From a virus (taxonomy: Duplodnaviria > Heunggongvirae > Uroviricota > Caudoviricetes), in IMG/VR virus record IMGVR_UViG_2778261226_000006: a stretch of 38,474 nt of DNA; one strand, written 5' to 3'. The position numbers and the translations under genes were made by a program. The notes under the pieces were generated by a model, which worked only from the letters and a program-made list of their open reading frames with translations, was not told where the DNA came from and ran no database searches. Positions 1 through 38,474 of this stretch are shown here, in pieces (the stretch's first letter is position 1; every line of letters begins with the position of its first letter).

Positions 1-1053
1 TTACGGGGTAATGCCAACCGCTGCCGCCACTTTGTCGCCACTTGGCAGCGTTGCCAGAGGATTGAAACGGAGCGCCGTTTCCAGATGATCTGGTGCCAGA
101 TGTGCGTAACGCATAGTCATTTTTATATCGTGGTGTCCGAGAATTTTTTGTAAGGCGAGAATGTTTCCACCCGACATCATGAAGTGCGCCGCAAATGTAT
201 GGCGCAGAACGTGTGTGAGTTGACCGCGAGGGAGCACGATAGACGTTTTTTCCATCACGGATAAAAATTGAAAATAGCAGTCTGTAAAGAAATTGAACCC
301 ATCAAGCGCCATGATCTCTTCGTAAAGCTCTTTACTGATAGGGATGCTTCTGTTTTTCTTCCCCTTCGTTCTGACAAAGGTAATTCGGTATTTGGTCACC
401 TGTGAGCGGGTAAGATTTACGGCTTCACGCCAGCGTGCGCCTGTGCTTAAGCATATCTTAACTACCAGTGCCAGAATCGGGTCCTGACGTTTACAATCAG
501 CCAGCAATTCAACAATCTGCTCATGGGTAAGCCATGCCATCTCTTTTTCTGCGATGGTGAATTTTCGCATGTTCTCCAGTGGGTTCGGATACGACCATTC
601 GCCCAGGCGGGATAGTTCGCTAAAAACACTACTTAGATAGCTTTGCTCCAGGTTAATGGTGACCGGGCTTGCTCCTTTCTTCCATTTCTCGCTGAAGTAG
701 ATCTCACCTGTCAGGCGTTTATCTCGATAGTGGGCAAACATTTTAGAGGTGAGATCGGTTGCTAGGGGATTGCCCAGAGCGTCAACCATCAACAGCAATT
801 TATCATAGACATGCTGCCCAGCGGTTAGAGATTTACCATGTAGTTTGAACCATAGCTCAACCACGTCTTTCAGTGTTCGACGATCCACTGATTCTCCCAG
901 CCAGGGCTTTGCTTCGGTTTCTTCCATCGTATGGCGCTCAAAAGCCAGAGCTTCGCCTTTGGTGGCGAATTGTTTACGCACACGACGCCCACTACGTCCG
1001 GCGGGGTAACATTCGCAAAGCCATTTTCCTGTGGTGAGTTTTCGTACTGCCAT
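1..1053 (-). CDS. int: Tyrosine integrase (P2/186-family phage integrase)
   Basis: Track ORF 1..1131 (-); preferred start is ATG at 1051-1053 (Met27 of track ORF) preceded by GGAGGG SD; C-terminal HxxR...Y signature (HVLRHTFAAH ... RYAHL); stop codon occupies window positions 1-3. Confidence 0.85.
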   Translation of the reverse strand: MAVRKLTTGKWLCECYPAGRSGRRVRKQFATKGEALAFERHTMEETEAKPWLGESVDRRTLKDVVELWFKLHGKSLTAGQHVYDKLLLMVDALGNPLATDLTSKMFAHYRDKRLTGEIYFSEKWKKGASPVTINLEQSYLSSVFSELSRLGEWSYPNPLENMRKFTIAEKEMAWLTHEQIVELLADCKRQDPILALVVKICLSTGARWREAVNLTRSQVTKYRITFVRTKGKKNRSIPISKELYEEIMALDGFNFFTDCYFQFLSVMEKTSIVLPRGQLTHVLRHTFAAHFMMSGGNILALQKILGHHDIKMTMRYAHLAPDHLETALRFNPLATLPSGDKVAAAVGITP

Positions 1054-1239
1054 AAAAAATGCCCTCCAATAGAGAGCATTTTTACTGTATGTATAACCAG
1101 TGTCAATGTATGAAATCCTGCGACCATACATCTCACTGAAGCCATAATGAAGTTGGCTATTTTTTGCTATGTGAGTATGTGACTTTTGCGGTTAGCCTGC
1201 GGCTCATTGTTATATTAGGCGCAGATATAAAAGCAAAAT

Positions 1240-1431
1240 TTATCGCGAGTTTTTAGTACAGATTTTTTTTGATTTACTAATAGTTCCATCATTGCAAACG
1301 AACTTTCCATCGGAGGTACAGTGAGAGACACCTCCCTTTTTCCCAGAACAAGGATAATTTTTAGCATAGGTAGTTAGTGGGTTTAATAACAAAGAGCATG
1401 ATAAAACCACAAAAAATACCTTACCAAGCAT
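1240..1431 (-). CDS. Small secreted Cys-rich basic peptide, unknown function (candidate lysogenic-conversion moron)
   Basis: 63-aa ORF immediately downstream of repressor gene on same strand; strong SD (GGGAGGA) 5-6 nt before ATG at 1429-1431; N-terminal hydrophobic signal-like segment [23 protein letters not shown] then ~40-aa Lys-rich region with 4 Cys; AT-rich. Confidence 0.5.
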
Positions 1432-1446
1432 AGTTTCCTCCCGGTA

Positions 1447-2016
1447 TTACCTAACGTACTTAATTGTTAAACTTATAATTTTCCCAATTATTTCAACATC
1501 TTCTATCTTGCACTCGAAGGCTCTGTTTCCACCTTCAACGAAGATTCTTCCACCGGGTAAACGAGTAATGTCGCGGATTGTTATTTCGCCATCAATACTT
1601 ATTACCCATTTACCGTCACGTATATCATCAAATTCTTTATCACAAATAAATTCAGAATTGTTATCTGTGATGACAAAAGGTTTTTTAAACGTAGAGGGTA
1701 GAAATCCCTTATCAAAAATATAAAAACCGTCTTCACGCAAGGCACCATCAGATAATACATATTTAGCAACTTCCATAGTATTTGTATTACCTGAAGTTTG
1801 CTTTGAACCATGTCCGGTTGTGAGCCAATTAAGCGAGGTGCCCGTTTCAAGGGCGCACTGGATTACCCATTCTGCTGGGAATGAGTCACGCATGTAGCGT
1901 GTGGCGAGTGTACTTTTAGAGATTCCTAAATGATCGCACAACGCCTGTCGAGTTTTGAATCCATAAGCTTCTACCATGCGCTCTATAGCGCCTCGTCCGC
2001 CTTTCTCCAAATTCAT
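1447..2016 (-). CDS. cI: CI-type immunity repressor (186-like, long form with N-terminal HTH)
   Basis: Track ORF 1447..2022 begins with GTG; in-frame ATG at 2014-2016 has GGAG SD; HTH-like segment RQALCDHLGISKSTLATRYMRD; divergent from apl/cox-like gene; position between int and cox as in P2/186 prophages. Confidence 0.8.
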   Translation of the reverse strand: MNLEKGGRGAIERMVEAYGFKTRQALCDHLGISKSTLATRYMRDSFPAEWVIQCALETGTSLNWLTTGHGSKQTSGNTNTMEVAKYVLSDGALREDGFYIFDKGFLPSTFKKPFVITDNNSEFICDKEFDDIRDGKWVISIDGEITIRDITRLPGGRIFVEGGNRAFECKIEDVEIIGKIISLTIKYVR

Positions 2017-2141
2017 GGTCACTCCAAGTGAACTTTTATCTTGACGATTTCAATGTGCGATCGTATGTTTATGGTGTTCACAAAATACAAACGATCCGTA
2101 TTCGTCCTGATTAATCATCATTAAACGAGGAATGTTGCATC
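2017..2141. promoter_or_regulatory. Divergent lysis/lysogeny switch region (operators and promoters between cI and apl/cox)
   Basis: 125-bp intergenic region between divergently transcribed repressor and cox/apl; inverted hexamers GTGAAC (2028-2033) and GTTCAC (2076-2081); TTGACG -35-like hexamer at 2041-2046; exact operators not resolved. Confidence 0.35.
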
Positions 2142-2363
2142 ATGAGACCTAACATTTCAATCACTCTTACCACGCCTCATGTGACTATTGAACGCTATAG
2201 CGAGCTGACAGGGCTGTCCATCGATACCATCAATGACATGTTGGCTGACGGACGCCTTATCCGTCACCGTCTGCGCAAAGATAAAAAACGTGAAAAAGTG
2301 ATGATCAACATAGCAGCCATGACCGTTGATGCGCTTTCAGAATGCAATCTAAACCTTAATTAG
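2142..2363 (+). CDS. Cox/Apl-type excisionase and switch regulator
   Basis: 73-aa ORF, first gene of rightward early operon, SD ACGAGGAA before ATG 2142; size and position match P2 Cox / 186 Apl. Confidence 0.7.
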
Positions 2364-2395
2364 TTCGATTCTGAAATACATCAGAGGCATTGACC

Positions 2396-2905
2396 ATGTT
2401 TGATTACCAAGTTTCCAAACATCCACATTTTGATGAAGCCTGTCGTGCATTCGCATTGCGCCACAACCTAGTGCAACTGGCAGAACGTGCAGGCATGAAT
2501 GTGCAGATTCTGCGGAACAAGCTGAACCCAGCTCAACCTCATTTATTAACCGCACCAGAAATCTGGTTGCTTACCGATCTGACTGAAGATTCAACGCTGG
2601 TAGATGGCTTTCTGGCACAGATTCACTGCCTGCCATGTGTACCGATTAATGAGGTGGCAAAAGAGAAACTGCCGCATTACGTCATGAGTGCAACTGCAGA
2701 GATAGGGCGTGTCGCGGCAGGTGCGGTTTCTGGCGATGTAAAAACCAGTGCAGGCCGTCGTGATGCGATCAGCAGCATTAACTCTGTTACACGACTGATG
2801 GCGCTGGCTGCTGTTTCATTGCAGGCCCGTTTACAGGCTAATCCTGCGATGGCGAGTGCAGTTGATACCGTGACTGGCCTCGGTGCTTCATTCGGTTTGC
2901 TGTGA
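2396..2905 (+). CDS. cII: CII-like early regulatory protein (186 CII family)
   Basis: Track ORF starts at TTG 2390; ATG at 2396 with GAGG SD gives 169 aa, the size I recall for 186 CII; position immediately after apl/cox. Confidence 0.55.
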
Positions 2906-2912
2906 GGTGCTT

Positions 2913-3113
2913 ATGCTGACGAAAGAACCATCATTTGCATCGCTGCTGGTAAAACAAAGTCCGGCAATGCACTACGGTCACGGCTGGATCATGGGTGAGG
3001 ATGGTACACGCTGGCATCCGTGCCGTTCACAAGATGAATTGCTGGCAGAACTATCTACGAAAAAACGGGGGAACAAATGGCTATTGAAGGCGCTGCGGCG
3101 ACTGTTCCATTAA
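2913..3113 (+). CDS. Hypothetical early-region protein
   Basis: ATG 2913 preceded by GAGGTG SD, immediately after cII stop (2903-2905); 66 aa; no recognisable motif. Confidence 0.4.
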   Translation: MLTKEPSFASLLVKQSPAMHYGHGWIMGEDGTRWHPCRSQDELLAELSTKKRGNKWLLKALRRLFH

Positions 3114-3418
3114 GACCCGGTGAACGCCTGAATGGACTTAATCATATTGCGGAGTTAAGGGCGAAAGTTTTTGGTTTGAATATTGAGTCAGAGCTTGAGC
3201 GGTTTATTAAAGATATGCGTGATCCTCGGGATATCAATAATGAACAAAATAAACGGGCACTGGCTGCCATATTCTTTATGGCAAAAATTCCAGCTGAACG
3301 TCATAGCATCAGCATTAATGAGCTGACCACTGACGAAAAGCGGGAGTTGATTAAAGCAATGAATCATTTTCGTGCAGTGGTGAGCTTATTTCCCAGACGG
3401 CTAACCATGCCGAATTAA
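3077..3418 (+). CDS. Hypothetical early-region protein
   Basis: 113-aa ORF with GGGGGAA SD before ATG 3077; overlaps the preceding ORF in another frame. Confidence 0.45.
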   Translation: MAIEGAAATVPLRPGERLNGLNHIAELRAKVFGLNIESELERFIKDMRDPRDINNEQNKRALAAIFFMAKIPAERHSISINELTTDEKRELIKAMNHFRAVVSLFPRRLTMPN

Positions 3419-3485
3419 CCAACTAATGAAATTAATGGCGTAAACCCGCCGGGCATCCCTTTATCTAAATTCAGGAGAATTGCTT

Positions 3486-3719
3486 ATGCGTAATATTGAA
3501 ACCCTCACGACCAAAACCGGACCGGATGATGCAGGTCTTAATCTTTTACTGACAGAGGCTCGTCTGGAAGAACGCCGGGCAAGGGCTGAAGCAATGGCTG
3601 CTCGCCTCGATAGCCTGGCGTGTCATATCACCTCCCGCCAGCTAAACCACGTCGAAGCGGCAGAACTGCTGCGTGTGACTGCTGAAGCAATCCAGAACGA
3701 AGCGCAGGAGATCCACTGA
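3486..3719 (+). CDS. Hypothetical early-region protein (helical, Arg/Glu-rich)
   Basis: ATG 3486 with AGGAGA SD 7 nt upstream; 77 aa; stop TGA overlaps next start (TGATG at 3717-3721). Confidence 0.45.
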   Translation: MRNIETLTTKTGPDDAGLNLLLTEARLEERRARAEAMAARLDSLACHITSRQLNHVEAAELLRVTAEAIQNEAQEIH

Positions 3720-3946
3720 TGGCTGATGCAATGGATCTCGTACAGCAGCGCGTTGAAGAAGAACGCCAACGCCATATCCGTGCTGCCCGTGCCAAAACGC
3801 CGGGCGTGTCCCGCGTGCTTTGCGTTGAGTGTGAAGCGCCAATTCCGCCAGCACGCCGCCGTGCCATTCCGGGTGTGCAGCTTTGCATTACCTGTCAGGA
3901 AATCGCAGAGCTGAAAGGCAAACATTACAACGGATGTGCTGTATGA
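3719..3946 (+). CDS. TraR/DksA-family C4 zinc-finger protein
   Basis: 75 aa with CxxC...CxxC (CVECEAPI ... CITCQE) in the arrangement typical of phage TraR-like proteins; translationally coupled to flanking genes. Confidence 0.7.
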   Translation: MADAMDLVQQRVEEERQRHIRAARAKTPGVSRVLCVECEAPIPPARRRAIPGVQLCITCQEIAELKGKHYNGCAV

Positions 3947-4797
3947 GCACCATCCTGAAATGGGCAGGAAATAAAACCGCCATAATGTCCGAACTGAAAA
4001 AGCATCTTCCTGCTGGCCCGCGACTGGTTGAACCTTTCGCGGGTTCCTGTGCAGTGATGATGGAGACGGATTATCCCAGCTATCTTGTTGCGGATATTAA
4101 TCCTGATTTAATCAACCTCTATAAAAAGGTTGCTGCTGATTGTGAGGCGTTTATATCTCGTGCCAGAGCTTTATTTGAGGAAGCAAACAGGGAGGTGGCT
4201 TATTACAACATAAGGCAGGAGTTTAATTACTCCACTGAAATTACTGATTTCATGAAAGCGGTATATTTCCTGTATCTCAATCGTCACGGTTACCGTGGTT
4301 TATGTCGCTATAACAAGAGCAGGCATTTCAACATTCCCTACGGTAATTATAAAAATCCGTATTTCCCTGAAAAAGAAATTCGCGCATTTGCAGAGAAAGC
4401 CCAGCGGGCAACGTTTATCTGCGCCAGCTTTGATGAAACGCTGGCGATGTTGAAGGTGGGGGATGTGGTGTATTGCGATCCGCCTTATGACGGTACGTTT
4501 TCCGGCTATCACACTGATGGTTTCACTGAAGATGATCAGTATCACCTGGCATCCATTCTTGAACATCGGTCATCAGAAGGACATCCGGTCATTGTTTCTA
4601 ACAGTAACACGTCTTTGACCCGGTCCCTTTATCGTAATTTCACTCACCACTACATCAGGGCGAAACGCAGCATCGGCGTTGCAGCGGGGGAGGGAAAATT
4701 TGCAACAGAGATGATTGCCACTAAATCTGCTAATTGGTTTAGTGCCGATTTTAGTAGGGGACGTGACTCTACTGTTATTTTCGGGGTGCAAGTGTGA
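3943..4797 (+). CDS. dam: DNA adenine (N6) methyltransferase, Dam family
   Basis: ATGA overlap with upstream stop (3943-3946); SAM-binding motif FAGSCAV near N-terminus and catalytic DPPY motif; track ORF 3883..4797 has a likely spurious 5' extension. Confidence 0.85.
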
Positions 4798-5624
4798 AAG
4801 AAATGCACCACGGAATTCATCATTTCCATGGGACGCCTGTCTGGGGAAGTGCTGGCGACGTTCATCGTATTGCGGTGAGCGGAGCTGGCGCTTTCGTCTC
4901 CTATGTACGACCAGATCAGATTGCGGCGTCCATTCAGCACGCTCAGGTCGTCGGCATTGATAACGGCGCATTTTCTGCATGGGTGCGTGGGCTAAAAATT
5001 AACTGGAGTGATTTTTATAAATGGCTCCTGAACTATTACCACCATCCTAAGGTCGCTTTTTTTGTCATTCCTGATGTTGTGGACGGAGGTGAACGTGACA
5101 ATGATGCCCTGATAAACGAAGTTCCGAAAATGTTCTACGGGAAGGCAACTCCCGTCTGGCATCTGCACGAGTCAATCGATCGGCTTATCGAGCTATGTCG
5201 TGAATGGCCTCGTGTCTGCTTTGGATCGTCTGGTGAATATGCGGCTATCAGAACTGCGCACTGGCATCGTCGTATGCAGGACGCTTTTGAAGCAATTTAT
5301 TGCCGACACAATTTCAAAACAGCTGTTCATGGTTTGCGCATGCTTGACGGTCGTGTGTTGGGAAATTACCCACTGGCGACTGCCGACAGTACAAATCTTG
5401 CCTGCAATGTCCCCAAATTTAATAGCAAATATCCTGAGCTGACGCGGGCTATTCAGGAGGCTGAGTATTCGCGCAATCTGACGGAAAAGGAGCTGAAAGC
5501 TGTCATTCTGAAAAACCGTTGCGCAATTTTAAAAGGTGCAATTGAAGCTGTTCGCCCACCTTCAGTTTCTGATTGGCTGTCGAATGGTTTGCAGCCTTCA
5601 CAGCTCGAACTGGAGATTGCGTAA
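4794..5624 (+). CDS. Hypothetical protein co-operonic with dam; possible TGT-fold (DpdA-like) enzyme, unverified
   Basis: 276-aa ORF overlapping dam stop (GTGA) and A start (TAATG); His-rich N-terminus; segment [12 protein letters not shown] resembles the D-S/N-G-G/A-F catalytic loop of tRNA-guanine transglycosylase-fold proteins; no C-terminal Zn CxCxxC; function assignment is a by-eye hypothesis. Confidence 0.5.
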
Positions 5625-7996
5625 TGAACTACAGCTATTCCTGGAATGCTGAGAAAAAAGCAATCAATCCTTACGTAGAGACAGAAGAGCAATCTTCAGT
5701 TTCTGCGCTTTCAAACCTGATCGCTCTGTACGCTGCCGATAACGAGCAGGAACAGCTGCGCCGCGAGGCACTGAGTGATCAGGTCTGGGAGCGTTATTTC
5801 TTTAATGAATCCCGTGATCCTGTCCAGCGCGAAATGGAGCAGGATAAGCTCATTAGTCGGGCAAAGCTGGCGCATGAGCAGCAGCGTTTTAATCCAGATA
5901 TGGTCATTCTGGCGGACGTCAATGCCCAGCCTTCCCATATCAGCAAGCCGCTGATGCAACGTATTGAATACTTCAGCAGCCTGGGCAGGCCAAAGGCTTA
6001 TTCCCGCTATTTGCGTGAGACGATTAAGCCATGTCTGGAACGGCTGGAGCATGTACGCGACTGTCAGCTATCCACTTCTTTTCGCTTTATGGCAAGCCAT
6101 GAAGGGCTGGACGGCCTGCTGATCCTGCCTGAAATGAGTCAGGATCAGGTGAAACGCCTGTCCACCCTGGTAGCTGCGCATATGAGCATGTGCCTTGATG
6201 CAGCTTGTGGCGATTTGTATGTCACCGATGACGTTAAGCCAGAAGAAATCCGCAAGACATGGGAAAAGGTGGCAGCGGAAACCCTGCGTCTGGATGTCAT
6301 CCCGCCTGCGTTTGAGCAACTCCGCCGGAAAAGAAACCGCCGTAAACCCGTGCCCTATGAACTCATTCCGGGTTCGCTGGCGCGTATGTTGTGCGCTGAC
6401 TGGTGGTACCGGAAATTATGGAAGATGCGTTGCGAATGGCGGGAAGAGCAGTTGCGTGCTGTCTGCCTGGTCAGCAAAAAAGCATCTCCCTATGTCAGCT
6501 ATGAAGCCGTGATGCATAAACGTGAGCAGCGCCGTAAGTCGCTGGAGTTTTTTCGTTCTCATGAACTGGTGAACGAAGACGGCGACACGCTGGACATGGA
6601 GGATGTGGTAAACGCCAGCAGCAGCAACCCTGCGCATCGCCGCAATGAGATGATGGCCTGTGTTAAAGGCCTGGAGCTTATCGCGGAAATGCGCGGTGAC
6701 TGCGCCGTTTTCTACACCATCACCTGTCCGTCACGTTTCCATTCCACGCTAAATAATGGCAGGCCCAACCCAACTTGGACAAATGCGACGGTAAGACAAA
6801 GCAGTGATTATCTGGTCGGCATATTTGCTGCATTTCGTAAGGCGATGCACAAAGCCGGATTGCGGTGGTATGGCGTGCGGGTGGCTGAGCCGCATCATGA
6901 CGGTACAGTTCACTGGCACCTGTTGTGTTTTATGCGCAAAAAAGACCGCCGCGCCATCACTGCATTACTGCGTAAGTTTGCCATCCGTGAAGACCGCGAG
7001 GAACTGGGCAATAACACTGGGCCGCGCTTTAAGTCTGAGTTGATTAACCCGCGCAAAGGTACGCCAACAAGCTACATCGCGAAATACATCAGTAAGAACA
7101 TTGACGGGCGTGGTCTGGCTGGCGAGATCAGCAAGGAAACGGGTAAATCTCTGCGTGATAACGCTGAATACGTTAATGCCTGGGCGTCTCTGCATCGTGT
7201 TCAGCAATTCCGCTTCTTTGGCATTCCGGGGCGTCAGGCTTACCGTGAACTGCGATTGCTGGCTGGTCAGGCGGCAAGGCAACAGGGTGACAAAAAAGCA
7301 GGTGCGCCGGTACTGGATAACCCGCGCCTTGATGCCATTCTGGCTGCAGCTGATGCTGGTTGCTTTGCCACCTACATCATGAAGCAGGGCGGCGTACTGG
7401 TTCCCCGTAAATATCACCTCATCAGAACCGCTTATGAAATCAACGAAGAGCCGACCGCCTATGGCGATCACGGTATTCGTATTTATGGCATCTGGTCACC
7501 CATTGCAGAGGGCAAGATCTGCACTCATGCAGTGAAGTGGAAAATGGTTCGTAAAGCCGTTGACGTTCAGGAGGCGGCAGCCGACCAGGGCGCTTGCGCC
7601 CCTTGGACTCGTGGCAATAACTGTCCCCTTGCTGAAAATTTGAACCAACAAGGGAAAGACAAATCAGCTGATGGGGATACCAGAACGGACATTACCCACA
7701 TGGATGACAAGGAGTTGCACGATTACCTGCACAGTATGAACAAAAAAGAGCGCCGGGAACTGGCTGCAAGGTTACGCCTGGTGAAACCGAAACGGCGTAG
7801 AGACTACAAACAGCGAATTACAGACCATCAACGACAGCAGCTCGTCTATGAACTGAAGTCCAGAGGATTTGATGGCAGCGAGAAAGAGGTCGATTTACTC
7901 CTTCGCGGCGGCAGTATTCCGTCAGGAGCAGGCCTGCGTGTCTTCTATCGGAACCAGCGTTTGCAGGAAGATGATAAGTGGCGGAACCTGTATTAA
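5624..7996 (+). CDS. A: Replication initiation protein A (rolling-circle HUH endonuclease)
   Basis: 790 aa from ATG 5624 (TAATG overlap with upstream gene); HUH-like motif VHWHLL and two-tyrosine motif YIAKYISK (Y-x3-Y); size and position match P2/186 gene A; track ORF 5573 start is a likely 5' extension. Confidence 0.85.
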
Positions 7997-8090
7997 TTAC
8001 GCGGGTTAACAATTCGTGCTCTTAATAATACCAGGCATATCAGGCTGATGAACGTAAAAAAACGTTTTACATCAGTAAGATTATTATATA

Positions 8091-8106
8091 CTGTAAATAT
8101 AAACAG
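8091..8106. promoter_or_regulatory. LexA (SOS) box CTGT-N8-ACAG
   Basis: taCTGTaaatataaACAGtg matches the LexA consensus CTGT-N8-ACAG with AT-rich spacer; lies about 45 bp upstream of the small ORF / DinI-like pair. Confidence 0.5.
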
Positions 8107-8149
8107 TGGTTATCTATACAGTATTGTTTGCGGTGTCATAGGAGGAAAG

Positions 8150-8338
8150 ATGCAGGACTATTTTTTGGAGTCTTTGAAGCTCCAGCGCATTGATTTTTTT
8201 CTTAAGCTTGTAGCGGCTAGTGAGTGTAGTGATGAAGAGAAGGGGCTGGCCCTGCAGTGGGTTTCTGAATTGACTGATGAACTCATGGCAAAAATCAGAA
8301 GCCACGAATACAACCGCTCAATGGATGTCATCAGCTGA
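8150..8338 (+). CDS. Small hypothetical protein (SOS-controlled operon, first gene)
   Basis: ATG 8150 preceded by strong SD AGGAGGAAAG; 62 aa; track ORF 8048..8338 has a 5' extension through the promoter region. Confidence 0.45.
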   Translation: MQDYFLESLKLQRIDFFLKLVAASECSDEEKGLALQWVSELTDELMAKIRSHEYNRSMDVIS

Positions 8339-8348
8339 GGTGACTTTT

Positions 8349-8582
8349 ATGCGCATTGAAATAATGATCGATAAAGAGCAGAAGATTAGCCAGTCTACCC
8401 TGGACGCTCTGGAGTCCGAGCTTTACCGCAACCTGCAACCCATCTATCCCAAGACCGCTATCCGCATCCGTAAAGGGTCGGCAAACGGCGTTGAGCTGAG
8501 TGGCTTAAAGCTTGATGAAGACAAAAAGCGGGTGATGGAAATTATGCAACAGGTTTGGGAAGACGACAGCTGGCTGCACTAA
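8349..8582 (+). CDS. DinI-like protein (DinI / Tum C-terminal family)
   Basis: 77 aa starting MRIEIMIDK and ending ...QQVWEDDSWLH, matching the DinI pattern MRIEV ... W..D.W as I recall it; SD GAGGTG; downstream of LexA box. Confidence 0.7.
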   Translation: MRIEIMIDKEQKISQSTLDALESELYRNLQPIYPKTAIRIRKGSANGVELSGLKLDEDKKRVMEIMQQVWEDDSWLH

Positions 8583-8700
8583 GGAACGTTCCTGATGTAA
8601 GAACTTGAATCTGACGTCAGCAAGGTTGAACAACGAGAGTAGCGAGGCGTTAGCCATGGGTAAAAAAGACAGTAATCACCAGATTATTTATCGGGGCTAG

Positions 8701-8916
8701 GTGCTGGAACGTTTAACCCTTGGCGACTGGGTCTTCTTTCAACGCCCAAAGGAGTGTGGCGGAGGTTTTTGGTTGGGCCGCATCTATGAAGACTGCTTCT
8801 GGCTTGAGCTGGAATTCCCCGTTTCGCTATATGACGGCCTGGGGTTTTTGATGGAAGTCACTAGGGTAGAGCAGAGAAGTGATGAGGTTGACGCGAATTA
8901 TCCCCTGTTTGATTAA
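8701..8916 (+). CDS. Possible small hypothetical protein (GTG start)
   Basis: 71-aa ORF with GTG start and GGGG upstream; no recognisable motif; may be spurious. Confidence 0.2.
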   Translation: MLERLTLGDWVFFQRPKECGGGFWLGRIYEDCFWLELEFPVSLYDGLGFLMEVTRVEQRSDEVDANYPLFD

Positions 8917-8935
8917 AAATGTATTAGCTTATAAT
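8908..8935 (+). promoter_or_regulatory. Candidate sigma70 promoter for the 203-aa ORF
   Basis: -10 TATAAT (8930-8935) with -35-like TTTGAT (8908-8913) at 16-bp spacing; 30 bp upstream of ATG 8965. Confidence 0.3.
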
Positions 8936-8964
8936 GGAATACTATTTTTGCAGGTGGGGGCGCA

Positions 8965-9576
8965 ATGGATTTAGTCTTTAAAGTTCTGGCTTCGTTGGGT
9001 GGGGTGTCTTTTGTTGCATCTGGCATATTTGTTTGGATCGGGAAAGTTTATTTAGAAAGATATAAGTCGCGGCTAAACAAAGATATTGCTGAATTTCAAT
9101 CACAACTGAGTGCAACTAATGAAAGAATAAAGGCTAAGTTAGACAATTCTGTTTATGTAACGAAAGCGTATTTTGATAAGGAGTTATCAGCATATAGTCT
9201 CATTTGGAATTCGATGTTTGAAACCAGAGAAAGCGTGCTTAAGCTGAGGCCTGCGCTGGATCATGTTGACCCCAACGAACCATTTGAAGAGAGAAAATTT
9301 AGAAGGTTGAAAGTTTTTTTTGATGCATTTAACACTTTTGTTACAAGTGTTGAATCTAACAAACCGTTCATCTCACCAGAGGTTTATATAATCTTGGACC
9401 GTTTCCGGAAGGAATGCCTTTCAGAGTCAATATCGTTTAAGCATAGCGATCCAGAATTTGACGGGCAAAATTATTGGAAAGAGGCGGAGTTGAACCATAC
9501 AACCATCACCAAGCTTTTTGATGAGACGTGTGATGCAATTCGAAACAGGATGCACACATTAACTGTGGTTACGTAG
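8965..9576 (+). CDS. Membrane-anchored hypothetical protein in the tin/old position (candidate exclusion/defence gene)
   Basis: 203 aa; N-terminal hydrophobic helix VLASLGGVSFVASGIFVWIG followed by charged helical domain; AT-rich relative to phage core; own promoter and SD GGTGGGGG; located between replication gene and candidate cos. Confidence 0.6.
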   Translation: MDLVFKVLASLGGVSFVASGIFVWIGKVYLERYKSRLNKDIAEFQSQLSATNERIKAKLDNSVYVTKAYFDKELSAYSLIWNSMFETRESVLKLRPALDHVDPNEPFEERKFRRLKVFFDAFNTFVTSVESNKPFISPEVYIILDRFRKECLSESISFKHSDPEFDGQNYWKEAELNHTTITKLFDETCDAIRNRMHTLTVVT

Positions 9577-9668
9577 GTTTCCAAAAAGTCTCGATGCCCG
9601 CTTTGGAGATTGTGCATGTCTATGCCGCATGAATCCGCATGATCGTTTGAGGATCGTTTTAGCTGAGG

Positions 9669-9694
9669 CCCGCCAGGAGTGGCGGGATTTTGCT
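9669..9694 (+). terminator. Candidate terminator hairpin after the 203-aa ORF
   Basis: CCCGCC (9669-9674) / GGCGGG (9681-9686) stem with 6-nt loop, followed by ATTTTGCTT. Confidence 0.3.
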
Positions 9695-9737
9695 TATGTC
9701 ATGCAGGCGCATGAAAACCGCTACATAAAGCGGGCAG

Positions 9738-9756
9738 GCGTGGCGGGGATACGAGC
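9738..9756. other. Candidate cos site (cohesive-end region)
   Basis: GGCGTGGCGGGGA (9738-9750) matches the first 13 nt of the 186/P2 cohesive-end sequence as I recall it (GGCG[T/A]GGCGGGGAAAGCA); lies in a repeat-rich GC-richer non-coding stretch between the A-side accessory genes and the Q side, where cos sits in P2 prophages. Confidence 0.4.
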
Positions 9757-9825
9757 GCGCGCAAATATGGAAATTAGCTGCGTTTTGTTATATATAGGAG
9801 AGATATTAAAAGGGTAGGCACCACT

Positions 9826-10350
9826 ATGACTGTTTTACACCTTGTAGCAGACCACCTTGTTAAGCAGGCTAATACAACCCATAGAAAGGGGGAGGTGCAC
9901 GCAATATTAGCAGATGCATATGGTCGTTCTGCTTTTAATCGGTATTATTATGCTTGTTTTCTTAACGTCCGTGAGTTTGTTTCAACTATTGATTCCAATT
10001 GGGGCAAGGTCAAGCATGCAGATGTTCCAAAATTATTACGTGATAGTGTAAGTAGAAAGATAGAAGTTGAGCTCCAAAAATCAGAAAAAATTGGCGATAT
10101 AACTTTATGTGAATATAAATCTAAAAAGAGCTTAATACGTACTTCACTGAACAATATGGCTTCAACTATGGCATTGGCATATACAATTAGGGGAGTTGTT
10201 GATTATGAGCCGGAAATTGAGATGATATTCTGTAATGGCAGTTTTTCGATTAATAAAACATCAGTGGCTTCGGCTAAGGGGTGGCTACAAACCATTAATT
10301 CAGAAAGATCGAAGGTTACCAGAATTATGAAGGAGATTGGCTTTGTCTAA
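9826..10350 (+). CDS. Hypothetical protein, upstream gene of pair preceding the retron (candidate accessory/effector)
   Basis: 174-aa ORF from ATG 9826; overlaps the next ORF; no Walker, HNH, TM or other recognisable motif by eye. Confidence 0.6.
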   Translation: MTVLHLVADHLVKQANTTHRKGEVHAILADAYGRSAFNRYYYACFLNVREFVSTIDSNWGKVKHADVPKLLRDSVSRKIEVELQKSEKIGDITLCEYKSKKSLIRTSLNNMASTMALAYTIRGVVDYEPEIEMIFCNGSFSINKTSVASAKGWLQTINSERSKVTRIMKEIGFV

Positions 10351-11080
10351 CCAGAAAATATTATCAGAATTGTTGGTAAAATTCCCGTTTATAAAAGTTA
10401 AAGATGTAACAGATTTTATGGATACAATTCTGTTGATCATCCCAATTAACAAAATAGTACCATTGTCTGCTTCGAATAGTATAACAAAACGCCAGATATC
10501 TTTATTGGTGAAACGAATAACAGAAAAGCTAAATGTAAGAGTGTTGATTAGTTACTCACCATTTTCAGATAAAGACAATATTGAAGCGGCTTTAGTGGCG
10601 TTAGCGAGAAGTAATTTTAAAAAAGGGAAGATATCTGATTTGAATTTATCTTTCTTTGATTCGCAAAACGCAGTGCTTTATGTCTTTTGTAAAAACCTTA
10701 CATTATCAGAACGCGAGAAGTGGGAGTCGTTAGTTGTAGGGATATTAAACGGTTTTAATATAAAAGTGACTTCATTTGTATATGAGGCTAAAAATAATCC
10801 TGAACCTACAATGATGGTTATTTTAAGAGCGGCAAAAAAATGTCAGCCCTTTGATCTTCCAAGATTGTTCAGTCAACTTGATAATGGCGATTATCATATT
10901 GAATCACTTGATTGGCTGAATGGGAAGCTAGACAACTTACGTAAGAAAGGATTTTTATTAAGAAGCCATGACGGAACTTATAGAATGACATTGTCAGGGT
11001 TAGAAATAGTTCCAGTGACTAAATCTAGGCAAAGTTCTGATATAGAGAGGGTCCTTTATCTTGCACGCAAACATCTATAG
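10337..11080 (+). CDS. Hypothetical protein, second gene of pair preceding the retron (candidate accessory/effector)
   Basis: 247 aa as tracked from TTG 10337; likely start TTG 10343 with AAGGAG SD (10330-10335), implying translational coupling to the upstream ORF; alternating hydrophobic/charged N-terminal region, C-terminal segment KKGFLLRSHDGTYRMTLSGLEIV; family unknown. Confidence 0.6.
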   Translation: MALSNQKILSELLVKFPFIKVKDVTDFMDTILLIIPINKIVPLSASNSITKRQISLLVKRITEKLNVRVLISYSPFSDKDNIEAALVALARSNFKKGKISDLNLSFFDSQNAVLYVFCKNLTLSEREKWESLVVGILNGFNIKVTSFVYEAKNNPEPTMMVILRAAKKCQPFDLPRLFSQLDNGDYHIESLDWLNGKLDNLRKKGFLLRSHDGTYRMTLSGLEIVPVTKSRQSSDIERVLYLARKHL

Positions 11081-11089
11081 TGGTATATT
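11061..11089 (+). promoter_or_regulatory. Candidate sigma70 promoter for retron msr-msd-ret transcript
   Basis: -35 TTGCAC (11061-11066), 17-bp spacer, -10 TATATT (11084-11089); predicted start about 11096, coinciding with the a1 repeat. Confidence 0.45.
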
Positions 11090-11095
11090 CGCGTT

Positions 11096-11268
11096 GGTAG
11101 TGGCGTTCACGAGAGTATGCATCATGCTCATTTGTGAAGGTCGCGGACAGAATGTGCGCCTGCGAATCAGCAGTCGTTCCTTCGAAACGTCTGCTGATTC
11201 GCAGGCGTCATCAACGAAAGTTTTCATCAGCTTTGCTTAAGGATTGACCTTATGAAAACGCCACTACC
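11096..11268 (+). ncRNA. Candidate retron non-coding RNA (msr-msd)
   Basis: 12-nt perfect inverted repeat GGTAGTGGCGTT (11096-11107) / AACGCCACTACC (11257-11268) as a1/a2; GAGAG immediately after a1 (candidate branching G region); 17-bp perfect stem 11157-11173 / 11191-11207 as msd hairpin; directly upstream of and overlapping the start of the retron-type RT. Confidence 0.5.
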
Positions 11269-12229
11269 CTTATTTTTCACATTCACTGATGCCGAACAGT
11301 TTCTTAAGGCGTTGAGCACACCGCTGAGAGATAGATATTCTGCGGAACTTATTCGACTACAAGGCCTCAGGCTTCCCCCATTAGTTTCTTGGAGTATCTT
11401 GTCTGTTGCCATTGGCGTAAGCCCACAATTTATTACTTCGTTAATTAAGAATAAGTCAAAATACTATCGTGTTTTTTCTATTTCCAAAGGAAGAGGAAAG
11501 AAAAAAAGAATTATTGAAGCACCCAAGGTTAGTATAAAAATCATTCAGTCTTGGGTCGCTCATCATTTAAGCATTAATCATAGTCTTGGCATAAGTGAAA
11601 ATGCATATGCTTTTATCCCAGGTAAGAATGGGATATATGAAGCTGCAAGTAAACATTGTGGTGCAAAATGGATCCTGTCTATTGATTTAAGAGATTTTTT
11701 CCATACGATCACTTCAGATATAGTGATTTCAACATTAGTTGAAATCGGATATAGAGCCGATCAGGCTGCTAAATTGAGTGAATTACTTACCTTGAATCAG
11801 AGACTTCCGCAAGGTGCGCCAAGTAGCCCTGTTATCTCAAATTTAGTATTTAGGTCAACTGACTTAAAGATTAATGAGTTGATTTCTAATACGGGTATTA
11901 AATATACTAGATATGCTGATGATTTGACCTTCTCCGGTGATGATGAAACATTTGATATCGAGGAACTTAAAGATAATGTTGTAGAGTTGTTACTATCTGA
12001 TAATTGGGTTGTGGCTGAGGAAAAACTCAGAATAGCTAGGATTCCTAATAGATTAAAAGTACATGGTTTTCTAGTTCATGAAAATAAACCTAGATTGACT
12101 AAAGGCTATCGAAATAAAATTAGAGCATATAAACATTTATTGAGGACTGGGAAAATAGTTGAGAAGGATTTTGATAAAATTAAAGGGCATGTTAACTATA
12201 GTGAATATATTGATAGATTGAATGAGTAA
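11252..12229 (+). CDS. ret: Retron-type reverse transcriptase
   Basis: 325 aa; RT motifs LSIDLRDFFHTIT, LPQGAPSSPVISNLVF and YTRYADDLTFSG (YADD catalytic box), plus RLKVHGFLV in the position of the retron VTG motif; N-terminal Y..F.I.K..G..R.I..P pattern; close by-eye similarity to Ec86-type retron RT motifs. Confidence 0.9.
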   Translation: MKTPLPLFFTFTDAEQFLKALSTPLRDRYSAELIRLQGLRLPPLVSWSILSVAIGVSPQFITSLIKNKSKYYRVFSISKGRGKKKRIIEAPKVSIKIIQSWVAHHLSINHSLGISENAYAFIPGKNGIYEAASKHCGAKWILSIDLRDFFHTITSDIVISTLVEIGYRADQAAKLSELLTLNQRLPQGAPSSPVISNLVFRSTDLKINELISNTGIKYTRYADDLTFSGDDETFDIEELKDNVVELLLSDNWVVAEEKLRIARIPNRLKVHGFLVHENKPRLTKGYRNKIRAYKHLLRTGKIVEKDFDKIKGHVNYSEYIDRLNE

Positions 12230-12246
12230 GGGCCTAGCCCTTACTC
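12224..12246. terminator. Bidirectional hairpin spanning the convergent ret and Q stop regions
   Basis: GAGTAAGGGC (12224-12233) / GCCCTTACTC (12237-12246), 10-bp perfect stem, 3-nt loop; ret stop TAA 12227-12229 lies in the left arm, Q stop at 12249-12251 just beyond. Confidence 0.4.
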
Positions 12247-12248
12247 AT

Positions 12249-13280
12249 TTAATTTAATGTGTATATTCCAAAGGATATGATTTTATCTCCTATCCAGTTA
12301 TTTAACTCTTCTAGTCTTCTCTGTAATGGTATTAACTCATTCCTCACAAAAACAAGGCTTGCCTTCTCCACATCCCCAAAACCCCCAACATTATTAGGCA
12401 TTATCCCCATCATTTGTGGGGGTACACGATGCGCCGCCATCATGTCGTCCCGGCTTACGTTCTTGATGTTCAGAAACTCATCCTTCGCCGCGACTTCTGA
12501 TAACGGGATAATCTGAAGTCCGTCCTTTTTGCCGTTAGGAGAGTACATAAACAGATTGCGGAAGTTACCTGGTCCTTTGGCGCTTTTCATTGCATTGCGG
12601 AGGTTGTTCACATCCTCCTGGTTTTGTGCGGCGTCGGTCATGTACATGATGAAGCCTGCATGACTGCCGTTGATGTAATACTTCCGGCGGAACAGCGTGG
12701 CGGACTCGTTGAGCAGGGCTGACGGAATGGCAGAAAGATAACCGGGCAGGCCGTAGATCTCCTGGTTGATGTCCGGTTCCATCAGATGAAAAATGCTGCC
12801 TTTCGTGAACTGATACGGCTGGGTTGTCATACCGTATTGCACAAACCAGTAGGTATCCAGGTCTAACCCGCGTCGGGTGTATTTTGCCAGAGCAGGCTCA
12901 AGGGCGATAACTTCACCAAACCGGTTCGTGCGTTTCTCCAGGTAGGCGTTACCAAATACCAGATAGTCCTGCACAAAACGTGAAAAAGCCTGTTGGCTGA
13001 GCAGCGGGTGAGGGATGTAGGTGCTGGTCAGAATGTTGCATTTCACCGCAATCGGTGAGCTGTGATGCACGGCGGCGCGGAAGGTTCGCGCCAGTCCGTC
13101 AAAGCTGACGGGAGGCTCATACCAGCGATCTGTCTGTACGCATTCCACATAGTCCAGCAGTTCGCGGCGGTCAAGTACTGGAATGGGATCACCGAAGCTG
13201 AAAGCCTCAGCCGTTGGAGCGTTGCCTGGTTTTGTGTTGTGATCAACCTTTACCAGTTTGATGTTTTTATGTTTGCTCAT
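12249..13280 (-). CDS. Q: Portal protein (P2 gpQ-like)
   Basis: 343 aa, essentially the size of P2 Q; position before terminase large subunit on the same strand; ATGA overlap with upstream gene. Confidence 0.85.
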   Translation of the reverse strand: MSKHKNIKLVKVDHNTKPGNAPTAEAFSFGDPIPVLDRRELLDYVECVQTDRWYEPPVSFDGLARTFRAAVHHSSPIAVKCNILTSTYIPHPLLSQQAFSRFVQDYLVFGNAYLEKRTNRFGEVIALEPALAKYTRRGLDLDTYWFVQYGMTTQPYQFTKGSIFHLMEPDINQEIYGLPGYLSAIPSALLNESATLFRRKYYINGSHAGFIMYMTDAAQNQEDVNNLRNAMKSAKGPGNFRNLFMYSPNGKKDGLQIIPLSEVAAKDEFLNIKNVSRDDMMAAHRVPPQMMGIMPNNVGGFGDVEKASLVFVRNELIPLQRRLEELNNWIGDKIISFGIYTLN

Positions 13281-13987
13281 TCTGCCAGCTCCTCGTTAGC
13301 AAGAGGCCATTCGCACATAAACAGCATTCCCCAGTCCTCTGCTGATAATTCTTTTTTCATATCATTCAGCCAGTTATCAGTAAACAACATTGCTCCTGAT
13401 GCTACTGCATCATCAGCGGTGAATACCATGCGGGTTACACTGTTGTTTCTGCTTAGCTTTTTATATTCCTGCCATGCCTCCGGGTTAGGGCTGGGAGTGG
13501 TGTAGTAGGTGGCGTGGTGGTGTGCGTGCAAGGACATTCCTTTGGCGAGAGTAATCATATTTCTCGGTGATTCAGCCCAGGCATACTCTGACACGTAGAC
13601 ATTTCCACTGAGTGCGGCGGCGTGGCACTTGAGGTCGATAAAATAAATGACCGCACCATTGGGAAACTCCAGATATGTTTTGCCAGATTTTATTTTTCCA
13701 GTGCGCGTATAAGCTGCGGTCTGGCTTAAAAATGCTGACACATAGGCTTTGACTGCCTGCGCTGATGCGGTGCTGCAGCAGAGGAAAATCTGGTTACGCC
13801 CGGTATGCAGTGCATCGATCAGGGCCTCATAGGCAAAAAAGAAATCCGCTCCTGCCTGGCGCATTTTTGTGAGTAAACGGTTTCTACTCTTTGGGCCAGT
13901 GTTCCACTCATACTGGTAATCAAAGAAAGTGCTATCCACCGGAAGTCCCGCGATAGTCATGAGGTTAGTTGGGATTGGGGGCATCAA
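13277..13987 (-). CDS. Terminase large-subunit ATPase-domain paralog (truncated, diverged)
   Basis: 236 aa; aligns by eye to the central region of the adjacent P protein (AGADFFFAYEALIDALHTGRNQIFL vs IGATFYFAHEALIDALLTGRNQIFL; FPNGAVIYF vs LPNGATLYF; NVYVSEYAW vs NLYLDEYFW); lacks P's N-terminal ~150 aa and C-terminal nuclease region; ATGA overlaps at both ends. Confidence 0.7.
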   Translation of the reverse strand: MMPPIPTNLMTIAGLPVDSTFFDYQYEWNTGPKSRNRLLTKMRQAGADFFFAYEALIDALHTGRNQIFLCCSTASAQAVKAYVSAFLSQTAAYTRTGKIKSGKTYLEFPNGAVIYFIDLKCHAAALSGNVYVSEYAWAESPRNMITLAKGMSLHAHHHATYYTTPSPNPEAWQEYKKLSRNNSVTRMVFTADDAVASGAMLFTDNWLNDMKKELSAEDWGMLFMCEWPLANEELAE

Positions 13988-15750
13988 AAAATCTCCACAA
14001 TATTGCTGGTATTGGCGGACTCGCCCTGCAGCGGTTCGTTAAACAGTGCGTGCATTGTTGCCCAGGCCAGATCGGCATGGCTGGCTTCTTCGCTGCGGCT
14101 GGCTTCATAGGTCGGGCGGTTGCCGCTGGCGGTGGTGGCGCGACGGATTGCCATAAATGACTGCGCAATGTCGGTGTGCCCGGCGTCAAACTCCAGACGG
14201 CGGTGGCTGATAATGTCGTAGGCCTTGAGTACCAGGGCGTTTTTAACGTTGGGGTTGTAGACAAACTCCCGGACGGCAGGAAAGAACGCTTTCACGTTCT
14301 CGTAAACTCCGTGACCGACACCTGTCGAGTCGATACCGATATAGGTCACGTTGTACTGTTCGGTCAGTTTTTTGATGGCGTCAGCCTGGGCGCGGAAGTC
14401 CATCCCGCGCCACTGGTGACGCTCAAGAATGCGAAACTTACCGCCTGGCACGGCTGGCGGTGCCACCACCACGCATCCGGCGCTGTCGCCGTTCTGCGTA
14501 CCTTTTGCCGGGTCATAACCGATCCACACTTCTCGCCAGCCAAACGGGCGCAGGGCCAGTGCATGAAAGTCGGTCCAGACTTCCCAACTGTCCACCATGC
14601 ATGCCTGCAGCTCGCTGAGCGGAAATACGGACGCGAGATCGTCCACGAATTCACACATCAGCAGGTTCTGGTATTCGTCCGGGCTGTATTCCATGCGCAA
14701 CTGGTCAAGGTCGAACAGGTTACAGCCGCCGCGCACCGCATCTTCCACGGTGACTATCTGGCGGTATTGCCCGTCTGCACACAGCAGGCCTGGAGCCAGA
14801 TTGCTGTGGGACAGGTCGATGTCCACCTTGTCGGCTTTATTGCGCCCACGGTTGAATAGCGCACCGGACCAGAACGGATAAGCACTGTGTGTCAGGCTGG
14901 ATGGCGTGGAAAAATAGGTTTGTCGCCATTTTTTGTGAATAGCCATACCGGAAGCCACTTTGCGCAGCTCCTGGAATTTCGGTATCCAGAAATATTCATC
15001 CAGATACAGGTTTCCGTGGTAACTCTGGGCCGTGCGGGCATTGGTGCCGAGGAAATACAGTGTGGCCCCGTTGGGAAGCACCATCGGATCGCCTTTCAGC
15101 TCCACTTCCACTTCTTTGGCGAAGTCGATGATGTACTGCTTAAAGACGTGGGCCTGTGCCTTGCTGGCGGAAAGGAAAATCTGGTTACGTCCGGTAAGCA
15201 GAGCGTCAATCAGGGCTTCATGGGCAAAGTAAAAGGTCGCGCCGATCTGGCGTGACTTCAGCAGGTTGCGGATGCGGTTGGTTTTTCCGGCTTCCCACCA
15301 GTGGCGCTGGTAGTTGAACATGGAGGAATGGAAGATTTCTTCCAGCTTCTCAATCTGCTCATCGGTGAAAACATTCTTTTCCGGCTGACGGCGCGGGCCT
15401 TTGTTGCGGTTGGCGACGTTAGGGTTTAAGTCGGCTTCGTTGCCGCCATTGTTAAACTTGCCGATCCGCGCGTGGCGTTCCGACTGGCGCGCCAGCAGGT
15501 CAATCTCTTTGAAATCTTTCCCTTCTTTGTGCTCCTTCATAATGAGCTGGCAGTAGCGTGCGGCGGTGGTGAGCTGCATCTGATCCAGCGGCCCATAGTC
15601 ACCCCACTTGTCGCGTTTCTTCCAGCTGTGAACGGTTGCAACTTTCTCGCCCAGCATTTCAGCAATGCGGGCTACACGGTATCCCTGAAAGTACAGCAGC
15701 ATGGCCTGCCGACGGGGATCGAGATCTGCGGGTGTCAGTGTGGTGTTCAT
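13984..15750 (-). CDS. P: Terminase large subunit (P2 gpP-like ATPase/nuclease)
   Basis: 588 aa, close to P2 P size; N-terminal HTH-like region, central ATPase region, C-terminal extension; divergent from O across a late-promoter region. Confidence 0.9.
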   Translation of the reverse strand: MNTTLTPADLDPRRQAMLLYFQGYRVARIAEMLGEKVATVHSWKKRDKWGDYGPLDQMQLTTAARYCQLIMKEHKEGKDFKEIDLLARQSERHARIGKFNNGGNEADLNPNVANRNKGPRRQPEKNVFTDEQIEKLEEIFHSSMFNYQRHWWEAGKTNRIRNLLKSRQIGATFYFAHEALIDALLTGRNQIFLSASKAQAHVFKQYIIDFAKEVEVELKGDPMVLPNGATLYFLGTNARTAQSYHGNLYLDEYFWIPKFQELRKVASGMAIHKKWRQTYFSTPSSLTHSAYPFWSGALFNRGRNKADKVDIDLSHSNLAPGLLCADGQYRQIVTVEDAVRGGCNLFDLDQLRMEYSPDEYQNLLMCEFVDDLASVFPLSELQACMVDSWEVWTDFHALALRPFGWREVWIGYDPAKGTQNGDSAGCVVVAPPAVPGGKFRILERHQWRGMDFRAQADAIKKLTEQYNVTYIGIDSTGVGHGVYENVKAFFPAVREFVYNPNVKNALVLKAYDIISHRRLEFDAGHTDIAQSFMAIRRATTASGNRPTYEASRSEEASHADLAWATMHALFNEPLQGESANTSNIVEIF

Positions 15751-15796
15751 GGCACAAACCTACAGCCTTGAATGAAGGCTTTCCCCGCCTGCGGTT

Positions 15797-15814
15797 TGTG
15801 TGGTAGTCGGTACA
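15797..15814. promoter_or_regulatory. Ogr-type late-activator box (TGT-N12-ACA) in the P/O divergent promoter region
   Basis: TGTgtggtagtcggtACA in the 142-bp intergenic region between P and O, where P2 has its divergent late promoters. Confidence 0.5.
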
Positions 15815-15892
15815 AATACCGCGCATTGTTTCACTGCCCCCATCACCGCAACCATAAGGCTCCAGTAAGTTTTTTCTAACGGAGCACGGCTC

Positions 15893-16726
15893 ATGACAGT
15901 GAAAGCAAAGCGTTTTCGCATCGGGGTGGAAGGTGCCACCACCGACGGACGCGAAATCCAGCGTGAATGGCTGGAACAGATGGCAGCCAGCTACAACCCG
16001 GCGGTGTACACCGCGCTGATTAACCTTGAGCACATCAAGTCTTATCTGCCGGACAGCACCTTTAACCGCTACGGCAAGGTGACGGCGCTGTTTGCTGAAG
16101 AAATCACGGAAGGTCCGCTGGCGGGCAAGATGGCACTGTATGCCGACGTTGAGCCAACGGAGTCCCTGGTGGAACTGGTGAAAAAAGGCCAGAAATTATT
16201 CACCTCTATGGAAGTCAGCCCGAAGTTTGCTGATACGGGCAAAGCCTACCTGGTCGGCCTGGCTGCTACAGATGATCCCGCCAGTCTGGGTACGGAAATG
16301 CTGACATTCAGCGCCAGTGCAGCCCATAACCCGCTGGCAAACCGCAAGCAGAATCCTGCCAATCTCTTTACCGCTGCAGAGGAAACGGTGATCGAACTGG
16401 AAGAAATCCAGGATGACAAACCGTCCCTGTTTTCCCGCGTCACGGCGCTGTTCACCAAAAAAGAGCAGTCAGACGATGCCCGGTTCTCTGATGTGCATAA
16501 GGCCGTGGAGCTGGTCGCCACTGAGCAGCAAAACCTGAGTGCGCGCACCGAAAAATCCCTGTCTGAACAGGAAGAACGCCTGTCTGAGCTGGAGACAGCC
16601 CTGCAGGCACAGCAGACCGCCTTTAACGAACTGGTGGACAAGCTGAGCCATGAAGACAGCCGCCAGGACTACCGCCAGCGTGCAACAGGCGGTAACGCCC
16701 CCGCTGACACTCTGACCAATTGCTGA
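15893..16726 (+). CDS. O: Capsid scaffolding protein (P2 gpO-like)
   Basis: 277 aa; first gene of rightward late operon; size and order match P2 O. Confidence 0.85.
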   Translation: MTVKAKRFRIGVEGATTDGREIQREWLEQMAASYNPAVYTALINLEHIKSYLPDSTFNRYGKVTALFAEEITEGPLAGKMALYADVEPTESLVELVKKGQKLFTSMEVSPKFADTGKAYLVGLAATDDPASLGTEMLTFSASAAHNPLANRKQNPANLFTAAEETVIELEEIQDDKPSLFSRVTALFTKKEQSDDARFSDVHKAVELVATEQQNLSARTEKSLSEQEERLSELETALQAQQTAFNELVDKLSHEDSRQDYRQRATGGNAPADTLTNC

Positions 16727-16742
16727 TGGAGCACAAAACCTG

Positions 16743-17801
16743 ATGAAGAAGAATACCCGCTTTGCTTTTAACGCTTACCTGCAGCAGCTGGCGCGTCTGA
16801 ACGGTGTGGCAGTTGAAGAACTGTCCAGCAAGTTCACTGTAGAGCCGTCCGTGCAGCAGACGCTGGAAGACCAGATCCAGCAGTCCGCCGCATTCCTGAC
16901 GCTGATTAACGTCACGCCAGTGACTGAGCAGTCCGGTCAGCTGCTTGGATTGGGTGTTGGCAGCACCATTGCCGGAACCACTGATACCACCGCGAAAGAG
17001 CGTGAGCCTGTCGATCCGACGCTGATGGTCGATGTGGAATATAAATGCGAGCAGACCAACTTTGACACGGTGCTGACCTACGCGAAGCTGGATCTGTGGG
17101 CGAAGTTTCAGGATTTCCAGGTGCGCATCCGTGACGCCATCGTGAAACGTCAGGCACTGGACCGCATCATGATCGGCTTTAACGGCGTGAAGCGTGCGAA
17201 AACCTCCAACCGTAGCGAAAACCCGCTGCTGCAGGATGTGAACAAAGGCTGGCTGCAGAAAATCCGTGAGGATGCACCGGATCACGTCATGGGCAGCACC
17301 ACCACGGGCGGTGAAACCACTCCGGGGGCGGTGAAAGTCGGGAAAGGTGGCGAATATGCCAACCTGGACGCCGTGGTGATGGATGCCGTTAATGAGCTTA
17401 TCGACGTGGTCTACCAGGACGATGACGATCTGGTGGTGATTTGTGGTCGTGAACTGCTGTCTGACAAGTATTTCCCGCTGGTCAACAAAGAGCAGGAAAA
17501 CAGTGAAAAACTGGCTGCCGATATGATCATCAGCCAGAAACGCATGGGTGGCCTGCAGGCCGTGCGTGCGCCATTCTTCCCGCCGAATGCGCTGCTGATC
17601 ACCCGTCTGGATAACCTGTCCATCTACTGGCAGGAAGACACCCGCCGCCGTTCAGTTATCGACAACCCGAAACGTGACCGGATTGAAAACTTTGAATCCG
17701 TTAACGAAGCCTATGTGGTTGAGGACTACCGCTGCGCCGCACTGGTGGAAAACATCCAGATTGGCGACTTCAGCGCCGCCGCAGCAGAAACCGGAGCGTA
17801 A
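16743..17801 (+). CDS. N: Major capsid protein (P2 gpN-like)
   Basis: 352 aa; follows scaffold gene; size matches P2 N. Confidence 0.85.
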   Translation: MKKNTRFAFNAYLQQLARLNGVAVEELSSKFTVEPSVQQTLEDQIQQSAAFLTLINVTPVTEQSGQLLGLGVGSTIAGTTDTTAKEREPVDPTLMVDVEYKCEQTNFDTVLTYAKLDLWAKFQDFQVRIRDAIVKRQALDRIMIGFNGVKRAKTSNRSENPLLQDVNKGWLQKIREDAPDHVMGSTTTGGETTPGAVKVGKGGEYANLDAVVMDAVNELIDVVYQDDDDLVVICGRELLSDKYFPLVNKEQENSEKLAADMIISQKRMGGLQAVRAPFFPPNALLITRLDNLSIYWQEDTRRRSVIDNPKRDRIENFESVNEAYVVEDYRCAALVENIQIGDFSAAAAETGA

Positions 17802-17804
17802 TCC

Positions 17805-18455
17805 ATGAGCCTGAGTCCCGCACGGCAGCATCGCCTGCGCGTTCAGGCTGAACAGGCCGCCCGTGAGGGTGGCAGTGTTCGCCACGCGTCGGGCTATGAC
17901 CTGATGCTGCTGCAACTGGCAGAAGACCGCCGCCGTCTCAAGGGCGTTCAGTCCACGGTGAAAAAAGCGGAAATCAAGGTGGAGCTGCTGCCGAAATATG
18001 CCGCCTGGGCGGAGGGCGTCCTGGCTGCCGGAGGCGCTCAACAGGATGACGTGCTGATGTACGTGATGCTGTGGCGCATTGATGCCGGAGATTATGCCGG
18101 GGCGCTGGAGATCGGGCGTCATGCCCTGCGTCATGGCTGGGTGATGCCGCTGGGTAACCGCAACGTGCAGACCGTGCTGGCAGAGGAAATGGCAGACGCC
18201 GCGCAGAGCGCAATACTTGCCGCCACCGGCTTTGATGCCGATCTGTTGTTGCAGACGCTGGAGCTGACAGACGGTCTGGATATGCCGGACCAGTCACGGG
18301 CGCGTCTGCATAAAGCGATTGGCGCTGTCCTGAGTGAAAGCAATCCGGCTTCCGCCCTTAATCATCTCAACCATGCGTTACAGCTCGATCCCCGCTGTGG
18401 CGTGAAAAAAGACAAACAGCAGCTGGAGCGCAGACTGCGCAATGACAGCCGCTGA
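17805..18455 (+). CDS. M: Terminase small (endonuclease) subunit (P2 gpM-like)
   Basis: 216 aa; position after N as in P2. Confidence 0.75.
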   Translation: MSLSPARQHRLRVQAEQAAREGGSVRHASGYDLMLLQLAEDRRRLKGVQSTVKKAEIKVELLPKYAAWAEGVLAAGGAQQDDVLMYVMLWRIDAGDYAGALEIGRHALRHGWVMPLGNRNVQTVLAEEMADAAQSAILAATGFDADLLLQTLELTDGLDMPDQSRARLHKAIGAVLSESNPASALNHLNHALQLDPRCGVKKDKQQLERRLRNDSR

Positions 18456-18550
18456 CAGAACGTGCCCCCGCGCACGGGCGGCACGGGGTGGCGAAAGGCA
18501 CTGCCACATCAAAACCCCGTCCACCGCCCTCTATTTCAGGAGAAAGCAGC

Positions 18551-19015
18551 ATGAAGTTTGTTGCGCCAGAACAGGCACCGGAACAGGCGGAAATCATCAG
18601 GAATACGCCGTTCTGGCCTGATGTGGACTTGTCGGAGTTTCGCAGTGTCATGCGCACTGACGGCACGGTGACGCAGCCGCGTTTAAAGCAGGTTGCGCTG
18701 TCGGCAATTTCGGAGGTTAACGCAGAGCTGTATGAGTTTCGCAGACGTCAGCAGATGCTGGGGTATGCGTCGCTGGCTGAGGTTCCGGCGGAACAGCTGG
18801 ACGGCAAAAGTGAGCGCATCCAGCACTATTTCAACGCGGTTTACTGCTGGGCATGCGCCATGCTCAACGAACGATACCAGGACTATGACGCCACGGCATC
18901 CGGTGTGAAGCGAGGCGAGGAACTGGCGGAATCCAGCGGTGATTTGTGGCGTGACGCCCGCTGGGCCATCAGCCGGGTGCAGGATGCGCCGCACTGCACA
19001 GTGGAGCTTATCTGA
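18551..19015 (+). CDS. L: Head completion/stabilisation protein (P2 gpL-like)
   Basis: ATG 18551 with SD CAGGAGAAAG; 154 aa; track ORF 18488 start is an extension; ATGA overlap with next gene. Confidence 0.75.
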   Translation: MKFVAPEQAPEQAEIIRNTPFWPDVDLSEFRSVMRTDGTVTQPRLKQVALSAISEVNAELYEFRRRQQMLGYASLAEVPAEQLDGKSERIQHYFNAVYCWACAMLNERYQDYDATASGVKRGEELAESSGDLWRDARWAISRVQDAPHCTVELI

Positions 19016-19218
19016 TGAAAGTGCGTGCGCATCAGTATGACACGGTGGACGCGCTTTGCTGGCGTCATTACGGGCGCACGCAGGGTGTCACGGAGCAGGT
19101 ACTGAAGGCAAATCCGGGGCTTGCCGAATATGGCCCCTTTTTACCTCACGGGCTGCAGGTGGAGCTGCCGGACATTCCGACCACCACCACCGTGCAGACC
19201 GTCCAGCTATGGGACTGA
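19015..19218 (+). CDS. X: Tail protein X (P2 gpX-like)
   Basis: 67 aa, the size of P2 X; position between L and lysis genes. Confidence 0.75.
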   Translation: MKVRAHQYDTVDALCWRHYGRTQGVTEQVLKANPGLAEYGPFLPHGLQVELPDIPTTTTVQTVQLWD

Positions 19219-19221
19219 ATT

Positions 19222-19437
19222 ATGACGCTTGAGCGAATCAGCGCCTTTATCACGTACTGCATCGCCGTTGTGCTGGCCTGGCTGGGTGATTTGTCCATCA
19301 AGGATGCCTCAACGCTGGGCGGCCTGATGATCGGTGTGCTGATGCTGGCTATCAACTGGTACTACAAACACAAAGCCTACCAGCTTCTGCGCGACGGGCA
19401 GATCTCGCGGGAGGACTATGAATCCATCAATCGTTAA
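19222..19437 (+). CDS. Holin, class II two-TM (pinholin-like)
   Basis: 71 aa with two hydrophobic segments (ISAFITYCIAVVLAWL, GGLMIGVLMLAINWYY) and charged C-terminus; immediately precedes the endolysin. Confidence 0.7.
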   Translation: MTLERISAFITYCIAVVLAWLGDLSIKDASTLGGLMIGVLMLAINWYYKHKAYQLLRDGQISREDYESINR

Positions 19438-19930
19438 ACGCTGCCTTGTCGGGGCCGTGCTGGCTATTGCTGCCACGCTGCCGGGTTTTCAGCAGCTTCA
19501 CACCTCCGTGGAAGGGCTGAAACTGATTGCCGATTACGAAGGTTGTCGTCTGCAGCCGTATCAGTGCAGCGCGGGTGTCTGGACCGACGGCATTGGTAAT
19601 ACGTCGGGCGTCATTCCCGGCAAAACCATTACGGAGCGACAGGCAGCAGAAGGGCTGATCTCCAACGTGCTGCGTGTGGAGCGGGCGCTGGAAAGGTGTG
19701 TGAAGCAACAGCCGCCGCAGAAGGTGTATGACGCTGCGGTGTCGTTTGCCTTCAACGTGGGTACGGGCAATGCCTGCAGTTCCACGCTGGTGAAATTGCT
19801 CAATCAGCGGCGCTGGGCGGATGCGTGCCGACAGTTGCCGCGCTGGGTGTATGTAAAAGGTGTGTTTAATCAGGGGCTGGATAACCGCCGTGCGCGGGAG
19901 ATGGCCTGGTGCTTACAGGGAGCAAACTGA
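19418..19930 (+). CDS. Endolysin, T4-lysozyme-like with N-terminal signal-anchor-release (SAR) domain
   Basis: 170 aa; N-terminal weakly hydrophobic Gly/Ala-rich segment KRCLVGAVLAIAATLPG followed by lysozyme-type catalytic region EG...D...T (ADYEGCRLQPYQCSAGVWTDGIGNT). Confidence 0.8.
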   Translation: MNPSIVKRCLVGAVLAIAATLPGFQQLHTSVEGLKLIADYEGCRLQPYQCSAGVWTDGIGNTSGVIPGKTITERQAAEGLISNVLRVERALERCVKQQPPQKVYDAAVSFAFNVGTGNACSSTLVKLLNQRRWADACRQLPRWVYVKGVFNQGLDNRRAREMAWCLQGAN

Positions 19931-19931
19931 A

Positions 19932-20309
19932 ATGAAAAAGAAAGTAATCAGCGGGCTGTTTCTGATGTTATGGATAGCGCTGTTAATCGCCGCAATGGTG
20001 TATCCGCAGGGGATTTTTCCGGTACTGGCAGCATCTGGTGTCTGGGTAGCCTGTGTGCTGACATGGGCAGTAATTCCGGTATCACTGGCTGCGTTAATTA
20101 AGAACGGCCCGCTCTGGCAGGAGTTGAGGGCATCTTTGCTGAAGACAATTACCCGAAAAGAAAACGTATTTATCAGCTGGATGATGCGATTGCTGATTGT
20201 CGTCAGTCTCGCCTGGACGGGGTGGGCTATTACCCTGGTCTTTTATCTACTGACCGTTATTGCCTTCTGGATCACCCGTAATCAGATGGCGCAACAGGTA
20301 GCAGCATGA
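19932..20309 (+). CDS. lysA: LysA-like multi-TM lysis regulator
   Basis: ATG 19932 (SD AGGGAG); about 125 aa with four hydrophobic segments; position after endolysin as P2 lysA. Confidence 0.6.
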   Translation: MKKKVISGLFLMLWIALLIAAMVYPQGIFPVLAASGVWVACVLTWAVIPVSLAALIKNGPLWQELRASLLKTITRKENVFISWMMRLLIVVSLAWTGWAITLVFYLLTVIAFWITRNQMAQQVAA

Positions 20310-20734
20310 ACCGGTTGCTGCTGGTTGTGCTGGCGTTATTACTGGCGGCGCTGGGCTGGCAGACGTGGCGGCTGGCTGATGCCAGCCAGACCATCAGCAC
20401 GCAGGCAGATGAGCTTCGGAGCAAAAGCCAGGCACTGGCAAAGAGCAACAGCCAGCTTATCAGCCTGTCCATTCTGACAGAAACCAACAACCGGGAGCAG
20501 GCGCGACTCTATGCCGACGCAGAACAGACCAGCGCACTACTGAGACAACGACAACACCGGATTGAGGAACTGAAACGTGAGAACGAGAATTTACGCCGCT
20601 GGGCTGATACTCCTTTGCCTGCTGACATTATCCGGCTGCGGGAACGCCCCACACTCACCGGAGGTGCAGCTTACCGTCAGTGGTTGTCCGCGAGTGACGC
20701 AGTGTCGGCTGGGGCAGGCAGCGCCTCGCACTAA
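20306..20734 (+). CDS. lysB: i-spanin (Rz / LysB-like)
   Basis: 142 aa; N-terminal TM (LLLVVLALLLAALGW) then coiled-coil-like periplasmic region; ATGA overlap with lysA. Confidence 0.75.
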   Translation: MNRLLLVVLALLLAALGWQTWRLADASQTISTQADELRSKSQALAKSNSQLISLSILTETNNREQARLYADAEQTSALLRQRQHRIEELKRENENLRRWADTPLPADIIRLRERPTLTGGAAYRQWLSASDAVSAGAGSASH

Positions 20735-20867
20735 CGGTGACCTGAACGCGTTGCTGGATGAAACGGAGGCCGCCTGGGCGGTCTGTGCAGACAAAGTGGA
20801 CATGATTATTGCGTGTCAGGAGCGAAACAGTGAACAAACCACAATCCCTGCGCCACGCCCTCAATAA
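20577..20867 (+). CDS. lysC: o-spanin lipoprotein (Rz1 / LysC-like), embedded out of frame in lysB
   Basis: GTG start inside lysB; signal peptide with lipobox LSGC (MRTRIYAAGLILLCLLTLSGC); Pro-rich C-terminus; extends past the lysB stop. Confidence 0.7.
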   Translation: MRTRIYAAGLILLCLLTLSGCGNAPHSPEVQLTVSGCPRVTQCRLGQAAPRTNGDLNALLDETEAAWAVCADKVDMIIACQERNSEQTTIPAPRPQ

Positions 20868-21261
20868 AGCGGTGCCTTATGTCCGCAATAACCCGGACAA
20901 ACTGCATCTGTTTGTGGATAACGGTTCGCTGGTTGCCACGGGGGCCAGCTCCATGTCGTGGGAGTACCGTTACACACTGAACGCGGTGATTGAGGATTTC
21001 AGCGGCGACCAGAATCTGCTGATGGCCCCGGTTTTGCTGTGGCTGAGGGATAACCAGCCCGATGCCATCAATAACCCGGCGTTACGGGAAAAGCTATTCA
21101 CCTTTGAGGTGGATATTCTGCGCAACGATGTCTGTGATATCAGCCTGAACCTGCAACTGACGGAACGTGTGCTGGTCAGCACTGACGGCAGTGTGTCGAG
21201 CGTTGAAGCTATAGCGGAACCTGATGCACCTGAAGAAATGTGGACGGTGAAACGTGGCTGA
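20830..21261 (+). CDS. R: Tail completion protein (P2 gpR-like)
   Basis: Track ORF 20809 (TTG); GTG 20830 with AGGAG SD gives 143 aa; position and size match P2 R. Confidence 0.65.
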   Translation: MNKPQSLRHALNKAVPYVRNNPDKLHLFVDNGSLVATGASSMSWEYRYTLNAVIEDFSGDQNLLMAPVLLWLRDNQPDAINNPALREKLFTFEVDILRNDVCDISLNLQLTERVLVSTDGSVSSVEAIAEPDAPEEMWTVKRG

Positions 21262-21700
21262 ACTGCAGAAGGTGGACGACTGGCTGAGTGCCTTGCTGGC
21301 GAATCTGGAACCAGCCTCGAGAAGCCGCATGATGCGCCAGCTGGCGCAGGAACTTCGCCGGACACAGCAGCAGAATATCAGGATGCAGCGCAACCCTGAC
21401 GGCAGCAGCTATGAACCGCGACGGGTAACAGCACGCAGTAAAAAAGGCCGTATCAAACGTCAGATGTTTGCAAAGCTGCGCACCACAAAATACCTGAAAA
21501 CTGCTGCCAGCACCGACTCTGCCAGCGTGCAGTTTGAAGGCAAGGTGCAGCGCATTGCCCGCGTTCACCATTACGGCCTGCGAGATCGCGTCAGTCGTAA
21601 GGGACCGGAGGTGCGTTACGCAGAGCGTCGCCTTCTGGGTGTAAATGATGATGTTGAGGCAATGACCCGCGACATGATTCTGCAATGGCTGGCGGGGTGA
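21254..21700 (+). CDS. S: Tail completion / virion morphogenesis protein (P2 gpS-like)
   Basis: 148 aa; GTG start overlapping the R stop; position matches P2 S. Confidence 0.7.
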   Translation: MAELQKVDDWLSALLANLEPASRSRMMRQLAQELRRTQQQNIRMQRNPDGSSYEPRRVTARSKKGRIKRQMFAKLRTTKYLKTAASTDSASVQFEGKVQRIARVHHYGLRDRVSRKGPEVRYAERRLLGVNDDVEAMTRDMILQWLAG

Positions 21701-21704
21701 TCTT

Positions 21705-21722
21705 TGTATCAGCACTGATACA
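21705..21722. promoter_or_regulatory. Ogr-type late-activator box (TGT-N12-ACA) upstream of V
   Basis: TGTatcagcactgatACA, spacer itself partly palindromic; about 50 bp upstream of V start, the expected place for the P2 PV late promoter. Confidence 0.5.
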
Positions 21723-21768
21723 AGTTGCAGCACTGCCGCCTTTCTTCCCCTGATGGCAACCTTTCCCT

Positions 21769-22347
21769 ATGAACGCACAATTAACCGAAATCATGCGCCT
21801 TATCACCAACCTGATCCGCACAGGGGTAGTCACCGAAGTGGACAGGGAAAACTGGCTTTGCCGGGTGAAAACGGGCGAGCTTGAAACCAACTGGATCAGC
21901 TGGCTGACGCTGCGTGCCGGGAATGCCCGTACATGGTGGCGACCATCGGAAGGTGAGCAGGTGGTGCTGCTGAGTCTGGGCGGCAATCTGGAAACCGCCT
22001 TTGCGCTGCCCGCTGTCTATTCGAATCAGTTCGCACCACCGTCGACGTCGGCGGACGCCTGCGTGACAGAACATCCTGACGGTGGCTGGTTTGAATACGA
22101 ACCCGCCACCGGGCGCTGGTATGTCAGGGGCATCAAATCAATGGTCATTGAGGCTGCTGACAACATCACCATGAAAACCAGTGAGTTTGTACTGGAGGCT
22201 GACCGCACGCGCATTAACAGCGAAGTGGTGATCAATGGTGGCGTTACCCAGGGCGGCGGAGCGATGAGTTCTAACGGGATCGTGGTTGATGCGCATCAGC
22301 ATACTGGCGTCCTGAAAGGCGGCGATACAACCGGAGGCCCGGTATGA
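21769..22347 (+). CDS. V: Baseplate spike/assembly protein (P2 gpV-like)
   Basis: 192 aa; first gene after the late promoter box; order V-W-J-I-H-G as in P2. Confidence 0.8.
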   Translation: MNAQLTEIMRLITNLIRTGVVTEVDRENWLCRVKTGELETNWISWLTLRAGNARTWWRPSEGEQVVLLSLGGNLETAFALPAVYSNQFAPPSTSADACVTEHPDGGWFEYEPATGRWYVRGIKSMVIEAADNITMKTSEFVLEADRTRINSEVVINGGVTQGGGAMSSNGIVVDAHQHTGVLKGGDTTGGPV

Positions 22348-22703
22348 CGCTTTATAGCGGGATGAACAATACCAGCGGCAAAGTCATTACTGATATTGAT
22401 CATCTGCGCCAGTCGGTGCGGGACATTCTGCTGACACCGCAGGGTAGCCGTATTGCCCGCCGGGAATATGGTTCCCTGCTGTCGGCACTGATAGATCAGC
22501 CACAAAATCCGGCATTACGCCTGCAGGTCATGTCGGCAGTGTATGTGGCGCTGAGTCGCTGGGAGCCACGGTTGACGCTGGATTCCATCACCATCAACAG
22601 CAATTTTGACGGTTCAATGGTGGTGGAGCTGACCGGGCGGCGGAATAACGGTGTGCCTGTGTCCCTTTCCGTATCAACAGGAGCAGAGAATGGCAGTGAT
22701 TGA
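22344..22703 (+). CDS. W: Baseplate wedge protein (P2 gpW-like)
   Basis: 119 aa; ATGA overlap with V; position and size match P2 W. Confidence 0.8.
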   Translation: MTLYSGMNNTSGKVITDIDHLRQSVRDILLTPQGSRIARREYGSLLSALIDQPQNPALRLQVMSAVYVALSRWEPRLTLDSITINSNFDGSMVVELTGRRNNGVPVSLSVSTGAENGSD

Positions 22704-23598
22704 CCTTTCGCAGTTGCCTGCACCGCAGATTGTGGATGTGCCGGACTTTGAGACGCTGCTTGCCGAACGCAAGGCAGAATTTGTGGCGCTTCATCCGAAA
22801 GATGAGCAGGAAGCAGTGATCCGCACGCTGGAACTGGAATCTGAACCCGCCACTAAATTGTTGCAGGAGAACGCTTACCGTGAGTTGCTTCTGCGCCAGC
22901 GCATTAACGAAGCCGCGCAGGCGGTGATGGTGGCTTACGCGATGGGCGGCGATCTTGACCAGCTCGCTGCCAACTACAACGTGACACGCCTGACGGTGAC
23001 GCCTGCTGATAATGATGCTGTGCCGCCCGTTGCAGCTGTGATGGAAAGCGATGAAGCGTTGCGCCTGCGTGTGCCTGCAGCCTTTGAAGGGCTTTCTGTT
23101 GCGGGGCCAACTGCAGCTTATGAATTTCATGCCCGAAGCGCCGACGGTCGGGTGGCGGATGCCAGTGCAACCAGCCCGGCACCTGCAGAGGTGGTGCTGA
23201 CTGTCCTTAGCCGCGAAGGCGATGGAACTGCAGAAAAAGACCTGCTGGACGTGGTGGAAAAAGCTCTGAACAGTGAGAACGTCCGCCCGGTGGCTGACCG
23301 TCTTACGGTTCGCAGCGCAGAAATCATCCCGTATCGCGTGGAAGCCACCATTTTTCTCTATCCGGGACCGGAAGTAGAGCCGGTAATGGCAGCGGCAAAA
23401 GCCAGTCTGCAGAAGTACATTGCCAGCCAGACGAGGCTTGGTCGGGATATTCGCCGTAGCGCCATCTTTGCTGCTCTGCATGTTGAGGGTGTTCAACGTG
23501 TGGAACTGGCTTCTCCGCTGGCGGATGTGGTCCTGAACAAAACACAGGCGGCATCATGTACGCAGTGGAGCGTAACCAACGGAGGAACGGATGAATAG
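22690..23598 (+). CDS. J: Baseplate protein J (P2 gpJ-like)
   Basis: ATG 22690 (SD AGGAGCAGAGA) gives 302 aa, the size I recall for P2 J; track ORF 22651 is a 5' extension. Confidence 0.8.
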   Translation: MAVIDLSQLPAPQIVDVPDFETLLAERKAEFVALHPKDEQEAVIRTLELESEPATKLLQENAYRELLLRQRINEAAQAVMVAYAMGGDLDQLAANYNVTRLTVTPADNDAVPPVAAVMESDEALRLRVPAAFEGLSVAGPTAAYEFHARSADGRVADASATSPAPAEVVLTVLSREGDGTAEKDLLDVVEKALNSENVRPVADRLTVRSAEIIPYRVEATIFLYPGPEVEPVMAAAKASLQKYIASQTRLGRDIRRSAIFAALHVEGVQRVELASPLADVVLNKTQAASCTQWSVTNGGTDE

Positions 23599-24196
23599 TC
23601 TGCTGCCACCGGGTTCAACTTCACTGGAGCGCCGACTGGCGCAAACCTGTAGCGGGATTTCTGATTTGCAGGTGCCGCTGCGTGACTTGTGGAATCCGGC
23701 TACCTGTCCGGTCAGCTTCCTGCCTTATCTCGCCTGGGCGTTCTCTGTGGATCGCTGGGATGAGGGCTGGACAGAAAGCGTCAAACGCCAGGTAGTGAAG
23801 GATGCTTTTTATATTCATCAGCATAAAGGAACCACCAGTGCCGTGCGGCGGGTGGTGGAACCGTTCGGATTCCTGATCCGCATTATTGAGTGGTGGCAGA
23901 CCGGAGAAACACCGGGCACGTTTCGCCTGGATATCGGCGTGCAGGACCAGGGCATCACTGAAGATACCTATCTGGAACTTGAGCGACTGATAAGCGATGC
24001 CAAACCATGTAGCCGCCACATGATCGGCATGTCCATCAATCTGCAGACCAGCGGCCCGCATTGGGTGGGAGCCGCCAGCTATCTTGGCGAAGAAATCACG
24101 ATCTATCCGTATATCAACGAAACGATTATTTCCGGTGGCACCGCGCATGAAGGCGGGGCGGTCCATGTTATTGACACAATGAGAGTGAATCCATGA
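23591..24196 (+). CDS. I: Baseplate / tail-fibre attachment protein (P2 gpI-like)
   Basis: 201 aa; overlaps J stop and H start; position matches P2 I. Confidence 0.75.
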   Translation: MNSLLPPGSTSLERRLAQTCSGISDLQVPLRDLWNPATCPVSFLPYLAWAFSVDRWDEGWTESVKRQVVKDAFYIHQHKGTTSAVRRVVEPFGFLIRIIEWWQTGETPGTFRLDIGVQDQGITEDTYLELERLISDAKPCSRHMIGMSINLQTSGPHWVGAASYLGEEITIYPYINETIISGGTAHEGGAVHVIDTMRVNP

Positions 24197-25713
24197 GCAC
24201 AAAATTTTATACCCTGCTGACGGATATTGGCGCGGCGAAACTTGCCAGCGCCGCCGCGCTCGGTGTGCCGCTAAAAATTACCCATATGGCGGTGGGCGAT
24301 GGCGGTGGAGTATTGCCAACGCCGGACGCAAAGCAGACGGCACTGGTAAATGAGAAACGCCGGGCTGCGCTGAATATGCTTTATATCGACCCGCAGAACA
24401 GCAGCCAGATTATTGCCGAACAGGTGATCCCTGAAAACGAGGGCGGTTGGTGGATACGTGAAGTGGGCTTGTTTGATGAGTCCGGGGCATTGATTGCCGT
24501 GGGCAACTGCCCGGAAAGCTATAAGCCGCAACTGGCTGAAGGTAGCGGGCGCACTCAGACCGTGCGCATGGTGCTGATTACCAGCAGCACGGACAATATC
24601 ACCCTGAAAATCGACCCTGCTGTAGTGCTGGCAACCCGCAAGTATGTGGATGACAAGGCACTGGAGCTGAAGGTGTACGCGGATAATCAGATGGCAAAAC
24701 ATCTTGCCGCACCGGACCCGCATTCACAGTACGCGCCAAAAGCCAGCCCAACATTTACCGGAACCCCCAAAGCGCCGACGCCAGCGGCGGGGAATAATAC
24801 CACGCAACTTGCGACCACCGCGTTTGTTCAGGCGGCACTGACAGCCCTGATTAATGGTGCGCCAGCCACGCTGGACACGCTGAAAGAAATAGCCGCAGCC
24901 ATTAACAATGATCCGAATTTCAGTACCACCATTAACAATGCGCTGGCACTAAAAGCACCGTTGTCGAGTCCGGCACTCACCGGAACGCCAACAGCCCCCA
25001 CGGCGGCGCAGTCGGTCAACAATACACAGATTGCCACTACGGCTTTTGTGAAATCGGCGATTGCAGGAATGGTGGGTTCTGCACCTGCTGCACTGGATAC
25101 ACTGAACGAACTGGCGGCGGCACTGGGGAATGATCCGAACTTTGCCACGACAATGCTTAATGCGCTGGCAGGTAAACAACCGCTGGACAATACGCTTACC
25201 AATTTGAGTGGAAAGGATGTAGCTGGTCTTCTCGCATACCTTGGTTTGGGAGAAGGCTCTGCATTACCGGTTGGTGTGCCTATTCCGTGGCCTTCAGCCA
25301 CTCCGCCAATGGGGTGGCTAAAATGTAACGGAGCAGTATTTTCTTCTGAAAAGTACCCAAATCTGGCAAAGGCTTACCCAACATTAAAATTACCAGATTT
25401 ACGCGGTGAATTTATTCGTGGCTGGGATGATGGGCGCGGGATTGACTCTGGTCGTAACTTATTATCTGCACAGAATGATGCAATTCAGAATATTGTTGGT
25501 TCTTTTGGGCGTACCCAGCTTTTTAGAGACGTACTTAGTTCAGGGCCATTTAGTCAACATGGGCAAGTATTATCTACAGGTCTAAAGGAAGCCGAAATTA
25601 TTGAGGGTTATGGCGCTTATAACTGGACATTCGACGCATCTCGCTCAGTTCGCACAGCATCTGAAACCCGCTCCCGTAACATCGCCTTTAATTATATTGT
25701 GAGGGCTGCATGA
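24193..25713 (+). CDS. H: Tail fibre protein (P2 gpH-like) with invertible C-terminal segment
   Basis: 506 aa; internal tandem ~72-aa repeats; C-terminal ~153 aa lies beyond the crossover site at 25229-25254 (encoding LGLGE) and is exchangeable by inversion. Confidence 0.85.
   Translation: MSTKFYTLLTDIGAAKLASAAALGVPLKITHMAVGDGGGVLPTPDAKQTALVNEKRRAALNMLYIDPQNSSQIIAEQVIPENEGGWWIREVGLFDESGALIAVGNCPESYKPQLAEGSGRTQTVRMVLITSSTDNITLKIDPAVVLATRKYVDDKALELKVYADNQMAKHLAAPDPHSQYAPKASPTFTGTPKAPTPAAGNNTTQLATTAFVQAALTALINGAPATLDTLKEIAAAINNDPNFSTTINNALALKAPLSSPALTGTPTAPTAAQSVNNTQIATTAFVKSAIAGMVGSAPAALDTLNELAAALGNDPNFATTMLNALAGKQPLDNTLTNLSGKDVAGLLAYLGLGEGSALPVGVPIPWPSATPPMGWLKCNGAVFSSEKYPNLAKAYPTLKLPDLRGEFIRGWDDGRGIDSGRNLLSAQNDAIQNIVGSFGRTQLFRDVLSSGPFSQHGQVLSTGLKEAEIIEGYGAYNWTFDASRSVRTASETRSRNIAFNYIVRAA
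24730..25190 (+). repeat. Tandem in-frame repeat (2 copies, about 225 bp each) inside tail fibre gene H
   Basis: Protein-level repeats ...GTPKAPTPAAGNNTTQLATTAFV...DTLKEIAAAINNDPNFSTTINNALALKAPL and ...GTPTAPTAAQSVNNTQIATTAFV...DTLNELAAALGNDPNFATTMLNALAGKQPL. Confidence 0.6.
25229..25254. other. Invertase crossover site, left (hix/gix/cix-like 26-bp site)
   Basis: TTCTCGCATACCTTGGTTTGGGAGAA: imperfect palindrome; right half-site TTGGTTTGGGAGAA is repeated in inverted orientation at 27174-27199; located inside H at the constant/variable boundary. Confidence 0.7.
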
Positions 25714-26315
25714 TAAGTAAAGCTGTATTAAATAATGAACTCATCGCCACAAAGGCCGGAGACATTACCGTTTATAATTATGATGGTGAAACACGGGAAT
25801 ATATTTCCACATCAACTGAATATCTTGCTGTGGGTGTCGGTATCCCGGCATGTTCCTGTTTAGATGCTCCTGGCTCATATAAAGCTGGTTATGCAATTTG
25901 CCGTTCTGCAGATTTTAACTCATGGGAATATGTGCCAGACCATCGCGGTGAAATCGTCTATAGCACCGAAACAGGAGAATCAAAAGAAATCACAGTTCCG
26001 GGTGATTACCCTGAAAATACAACCACTATCGCCCCGTTAACGTCATACGATAAATGGGATGGTGAGAAATGGGTGACCGACACTGAGGCACAGCATAACG
26101 CCGCAGTAGACGCGGCAGAAGTACGGCGCCAGTCACTGATTGATGCGGCTATGGCTTCCATTAGTCTGATTCAGCTGAAATTGCAGGCCGGGCGGAAGCT
26201 GACGCAGGCAGAAACAACCCGGCTTAACGCTGTGCTGGATTACATTGACGCGGTGACTGCAACAGATATCAGCACCGCGCCGGATGTCATCTGGCCTGAA
26301 CTACCGGAGGCGTAG
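25710..26315 (+). CDS. G: Tail fibre assembly protein (P2 gpG-like), currently expressed orientation
   Basis: 201 aa; ATGA overlap with H stop; inside invertible segment. Confidence 0.75.
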   Translation: MISKAVLNNELIATKAGDITVYNYDGETREYISTSTEYLAVGVGIPACSCLDAPGSYKAGYAICRSADFNSWEYVPDHRGEIVYSTETGESKEITVPGDYPENTTTIAPLTSYDKWDGEKWVTDTEAQHNAAVDAAEVRRQSLIDAAMASISLIQLKLQAGRKLTQAETTRLNAVLDYIDAVTATDISTAPDVIWPELPEA

Positions 26316-26730
26316 GCCATTCAATATCTGGAGCACTGGAGGTATCAACCAGTTCCAGTGCGTCCAGATAATCCAGCCATAAATTATATTGTTCCAGCTC
26401 GTCACCTTTCAGACGACCAATAGCAGCTTTGCCAGGCCACTGATGGGTATTGATGTAGGTATTGACTTCTGAAACCAAAGATATTTTTTTCATTTCAGCC
26501 GCCAGCACCTCATCCTCTTTTGAAGGCGGCGGGGAATTAATCCATATTGGCCGTCCTGAACTGTCAGCGCCAATTTCTTTCCCTTCTGGATGCAGCCCAA
26601 GAAATTGCTCATATGTTTCTCTGGTAATTTCAATAACATCATCAGGAAGCGTTCCCGCATCCTCATATTCTGGAAACAATTCTTGCAGATAAAAACTTTT
26701 ACTTCCGGGTGAAAAGAATACTGAGTTCAT
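26287..26730 (-). CDS. Alternative tail fibre assembly protein (silent orientation)
   Basis: 147 aa on minus strand, convergent with G; C-terminal region (LWLDYLDALELVDTSSAPDIEWP) resembles G C-terminus (NAVLDYIDAVTATDISTAPDVIWP); follows alternative fibre exon. Confidence 0.7.
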   Translation of the reverse strand: MNSVFFSPGSKSFYLQELFPEYEDAGTLPDDVIEITRETYEQFLGLHPEGKEIGADSSGRPIWINSPPPSKEDEVLAAEMKKISLVSEVNTYINTHQWPGKAAIGRLKGDELEQYNLWLDYLDALELVDTSSAPDIEWPTPPVVQAR

Positions 26731-26732
26731 TC

Positions 26733-27199
26733 TTACCGTCCAATGATTAACGCTGAGACGCTGGTATCTGAAGGAAAGGCTGCATTCAGTGGTTTGTCGA
26801 CTTTGAACACAATCGTATTATTCCCCCTGACAGCGGCAAAAGAACAAACCGCCGTCGCGTATGAACCTGTAATATTACTGGATACACCACCATAGGCTGT
26901 TGTTGATACCAGAGGGATAACGCCCAGCACCTTATTAGGAAATACAAAGGGCAATGTGGCTGTGGCAATATAAGACTTATTAGAACCTGTGATGGCATAA
27001 GCATTATCAGTCATTCCATTCATCGCCACTGGGCCGCTTATACTTACAGTAACCATCTGAATGATTAGCCCGTCAGGTTGACGAATCACAAAATTTCCAT
27101 TGCCACCAGTAGCCGTCCAGAAAGACATATCAGGGATTTGGTTTTCCCCGTTGCCCACATTCCGTTTTGCCGCTTCTCCCAAACCAACGTTTAAGAAAA
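26733..27199 (-). CDS. Alternative tail fibre C-terminal exon (promoterless; fused to H N-terminus after inversion)
   Basis: Minus-strand ORF 26733..27227; the reading frame through the right crossover site encodes VGLGEA, matching LGLGEG at the left site in H, so inversion creates an in-frame fusion. Confidence 0.65.
27174..27199. other. Invertase crossover site, right (inverted copy)
   Basis: TTCTCCCAAACCAACGTTTAAGAAAA; left half TTCTCCCAAACCAA is the reverse complement of the TTGGTTTGGGAGAA half-site at 25241-25254. Confidence 0.7.
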
Positions 27200-27254
27200 T
27201 GCAGAGGTAACAGCTAACTGGCATCATCTCCGGTTTTTATTCAGGGGGATGATC

Positions 27255-27821
27255 ATGCTTATTGGCTATGTACGCGTGTCAACAAATGACCAGAACACCG
27301 ATTTGCAACGTAATGCACTGAACTGCGCGGGATGTGAGCGGATTTTTGAGGACAAAATCAGTGGCACTAAGTCCGACAGACCGGGGCTGAAAAAACTACT
27401 CAGGACACTATCGGTAGGAGACACGCTGGTTGTCTGGAAGCTGGACAGGTTGGGGCGCAGTATGCGGCATCTTGTTACGCTGATAGAAGAGTTGCGCCAG
27501 CGTGGTGTGAATTTCAGAAGCCTGACTGACAGTATTGATACCAGTACCCCAATGGGCCGTTTCTTTTTTCATGTCATGGGTGCCCTGGCTGAAATGGAAC
27601 GCGAACTGATAGTTGAACGCACCAGGGCAGGGCTGGCTGCAGCTCGTGCCAAAGGCAGAGTAGGTGGACGCCGTCCTAAGTTGACCACCGAACAGTGGGC
27701 ACAGATTGGGCGTTTACTCGAGGCCGGAGAATCAAGACAGCGTATTGCACTGATTTTTGATGTAGGCGTTTCTACCATTTATAGAAAATTTCCGGCAAAT
27801 AAGATCAATGAATCCCCCTGA
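27255..27821 (+). CDS. Serine DNA invertase (Gin/Pin/Cin/Hin family)
   Basis: Begins MLIGYVRVSTNDQNTDLQRNAL with catalytic Ser in YVRVS; near-colinear by-eye match to Gin along its length including C-terminal HTH; ATG 27249 is an alternative start. Confidence 0.9.
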   Translation: MLIGYVRVSTNDQNTDLQRNALNCAGCERIFEDKISGTKSDRPGLKKLLRTLSVGDTLVVWKLDRLGRSMRHLVTLIEELRQRGVNFRSLTDSIDTSTPMGRFFFHVMGALAEMERELIVERTRAGLAAARAKGRVGGRRPKLTTEQWAQIGRLLEAGESRQRIALIFDVGVSTIYRKFPANKINESP

Positions 27822-27869
27822 ATCAGCATTATGTTGATTATCCCTGCAAGCAGACAAATACCGTTATTT

Positions 27870-27887
27870 TGTGTGAATAACGACACA
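27870..27887. promoter_or_regulatory. Ogr-type late-activator box (TGT-N12-ACA) upstream of FI
   Basis: TGTgtgaataacgacACA about 75 bp upstream of the FI start; expected position of the P2 PF late promoter. Confidence 0.5.
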
Positions 27888-27963
27888 ACTGCGCTTAGCT
27901 GTTTGTCAGGCACAATCACTTCAACATAGGGCGAAGCCTAATCCAATCAGGAGGTTCGCCACT

Positions 27964-29136
27964 ATGGCTCAGGATTACCACCACGGGGTGCGCGTTGTTG
28001 AAGTCAACGAAGGCACCCGATCTATTACCACGGTGAGCACCGCCATCGTGGGTATGGTCTGCACGGGCGATGATGCCGATGCAAAAATGTTTCCTCTTAA
28101 TAAACCCGTGCTGATCACTGATGTGCTGACTGCCAGCGGTAAAGCGGGTGAGTCCGGTACTCTGGCCCGTTCGCTGGATGCCATCGCTGACCAGGCAAAA
28201 CCCGTGACCATTGTTGTGCGTGTGCCGCAGGGTGAAACGGAAGACGAAACCACGACCAATATCATCGGCGCAGTGACTGCTGAAGGTAAAAAAACAGGTA
28301 TGAAAGCCCTGTTATCTGCCCAGTCACAGCTCGGCGTTAAACCGCGCATTCTCGGCGTGCCAGGCCACGACACCAAGGCGGTAGCTACTGAGTTGCTGAG
28401 CGTGGCGCAAAGCCTGCGTGGATTTGCTTACCTGTCAGCGTATGGCTGCAAGACAGTGCAGGAGGCGATCACTTACCGCGAAAACTTCAGCCAGCGCGAA
28501 GGGATGCTGATCTGGCCTGACTTTACTGGCTGGGACACGGTGCTGAATGCCGAAGCAACGGCATATGCCACCGCCCGTGCGCTTGGTCTGCGCGCCAAAA
28601 TTGACGAGCAGACCGGATGGCACAAAAGCCTGTCCAATGTGGGCGTGAACGGTGTCACCGGAATTTCTGCAGATGTGTTCTGGGATCTGCAGGACCCGGC
28701 AACCGATGCAGGTCTGCTGAACCAGAACGACGTCACCACGCTTGTGCGTAAAGACGGTTTCCGCTTCTGGGGGTCCCGCTGCCTGAGTGATGACCCGCTC
28801 TTTGCCTTCGAAAACTACACCCGCACGGCGCAGGTGCTGACGGACACGATGGCAGAAGCACACATGTGGGCGGTGGATAAACCGCTTAACCCGTCGCTGG
28901 CCCGCGACATTATCGAAGGTATCCGCGCCAAAATGCGCAGCCTGGTCAGTCAGGGCTATCTCATTGGTGGTGATTGCTGGCTGGATGAGTCGGTGAACGA
29001 CAAAGACACGCTGAAAGCCGGAAAACTCACCATCGACTACGACTACACGCCAGTGCCGCCACTTGAAAACCTGATGCTGCGTCAGCGCATCACCGATCAG
29101 TACCTGGTGAATTTCGCCAGCCAGGTCAGCGCGTAA
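27964..29136 (+). CDS. FI: Tail sheath protein (P2 gpFI-like)
   Basis: 390 aa; SD AGGAGG; followed by tube gene; size matches P2 FI. Confidence 0.85.
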
Positions 29137-29145
29137 GGGGACAAC

Positions 29146-29661
29146 ATGGCTTTACCACGCAAATTAAAACACCTGAACCTGTTTAACGACGGGAACAACT
29201 GGCAGGGGATCGTTGAGTCGCTGACGCTGCCGAAATTTACCCGCAAATATGAGAAGTATCGCGGCGGCGGAATGCCGGGTGCGGTGGATGTGGATCTGGG
29301 GCTTGATGACAGTGCGCTGGACACAGAATTTTCCATTGGTGGTACTGAATTGCTGCTGTTTAAACAGATGGGTAAAGCCACGGTGGATGGCATCCAGCTG
29401 CGCTTTACCGGCTCTATTCAGCGTGACGATACCGGGGAAGTGCAGGCCGTGGAGCTTGTCGTGCGTGGACGTCACAAAGAAGTGGATTCCGGCGAGTGGA
29501 AGACGGGCGAAAGCAACACCACCAAAGTGACCAGTACCAACAGCTACGCGAAGCTGACCATCAATGGTGAGGTGCTCTATGAAGTGGACCTTATCAACAT
29601 GGTGGAAATTGTGGACGGTGTGGACCTGATGGAAGCGCACCGCAACGCCCTCGGCCTCTGA
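29146..29661 (+). CDS. FII: Tail tube protein (P2 gpFII-like)
   Basis: 171 aa; immediately after sheath gene. Confidence 0.85.
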   Translation: MALPRKLKHLNLFNDGNNWQGIVESLTLPKFTRKYEKYRGGGMPGAVDVDLGLDDSALDTEFSIGGTELLLFKQMGKATVDGIQLRFTGSIQRDDTGEVQAVELVVRGRHKEVDSGEWKTGESNTTKVTSTNSYAKLTINGEVLYEVDLINMVEIVDGVDLMEAHRNALGL

Positions 29662-29715
29662 TATATCTGAACGGCGCGGGATACCGCGCCAGAACCCAAT
29701 TGACAGGACAGCAAA

Positions 29716-30018
29716 ATGAGCGATAAGCAGACTGAAAAGACCATTCAACTGGATACCCCCATCAAGCGCGGTAAAACAGAAATCACCGAAATTGTGCTGC
29801 GTAAACCGCAGTCCGGTGCGCTGCGCGGTACACGCCTGCAGGCCATTATGGATATGGATGTAAACGCGATGATGACCGTGATCCCCCGCATCTCCAGTCC
29901 GGCACTGACTGCACAGGAAATTGCAGAGATGGACCCGGCAGATCTCACTGCCATGTCGGTTGAGGTTGTCACTTTTTTGTTGAAGAAGTCGGTGCTTGCC
30001 GGTTTACCGACAGCCTGA
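29716..30018 (+). CDS. E: Tail assembly chaperone E (P2 gpE-like)
   Basis: 100 aa; precedes tape measure gene; contains slippery heptamer near its 3' end. Confidence 0.75.
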   Translation: MSDKQTEKTIQLDTPIKRGKTEITEIVLRKPQSGALRGTRLQAIMDMDVNAMMTVIPRISSPALTAQEIAEMDPADLTAMSVEVVTFLLKKSVLAGLPTA

Positions 30019-30152
30019 CGGTTGACGATCTGGTGGCAGATATCGCCACCATTTTTCACTGGCCGCCATCCGTTACTGACGTTATGCCGCTGACCGAAGT
30101 GCTGGAATGGCGGTATAAAGCGATTCAGAGAAGCGGGGCCAACGATGAGTGA
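29716..30152 (+). CDS. E+E' frameshift fusion product (tail assembly chaperone, -1 frameshift at 29973-29979)
   Basis: The -1 frame downstream of the slippery site contains no stop until 30150-30152, overlapping the tape measure start; analogous to the P2 E/E+E' and lambda G/GT arrangement. Confidence 0.55.
29973..29979 (+). other. Programmed -1 ribosomal frameshift slippery site T_TTT_TTG
   Basis: X_XXY_YYZ heptamer in the E zero frame (codons ACT TTT TTG); the -1 frame is open from here to TGA at 30150-30152. Confidence 0.6.
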
Positions 30153-33100
30153 TAACAACCTGCGTCTGCAGGTCATTCTTAATGCGGTTGACAAGCTCAC
30201 CCGCCCATTTCGATCTGCGCAGGCCAGTTCAAGAGAACTGGCTGCTGCTGTCAAAAAATCCCGCGATGCAATAAAGCAGCTTGATCAGGCCGGGAGCAGT
30301 CTGGACAGCTTCCGAAAGCTGCAGGCAGAAAATCAGAAATTAGGCGACAGGCTGAACTATGCCCGCCAGCGTGCAAATTTGCTCAGTCAGGAACTGGGAG
30401 CGATGGGGCCGCCTTCGCAACGTCAGGTTGTTGCTCTGGGCCGTCAACGGCTGGCTGTTCAGCGCCTGGAAGAACGCCAGAAAAAGCTGCAGCAGCAGAC
30501 GGCGCTTGTGCGTGCTGAACTGTACCGGGCGGGAATTTCTGCGAAAGACGATGCGGGAGCAACTGCCCGTTTAGCCCGTGAAACATCACGTTATAACCAG
30601 GAACTTTCGAAACAGGAGGCGCGGCTGAAGCGACTGGGGGAAGCTCAGCGCAGGATGAATGCAGCGCGTGCCAGTTATGCCCGTTCGCTGGAGGTGCGTG
30701 ATCGTATTGCAGGTGCCGGAGCCACCACCACGGCTGCAGGGCTGGCAATGGGCGCACCAGTGATGGCGGCAGTAAAAAGCTATACCAGCATGGAAGATGC
30801 CATGAAAGGTGTGGCAAAGCAGGTCAATGGCCTGCGTGACGATAATGGCAACCGCACTGCACGTTTTTATGAAATGCAGGATGCCATCAAGGCTGCCAGC
30901 GAACAGTTGCCGATGGAAAACGGTGCGGTGGATTTCGCTGCACTGGTTGAAGGTGGTGCGCGCATGAACGTCGCAAACCCTGACGACAGCTGGGAAGACC
31001 AGAAACGTGACCTGCTGGCCTTCGCCAGTACGGCAGCAAAGGCGGCAACAGCCTTTGAGCTGCCAGCGGATGAACTGTCAGAAAGTCTGGGGAAAATCGC
31101 CCAGCTCTACAAAATACCTACCCGCAATATTGAACAGCTCGGCGATGCGCTGAACTATCTGGATGATAACGCCATGTCGAAAGGGGCAGACATCATTGAT
31201 GTGATGCAACGTCTGGGCGGTGTGGCTGACCGTCTGGATTATCGTAAAGCGGCGGCGCTGGGTTCCACCTTCCTGACACTGGGCGCTGCGCCAGAGGTTG
31301 CAGCCAGTGCAGCAAACGCGATGGTGCGTGAATTGTCCATTGCCACCATGCAAAGCAAGAGTTTCTTTGAAGGGATGAATCTGCTGAAACTCAATCCTGA
31401 AGCGATTGAAAAGCAGATGACGAAGGATGCGATGGGAACCATCCAGCGCGTGCTGGAGAAGGTAAACGCGCTGCCGCAGGACAAGCGCCTGTCTGCCATG
31501 ACTATGTTGTTTGGTAAAGAGTTTGGCGATGATGCGGCGAAACTGGCAAACAACCTGCCGGAACTGCAGCGTCAGTTAAAACTGACAGCGGGCAATGATG
31601 CGCTCGGCTCCATGCAGAAAGAATCCGACATTAACAAGGATTCACTTTCTGCGCAGTGGTTGCTGGTCAAAACCGGAGCGCAGAACACCTTCAGCAGCCT
31701 GGGCGAAACGCTGCGCCAGCCGCTGATGGATATTCTGTACACGGTGAAAAGCGTCACGGGGGCGTTGCGTCGCTGGGTGGAAGCTAACCCGGAACTGACA
31801 GGCACACTGATGAAAGCATCGGCTGTTGTGGCTGCGGTTACCGTCGGCCTCGGCACCTTAGCGGTGGCGCTGGCTGCAGTGCTGGGGCCGCTGGCAGTGA
31901 TCCGTCTGGGATTCTCTGTGTTGGGTATCAAAACGTTATCTTCCGTTACGGCAGCAGTAACTCGAACCAGCAGCGCGTTGTCCTGGCTGGCTGGCGCACC
32001 ACTGGCACTGCTGCGACGCGGGCTTGCTTCATCGGGCAACGCCGCAGGTTTACTTACTGCGCCGTTGTCGTCTTTGCGCCGCACGGCATCACTGACGGGA
32101 AATGTCCTGAAAACTGTAGCAGGTGCGCCGGTTGCACTTTTGCGGTCTGGATTATCCGGTTTACGTGCTGTTGCTGTGATGTTTATGAATCCTCTGGCGA
32201 TGCTGCGCGTTGCCCTGTATGCCATATCTGGTCTGTTAGGTGCTCTGCTCAGTCCGATAGGTCTTGTGGTTACTGCACTGGCGGGCGTGGCGCTGGTTGT
32301 CTGGAAATACTGGCAACCCATCACCGCATTTCTCGGTGGCGTGGTGGAAGGATTCAAAGCGGCGGCAGGTCCCATCAGTGCAGCGTTCGAACCGCTTAAG
32401 CCCGTGTTCCAGTGGATTGGCGACAAAGTGCAGGCGCTGTGGGGCTGGTTTACTGATCTGCTGACGCCCGTTAAGTCGACCTCTGCCGAACTGCAGAGCG
32501 CAGCGGCAATGGGGCGGCGATTCGGGGAGGCACTGGCGGAAGGGCTGAATATGGTCATGCATCCGCTGGACTCCCTGAAATCCGGCGTTTCCTGGTTGCT
32601 GGAGAAGCTCGGCATTGTCAGTAAAGAGGCCGCAAAGGCAAAACTGCCGGAAAGCGTGACGCGTCAGCAACCTGCGACGGTGAATGCAGACGGTAAAGTG
32701 ATGATGCCATCGGGTGGTTTTCCATCATGGGGATATGGCTTTGCGGGGATGTATGACAGCGGCGGGTATATCCCGCGCGGGCAGTTTGGCATCGTCGGTG
32801 AAAACGGGCCGGAAATTGTTAACGGCCCGGCAAATGTGACCAGCCGGAGAAATACAGCTGCACTGGCTGCCGTTGTTGCCGGAATGATGGGCGTTGCTGC
32901 CGCGCCAGCAGAGCTTCCACCGTTGCACCCTTTGGCACTTCCCGCGAAAGGTGGAGAAGCAATTGTGAGTCGCGCAGCCACTGTGCCGCTCGTTCAACGG
33001 ATTGAGGCACCGACGCAGATCATCATTCAGACGCAGCCAGGACAAAGTGCGCAGGATATTGCGCGGGAGGTGGCACGCCAGCTTGATGAACGTGAACGCA

Positions 33101-33156
33101 GGCTGAAGGCAAAAGCCAGGAGTAACTACAGCGATCAGGGGGGATACGACGCATGA
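30145..33156 (+). CDS. T: Tail tape measure protein (P2 gpT-like)
   Basis: 1003 aa; coiled-coil-rich N-terminal region, hydrophobic central segments; position between E and U. Confidence 0.85.
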   Translation: MSDNNLRLQVILNAVDKLTRPFRSAQASSRELAAAVKKSRDAIKQLDQAGSSLDSFRKLQAENQKLGDRLNYARQRANLLSQELGAMGPPSQRQVVALGRQRLAVQRLEERQKKLQQQTALVRAELYRAGISAKDDAGATARLARETSRYNQELSKQEARLKRLGEAQRRMNAARASYARSLEVRDRIAGAGATTTAAGLAMGAPVMAAVKSYTSMEDAMKGVAKQVNGLRDDNGNRTARFYEMQDAIKAASEQLPMENGAVDFAALVEGGARMNVANPDDSWEDQKRDLLAFASTAAKAATAFELPADELSESLGKIAQLYKIPTRNIEQLGDALNYLDDNAMSKGADIIDVMQRLGGVADRLDYRKAAALGSTFLTLGAAPEVAASAANAMVRELSIATMQSKSFFEGMNLLKLNPEAIEKQMTKDAMGTIQRVLEKVNALPQDKRLSAMTMLFGKEFGDDAAKLANNLPELQRQLKLTAGNDALGSMQKESDINKDSLSAQWLLVKTGAQNTFSSLGETLRQPLMDILYTVKSVTGALRRWVEANPELTGTLMKASAVVAAVTVGLGTLAVALAAVLGPLAVIRLGFSVLGIKTLSSVTAAVTRTSSALSWLAGAPLALLRRGLASSGNAAGLLTAPLSSLRRTASLTGNVLKTVAGAPVALLRSGLSGLRAVAVMFMNPLAMLRVALYAISGLLGALLSPIGLVVTALAGVALVVWKYWQPITAFLGGVVEGFKAAAGPISAAFEPLKPVFQWIGDKVQALWGWFTDLLTPVKSTSAELQSAAAMGRRFGEALAEGLNMVMHPLDSLKSGVSWLLEKLGIVSKEAAKAKLPESVTRQQPATVNADGKVMMPSGGFPSWGYGFAGMYDSGGYIPRGQFGIVGENGPEIVNGPANVTSRRNTAALAAVVAGMMGVAAAPAELPPLHPLALPAKGGEAIVSRAATVPLVQRIEAPTQIIIQTQPGQSAQDIAREVARQLDERERRLKAKARSNYSDQGGYDA

Positions 33157-33638
33157 TGATGGTGCTGGGATTGTACGTGTTTATGCTGCGCACCGTTCCG
33201 TATCAGGAACTGCAGTATCAACGCAGCTGGCGACATGCGGCAAACAGTCGGGTAAACCGACGTCCGTCCACGCAGTTTCTGGGACCGGAAAACGACATGT
33301 TGACGCTTTCCGGTGTTCTTATGCCGGAAATAACAGGCGGCAGGCTGTCGTTGCTGGCACTGGAGCAGATGGCAGAACAGGGGAAAGCATGGCCCCTGAT
33401 TGAAGGCAGCGGCACGATTTACGGAATGTATGTGATTGAGGGACTGAATCAGACTAAAACGGAGTTTTTCCGCGACGGTATGCCGCGCCGAATTGAGTTC
33501 ACCCTGTCGCTCAAACGAGTGGATGAATCCCTGTCCGATATGTTCGGTGATCTCAGTGCGCAACTGAATAATCTGCAGGACACGGCAACGTCTGCCTTAA
33601 GCGATATCAGTAAAACGGTGGGAGGGCTGCTGTCGTGA
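33153..33638 (+). CDS. U: Tail protein U (P2 gpU-like)
   Basis: 161 aa; ATGA overlap with T; size matches P2 U. Confidence 0.8.
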   Translation: MMMVLGLYVFMLRTVPYQELQYQRSWRHAANSRVNRRPSTQFLGPENDMLTLSGVLMPEITGGRLSLLALEQMAEQGKAWPLIEGSGTIYGMYVIEGLNQTKTEFFRDGMPRRIEFTLSLKRVDESLSDMFGDLSAQLNNLQDTATSALSDISKTVGGLLS

Positions 33639-34735
33639 ATTTCAGCTCTGAACTGCTTAACAAAGGCAACAAAACTCCCGCATTCAGCATCAGTATTGAG
33701 GGCAGGGATATCACCACTGTGCTGGATAACCGCCTGATGAGTTTGACGCTGACGGATAACCGGGGCTTTGAAGCGGACCAGCTTGATCTGGAGCTGGATG
33801 ACGCTGACGGAAAAATCGTGCTGCCGCGCCGTGGTGCGGTTATTACGCTGGCGCTGGGCTGGAAGGGGCAGCCGCTTTTCCCGAAAGGGGCATTCACAGT
33901 GGACGAGATTGAACACACTGGCGCACCGGACCGCCTGACTATCCGGGCGCGAAGTGCTGATTTTCGGGAAACGCTGAATACCCGCCGTGAAAAGTCGTGG
34001 CACAAGACCACGGTCGGGGAAGTGGTGAAGGAAATAGCCGCGCGGCACAAACTGAAGATGGCACTGGCTAAAGACTTGTCGGATAAACCCGTGGAGCATA
34101 TAGACCAGACTAATGAGAGTGACGGCAGTTTTTTGATGCGGCTGGCGCGCCAGTACGGTGCTATTGCGTCGGTGAAAAATGGCAATCTGTTATTCATCCG
34201 GCAGGGACAGGGTAAAAGTGCCAGCGGTAAACCACTACCGGTGATCACTATCACACGTAAGGATGGCGACAGTCACCGCTTTACCCTGGCAGATCGCGGA
34301 GCCTATACGGGCGTAATTGCCAGTTGGTTGCATACCCGCGAACCCGCGAAGAAAGAAAGCACAACGGTGAAGCGTAAGCGCAGGACTAAGAATCGGAAGA
34401 AAGAGCCGGAAGCGAAGCAGGGCGATTACCTGGTGGGTACGGATGAAAACGTGCTGGTACTTAATCGCACTTATGCCAACCGGAGCAACGCTGAACGGGC
34501 AGCGAAAATGCAGTGGGAACGCCTGCAACGCGGCGTTGCGTCATTCTCGCTACAACTGGCGGAAGGTCGGGCAGATCTCTACACGGAAATGCCAGTGAAA
34601 GTCAGTGGCTTTAAACAGCCGATAGATGATGCGGAATGGACTATTACCACCCTGACGCATACTGTCAGCCCGGATAACGGTTTTACGACCAGTCTGGAGC
34701 TTGAAGTGAAGATTGATGATTTCGAAATGGAATGA
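33635..34735 (+). CDS. D: Tail protein D (P2 gpD-like, late control gene D)
   Basis: 366 aa; overlaps U stop; last tail gene before ogr. Confidence 0.8.
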   Translation: MNFSSELLNKGNKTPAFSISIEGRDITTVLDNRLMSLTLTDNRGFEADQLDLELDDADGKIVLPRRGAVITLALGWKGQPLFPKGAFTVDEIEHTGAPDRLTIRARSADFRETLNTRREKSWHKTTVGEVVKEIAARHKLKMALAKDLSDKPVEHIDQTNESDGSFLMRLARQYGAIASVKNGNLLFIRQGQGKSASGKPLPVITITRKDGDSHRFTLADRGAYTGVIASWLHTREPAKKESTTVKRKRRTKNRKKEPEAKQGDYLVGTDENVLVLNRTYANRSNAERAAKMQWERLQRGVASFSLQLAEGRADLYTEMPVKVSGFKQPIDDAEWTITTLTHTVSPDNGFTTSLELEVKIDDFEME

Positions 34736-34825
34736 TTCTTCGCAATGGAGAACTTTTAAGTTTTCAAAATGGAATAATGCGGTATCATTATTGTGAATTT
34801 AGCAAAAATGGGGAGAACTCGAAAA

Positions 34826-35044
34826 ATGATGATTTGCCCACTGTGTGGAAGTGCCGCCCATACTCGCAGCAGTTTTCAGGTATCTTCATTGACCAAAGAG
34901 CGTTACAACCAGTGCCAGAACATTAACTGCAGCCATACTTTTGTTACCCATGAAACTTTTGTTCGTTCGATTGCAACGCCAAAAGAGTCAAATCCGGTTC
35001 AGCCGCATCCAATGAAATCAGGACAGGTGGCGCTCTCTCTTTGA
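34826..35044 (+). CDS. ogr: Ogr-type zinc-finger late transcription activator
   Basis: Starts MMICPLCGSAAH with C-x2-C ... C-x4-C zinc-finger arrangement (CPLC ... CQNINC), matching the Ogr/Delta pattern; track ORF 34793 start is a likely extension (ATG at 34826 or 34829). Confidence 0.8.
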   Translation: MMICPLCGSAAHTRSSFQVSSLTKERYNQCQNINCSHTFVTHETFVRSIATPKESNPVQPHPMKSGQVALSL

Positions 35045-35112
35045 CTCTGCCGCCATTTTTTCACCATTGCTAAAAACAGTGATTCTAAAAATCATTGTTT
35101 TCGAATAAGTGC

Positions 35113-35631
35113 CTAGCATCCGATAAGGTCGTTTGCTTCAAACTTTGGCAAATGATACTCATTTGCCAAATGTTCGTTATCTTTGTTATTTTTTAAATAT
35201 TTGTATTTTAATGTATTTTTATCTTCATTGTATGATAATAAAGCTTCCCCGATAGGAACATCACGCCACCCTATTTGAATGCAAAGAAGGATAGTGACCT
35301 GCCCTTTATGGTTTAGCTTACCCGAGAATGTAAAGGTGCATTTCTCTTCATCAAGGCTTGTTGATGAACAGTTAGTGATAGTCCCTGCCAAATTGCCGAC
35401 GACATCTGATGACTCAATTTTTATGCTTATTATATTCTCATTATGGTTGCGAATATCACCAACATTGTTCCAGTTTTTTGAGACTAGAAGCTCAATAATT
35501 CTTTTTTTCTTAAGGCGTTTTACTTCCTTTGCCTGTGGTGAGTATAAGAGGTATGCGGGTATGCCTGCTACAATTGCCAGCACAGCTAATATAATGGTAA
35601 CCATCTGAAGTCCTTGTTCTTCTGCCGCCAT
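35113..35631 (-). CDS. AT-rich membrane-anchored hypothetical protein between ogr and the host junction (candidate moron)
   Basis: 172 aa; N-terminal hydrophobic helix MVTIILAVLAIVAGIPAYLL; Lys/Asn-rich; much lower GC than the phage core; start codon lies inside a 14-bp direct repeat. Confidence 0.55.
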   Translation of the reverse strand: MAAEEQGLQMVTIILAVLAIVAGIPAYLLYSPQAKEVKRLKKKRIIELLVSKNWNNVGDIRNHNENIISIKIESSDVVGNLAGTITNCSSTSLDEEKCTFTFSGKLNHKGQVTILLCIQIGWRDVPIGEALLSYNEDKNTLKYKYLKNNKDNEHLANEYHLPKFEANDLIGC

Positions 35632-35698
35632 TTTGCCGCCAAAGATAAGTAAAGTAGTTTCTAACTTATTGATTATGGAATGGAAGAATAGCAGGCAA

Positions 35699-35742
35699 CA
35701 AAAAACCCATCAACCTTGAACCGAAATGGCGGGGTTGATGGG
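35699..35742 (-). terminator. Rho-independent terminator downstream of ybjL
   Basis: CCCATCAACC (35706-35715) / GGTTGATGGG (35733-35742) 10-bp stem; on the minus strand followed by a U-tract (plus-strand A-run 35700-35705). Confidence 0.6.
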
Positions 35743-35854
35743 CTCCACAAAATGGGGACATCAAAGAAAAGCAGTGGCACTAATTAAGACTGATGCCCTG
35801 CGGAAAAGTTCTGCGGTTGTGCAAAAAAATTTCATTTTCAGGGCAACTTCAGTT

Positions 35855-37540
35855 TTATCCTAATCCTGGCCATACCATGACGATGATTGTCCCTGCCAGC
35901 GTCAGCAGGACGTTGGCGATTGCGTAGGTGCCCGCATAGCCCAGCGCAGGGATGTTACTGCGAGCTGTATCACTGATGATCTCCATTGCCGGCGCGCAGG
36001 TGCGTGCGCCCATCATTGCGCCGAACAACAGTGCGCGGTTCATTCGCAATACATAAGCACCGAACAAGAAACAGATAACCACGGGCACAAGACTGACAAT
36101 TAATCCGGCAATCAACATCTGACCGCCAATCGCGCCCAGGCCGTTATTAATACCGCTACCGGCGCTCAGACCAACGCCTGCCATAAACACCATCAAGCCG
36201 AACTCTTTCACCATGCTTAATGCACCTTGCGGAATGTAACCGAAGGTCGGGTGGTTAGCACGCATAAAGCCCAGCATAATTCCGGCGAATAACAACCCGG
36301 CAGCGTTCCCCATGCCGAAACTGAATGTGCTGAACTGGAAGGTGATCATCCCGATCATCAGCCCAATAACAAAGAAGGCGCAAAATGCCAGCAGGTCAGT
36401 GACCTGGCTGTGAATCGAGATAAAGCCGATGCGATCGGCGATGGTTTTTACGCGACGGGCATCACCGCTGACTTGTAAAACGTCACCTTTGTTAAGCACG
36501 ACGTTGTCATCTATCGGCATCTCAATCTGGCTACGAATGACGCGGTTAAGGAAGCAACCGTGATCGGTCAACTTCAGTTGTGCGAGACGTTTACCTACAG
36601 CGTTATGGTTTTTAACGACCACTTCTTCAGTGACGATACGCATGTCGAGAAGGTCACGATCGAAAACTTCTTTACCGTTACGGAAGCTGGGATCGAGTCG
36701 GGCATGGGCGTCGGGATAGCCTACCAACGCTATTTCATCGCCCATTTGTAGCACGGCATCACCGTCTGGATTTGCCAGAATCCCGTTACGTCGAATACGT
36801 TCAATGTAGCAGCCGGTTTGTCGATAAATACCCAGTTCACGCAGATTTTTGCCGTCGGTCCAGGCCACCAGCTCCGGGCCGACGCGATAGGCGCGGATCA
36901 CCGGTAAATAAACCTTACGGTTGGCATCAGTGTCCAGGCCACGTTCGCGGGCGATTTGCTGGGCGCTGGTCTGTAAGTCCTGATGCTGCAATTTCGGCAA
37001 GTAACGCGCACCAACAATCAAACTCACCAGACCGATTAAATAGGTTAAGGCATACCCGAGGCTCAGATTATCCAGTGCCAGTGAGAGCTGCCTGCTTTCC
37101 ATGCCGAAATGACGCAGTGTATCGCCAGCACCGACCAGAACCGGTGTCGACGTCATAGAGCCTGCTAACATACCGGCCGTCAGGCCAATATCCCAGCCAA
37201 ACAGCTTACCTAACCCTAAGGCGATCACCAGCGCACTGCCAACCATCACCAGTGCTAACATTAGGTAATTTTTCCCATCGCGAAAAAAAATGGAAAAAAA
37301 GTTCGGTCCGGCTTCGACCCCGACGCAGAAAATAAACAGCATAAAGCCAAGATTAAGCGCATCGGTGTTAATGCTGAAATGTTGTTGGCCTAATAACAGC
37401 GATACGACTAAAACGCCAATGGAATTACCCAGTTGGATCGAACCAAGTCGTAACTTTCCGAGACATAGCCCAAGCGCGAGGACCACAAATAATAACAGAA
37501 TGTAATTCCCATTTAACAATTCGGCGACGTTTATATTCAC
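35855..37540 (-). CDS. ybjL: Putative transporter YbjL (host gene)
   Basis: 561 aa; polytopic membrane protein with central soluble domains; sequence recognised as E. coli YbjL from memory. Confidence 0.85.
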
Positions 37541-37809
37541 GGAGGCTAACTTCTTGTTTACTAGTAAGCTGTTGAAAGAAATGGTAATTTACGATAATGT
37601 TTTTTACCAGAATTCAGGGCGCAGATTCATTCAGCGCACCTAAACGATAGTAAAGTAACAATATATTTTACTAGTGTAATCACATTAGGTATCAACGGCT
37701 ATATGAATTGCGTTGGCCTATATTAGCATGGAATGCGAAGCGGCTTTATCTTACTGAACGCCACACTGGCGAAAAATGTGTTCGATAGACGCAGTGTCAG
37801 GAGGAACGA

Positions 37810-38187
37810 GTGAAACATAAACAACGTTGGGCGGGGGCAATCTGCTGTTTTGTCCTCTTCATTGTGGTGTGCCTTTTTCTGGCGACGCACATGAAAGGCG
37901 CTTTTCGGGCTGCCGGGCATCCTGAAATCGGCTTGCTATTTTTCATTCTTCCTGGAGCAGTTGCCAGTTTCTTTTCACAGCGTAGAGAAGTCCTGAAACC
38001 TCTATTTGGCGCAATGCTGGCGGCACCCTGTTCAATGCTCATTATGCGGCTGTTTTTTTCACCGACGCGCTCATTCTGGCAAGAGCTGGCATGGTTACTA
38101 AGCGCGGTGTTCTGGTGTGCGCTGGGGGCACTGTGTTTCTTATTTATCAGTAGTTTGTTTAAACCACAGCACAGAAAAAATCAGTAA
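37810..38187 (+). CDS. ybjM: Inner membrane protein YbjM (host gene)
   Basis: 125 aa, four hydrophobic segments; adjacent to ybjL and grxA as in E. coli K-12. Confidence 0.8.
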   Translation: MKHKQRWAGAICCFVLFIVVCLFLATHMKGAFRAAGHPEIGLLFFILPGAVASFFSQRREVLKPLFGAMLAAPCSMLIMRLFFSPTRSFWQELAWLLSAVFWCALGALCFLFISSLFKPQHRKNQ

Positions 38188-38206
38188 AGCCCTCAACGCG
38201 AGGGCT
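38188..38206. terminator. Hairpin between convergent ybjM and grxA
   Basis: AGCCCTC (38188-38194) / GAGGGCT (38200-38206) stem with 5-nt loop; plus-strand A-run upstream serves as U-tract for the minus-strand transcript. Confidence 0.45.
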
Positions 38207-38216
38207 TGTCAGACGA

Positions 38217-38474
38217 TCAGGCGTCCAGATTTTCTTTCACCCATGCAGCAAAATCGGTATAGCCGCCGATATGTTGCTGATCGACAAAAATCTGCGGCAC
38301 GGTTTCTACGGGTTTACCTGCCTTTTGTTGTAGATCTTCTTTAGTGATCCCTTCCGCACGAATATCTACATACTGATACTGAAAATCATCGCGTTCATTG
38401 CTCAATTTCTCAGCCAGATCTTTTGCACGCACACAGTAAGGGCAACCCGAACGACCAAAAATAACGGTTTGCAT
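38217..38474 (-). CDS. grxA: Glutaredoxin 1 (host gene)
   Basis: 85 aa with CPYC active site (RSGCPYCVRAK); start codon is at the window edge. Confidence 0.9.
   Translation of the reverse strand: MQTVIFGRSGCPYCVRAKDLAEKLSNERDDFQYQYVDIRAEGITKEDLQQKAGKPVETVPQIFVDQQHIGGYTDFAAWVKENLDA

What the first reader, a model, noticed from the sequence alone, without database searches (positions are those of the whole stretch)
35045..35636. AT-rich membrane-protein gene flanked by 14-bp direct repeats between ogr and the host junction
TCTGCCGCCATTTT occurs at 35046-35059, just after the ogr stop, and again at 35621-35634, overlapping the start codon of the 172-aa minus-strand ORF. The ORF is far more AT-rich than the phage core. 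The repeats suggest a discrete insertion (moron cassette) at the prophage right end, or partial att duplication.
Basis: seen in the sequence. Interest (0 to 1): 0.5.

Follow-up and report, generated by a model that had tools for sequence, protein, structure and literature searches.

The report
Prophage accessory gene between duplicated att arms
The 14-bp repeats are binding sites for the phage integrase, present twice because one arm of the phage attachment site is duplicated. Between the two copies sits a rare, uncharacterised membrane-protein gene at the very end of a P2/186-like prophage inserted in the small-RNA gene rybB. This is an ordinary kind of phage cargo with an unknown function.

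Summary
TCTGCCGCCATTTT occurs exactly at 35046 and 35621, 575 bp apart, around a 37% GC minus-strand ORF.

The repeats are not insertion scars. Each contains TGCCGCCATTT, the published 186-type integrase arm-binding motif (tgccGCCActt). The right copy is the working P arm of attR:
- a tandem site pair;
- an IHF consensus;
- the 14-bp core AACAAAAAACCCAT, which is the 3' end of the host sRNA gene rybB.

The left copy is a roughly 60-bp relic of a second P arm. It is truncated 16 bp before where the core would be and fused 6 nt from the ORF stop.

About 1,119 of 5,426 complete E. coli genomes carry this prophage type with a single arm and no ORF. Three carry the ORF.

The ORF is a real gene. It belongs to a tiny family (about 10 representatives in 1.84 billion proteins). 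In the seven contexts that reach an att junction it is the outermost gene of a P2/186-like prophage or remnant, on the int strand. In five lineages the arm sites lie directly upstream of it.

The AlphaFold model shows an N-terminal membrane anchor plus an eight-stranded beta-barrel, inferred to face the cytoplasm. No known family matches. A role in phage exclusion or abortive infection is inferred, not shown.

The parts
1..1131 (-). Integrase gene of the 186 type; the window begins at its stop codon. attL lies just outside the window.
   Evidence: Pfam Int_N and Phage_integrase. 97.6% identical to the integrase of Klebsiella phage 4LV2017 and 55% to that of PSP3. attL was read in relative VG12A2.
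22..43 (+). P' arm: tandem pair of integrase arm-type sites TGCCGCCACTT / TGTCGCCACTT, inside the int 3' end
   Evidence: Matches the 186-type consensus tgccGCCActt (PMC3448106).
34826..35044 (+). ogr (late-gene activator, Ogr/Delta zinc finger)
   Evidence: Pfam PF04606; RefSeq annotation of relatives.
35046..35106 (+). Relic P arm. The first arm-type site is intact (35048-35058, TGCCGCCATTT). The second unit is degenerate (TTTCACCATTG). Homology to the canonical single arm ends 16 bp before where the core would be.
   Evidence: Alignment to arms of phages without the cassette: about 80% over about 60 bp in the pairwise alignment, and 82-86% over blastn spans that also include 16 nt of ogr and reach 35101-35106.
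35113..35631 (-). Accessory gene, 172 aa in its longest form. The probable start is Met10 (ATG 35604-35602, 163 aa). It encodes an N-terminal membrane anchor, a basic linker and an eight-stranded beta-barrel.
   Evidence: No Pfam, PHROG, PADLOC or NCBIfam family.
35144..35170 (+). Perfect 12-bp hairpin followed by a T-rich tract on the + strand, inside the ORF 3' end. Candidate terminator for ogr/late transcription.
   Evidence: Function is inferred only.
35621..35696 (+). Functional P arm of attR: tandem arm-type sites at 35623-35633 (TGCCGCCATTT) and 35634-35644 (TGCCGCCAAAG), and an IHF consensus AATCAATAAGTTA at 35662-35674 (minus strand)
   Evidence: The distance from repeat start to core end is 90 bp, the same as in phages without the cassette. 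The IHF consensus is one of 3 matches in the window. The layout matches the annotated attP of phage 186.
35697..35710 (.). att core AACAAAAAACCCAT, shared by attL and attR; it is the last 14 nt of rybB
   Evidence: attR annotation of phage 4LV2017. attL of VG12A2. Empty-site genomes match from 35697 onward. Rfam.
35697..35775 (-). Host sRNA gene rybB, the integration target. It reads toward the accessory gene.
   Evidence: Rfam RF00110: 105 bits, E 2.8e-22, full length. rybB is a known site for P2-like prophages (PMC10121019 and PMC4048246).

Best explanation
The window holds a 186-type (P2-like) prophage integrated into the 3' end of the host sRNA gene rybB. The 14-mer is an integrase arm-type binding site.

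The right copy belongs to the working P arm of attR. In order, this arm has a tandem site pair, an IHF site and the core. The left copy is the stump of a second P arm, left directly after ogr.

Between the two copies lies an accessory gene. In this phage lineage it is physically tied to the P arm.

The most likely origin (inferred) has three steps:
1. A phage of the common ORF-less type integrated in tandem with a resident prophage or remnant that already carried the unit ORF - P arm - core next to rybB.
2. A deletion then fused the incoming phage's P arm, truncated 16 bp before its core, to the 3' end of the ORF.
3. This left one phage with ogr - relic arm - ORF - functional arm - core.

The gene product is a single-pass inner-membrane protein. 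Its orientation, N-terminus out and barrel in the cytoplasm, is inferred from the positive-inside rule. The barrel is a small eight-stranded beta-barrel.

The gene has no convincing promoter of its own. In the lysogen it sits just downstream of the rybB terminator on the same strand. In the circular phage it sits downstream of cI-int, across attP. I infer that it is transcribed by read-through.

I also infer that it acts at the membrane to exclude or abort superinfecting phage.

Shown: the anatomy, the identity of the repeats, the rarity of the gene, the reality of the family, and its constant position next to att.

Inferred: the route of origin, the mode of expression, the topology and the function.
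For: Identity of the repeats:
- The 186-type arm-site consensus tgccGCCActt, with at least 2 direct repeats on each side of the core, is stated in PMC3448106.
- The GenBank record of phage 186 annotates arm-type sites (YAYCGCCAYTY), IHF sites and the core in the order B/ogr - terminator - arm sites - IHF - core - arm sites - orf69 - int. Its sequence there is CACCGCCATTCTATCGCCACTC.
- In the window, TGYCGCCAYTT occurs 6 times against 0.17 expected, all on the + strand. Four of the six are at 22, 33, 35048 and 35623.

The right copy is canonical:
- It is 90 bp from repeat start to core end, the same as the single arm in relatives.
- It carries an IHF consensus.
- The 206-bp ogr-arm-core junction is collinear in 1,119 of 5,426 genomes.

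The left copy is a truncated arm.

Indel: relatives lack exactly 575 bp. Only 3 complete genomes carry the ORF.

Core and target.

The gene is real:
- 10 distant homologues at 23-42% identity share motifs.
- The AlphaFold model has pLDDT 82 and pTM 0.71.

Position next to att is constant:
- E. coli.
- Huaxiibacter: rybB - core - arm - ORF - terminator - ogr pseudogene.
- Serratia marcescens remnant: rybB, then an ssrA 3' fragment, then arm sites, then the ORF.
- S. grimesii: ssrA - arm sites - ORF.
- Salmonella and one other: the ORF overlaps the int stop by 4 bp, next to a tRNA attL.

The gene is kept in decayed prophages.

Against: - No experiment or transcript data bears on expression or function.
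- No sigma-70 consensus promoter lies on the ORF strand between rybB and the ORF. Only weak candidates exist.
- The rybB terminator is a strong hairpin (about -24 kcal/mol for the whole folded RNA), so read-through may be slight.
- The fold match to Cap15 is no better than the matches to avidins or designed barrels. There is no sequence link to any defence family.
- No tandem-lysogen intermediate was found.
- The gene is absent from 50,697 sequenced phage records. A viable phage carrying it is therefore supported only by intact-looking prophages and one IMG/VR contig.
- One homologue (P0024) lies in a lambdoid-like contig, not visibly next to an att site.
Confidence: 0.7

Rival explanations
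1. The 575-bp segment is a mobile cassette that inserted into the ogr-att spacer, and the 14-bp repeats are its target-site duplication.
For: Relatives have a single copy of the 14-mer at exactly the position where the segment is missing. An empty target site would look the same.
Against: Similarity continues about 60 bp past the 14-mer, at 74-80% identity. The segment has no terminal inverted repeats and no transposase or recombinase. The repeat is a known functional motif that is also present on the other att arm. In Huaxiibacter the orthologous gene has the arm sites at its 5' end, but a terminator rather than a repeat at its 3' end.
Confidence: 0.04
2. The two-arm, ORF-bearing form is ancestral in this E. 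coli lineage. The common ORF-less prophages arose from it by recombination between the two 14-bp repeats.
For: The ORF-arm unit is old and is found in several genera at rybB. Direct repeats of this kind can mediate deletion. The ORF-less junction has exactly the length that a precise deletion would give.
Against: A deletion product would carry the right-hand arm. Yet no genome among 5,426 has ogr joined to that arm: the best single-piece matches are 90% or less. Outside the core, the ORF-less arms are closer to the left relic (about 80%) than to the right arm (about 71%), while the flanking ogr is about 95% identical.
Confidence: 0.08
3. The gene is real, but it serves lysogenic conversion of host envelope physiology rather than defence against phage. 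It could, for example, be a membrane-tethered binding protein acting under envelope stress alongside RybB.
For: In the prophage it lies directly downstream of the sigma-E-dependent sRNA gene rybB, on the same strand (the sigma-E dependence of rybB is from established knowledge). It has a membrane anchor. It is retained in decayed prophages.
Against: Homologues sit next to ssrA or after int instead, so the link to rybB is not general. The protein evolves fast: 42% identity between orthologues, against 69-78% for the neighbouring ogr and D genes. That is more typical of conflict genes.
Confidence: 0.2
4. The ORF is a non-functional or unexpressed leftover in AT-rich junk DNA between two att arms.
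For: No recognisable promoter. Very rare: 3 of 5,426 complete genomes. The length varies through a 12-bp tandem repeat.
Against: Full-length homologues at 23-42% identity share conserved motifs and the same architecture. The structure prediction is confident. The reading frame is intact in every E. coli locus read in full here, and the 12-bp variation keeps the frame.
Confidence: 0.06

Closest known systems
attP of coliphage 186: left (P) arm with integrase arm-type sites, IHF site, and core in the 3' end of an RNA gene
   Same: Same order: ogr/B, then tandem arm-type sites at an 11-bp period, then an IHF site, then a core lying in the 3' end of a structured host RNA gene, then arm sites, then int on the opposite strand. 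Same site consensus.
   Different: The target here is the sRNA gene rybB, not tRNA-Ile. The integrase is only about 55% identical to its nearest characterised relative. One arm is present twice, with a gene in between. Binding has not been tested.
Accessory genes ('morons') of P2-like phages: P2 old, tin, fun(Z); 186 orf69; the defence hotspots of P2-like prophages
   Same: AT-rich, dispensable and variably present cargo in an otherwise collinear phage. The slot flanking attP is also occupied in 186, by orf69. This window carries a type IX retron in the classical hotspot.
   Different: The gene lies directly against the att arm, not in the two hotspots described for P2 (my knowledge of Rousset et al. 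2022, not checked here). It has no promoter or terminator of its own that I could find. It is unrelated in sequence to orf69 and to every family in PHROGs and PADLOC.
Cap15, the membrane effector of CBASS (PDB 7n34)
   Different: One predicted TM helix rather than two (my knowledge of Cap15). 14% identity. No profile match. No cyclase gene nearby. Equally good fold matches to avidins, Gid4 and designed barrels.
Prophage superinfection-exclusion proteins of the inner membrane (P22 SieA, T4 Imm, HK97 gp15)
   Same: A small membrane protein encoded by a temperate phage outside its essential modules. This resemblance rests on my own knowledge and was not tested.
   Different: No sequence or profile similarity. 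No phenotype is known.
Lambda int/sib retroregulation
   Same: Integration at att separates or joins a gene and its upstream sequences, so expression can depend on whether the phage is integrated. Here int-attP-ORF in the circle becomes rybB-attR-ORF in the prophage.
   Different: This is an analogy of layout only. No regulatory element was identified.

Membership tests
186-type integrase arm-type binding site (attP arm) | Matches the consensus tgccGCCActt / YAYCGCCAYTY | tested here: met
   TGCCGCCATTT at 35048 and 35623, and TGCCGCCACTT / TGTCGCCACTT at 22 and 33. Six matches to TGYCGCCAYTT against 0.17 expected. The consensus comes from PMC3448106 and the phage 186 record.
186-type integrase arm-type binding site (attP arm) | At least two direct repeats, one helical turn apart, on each side of the core | tested here: met
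   Pairs at 22/33 and at 35623/35634, both with an 11-bp period and in the same orientation. In the relic pair at 35048/35059 the second unit is degenerate.
186-type integrase arm-type binding site (attP arm) | IHF site between the arm sites and the core; the core is shared by attL and attR | tested here: met
   IHF consensus at 35662-35674. The core AACAAAAAACCCAT is present in attR (window) and in the attL of a relative.
186-type integrase arm-type binding site (attP arm) | Bound by the N-terminal domain of the cognate integrase | not testable with these tools
   A 186-group integrase gene is present. Binding needs a footprint or a gel shift.
Moron (phage accessory gene unit in the sense of Hendrix and colleagues) | Present in some and absent from other, otherwise collinear, phage genomes | tested here: met
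   3 genomes carry it and about 1,119 do not, at the same junction.
Moron (phage accessory gene unit in the sense of Hendrix and colleagues) | Base composition different from the surrounding phage genes | tested here: met
   37% GC against 51-55%.
Moron (phage accessory gene unit in the sense of Hendrix and colleagues) | Its own promoter and terminator, allowing expression from the repressed prophage | tested here: inconclusive
   No consensus promoter on the ORF strand. Only weak candidates at 8-9 of 12 matches. No terminator was found after the ORF on its own strand.
Cap15-like CBASS effector | Transmembrane N-terminus plus a C-terminal beta-barrel | tested here: met
Cap15-like CBASS effector | Sequence or profile similarity to Cap15 | tested here: not met
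   No PADLOC hit for the protein or for 10 family members, apart from one PycTM match at E 0.031. No PDB sequence hit.
Cap15-like CBASS effector | Encoded next to a CD-NTase | tested here: not met
   The neighbours are ogr and rybB/ybjL, or int, ssrA and similar genes in relatives.
Transposable or cassette insertion with target-site duplication | The repeats are limited to the duplicated target, the element has defined ends (inverted repeats), and a mobilising enzyme is present or known | tested here: not met
   Homology extends about 60 bp. There are no terminal inverted repeats. The segment holds only this ORF.

The most novel reading that the evidence does not exclude
The gene founds a new family of single-gene anti-phage effectors: membrane-tethered beta-barrels acting by exclusion or abortive infection. 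These would travel welded to the attP arm of 186-like phages. They would be switched on by integration itself, because insertion into the 3' end of a strongly transcribed host RNA gene puts the promoter-less gene under read-through from that host promoter. The host gene would be sigma-E-dependent rybB here and ssrA in Serratia. Defence would then be coupled to envelope stress.
Probability: 0.1. Interest if true: 0.65.

Novelty: new member of a known kind. Interest (0 to 1): 0.33.

Why it matters
The result turns an apparent insertion scar into a readable piece of att-site anatomy. It shows how a temperate phage can pick up cargo at its attachment site: att arms from two elements end up side by side and a deletion welds them together.

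It also flags a tiny, unannotated protein family that sits at the outermost edge of P2/186-like prophages in at least five enterobacterial genera and survives prophage decay. That makes it a reasonable, cheap candidate for a phage-resistance screen.

None of this overturns current understanding. Integration into rybB, arm-type sites and prophage cargo genes are all known.

Tried and rejected
- **Family searches.** Pfam, PHROGs, PADLOC and NCBIfam scans of the ORF gave nothing significant. A PADLOC scan of 10 family members gave only one weak PycTM match. A PDB sequence search with the family profile matched only transmembrane helices.
- **Fold searches.** Foldseek against the PDB and against viral models gave no match at E <= 0.001. 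The AFDB50 library was not available. The single-sequence AlphaFold model was poor, at pLDDT 50; the model built with the alignment was used instead.
- **Locus scans.** The search for related loci with the wide alignment failed because no stretch was conserved enough. With the narrow alignment, the viral and metagenome scans returned only further E. coli copies.
- **Sequenced phages.** tblastn of the ORF and of the Salmonella homologue against 50,697 phage records found no match.
- **Precise deletion product.** A search for ogr joined to the right arm found none.
- **Phage 186 Orf69.** This gene occupies the slot between int and attP. I tested whether it is related; it is not.
- **Target-site duplication reading.** Rejected.
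- **Host hairpin next to the core.** I first took it for the ybjL terminator. Rfam showed it is the rybB sRNA gene.
- **Literature.** Searches for the protein accessions and for a P2-like prophage at ybjL found nothing on the protein.
- **Promoters.** Promoter scans were inconclusive.

Full report
**1.
- The 14-mer TCTGCCGCCATTTT is present exactly twice, at 35046-35059 and 35621-35634 on the + strand.
- A second exact copy of a 14-mer in 38 kb is expected about 3e-4 times (my arithmetic). With up to two mismatches there are 4 matches against 0.53 expected.
- The ogr stop is at 35042-35044.
- A 172-codon ORF runs 35113-35631 on the minus strand. Its longest-form ATG lies in the right repeat.
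- The ORF has 37.4% GC, against 51.2% for the prophage and 54.6% for its late genes.

**2. The setting.**
- The window is a P2-like prophage of the 186 type. It has int (1-1131, minus), a CI-type repressor (1447-2022), late genes, gpD and ogr.
- To the right lie the host genes ybjL, ybjM and grxA.
- The hairpin between the prophage and ybjL, which I first took for the ybjL terminator, is the sRNA gene rybB (35697-35775, minus strand; Rfam 105 bits, full length).
- Klebsiella phage 4LV2017, whose integrase is 97.6% identical, has an annotated attR, CAGGCAACAAAAAACCCAT.
- The attL of the E. coli relative VG12A2 reads ...TAGATAACAAAAAACCCAT|TTATG....
- Genomes with an empty site match the window from 35697 onward.
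- The common core is therefore AACAAAAAACCCAT (35697-35710), the last 14 nt of rybB.
- Integration of P2-like prophages into rybB is already described: PMC10121019 (hotspot 29) and PMC4048246 (island Kpn38RybB).

**3. What the repeats are.**
- Nilsson et al. [quoted passage not shown]
- The phage 186 record annotates such sites (YAYCGCCAYTY) in the order B/ogr - terminator - arm sites - IHF - core - IHF/Apl - arm sites - orf69 - int. The 186 sequence there is CACCGCCATTCTATCGCCACTC.
- The 14-mer contains TGCCGCCATTT.
- In the window, TGYCGCCAYTT occurs six times against 0.17 expected, always on the + strand. Four of the six are at 22 and 33 (a tandem pair inside the int 3' end, the P' arm) and at 35048 and 35623.
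- The right repeat is the first unit of a tandem pair (35623, 35634). It is followed by a perfect IHF consensus at 35662-35674, one of three in the window, and then by the core.
- The distance from repeat start to core end is 90 bp, exactly as in relatives that have only one arm. The right repeat is thus the working P arm of attR.

**4. The left repeat is a second, broken P arm.**
- Beyond the 14-mer the two copies stay similar: 74% over 35 nt without gaps and about 60 bp when aligned.
- The left copy aligns with the single arm of ORF-less relatives as far as 35101-35106. Identity is about 80% for the arm alone and 82-86% over blastn spans that also include 16 nt of ogr.
- Its second site unit is degenerate (TTTCACCATTG). 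It ends 16 bp short of where the core would be and 6 nt from the ORF stop codon.
- The segment has no terminal inverted repeats and no recombinase.
- Reading the repeats as a target-site duplication is therefore rejected.

**5. Distribution.**
- Among 5,426 complete E. coli genomes, 1,119 carry the ogr - arm - core junction of this prophage type. It has the same length as a hypothetical precise deletion product.
- Only three genomes carry the ORF.
- Relatives lack exactly the 575 bp between the repeats.
- No genome has ogr joined to the right-hand arm sequence.
- The ORF-less arms resemble the left relic (about 80%) more than the right arm (about 71% outside the core).
- The ORF and the right arm therefore came together from a different source than ogr and the relic.

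**6. The gene is real, and its family lives at att junctions.**
- A word-based search found only the E. coli cluster: 18 sequences, with full-length forms of 172, 176 or 180 aa.
- An exhaustive HMMER search of 1.84 billion representatives found ten relatives at 23-42% identity, all aligning from residues 8-12 onward.
- The contexts are as follows:

| Organism or locus | Arrangement |
|---|---|
| Huaxiibacter chinensis | rybB - core - arm pair TGTCGCCACTTTGTCGCCATTG - ORF (42% identity) - terminator - ogr pseudogene - truncated D |
| Serratia marcescens | rybB - core - arm - about 470 bp - ssrA 3' fragment - terminator - arm pair - ORF, in a remnant lacking late genes |
| Serratia grimesii | smpB - ssrA - arm pair - ORF |
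| Unplaced contig (L022) | arm pair about 30 bp upstream of the ORF start, next to tail-fibre genes |
| Salmonella and one other | the ORF overlaps the int stop by 4 bp and is followed by a tRNA-type attL |
| One homologue (P0024) | lambdoid-like contig, away from any visible att site |

- In the first five rows the gene is on the int strand and is the outermost gene of a P2/186-like element. In five lineages (the E. coli window plus rows 1-4) the arm sites lie directly upstream of it.
- Because Huaxiibacter has a terminator, not a relic arm, between ogr and the ORF, the relic is specific to the E. coli lineage.

**7. Origin of the duplicated arm (inference).** The simplest route has three steps.
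1. A common ORF-less phage integrates in tandem with a resident ORF-bearing prophage or remnant at rybB. Such remnants exist.
2. This produces the order ...ogr - P arm - core - [resident] - ORF - P arm' - core - rybB.
3. A deletion from the end of the first arm to just past the ORF stop yields the present structure.

No intermediate was found.

**8. The protein.**
- With the family alignment, AlphaFold gives pLDDT 82 and pTM 0.71. The model has a long N-terminal helix (3-49) containing the hydrophobic segment, then an eight-stranded up-and-down barrel (53-171).
- The segment after the hydrophobic helix is strongly basic in the window protein (KEVKRLKKKR) and in nearly all full-length relatives. 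By the positive-inside rule (established knowledge) the barrel should face the cytoplasm.
- Foldseek finds nothing at E <= 0.001.
- There is no profile link to Cap15 or to any defence family, and there is no cyclase gene nearby.
- The resemblance to Cap15 is therefore one of architecture, not of membership.

**9. Expression (inference).**
- No consensus promoter lies on the ORF strand. The weak candidates include a hybrid of host -35 and phage -10 elements at attR, which is also seen in Huaxiibacter.
- In the prophage the gene follows the rybB terminator on the same strand.
- In S. grimesii the homologue follows ssrA.
- In Salmonella the homologue is translationally coupled to int.
- In the circular phage the gene would lie downstream of cI-int, across attP.
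- Read-through transcription is the common denominator, but it is unproven.

**10. Function.** The features are a membrane anchor, fast divergence (42% identity, against 69-78% for the neighbouring ogr and D genes), retention in decayed prophages, and a cargo position. On these grounds I commit to a membrane-level role in excluding or aborting superinfecting phage, with roughly one chance in three of being right. An envelope-physiology role is the main alternative.

**11. Verdict.**
- The repeats are explained by known att-site biology.
- The gene is a new, uncharacterised member of the broad class of prophage cargo genes.
- Interest is modest.

Noticed in passing
window 35697-35775 (-): Full-length RybB sRNA gene. 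The prophage att core is its last 14 nt, so the phage integrates into an sRNA gene much as relatives integrate into tRNA or tmRNA genes. This is already reported in the literature (PMC10121019, PMC4048246).
   Followed up: yes
window 9826-12229 (+): Three adjacent genes match the PADLOC models HEPN_IX, HTH_IX and RT_IX (E 1e-52 to 4e-129). This is a type IX retron in the cargo hotspot between the replication gene and the portal gene. GC is 36%. A DinI-like gene lies at 8277-8582.
   Followed up: partly
window 26287-27821: A Hin/Cin-type serine invertase (27249-27821, +) lies next to minus-strand ORFs for a tail-fibre assembly protein and a fibre C-terminus (26287-27227). This suggests an invertible host-range segment.
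   Followed up: no
window 35565-35576, compared with L003, L005, L006 and L015: A 12-bp unit (TGCTACAATYGY) in the transmembrane-coding part of the ORF is present once in the window and twice in most relatives. The cluster lists proteins of 172, 176 and 180 aa. The membrane helix therefore varies by whole four-residue steps.
   Followed up: partly
window 35144-35170 (+): A perfect 12-bp inverted repeat with a 3-nt loop, followed by a T-rich tract on the + strand, lies inside the 3' end of the minus-strand ORF. It could be the terminator of ogr/late transcription, now embedded in coding sequence.
   Followed up: no
window 14921-14931 and 29054-29064 (+): Two further exact matches to the arm-site pattern TGYCGCCAYTT lie inside late genes, on the same strand as the att-arm sites. 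Fewer than 0.2 matches are expected in the whole window.
   Followed up: no
L018 5330-6010 (Serratia marcescens): Nested att relics. rybB, its core and an arm pair are followed about 470 bp later by a 3' fragment of ssrA, a terminator, a second arm pair and the ORF homologue. It looks as if an ssrA-specific att half was carried into a rybB-integrated element.
   Followed up: partly
L014 5633-5818 (Huaxiibacter chinensis): The ogr next to the orthologous gene has an in-frame stop and gpD is truncated. The accessory gene is therefore kept intact in a decaying prophage.
   Followed up: partly
L004 756-2432 (E. coli VG12A2): The closest ORF-bearing relative carries a DUF4041 gene between cI and int that the window lacks. 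This is another variable cargo slot.
   Followed up: no
L016 1158-1409 (phage 186 Orf69): The gene between int and attP in phage 186 encodes a protein made of LAPDGTYVGG-like repeats. It is unrelated to the family studied here.
   Followed up: yes

What the first reader, a model, noticed from the sequence alone, without database searches (positions are those of the whole stretch)
35632..35854. Prophage-host junction next to ybjL; attR not identifiable without the left junction
The phage sequence ends between the moron ORF (start at 35631) and the ybjL terminator hairpin (35699-35742). Host genes ybjL-ybjM-grxA follow in the K-12 order. My unverified recollection is that classical retron-carrying elements of E. 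coli were mapped to this general chromosomal region. The att core is probably within 35632-35700 but cannot be defined from this window alone.
Basis: partly seen in the sequence, partly recalled or inferred. Interest (0 to 1): 0.4.

Follow-up and report, generated by a model that had tools for sequence, protein, structure and literature searches.

The report
Prophage junction inside rybB small-RNA gene
This is the right-hand end (attR) of a P2/186-like prophage sitting in a well-known E. coli insertion site, the last 14 bases of the rybB small-RNA gene, so it is a real but ordinary, already published kind of junction.

Summary
The junction is real. Phage-specific sequence ends at 35691/35696. 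From 35697 rightwards the window is base-for-base identical to prophage-free E. coli IAI1.

The att core can be defined by comparison. The minimal core is AACAAAAAACCCAT (35697-35710). It extends to a 19-bp repeat, CAGGCAACAAAAAACCCAT (35692-35710), in hosts whose attB carries CAGGC.

The "ybjL terminator hairpin" is the terminator of the sigma-E small RNA RybB (Rfam RF00110, 105 bits, 35697-35775, minus strand). The core is the last 14 nt of rybB, so the gene is rebuilt intact at attR.

The phage arm shows 186-type attP anatomy:
- two tandem arm-type sites at 35623-35641;
- an IHF-consensus site at 35662-35674;
- a matching tandem pair inside the int 3' end at 22-40.

The 172-aa ORF is phage-side cargo. 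It occurs in 3 of 5426 complete E. coli genomes, is absent from empty sites, and is flanked by a duplicated P arm.

About 20% of complete E. coli genomes carry a P2-like prophage here. The site is published as "rybB ncRNA" (Rybb*W/B/Cr) and as the PhiECO1 site. The retron recollection holds: the E. coli B retron-Ec86 prophage sits in this site, and this window carries a type IX retron.

Low interest; already known.

The parts
22..40 (+). P' arm-type Int-binding repeats (TGCCGCCActt TGTCGCCActt), inside the 3' end of int. They belong to attL/attP, at the far end of the prophage.
   Evidence: Pattern TGYCGCCA gives 14 hits against 4.1 expected. Tandem pairs at 11-bp spacing occur only at 22-40 and 35623-35641. 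They match the 186-type arm consensus tgccGCCActt reported in PMC3448106.
34826..35044 (+). ogr/Delta late-gene activator, the last conserved phage gene before att
   Evidence: Pfam Ogr_Delta, E = 6.7e-22. Annotated as ogr in relatives.
35046..35102 (+). Distal, truncated copy of the attP P arm (one good arm-type site at 35048-35055), left behind by the cargo insertion
   Evidence: Aligns with the ogr-to-core spacer of phage contig KP12. Direct repeat D1, 35046-35080 / 35621-35655.
35113..35631 (-). 172-aa ORFan cargo gene (37% GC; hydrophobic stretch near the N-terminus, read by eye) inserted between the two P-arm copies. Its ATG is built from the arm-type site TGCCGCCAT.
   Evidence: No Pfam, PADLOC or PHROGs hit. 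One cluster of 18 sequences in 5.8 billion proteins. None in representatives of 185,579 species. Present in 3 of 5426 E. coli genomes.
35621..35691 (+). Proximal, complete P arm of attR: tandem arm-type sites 35623-35630 and 35634-35641; IHF-consensus site AATCAATAAGTTA at 35662-35674 (minus strand)
   Evidence: The arm-to-core distance (74 bp) matches that of intact attP in KP12 (73 bp).
35692..35710 (+). att core. The 19-bp repeat is CAGGCAACAAAAAACCCAT. The minimal core, which must contain the crossover, is AACAAAAAACCCAT (35697-35710).
   Evidence: attL of Combat2C1 carries the same 19-mer. attL of 23CRST001, VG12A2 and ATCC 8739 has host TAGAT plus the 14-mer, while their attR has CAGGC plus the 14-mer. 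Empty sites are IAI1 (TAGAT type) and Nissle (CAGGC type).
35697..35778 (-). rybB small-RNA gene, intact. The terminator stem is 35706-35715 / 35733-35742, and the U-tract is the att core.
   Evidence: Rfam RF00110, 105.3 bits (gathering 40), model 1-79/79 at 35697-35775. Fold. The 5' end at 35778 is inferred from the known RybB 5' sequence GCCACUGC (own knowledge).
35785..35811 (-). Candidate sigma-E promoter of rybB (GAACTT, 16 nt, TCTTA, 6 nt, +1)
   Evidence: Read directly from the sequence against the sigma-E consensus recalled from the literature. Not tested with a tool.
35855..37540 (-). ybjL (aspartate:alanine antiporter), the first host protein gene

Best explanation
Region 35621-35778 is attR of a P2-like prophage with a 186-type lysis-lysogeny switch. 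The prophage belongs to the published PhiECO1 / 'Rybb*' group and integrated by tyrosine-integrase recombination into the 3' end of the host small-RNA gene rybB, between rcdA (ybjK) and ybjL.

Shown here:
- Phage and host DNA share a 14-bp core, AACAAAAAACCCAT. Its reverse complement is the last 14 nt of RybB: the end of the terminator stem plus the U-tract.
- Because both partners carry this core, rybB is rebuilt unchanged at attR.
- At attL the other core copy is joined to a small phage hairpin (ACCCGTTTACATAAATGGGT followed by TTTTTTGTT). This lies downstream of int and looks like its terminator.

Inferred:
- Strand exchange occurs within the 14 bp. In three lysogens the 5 bp to its left differ between attL (host TAGAT) and attR (phage CAGGC).
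- Int is positioned by tandem arm-type sites on both arms (35623-35641 and 22-40). An IHF-type bend at 35662-35674 lies between arm and core, as in phage 186 and P2.
- The 172-aa ORFan was inserted into the ogr-attP spacer with duplication of the P arm. The proximal copy keeps the normal arm-to-core geometry, so attR is probably still usable for excision.
For: Empty site versus window: identity starts at 35697. 5419 of 5426 genomes match from 35692-35697 rightwards.

attL in genomes whose int end is 99-100% identical to the window or whose ogr-ybjL end is 99.5% identical: the same core lies 75-93 bp beyond the int stop, next to rcdA.

Intact attP (ogr-core-int contiguous) occurs in phage contig KP12 and in IMG/VR contig L014. 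L014 shares 27 bp with the B2-type attB of Nissle.

RybB covariance-model hit, full length, 105 bits. Terminator fold -25 kcal/mol. Phage hairpin fold.

Integrase domains Int_N and Phage_integrase. Arm-type repeats enriched, and tandem only at the two prophage ends. IHF consensus.

Literature: 'rybB ncRNA' is listed as the insertion site of the P2-like prophages Rybb*W, Rybb*B and Rybb*Cr (PMC3032704). The PhiECO2 coordinates 3023202-3058101 in ATCC 8739 (PMC3448106) fall exactly on the first base of the 14-bp core at each end. GenBank KY271398 annotates GCAGGCAACAAAAAACCCAT as attL of Klebsiella phage 4LV2017.
Against: The window itself lacks attL, so the repeat is shown only in near-identical lysogens. 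No complete genome in the collection is identical to the window over its whole length: the left end matches Combat2C1 and 23CRST001 at 100%, and the right end matches VG12A2 at 99.5%.

No excised or virion form with this window's variant P arm was found.

The proximal P arm is only about 72% identical to the canonical one, so its competence for excision is unproven.

The arm-site, IHF, crossover and int-terminator roles are inferred from sequence, not measured.
Confidence: 0.93

Rival explanations
1. The junction lies immediately after ogr (about 35045-35110), and the 172-aa ORF with its flanks is host DNA.
For: The ORF has a lower GC content (37%) than both phage (51%) and host (49%). A copy of the P arm does sit right after ogr.
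Against: Unoccupied sites (IAI1, Nissle) go straight from the rcdA stop to the core with no such ORF. The ORF is in only 3 of 5426 genomes, always inside the prophage. The complete P arm and core lie to its right.
Confidence: 0.01
2. The hairpin is only the ybjL terminator, and the att core is an anonymous intergenic sequence within 35632-35700.
For: No other terminator-like structure lies between the ybjL stop (35855) and the hairpin. ybjL transcripts may therefore also end there.
Against: Full-length RybB match at 35697-35775, 65 bits above the gathering threshold. The shared core runs to 35710, not 35700.
Confidence: 0.03
3. The junction is a fossil. The cargo insertion and the diverged proximal P arm have disabled attR, so the prophage is locked in.
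For: The proximal P arm is only about 72% identical to the canonical arm. No free attP with this arm was found in IMG/VR. The variant is rare, in 3 genomes.
Against: Both arm-type sites match the TGYCGCCA core of the arm-site consensus, as do the P' sites. The arm-to-core spacing (74 bp against 73 bp) and the IHF consensus are kept. int, cI and the structural genes are full-length ORFs.
Confidence: 0.15
4. The functional core is the longer 19-27-bp identity (ATAAATTTCAGGCAACAAAAAACCCAT), and exchange can occur left of the 14-mer.
For: The canonical attP (IMG/VR L014) and the B2-type attB (Nissle) share 27 bp. Hsu et al. reported 26-bp repeats for the Ec67 element (via PMC7826664). Combat2C1 shows a 19-bp repeat.
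Against: In VG12A2, 23CRST001 and ATCC 8739, attL keeps host TAGAT and attR keeps phage CAGGC. The exchange in those events was therefore to the right of these bases.
Confidence: 0.1

Closest known systems
P2-like prophages at the 'rybB ncRNA' site: Rybb*W, Rybb*B, Rybb*Cr (Archer et al. 2011, PMC3032704); PhiECO1/2/3 and PhiSEN1 (Nilsson et al. 2011, PMC3448106)
   Same: Same chromosomal site (rcdA-rybB-ybjL) and the same 14-bp core. The int-cI-cII module is 99% identical to that of ATCC 8739. The switch and the arm repeats are 186-type.
   Different: This copy has an ORFan gene with a duplicated P arm between ogr and the core, and a type IX retron in place of Ec86 or no retron.
Retron-carrying 186-related prophages (retron Ec86 in E. 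coli B; retron Ec67 element)
   Same: The Ec86 prophage of REL606 lies in the same site. The retron occupies the same intra-phage slot, next to the portal gene. The prophage carries a Dam methylase gene, as described for the Ec67 element.
   Different: The retron here is type IX (HEPN, HTH, RT), not II-A (Ec86) or I-C (Ec67). I could not read Hsu 1990 to compare the 26-bp repeat base by base.
P2 at cyaR, 186 at tRNA-Ile, Fels-2/SopEPhi at ssrA
   Same: The logic is the same: the core duplicates the 3' end of a small structured RNA gene, so the gene survives integration (PMC3032704 Table 2; PMC3448106).
   Different: The target gene and core sequence differ. The core here is short (14 bp); much longer common cores (50 and 110 nt) are reported for the tRNA-integrating relatives PhiESP and PhiKPN (PMC3448106).
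Klebsiella phage 4LV2017 (KY271398), genus Elveevirus
   Same: Its annotated attL GCAGGCAACAAAAAACCCAT is identical to window 35691-35710, and its int end is 95% identical.
   Different: It has a Klebsiella host and no ORFan between ogr and attR.

Membership tests
rybB-site attachment system of P2-like prophages (PhiECO1 / Rybb* group) | One copy of the core at the same position in unoccupied chromosomes | tested here: met
   IAI1 and Nissle empty sites
rybB-site attachment system of P2-like prophages (PhiECO1 / Rybb* group) | Core repeated at the int end of the prophage (attL) | tested here: inconclusive
   Met in Combat2C1, 23CRST001, VG12A2 and ATCC 8739. The window stops at the int stop codon, so its own attL cannot be seen.
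rybB-site attachment system of P2-like prophages (PhiECO1 / Rybb* group) | Contiguous attP (ogr-core-int) in non-integrated phage DNA | tested here: met
   KP12 contig and IMG/VR L014. Not found for this window's variant P arm.
rybB-site attachment system of P2-like prophages (PhiECO1 / Rybb* group) | Tyrosine integrase next to att, and 186-type arm repeats (tgccGCCActt) on both arms | tested here: met
   Pfam Int_N and Phage_integrase. Tandem TGYCGCCA pairs only at 22-40 and 35623-35641. Consensus from PMC3448106.
rybB-site attachment system of P2-like prophages (PhiECO1 / Rybb* group) | Int-dependent integration and excision at this core | not testable with these tools
   Needs induction and junction PCR, or in vitro recombination.
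RybB sRNA (Rfam RF00110) | Full-length covariance-model match above the gathering score, located between rcdA/ybjK and ybjL | tested here: met
   105.3 bits against 40, model 1-79/79. Synteny.
RybB sRNA (Rfam RF00110) | Sigma-E-dependent promoter | tested here: inconclusive
   GAACTT-N16-TCTTA read at 35785-35811 against a consensus recalled from memory. No tool test.
Retron-carrying 186-related prophages | Retron RT and effector genes in the slot beside the portal gene of a prophage at this chromosomal site | tested here: met
   RT_IX, HTH_IX and HEPN_IX at 9826-12229, next to the portal gene at 12249-13280. REL606 comparison.

The most novel reading that the evidence does not exclude
The ORFan (35631 to 35113) lies directly downstream of rybB on the same strand, and only in the integrated state. 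Its start codon is embedded in an Int arm-type site. It could therefore be a lysogenic-conversion gene expressed by read-through from the sigma-E-driven rybB (or ybjL) transcript, and occluded when Int binds. That would couple a prophage cargo gene to host envelope stress. More modestly, the ogr-attP spacer may be a previously unlisted cargo slot of P2-like phages, created by P-arm duplication.
Probability: 0.08. Interest if true: 0.4.

Novelty: already known. Interest (0 to 1): 0.12.

Why it matters
It matters mainly for correct annotation. The prophage boundary is at 35697-35710, the hairpin belongs to the envelope-stress small RNA RybB, and rybB survives integration.

The site is occupied in about one in five complete E. 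coli genomes. It also hosts the classical retron-Ec86 prophage, so the window's type IX retron sits in a known retron-carrying prophage lineage.

Nothing here changes current understanding. The duplicated P arm around an ORFan is a small curiosity about how cargo enters attP regions.

Tried and rejected
- ORFan function: Pfam, PADLOC and PHROGs gave no hit.
- ORFan homologues: a search of 5.8 billion proteins gave one near-identical E. coli cluster. The genome-contig scan gave no relative. Its origin stays unknown.
- Free attP with the window's own P arm: an exact search of IMG/VR found nothing. A shorter pattern found attL junctions and canonical attP only.
- Hsu et al. 1990 (PMID 1701261, PMC55184) is not held. 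The 26-bp repeat and the 19-min map position could not be compared base by base. The repeat is cited second-hand, and the 19-min figure is my own recollection.
- The same scan found no sigma-70 promoter on the minus strand upstream of the ORFan. By eye there is only a weak TTGCCT-N15-CATAAT.
- I considered that the 19-mer is the true core. I rejected it as the minimal core because three lysogens differ in the first 5 bp between attL and attR.

Full report
**What is in the window.** The window is almost entirely a P2/186-like prophage. On the left it begins exactly at the stop codon of a tyrosine integrase gene (1-1053/1131, minus strand; Pfam Int_N and Phage_integrase). A 186-type cI repressor, cII, fil, a Dam methylase and the A replication gene follow. 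On the right lie the tape-measure, U and D genes and ogr (34826-35044; Pfam Ogr_Delta). Next comes a 172-aa ORF on the minus strand (35113-35631), then ybjL, ybjM and grxA. The finding concerns 35632-35854, the stretch between that ORF and ybjL.

**Checking the observation.** I aligned the region with the unoccupied rcdA-ybjL interval of E. coli IAI1. The two are identical from 35697 to beyond 35870 and unrelated to the left of 35697. In a search of 5426 complete E. coli genomes, 5419 match the host side, with the match starting at 35692-35697. Only three contain the 172-aa ORF (named).

**Defining the core.** The window lacks attL, so I used genomes that carry near-identical prophages.
- Combat2C1 and 23CRST001 are 100% identical to the first 2400 bases of the window. 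VG12A2 is 99.5% identical to the right end, including the ORF.
- In all of these, int is followed within about 75-93 bp by the same sequence seen at 35697-35710, and then by the rcdA stop codon.
- Combat2C1 shares 19 bp, CAGGCAACAAAAAACCCAT, which is window 35692-35710.
- In 23CRST001, VG12A2 and ATCC 8739, attL reads TAGAT+AACAAAAAACCCAT while attR reads CAGGC+AACAAAAAACCCAT.
- Unoccupied sites come in both flavours: TAGAT in IAI1 and CAGGC in Nissle.
- The minimal core, which must contain the strand exchange, is therefore the 14-mer at 35697-35710. It is unique in the window, with 0.03 matches expected by chance.
- Non-integrated attP, with ogr, core and int contiguous, exists in phage contig KP12 and in IMG/VR contig L014. 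The canonical attP in L014 shares 27 bp with the Nissle-type attB. This is in line with the 26-bp direct repeats reported for the retron-Ec67 element (Hsu 1990, cited in PMC7826664).

**What the hairpin is.** An Rfam scan gives a single hit in the whole window: RybB (RF00110), full length, 105.3 bits against a gathering score of 40, at 35697-35775 on the minus strand.
- The hairpin is the RybB terminator (fold -25 kcal/mol).
- The reverse complement of the att core, AUGGGUUUUUUGUU, is the last 14 nt of the RNA. The prophage is therefore inserted in the 3' end of a small-RNA gene, and the gene is rebuilt unchanged at attR.
- Upstream, at 35785-35811 on the minus strand, I read GAACTT-N16-TCTTA. 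This fits the sigma-E promoter known for rybB. That rests on direct reading and my own knowledge, not on a tool.
- No other terminator lies between the ybjL stop and this hairpin.

**Anatomy of the phage arm.**
- The octamer TGYCGCCA occurs 14 times in the window against 4.1 expected. Tandem pairs at 11-bp spacing occur only at 35623-35641 and at 22-40, inside the int 3' end, in the same orientation. They match the 186-type arm-site consensus tgccGCCActt of Nilsson et al. (PMC3448106).
- An exact IHF consensus (AATCAATAAGTTA) lies at 35662-35674 between arm and core. Two one-mismatch copies lie in the P' arm.
- On the attL side, the core is followed by a small phage hairpin that uses the same T-tract, downstream of int. 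I infer that it terminates int.
- All of these roles are inferred from sequence.

**The ORFan and the duplicated P arm.**
- The ogr-to-core spacer of canonical phages aligns twice in the window. The first alignment is right after ogr (35046-35102, truncated). The second is at 35621-35710 (complete, about 72% identical).
- The 519-bp, 37%-GC ORF lies between the two copies, and its ATG is made from the arm-type site.
- The proximal copy keeps the normal arm-to-core distance: 74 bp against 73 bp in KP12.
- The protein has no family match. It has one near-identical cluster of 18 sequences in 5.8 billion proteins and no relative in representatives of 185,579 species.
- It is rare phage cargo of unknown function.

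**Comparison with what is known.**
- The site is published. Archer et al. list 'rybB ncRNA' as the insertion site of the P2-like prophages Rybb*W, Rybb*B and Rybb*Cr, and note that Rybb*B carries retron Ec86 (PMC3032704).
- Nilsson et al. define a shared 'PhiECO1' integration site for prophages of E. coli HS, ATCC 8739 and CFT073 and of S. Typhi CT18. Their ATCC 8739 coordinates, 3023202-3058101, fall exactly on the first base of the 14-bp core at both ends.
- GenBank KY271398 annotates the same 20-mer as attL of Klebsiella phage 4LV2017.
- The attL/attP-type junction also occurs in Raoultella, Klebsiella, Citrobacter, Enterobacter, Leclercia and other genera.
- About 1119 of 5420 matching E. 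coli genomes have D-ogr joined to rybB-ybjL, so the site is occupied in roughly one genome in five.
- The retron recollection is borne out. REL606 has its retron-bearing P2-like prophage between rcdA and ybjL. The window itself carries a type IX retron (HEPN_IX, HTH_IX, RT_IX) at 9826-12229, beside the portal gene.

**Verdict.** The feature is an instance of an already described attachment site. The only unusual details are the duplicated P arm and the ORFan directly downstream of rybB on the same strand. These allow a speculative read-through model, which I rate as unlikely.

Noticed in passing
window 9826-12229: Type IX retron genes: HEPN_IX (9826-10350), HTH_IX (10337-11080) and RT_IX (11252-12229; Pfam RVT_1). 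They lie between a DinI-like gene (8277-8582) and the portal gene (12249-13280, minus strand). This is the same slot that holds retron Ec86 in the REL606 prophage at the same chromosomal site. The msr/msd RNA was not looked for, and Rfam gave no hit there.
   Followed up: partly
window 35046-35102 and 35621-35710: The attP P arm is duplicated around the 172-aa ORFan. The ORFan start codon is built from the Int arm-type site TGCCGCCAT.
   Followed up: yes
window 35144-35170: Perfect 12-bp palindrome (TTTGGCAAATGA tac TCATTTGCCAAA) inside the 3' end of the ORFan coding region. Its role is unknown.
   Followed up: no
window 8965-9576: A 203-aa ORF upstream of the retron genes with no Pfam or PADLOC match.
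   Followed up: no
window 4794-5624: A 276-aa ORF between the Dam methylase gene and the A replication gene. In the REL606 prophage, dam is followed directly by A, so this looks like another variable cargo slot. Combat2C1 annotates it as hypothetical.
   Followed up: no
L010 20692-21024 (E. coli B REL606): An extra hypothetical gene sits between rcdA and int in the REL606 prophage. Cargo can therefore also sit on the int side of the att site.
   Followed up: no
L016 and L017 (IMG/VR contigs): The same core plus P' arm is preceded by unrelated left-hand sequences. These are either other cargo in the P arm or attL in other hosts.
   Followed up: no
window 1-3: The window begins exactly at the int stop codon, so attL (about 75-93 bp further left in relatives) is just outside it.
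   Followed up: yes
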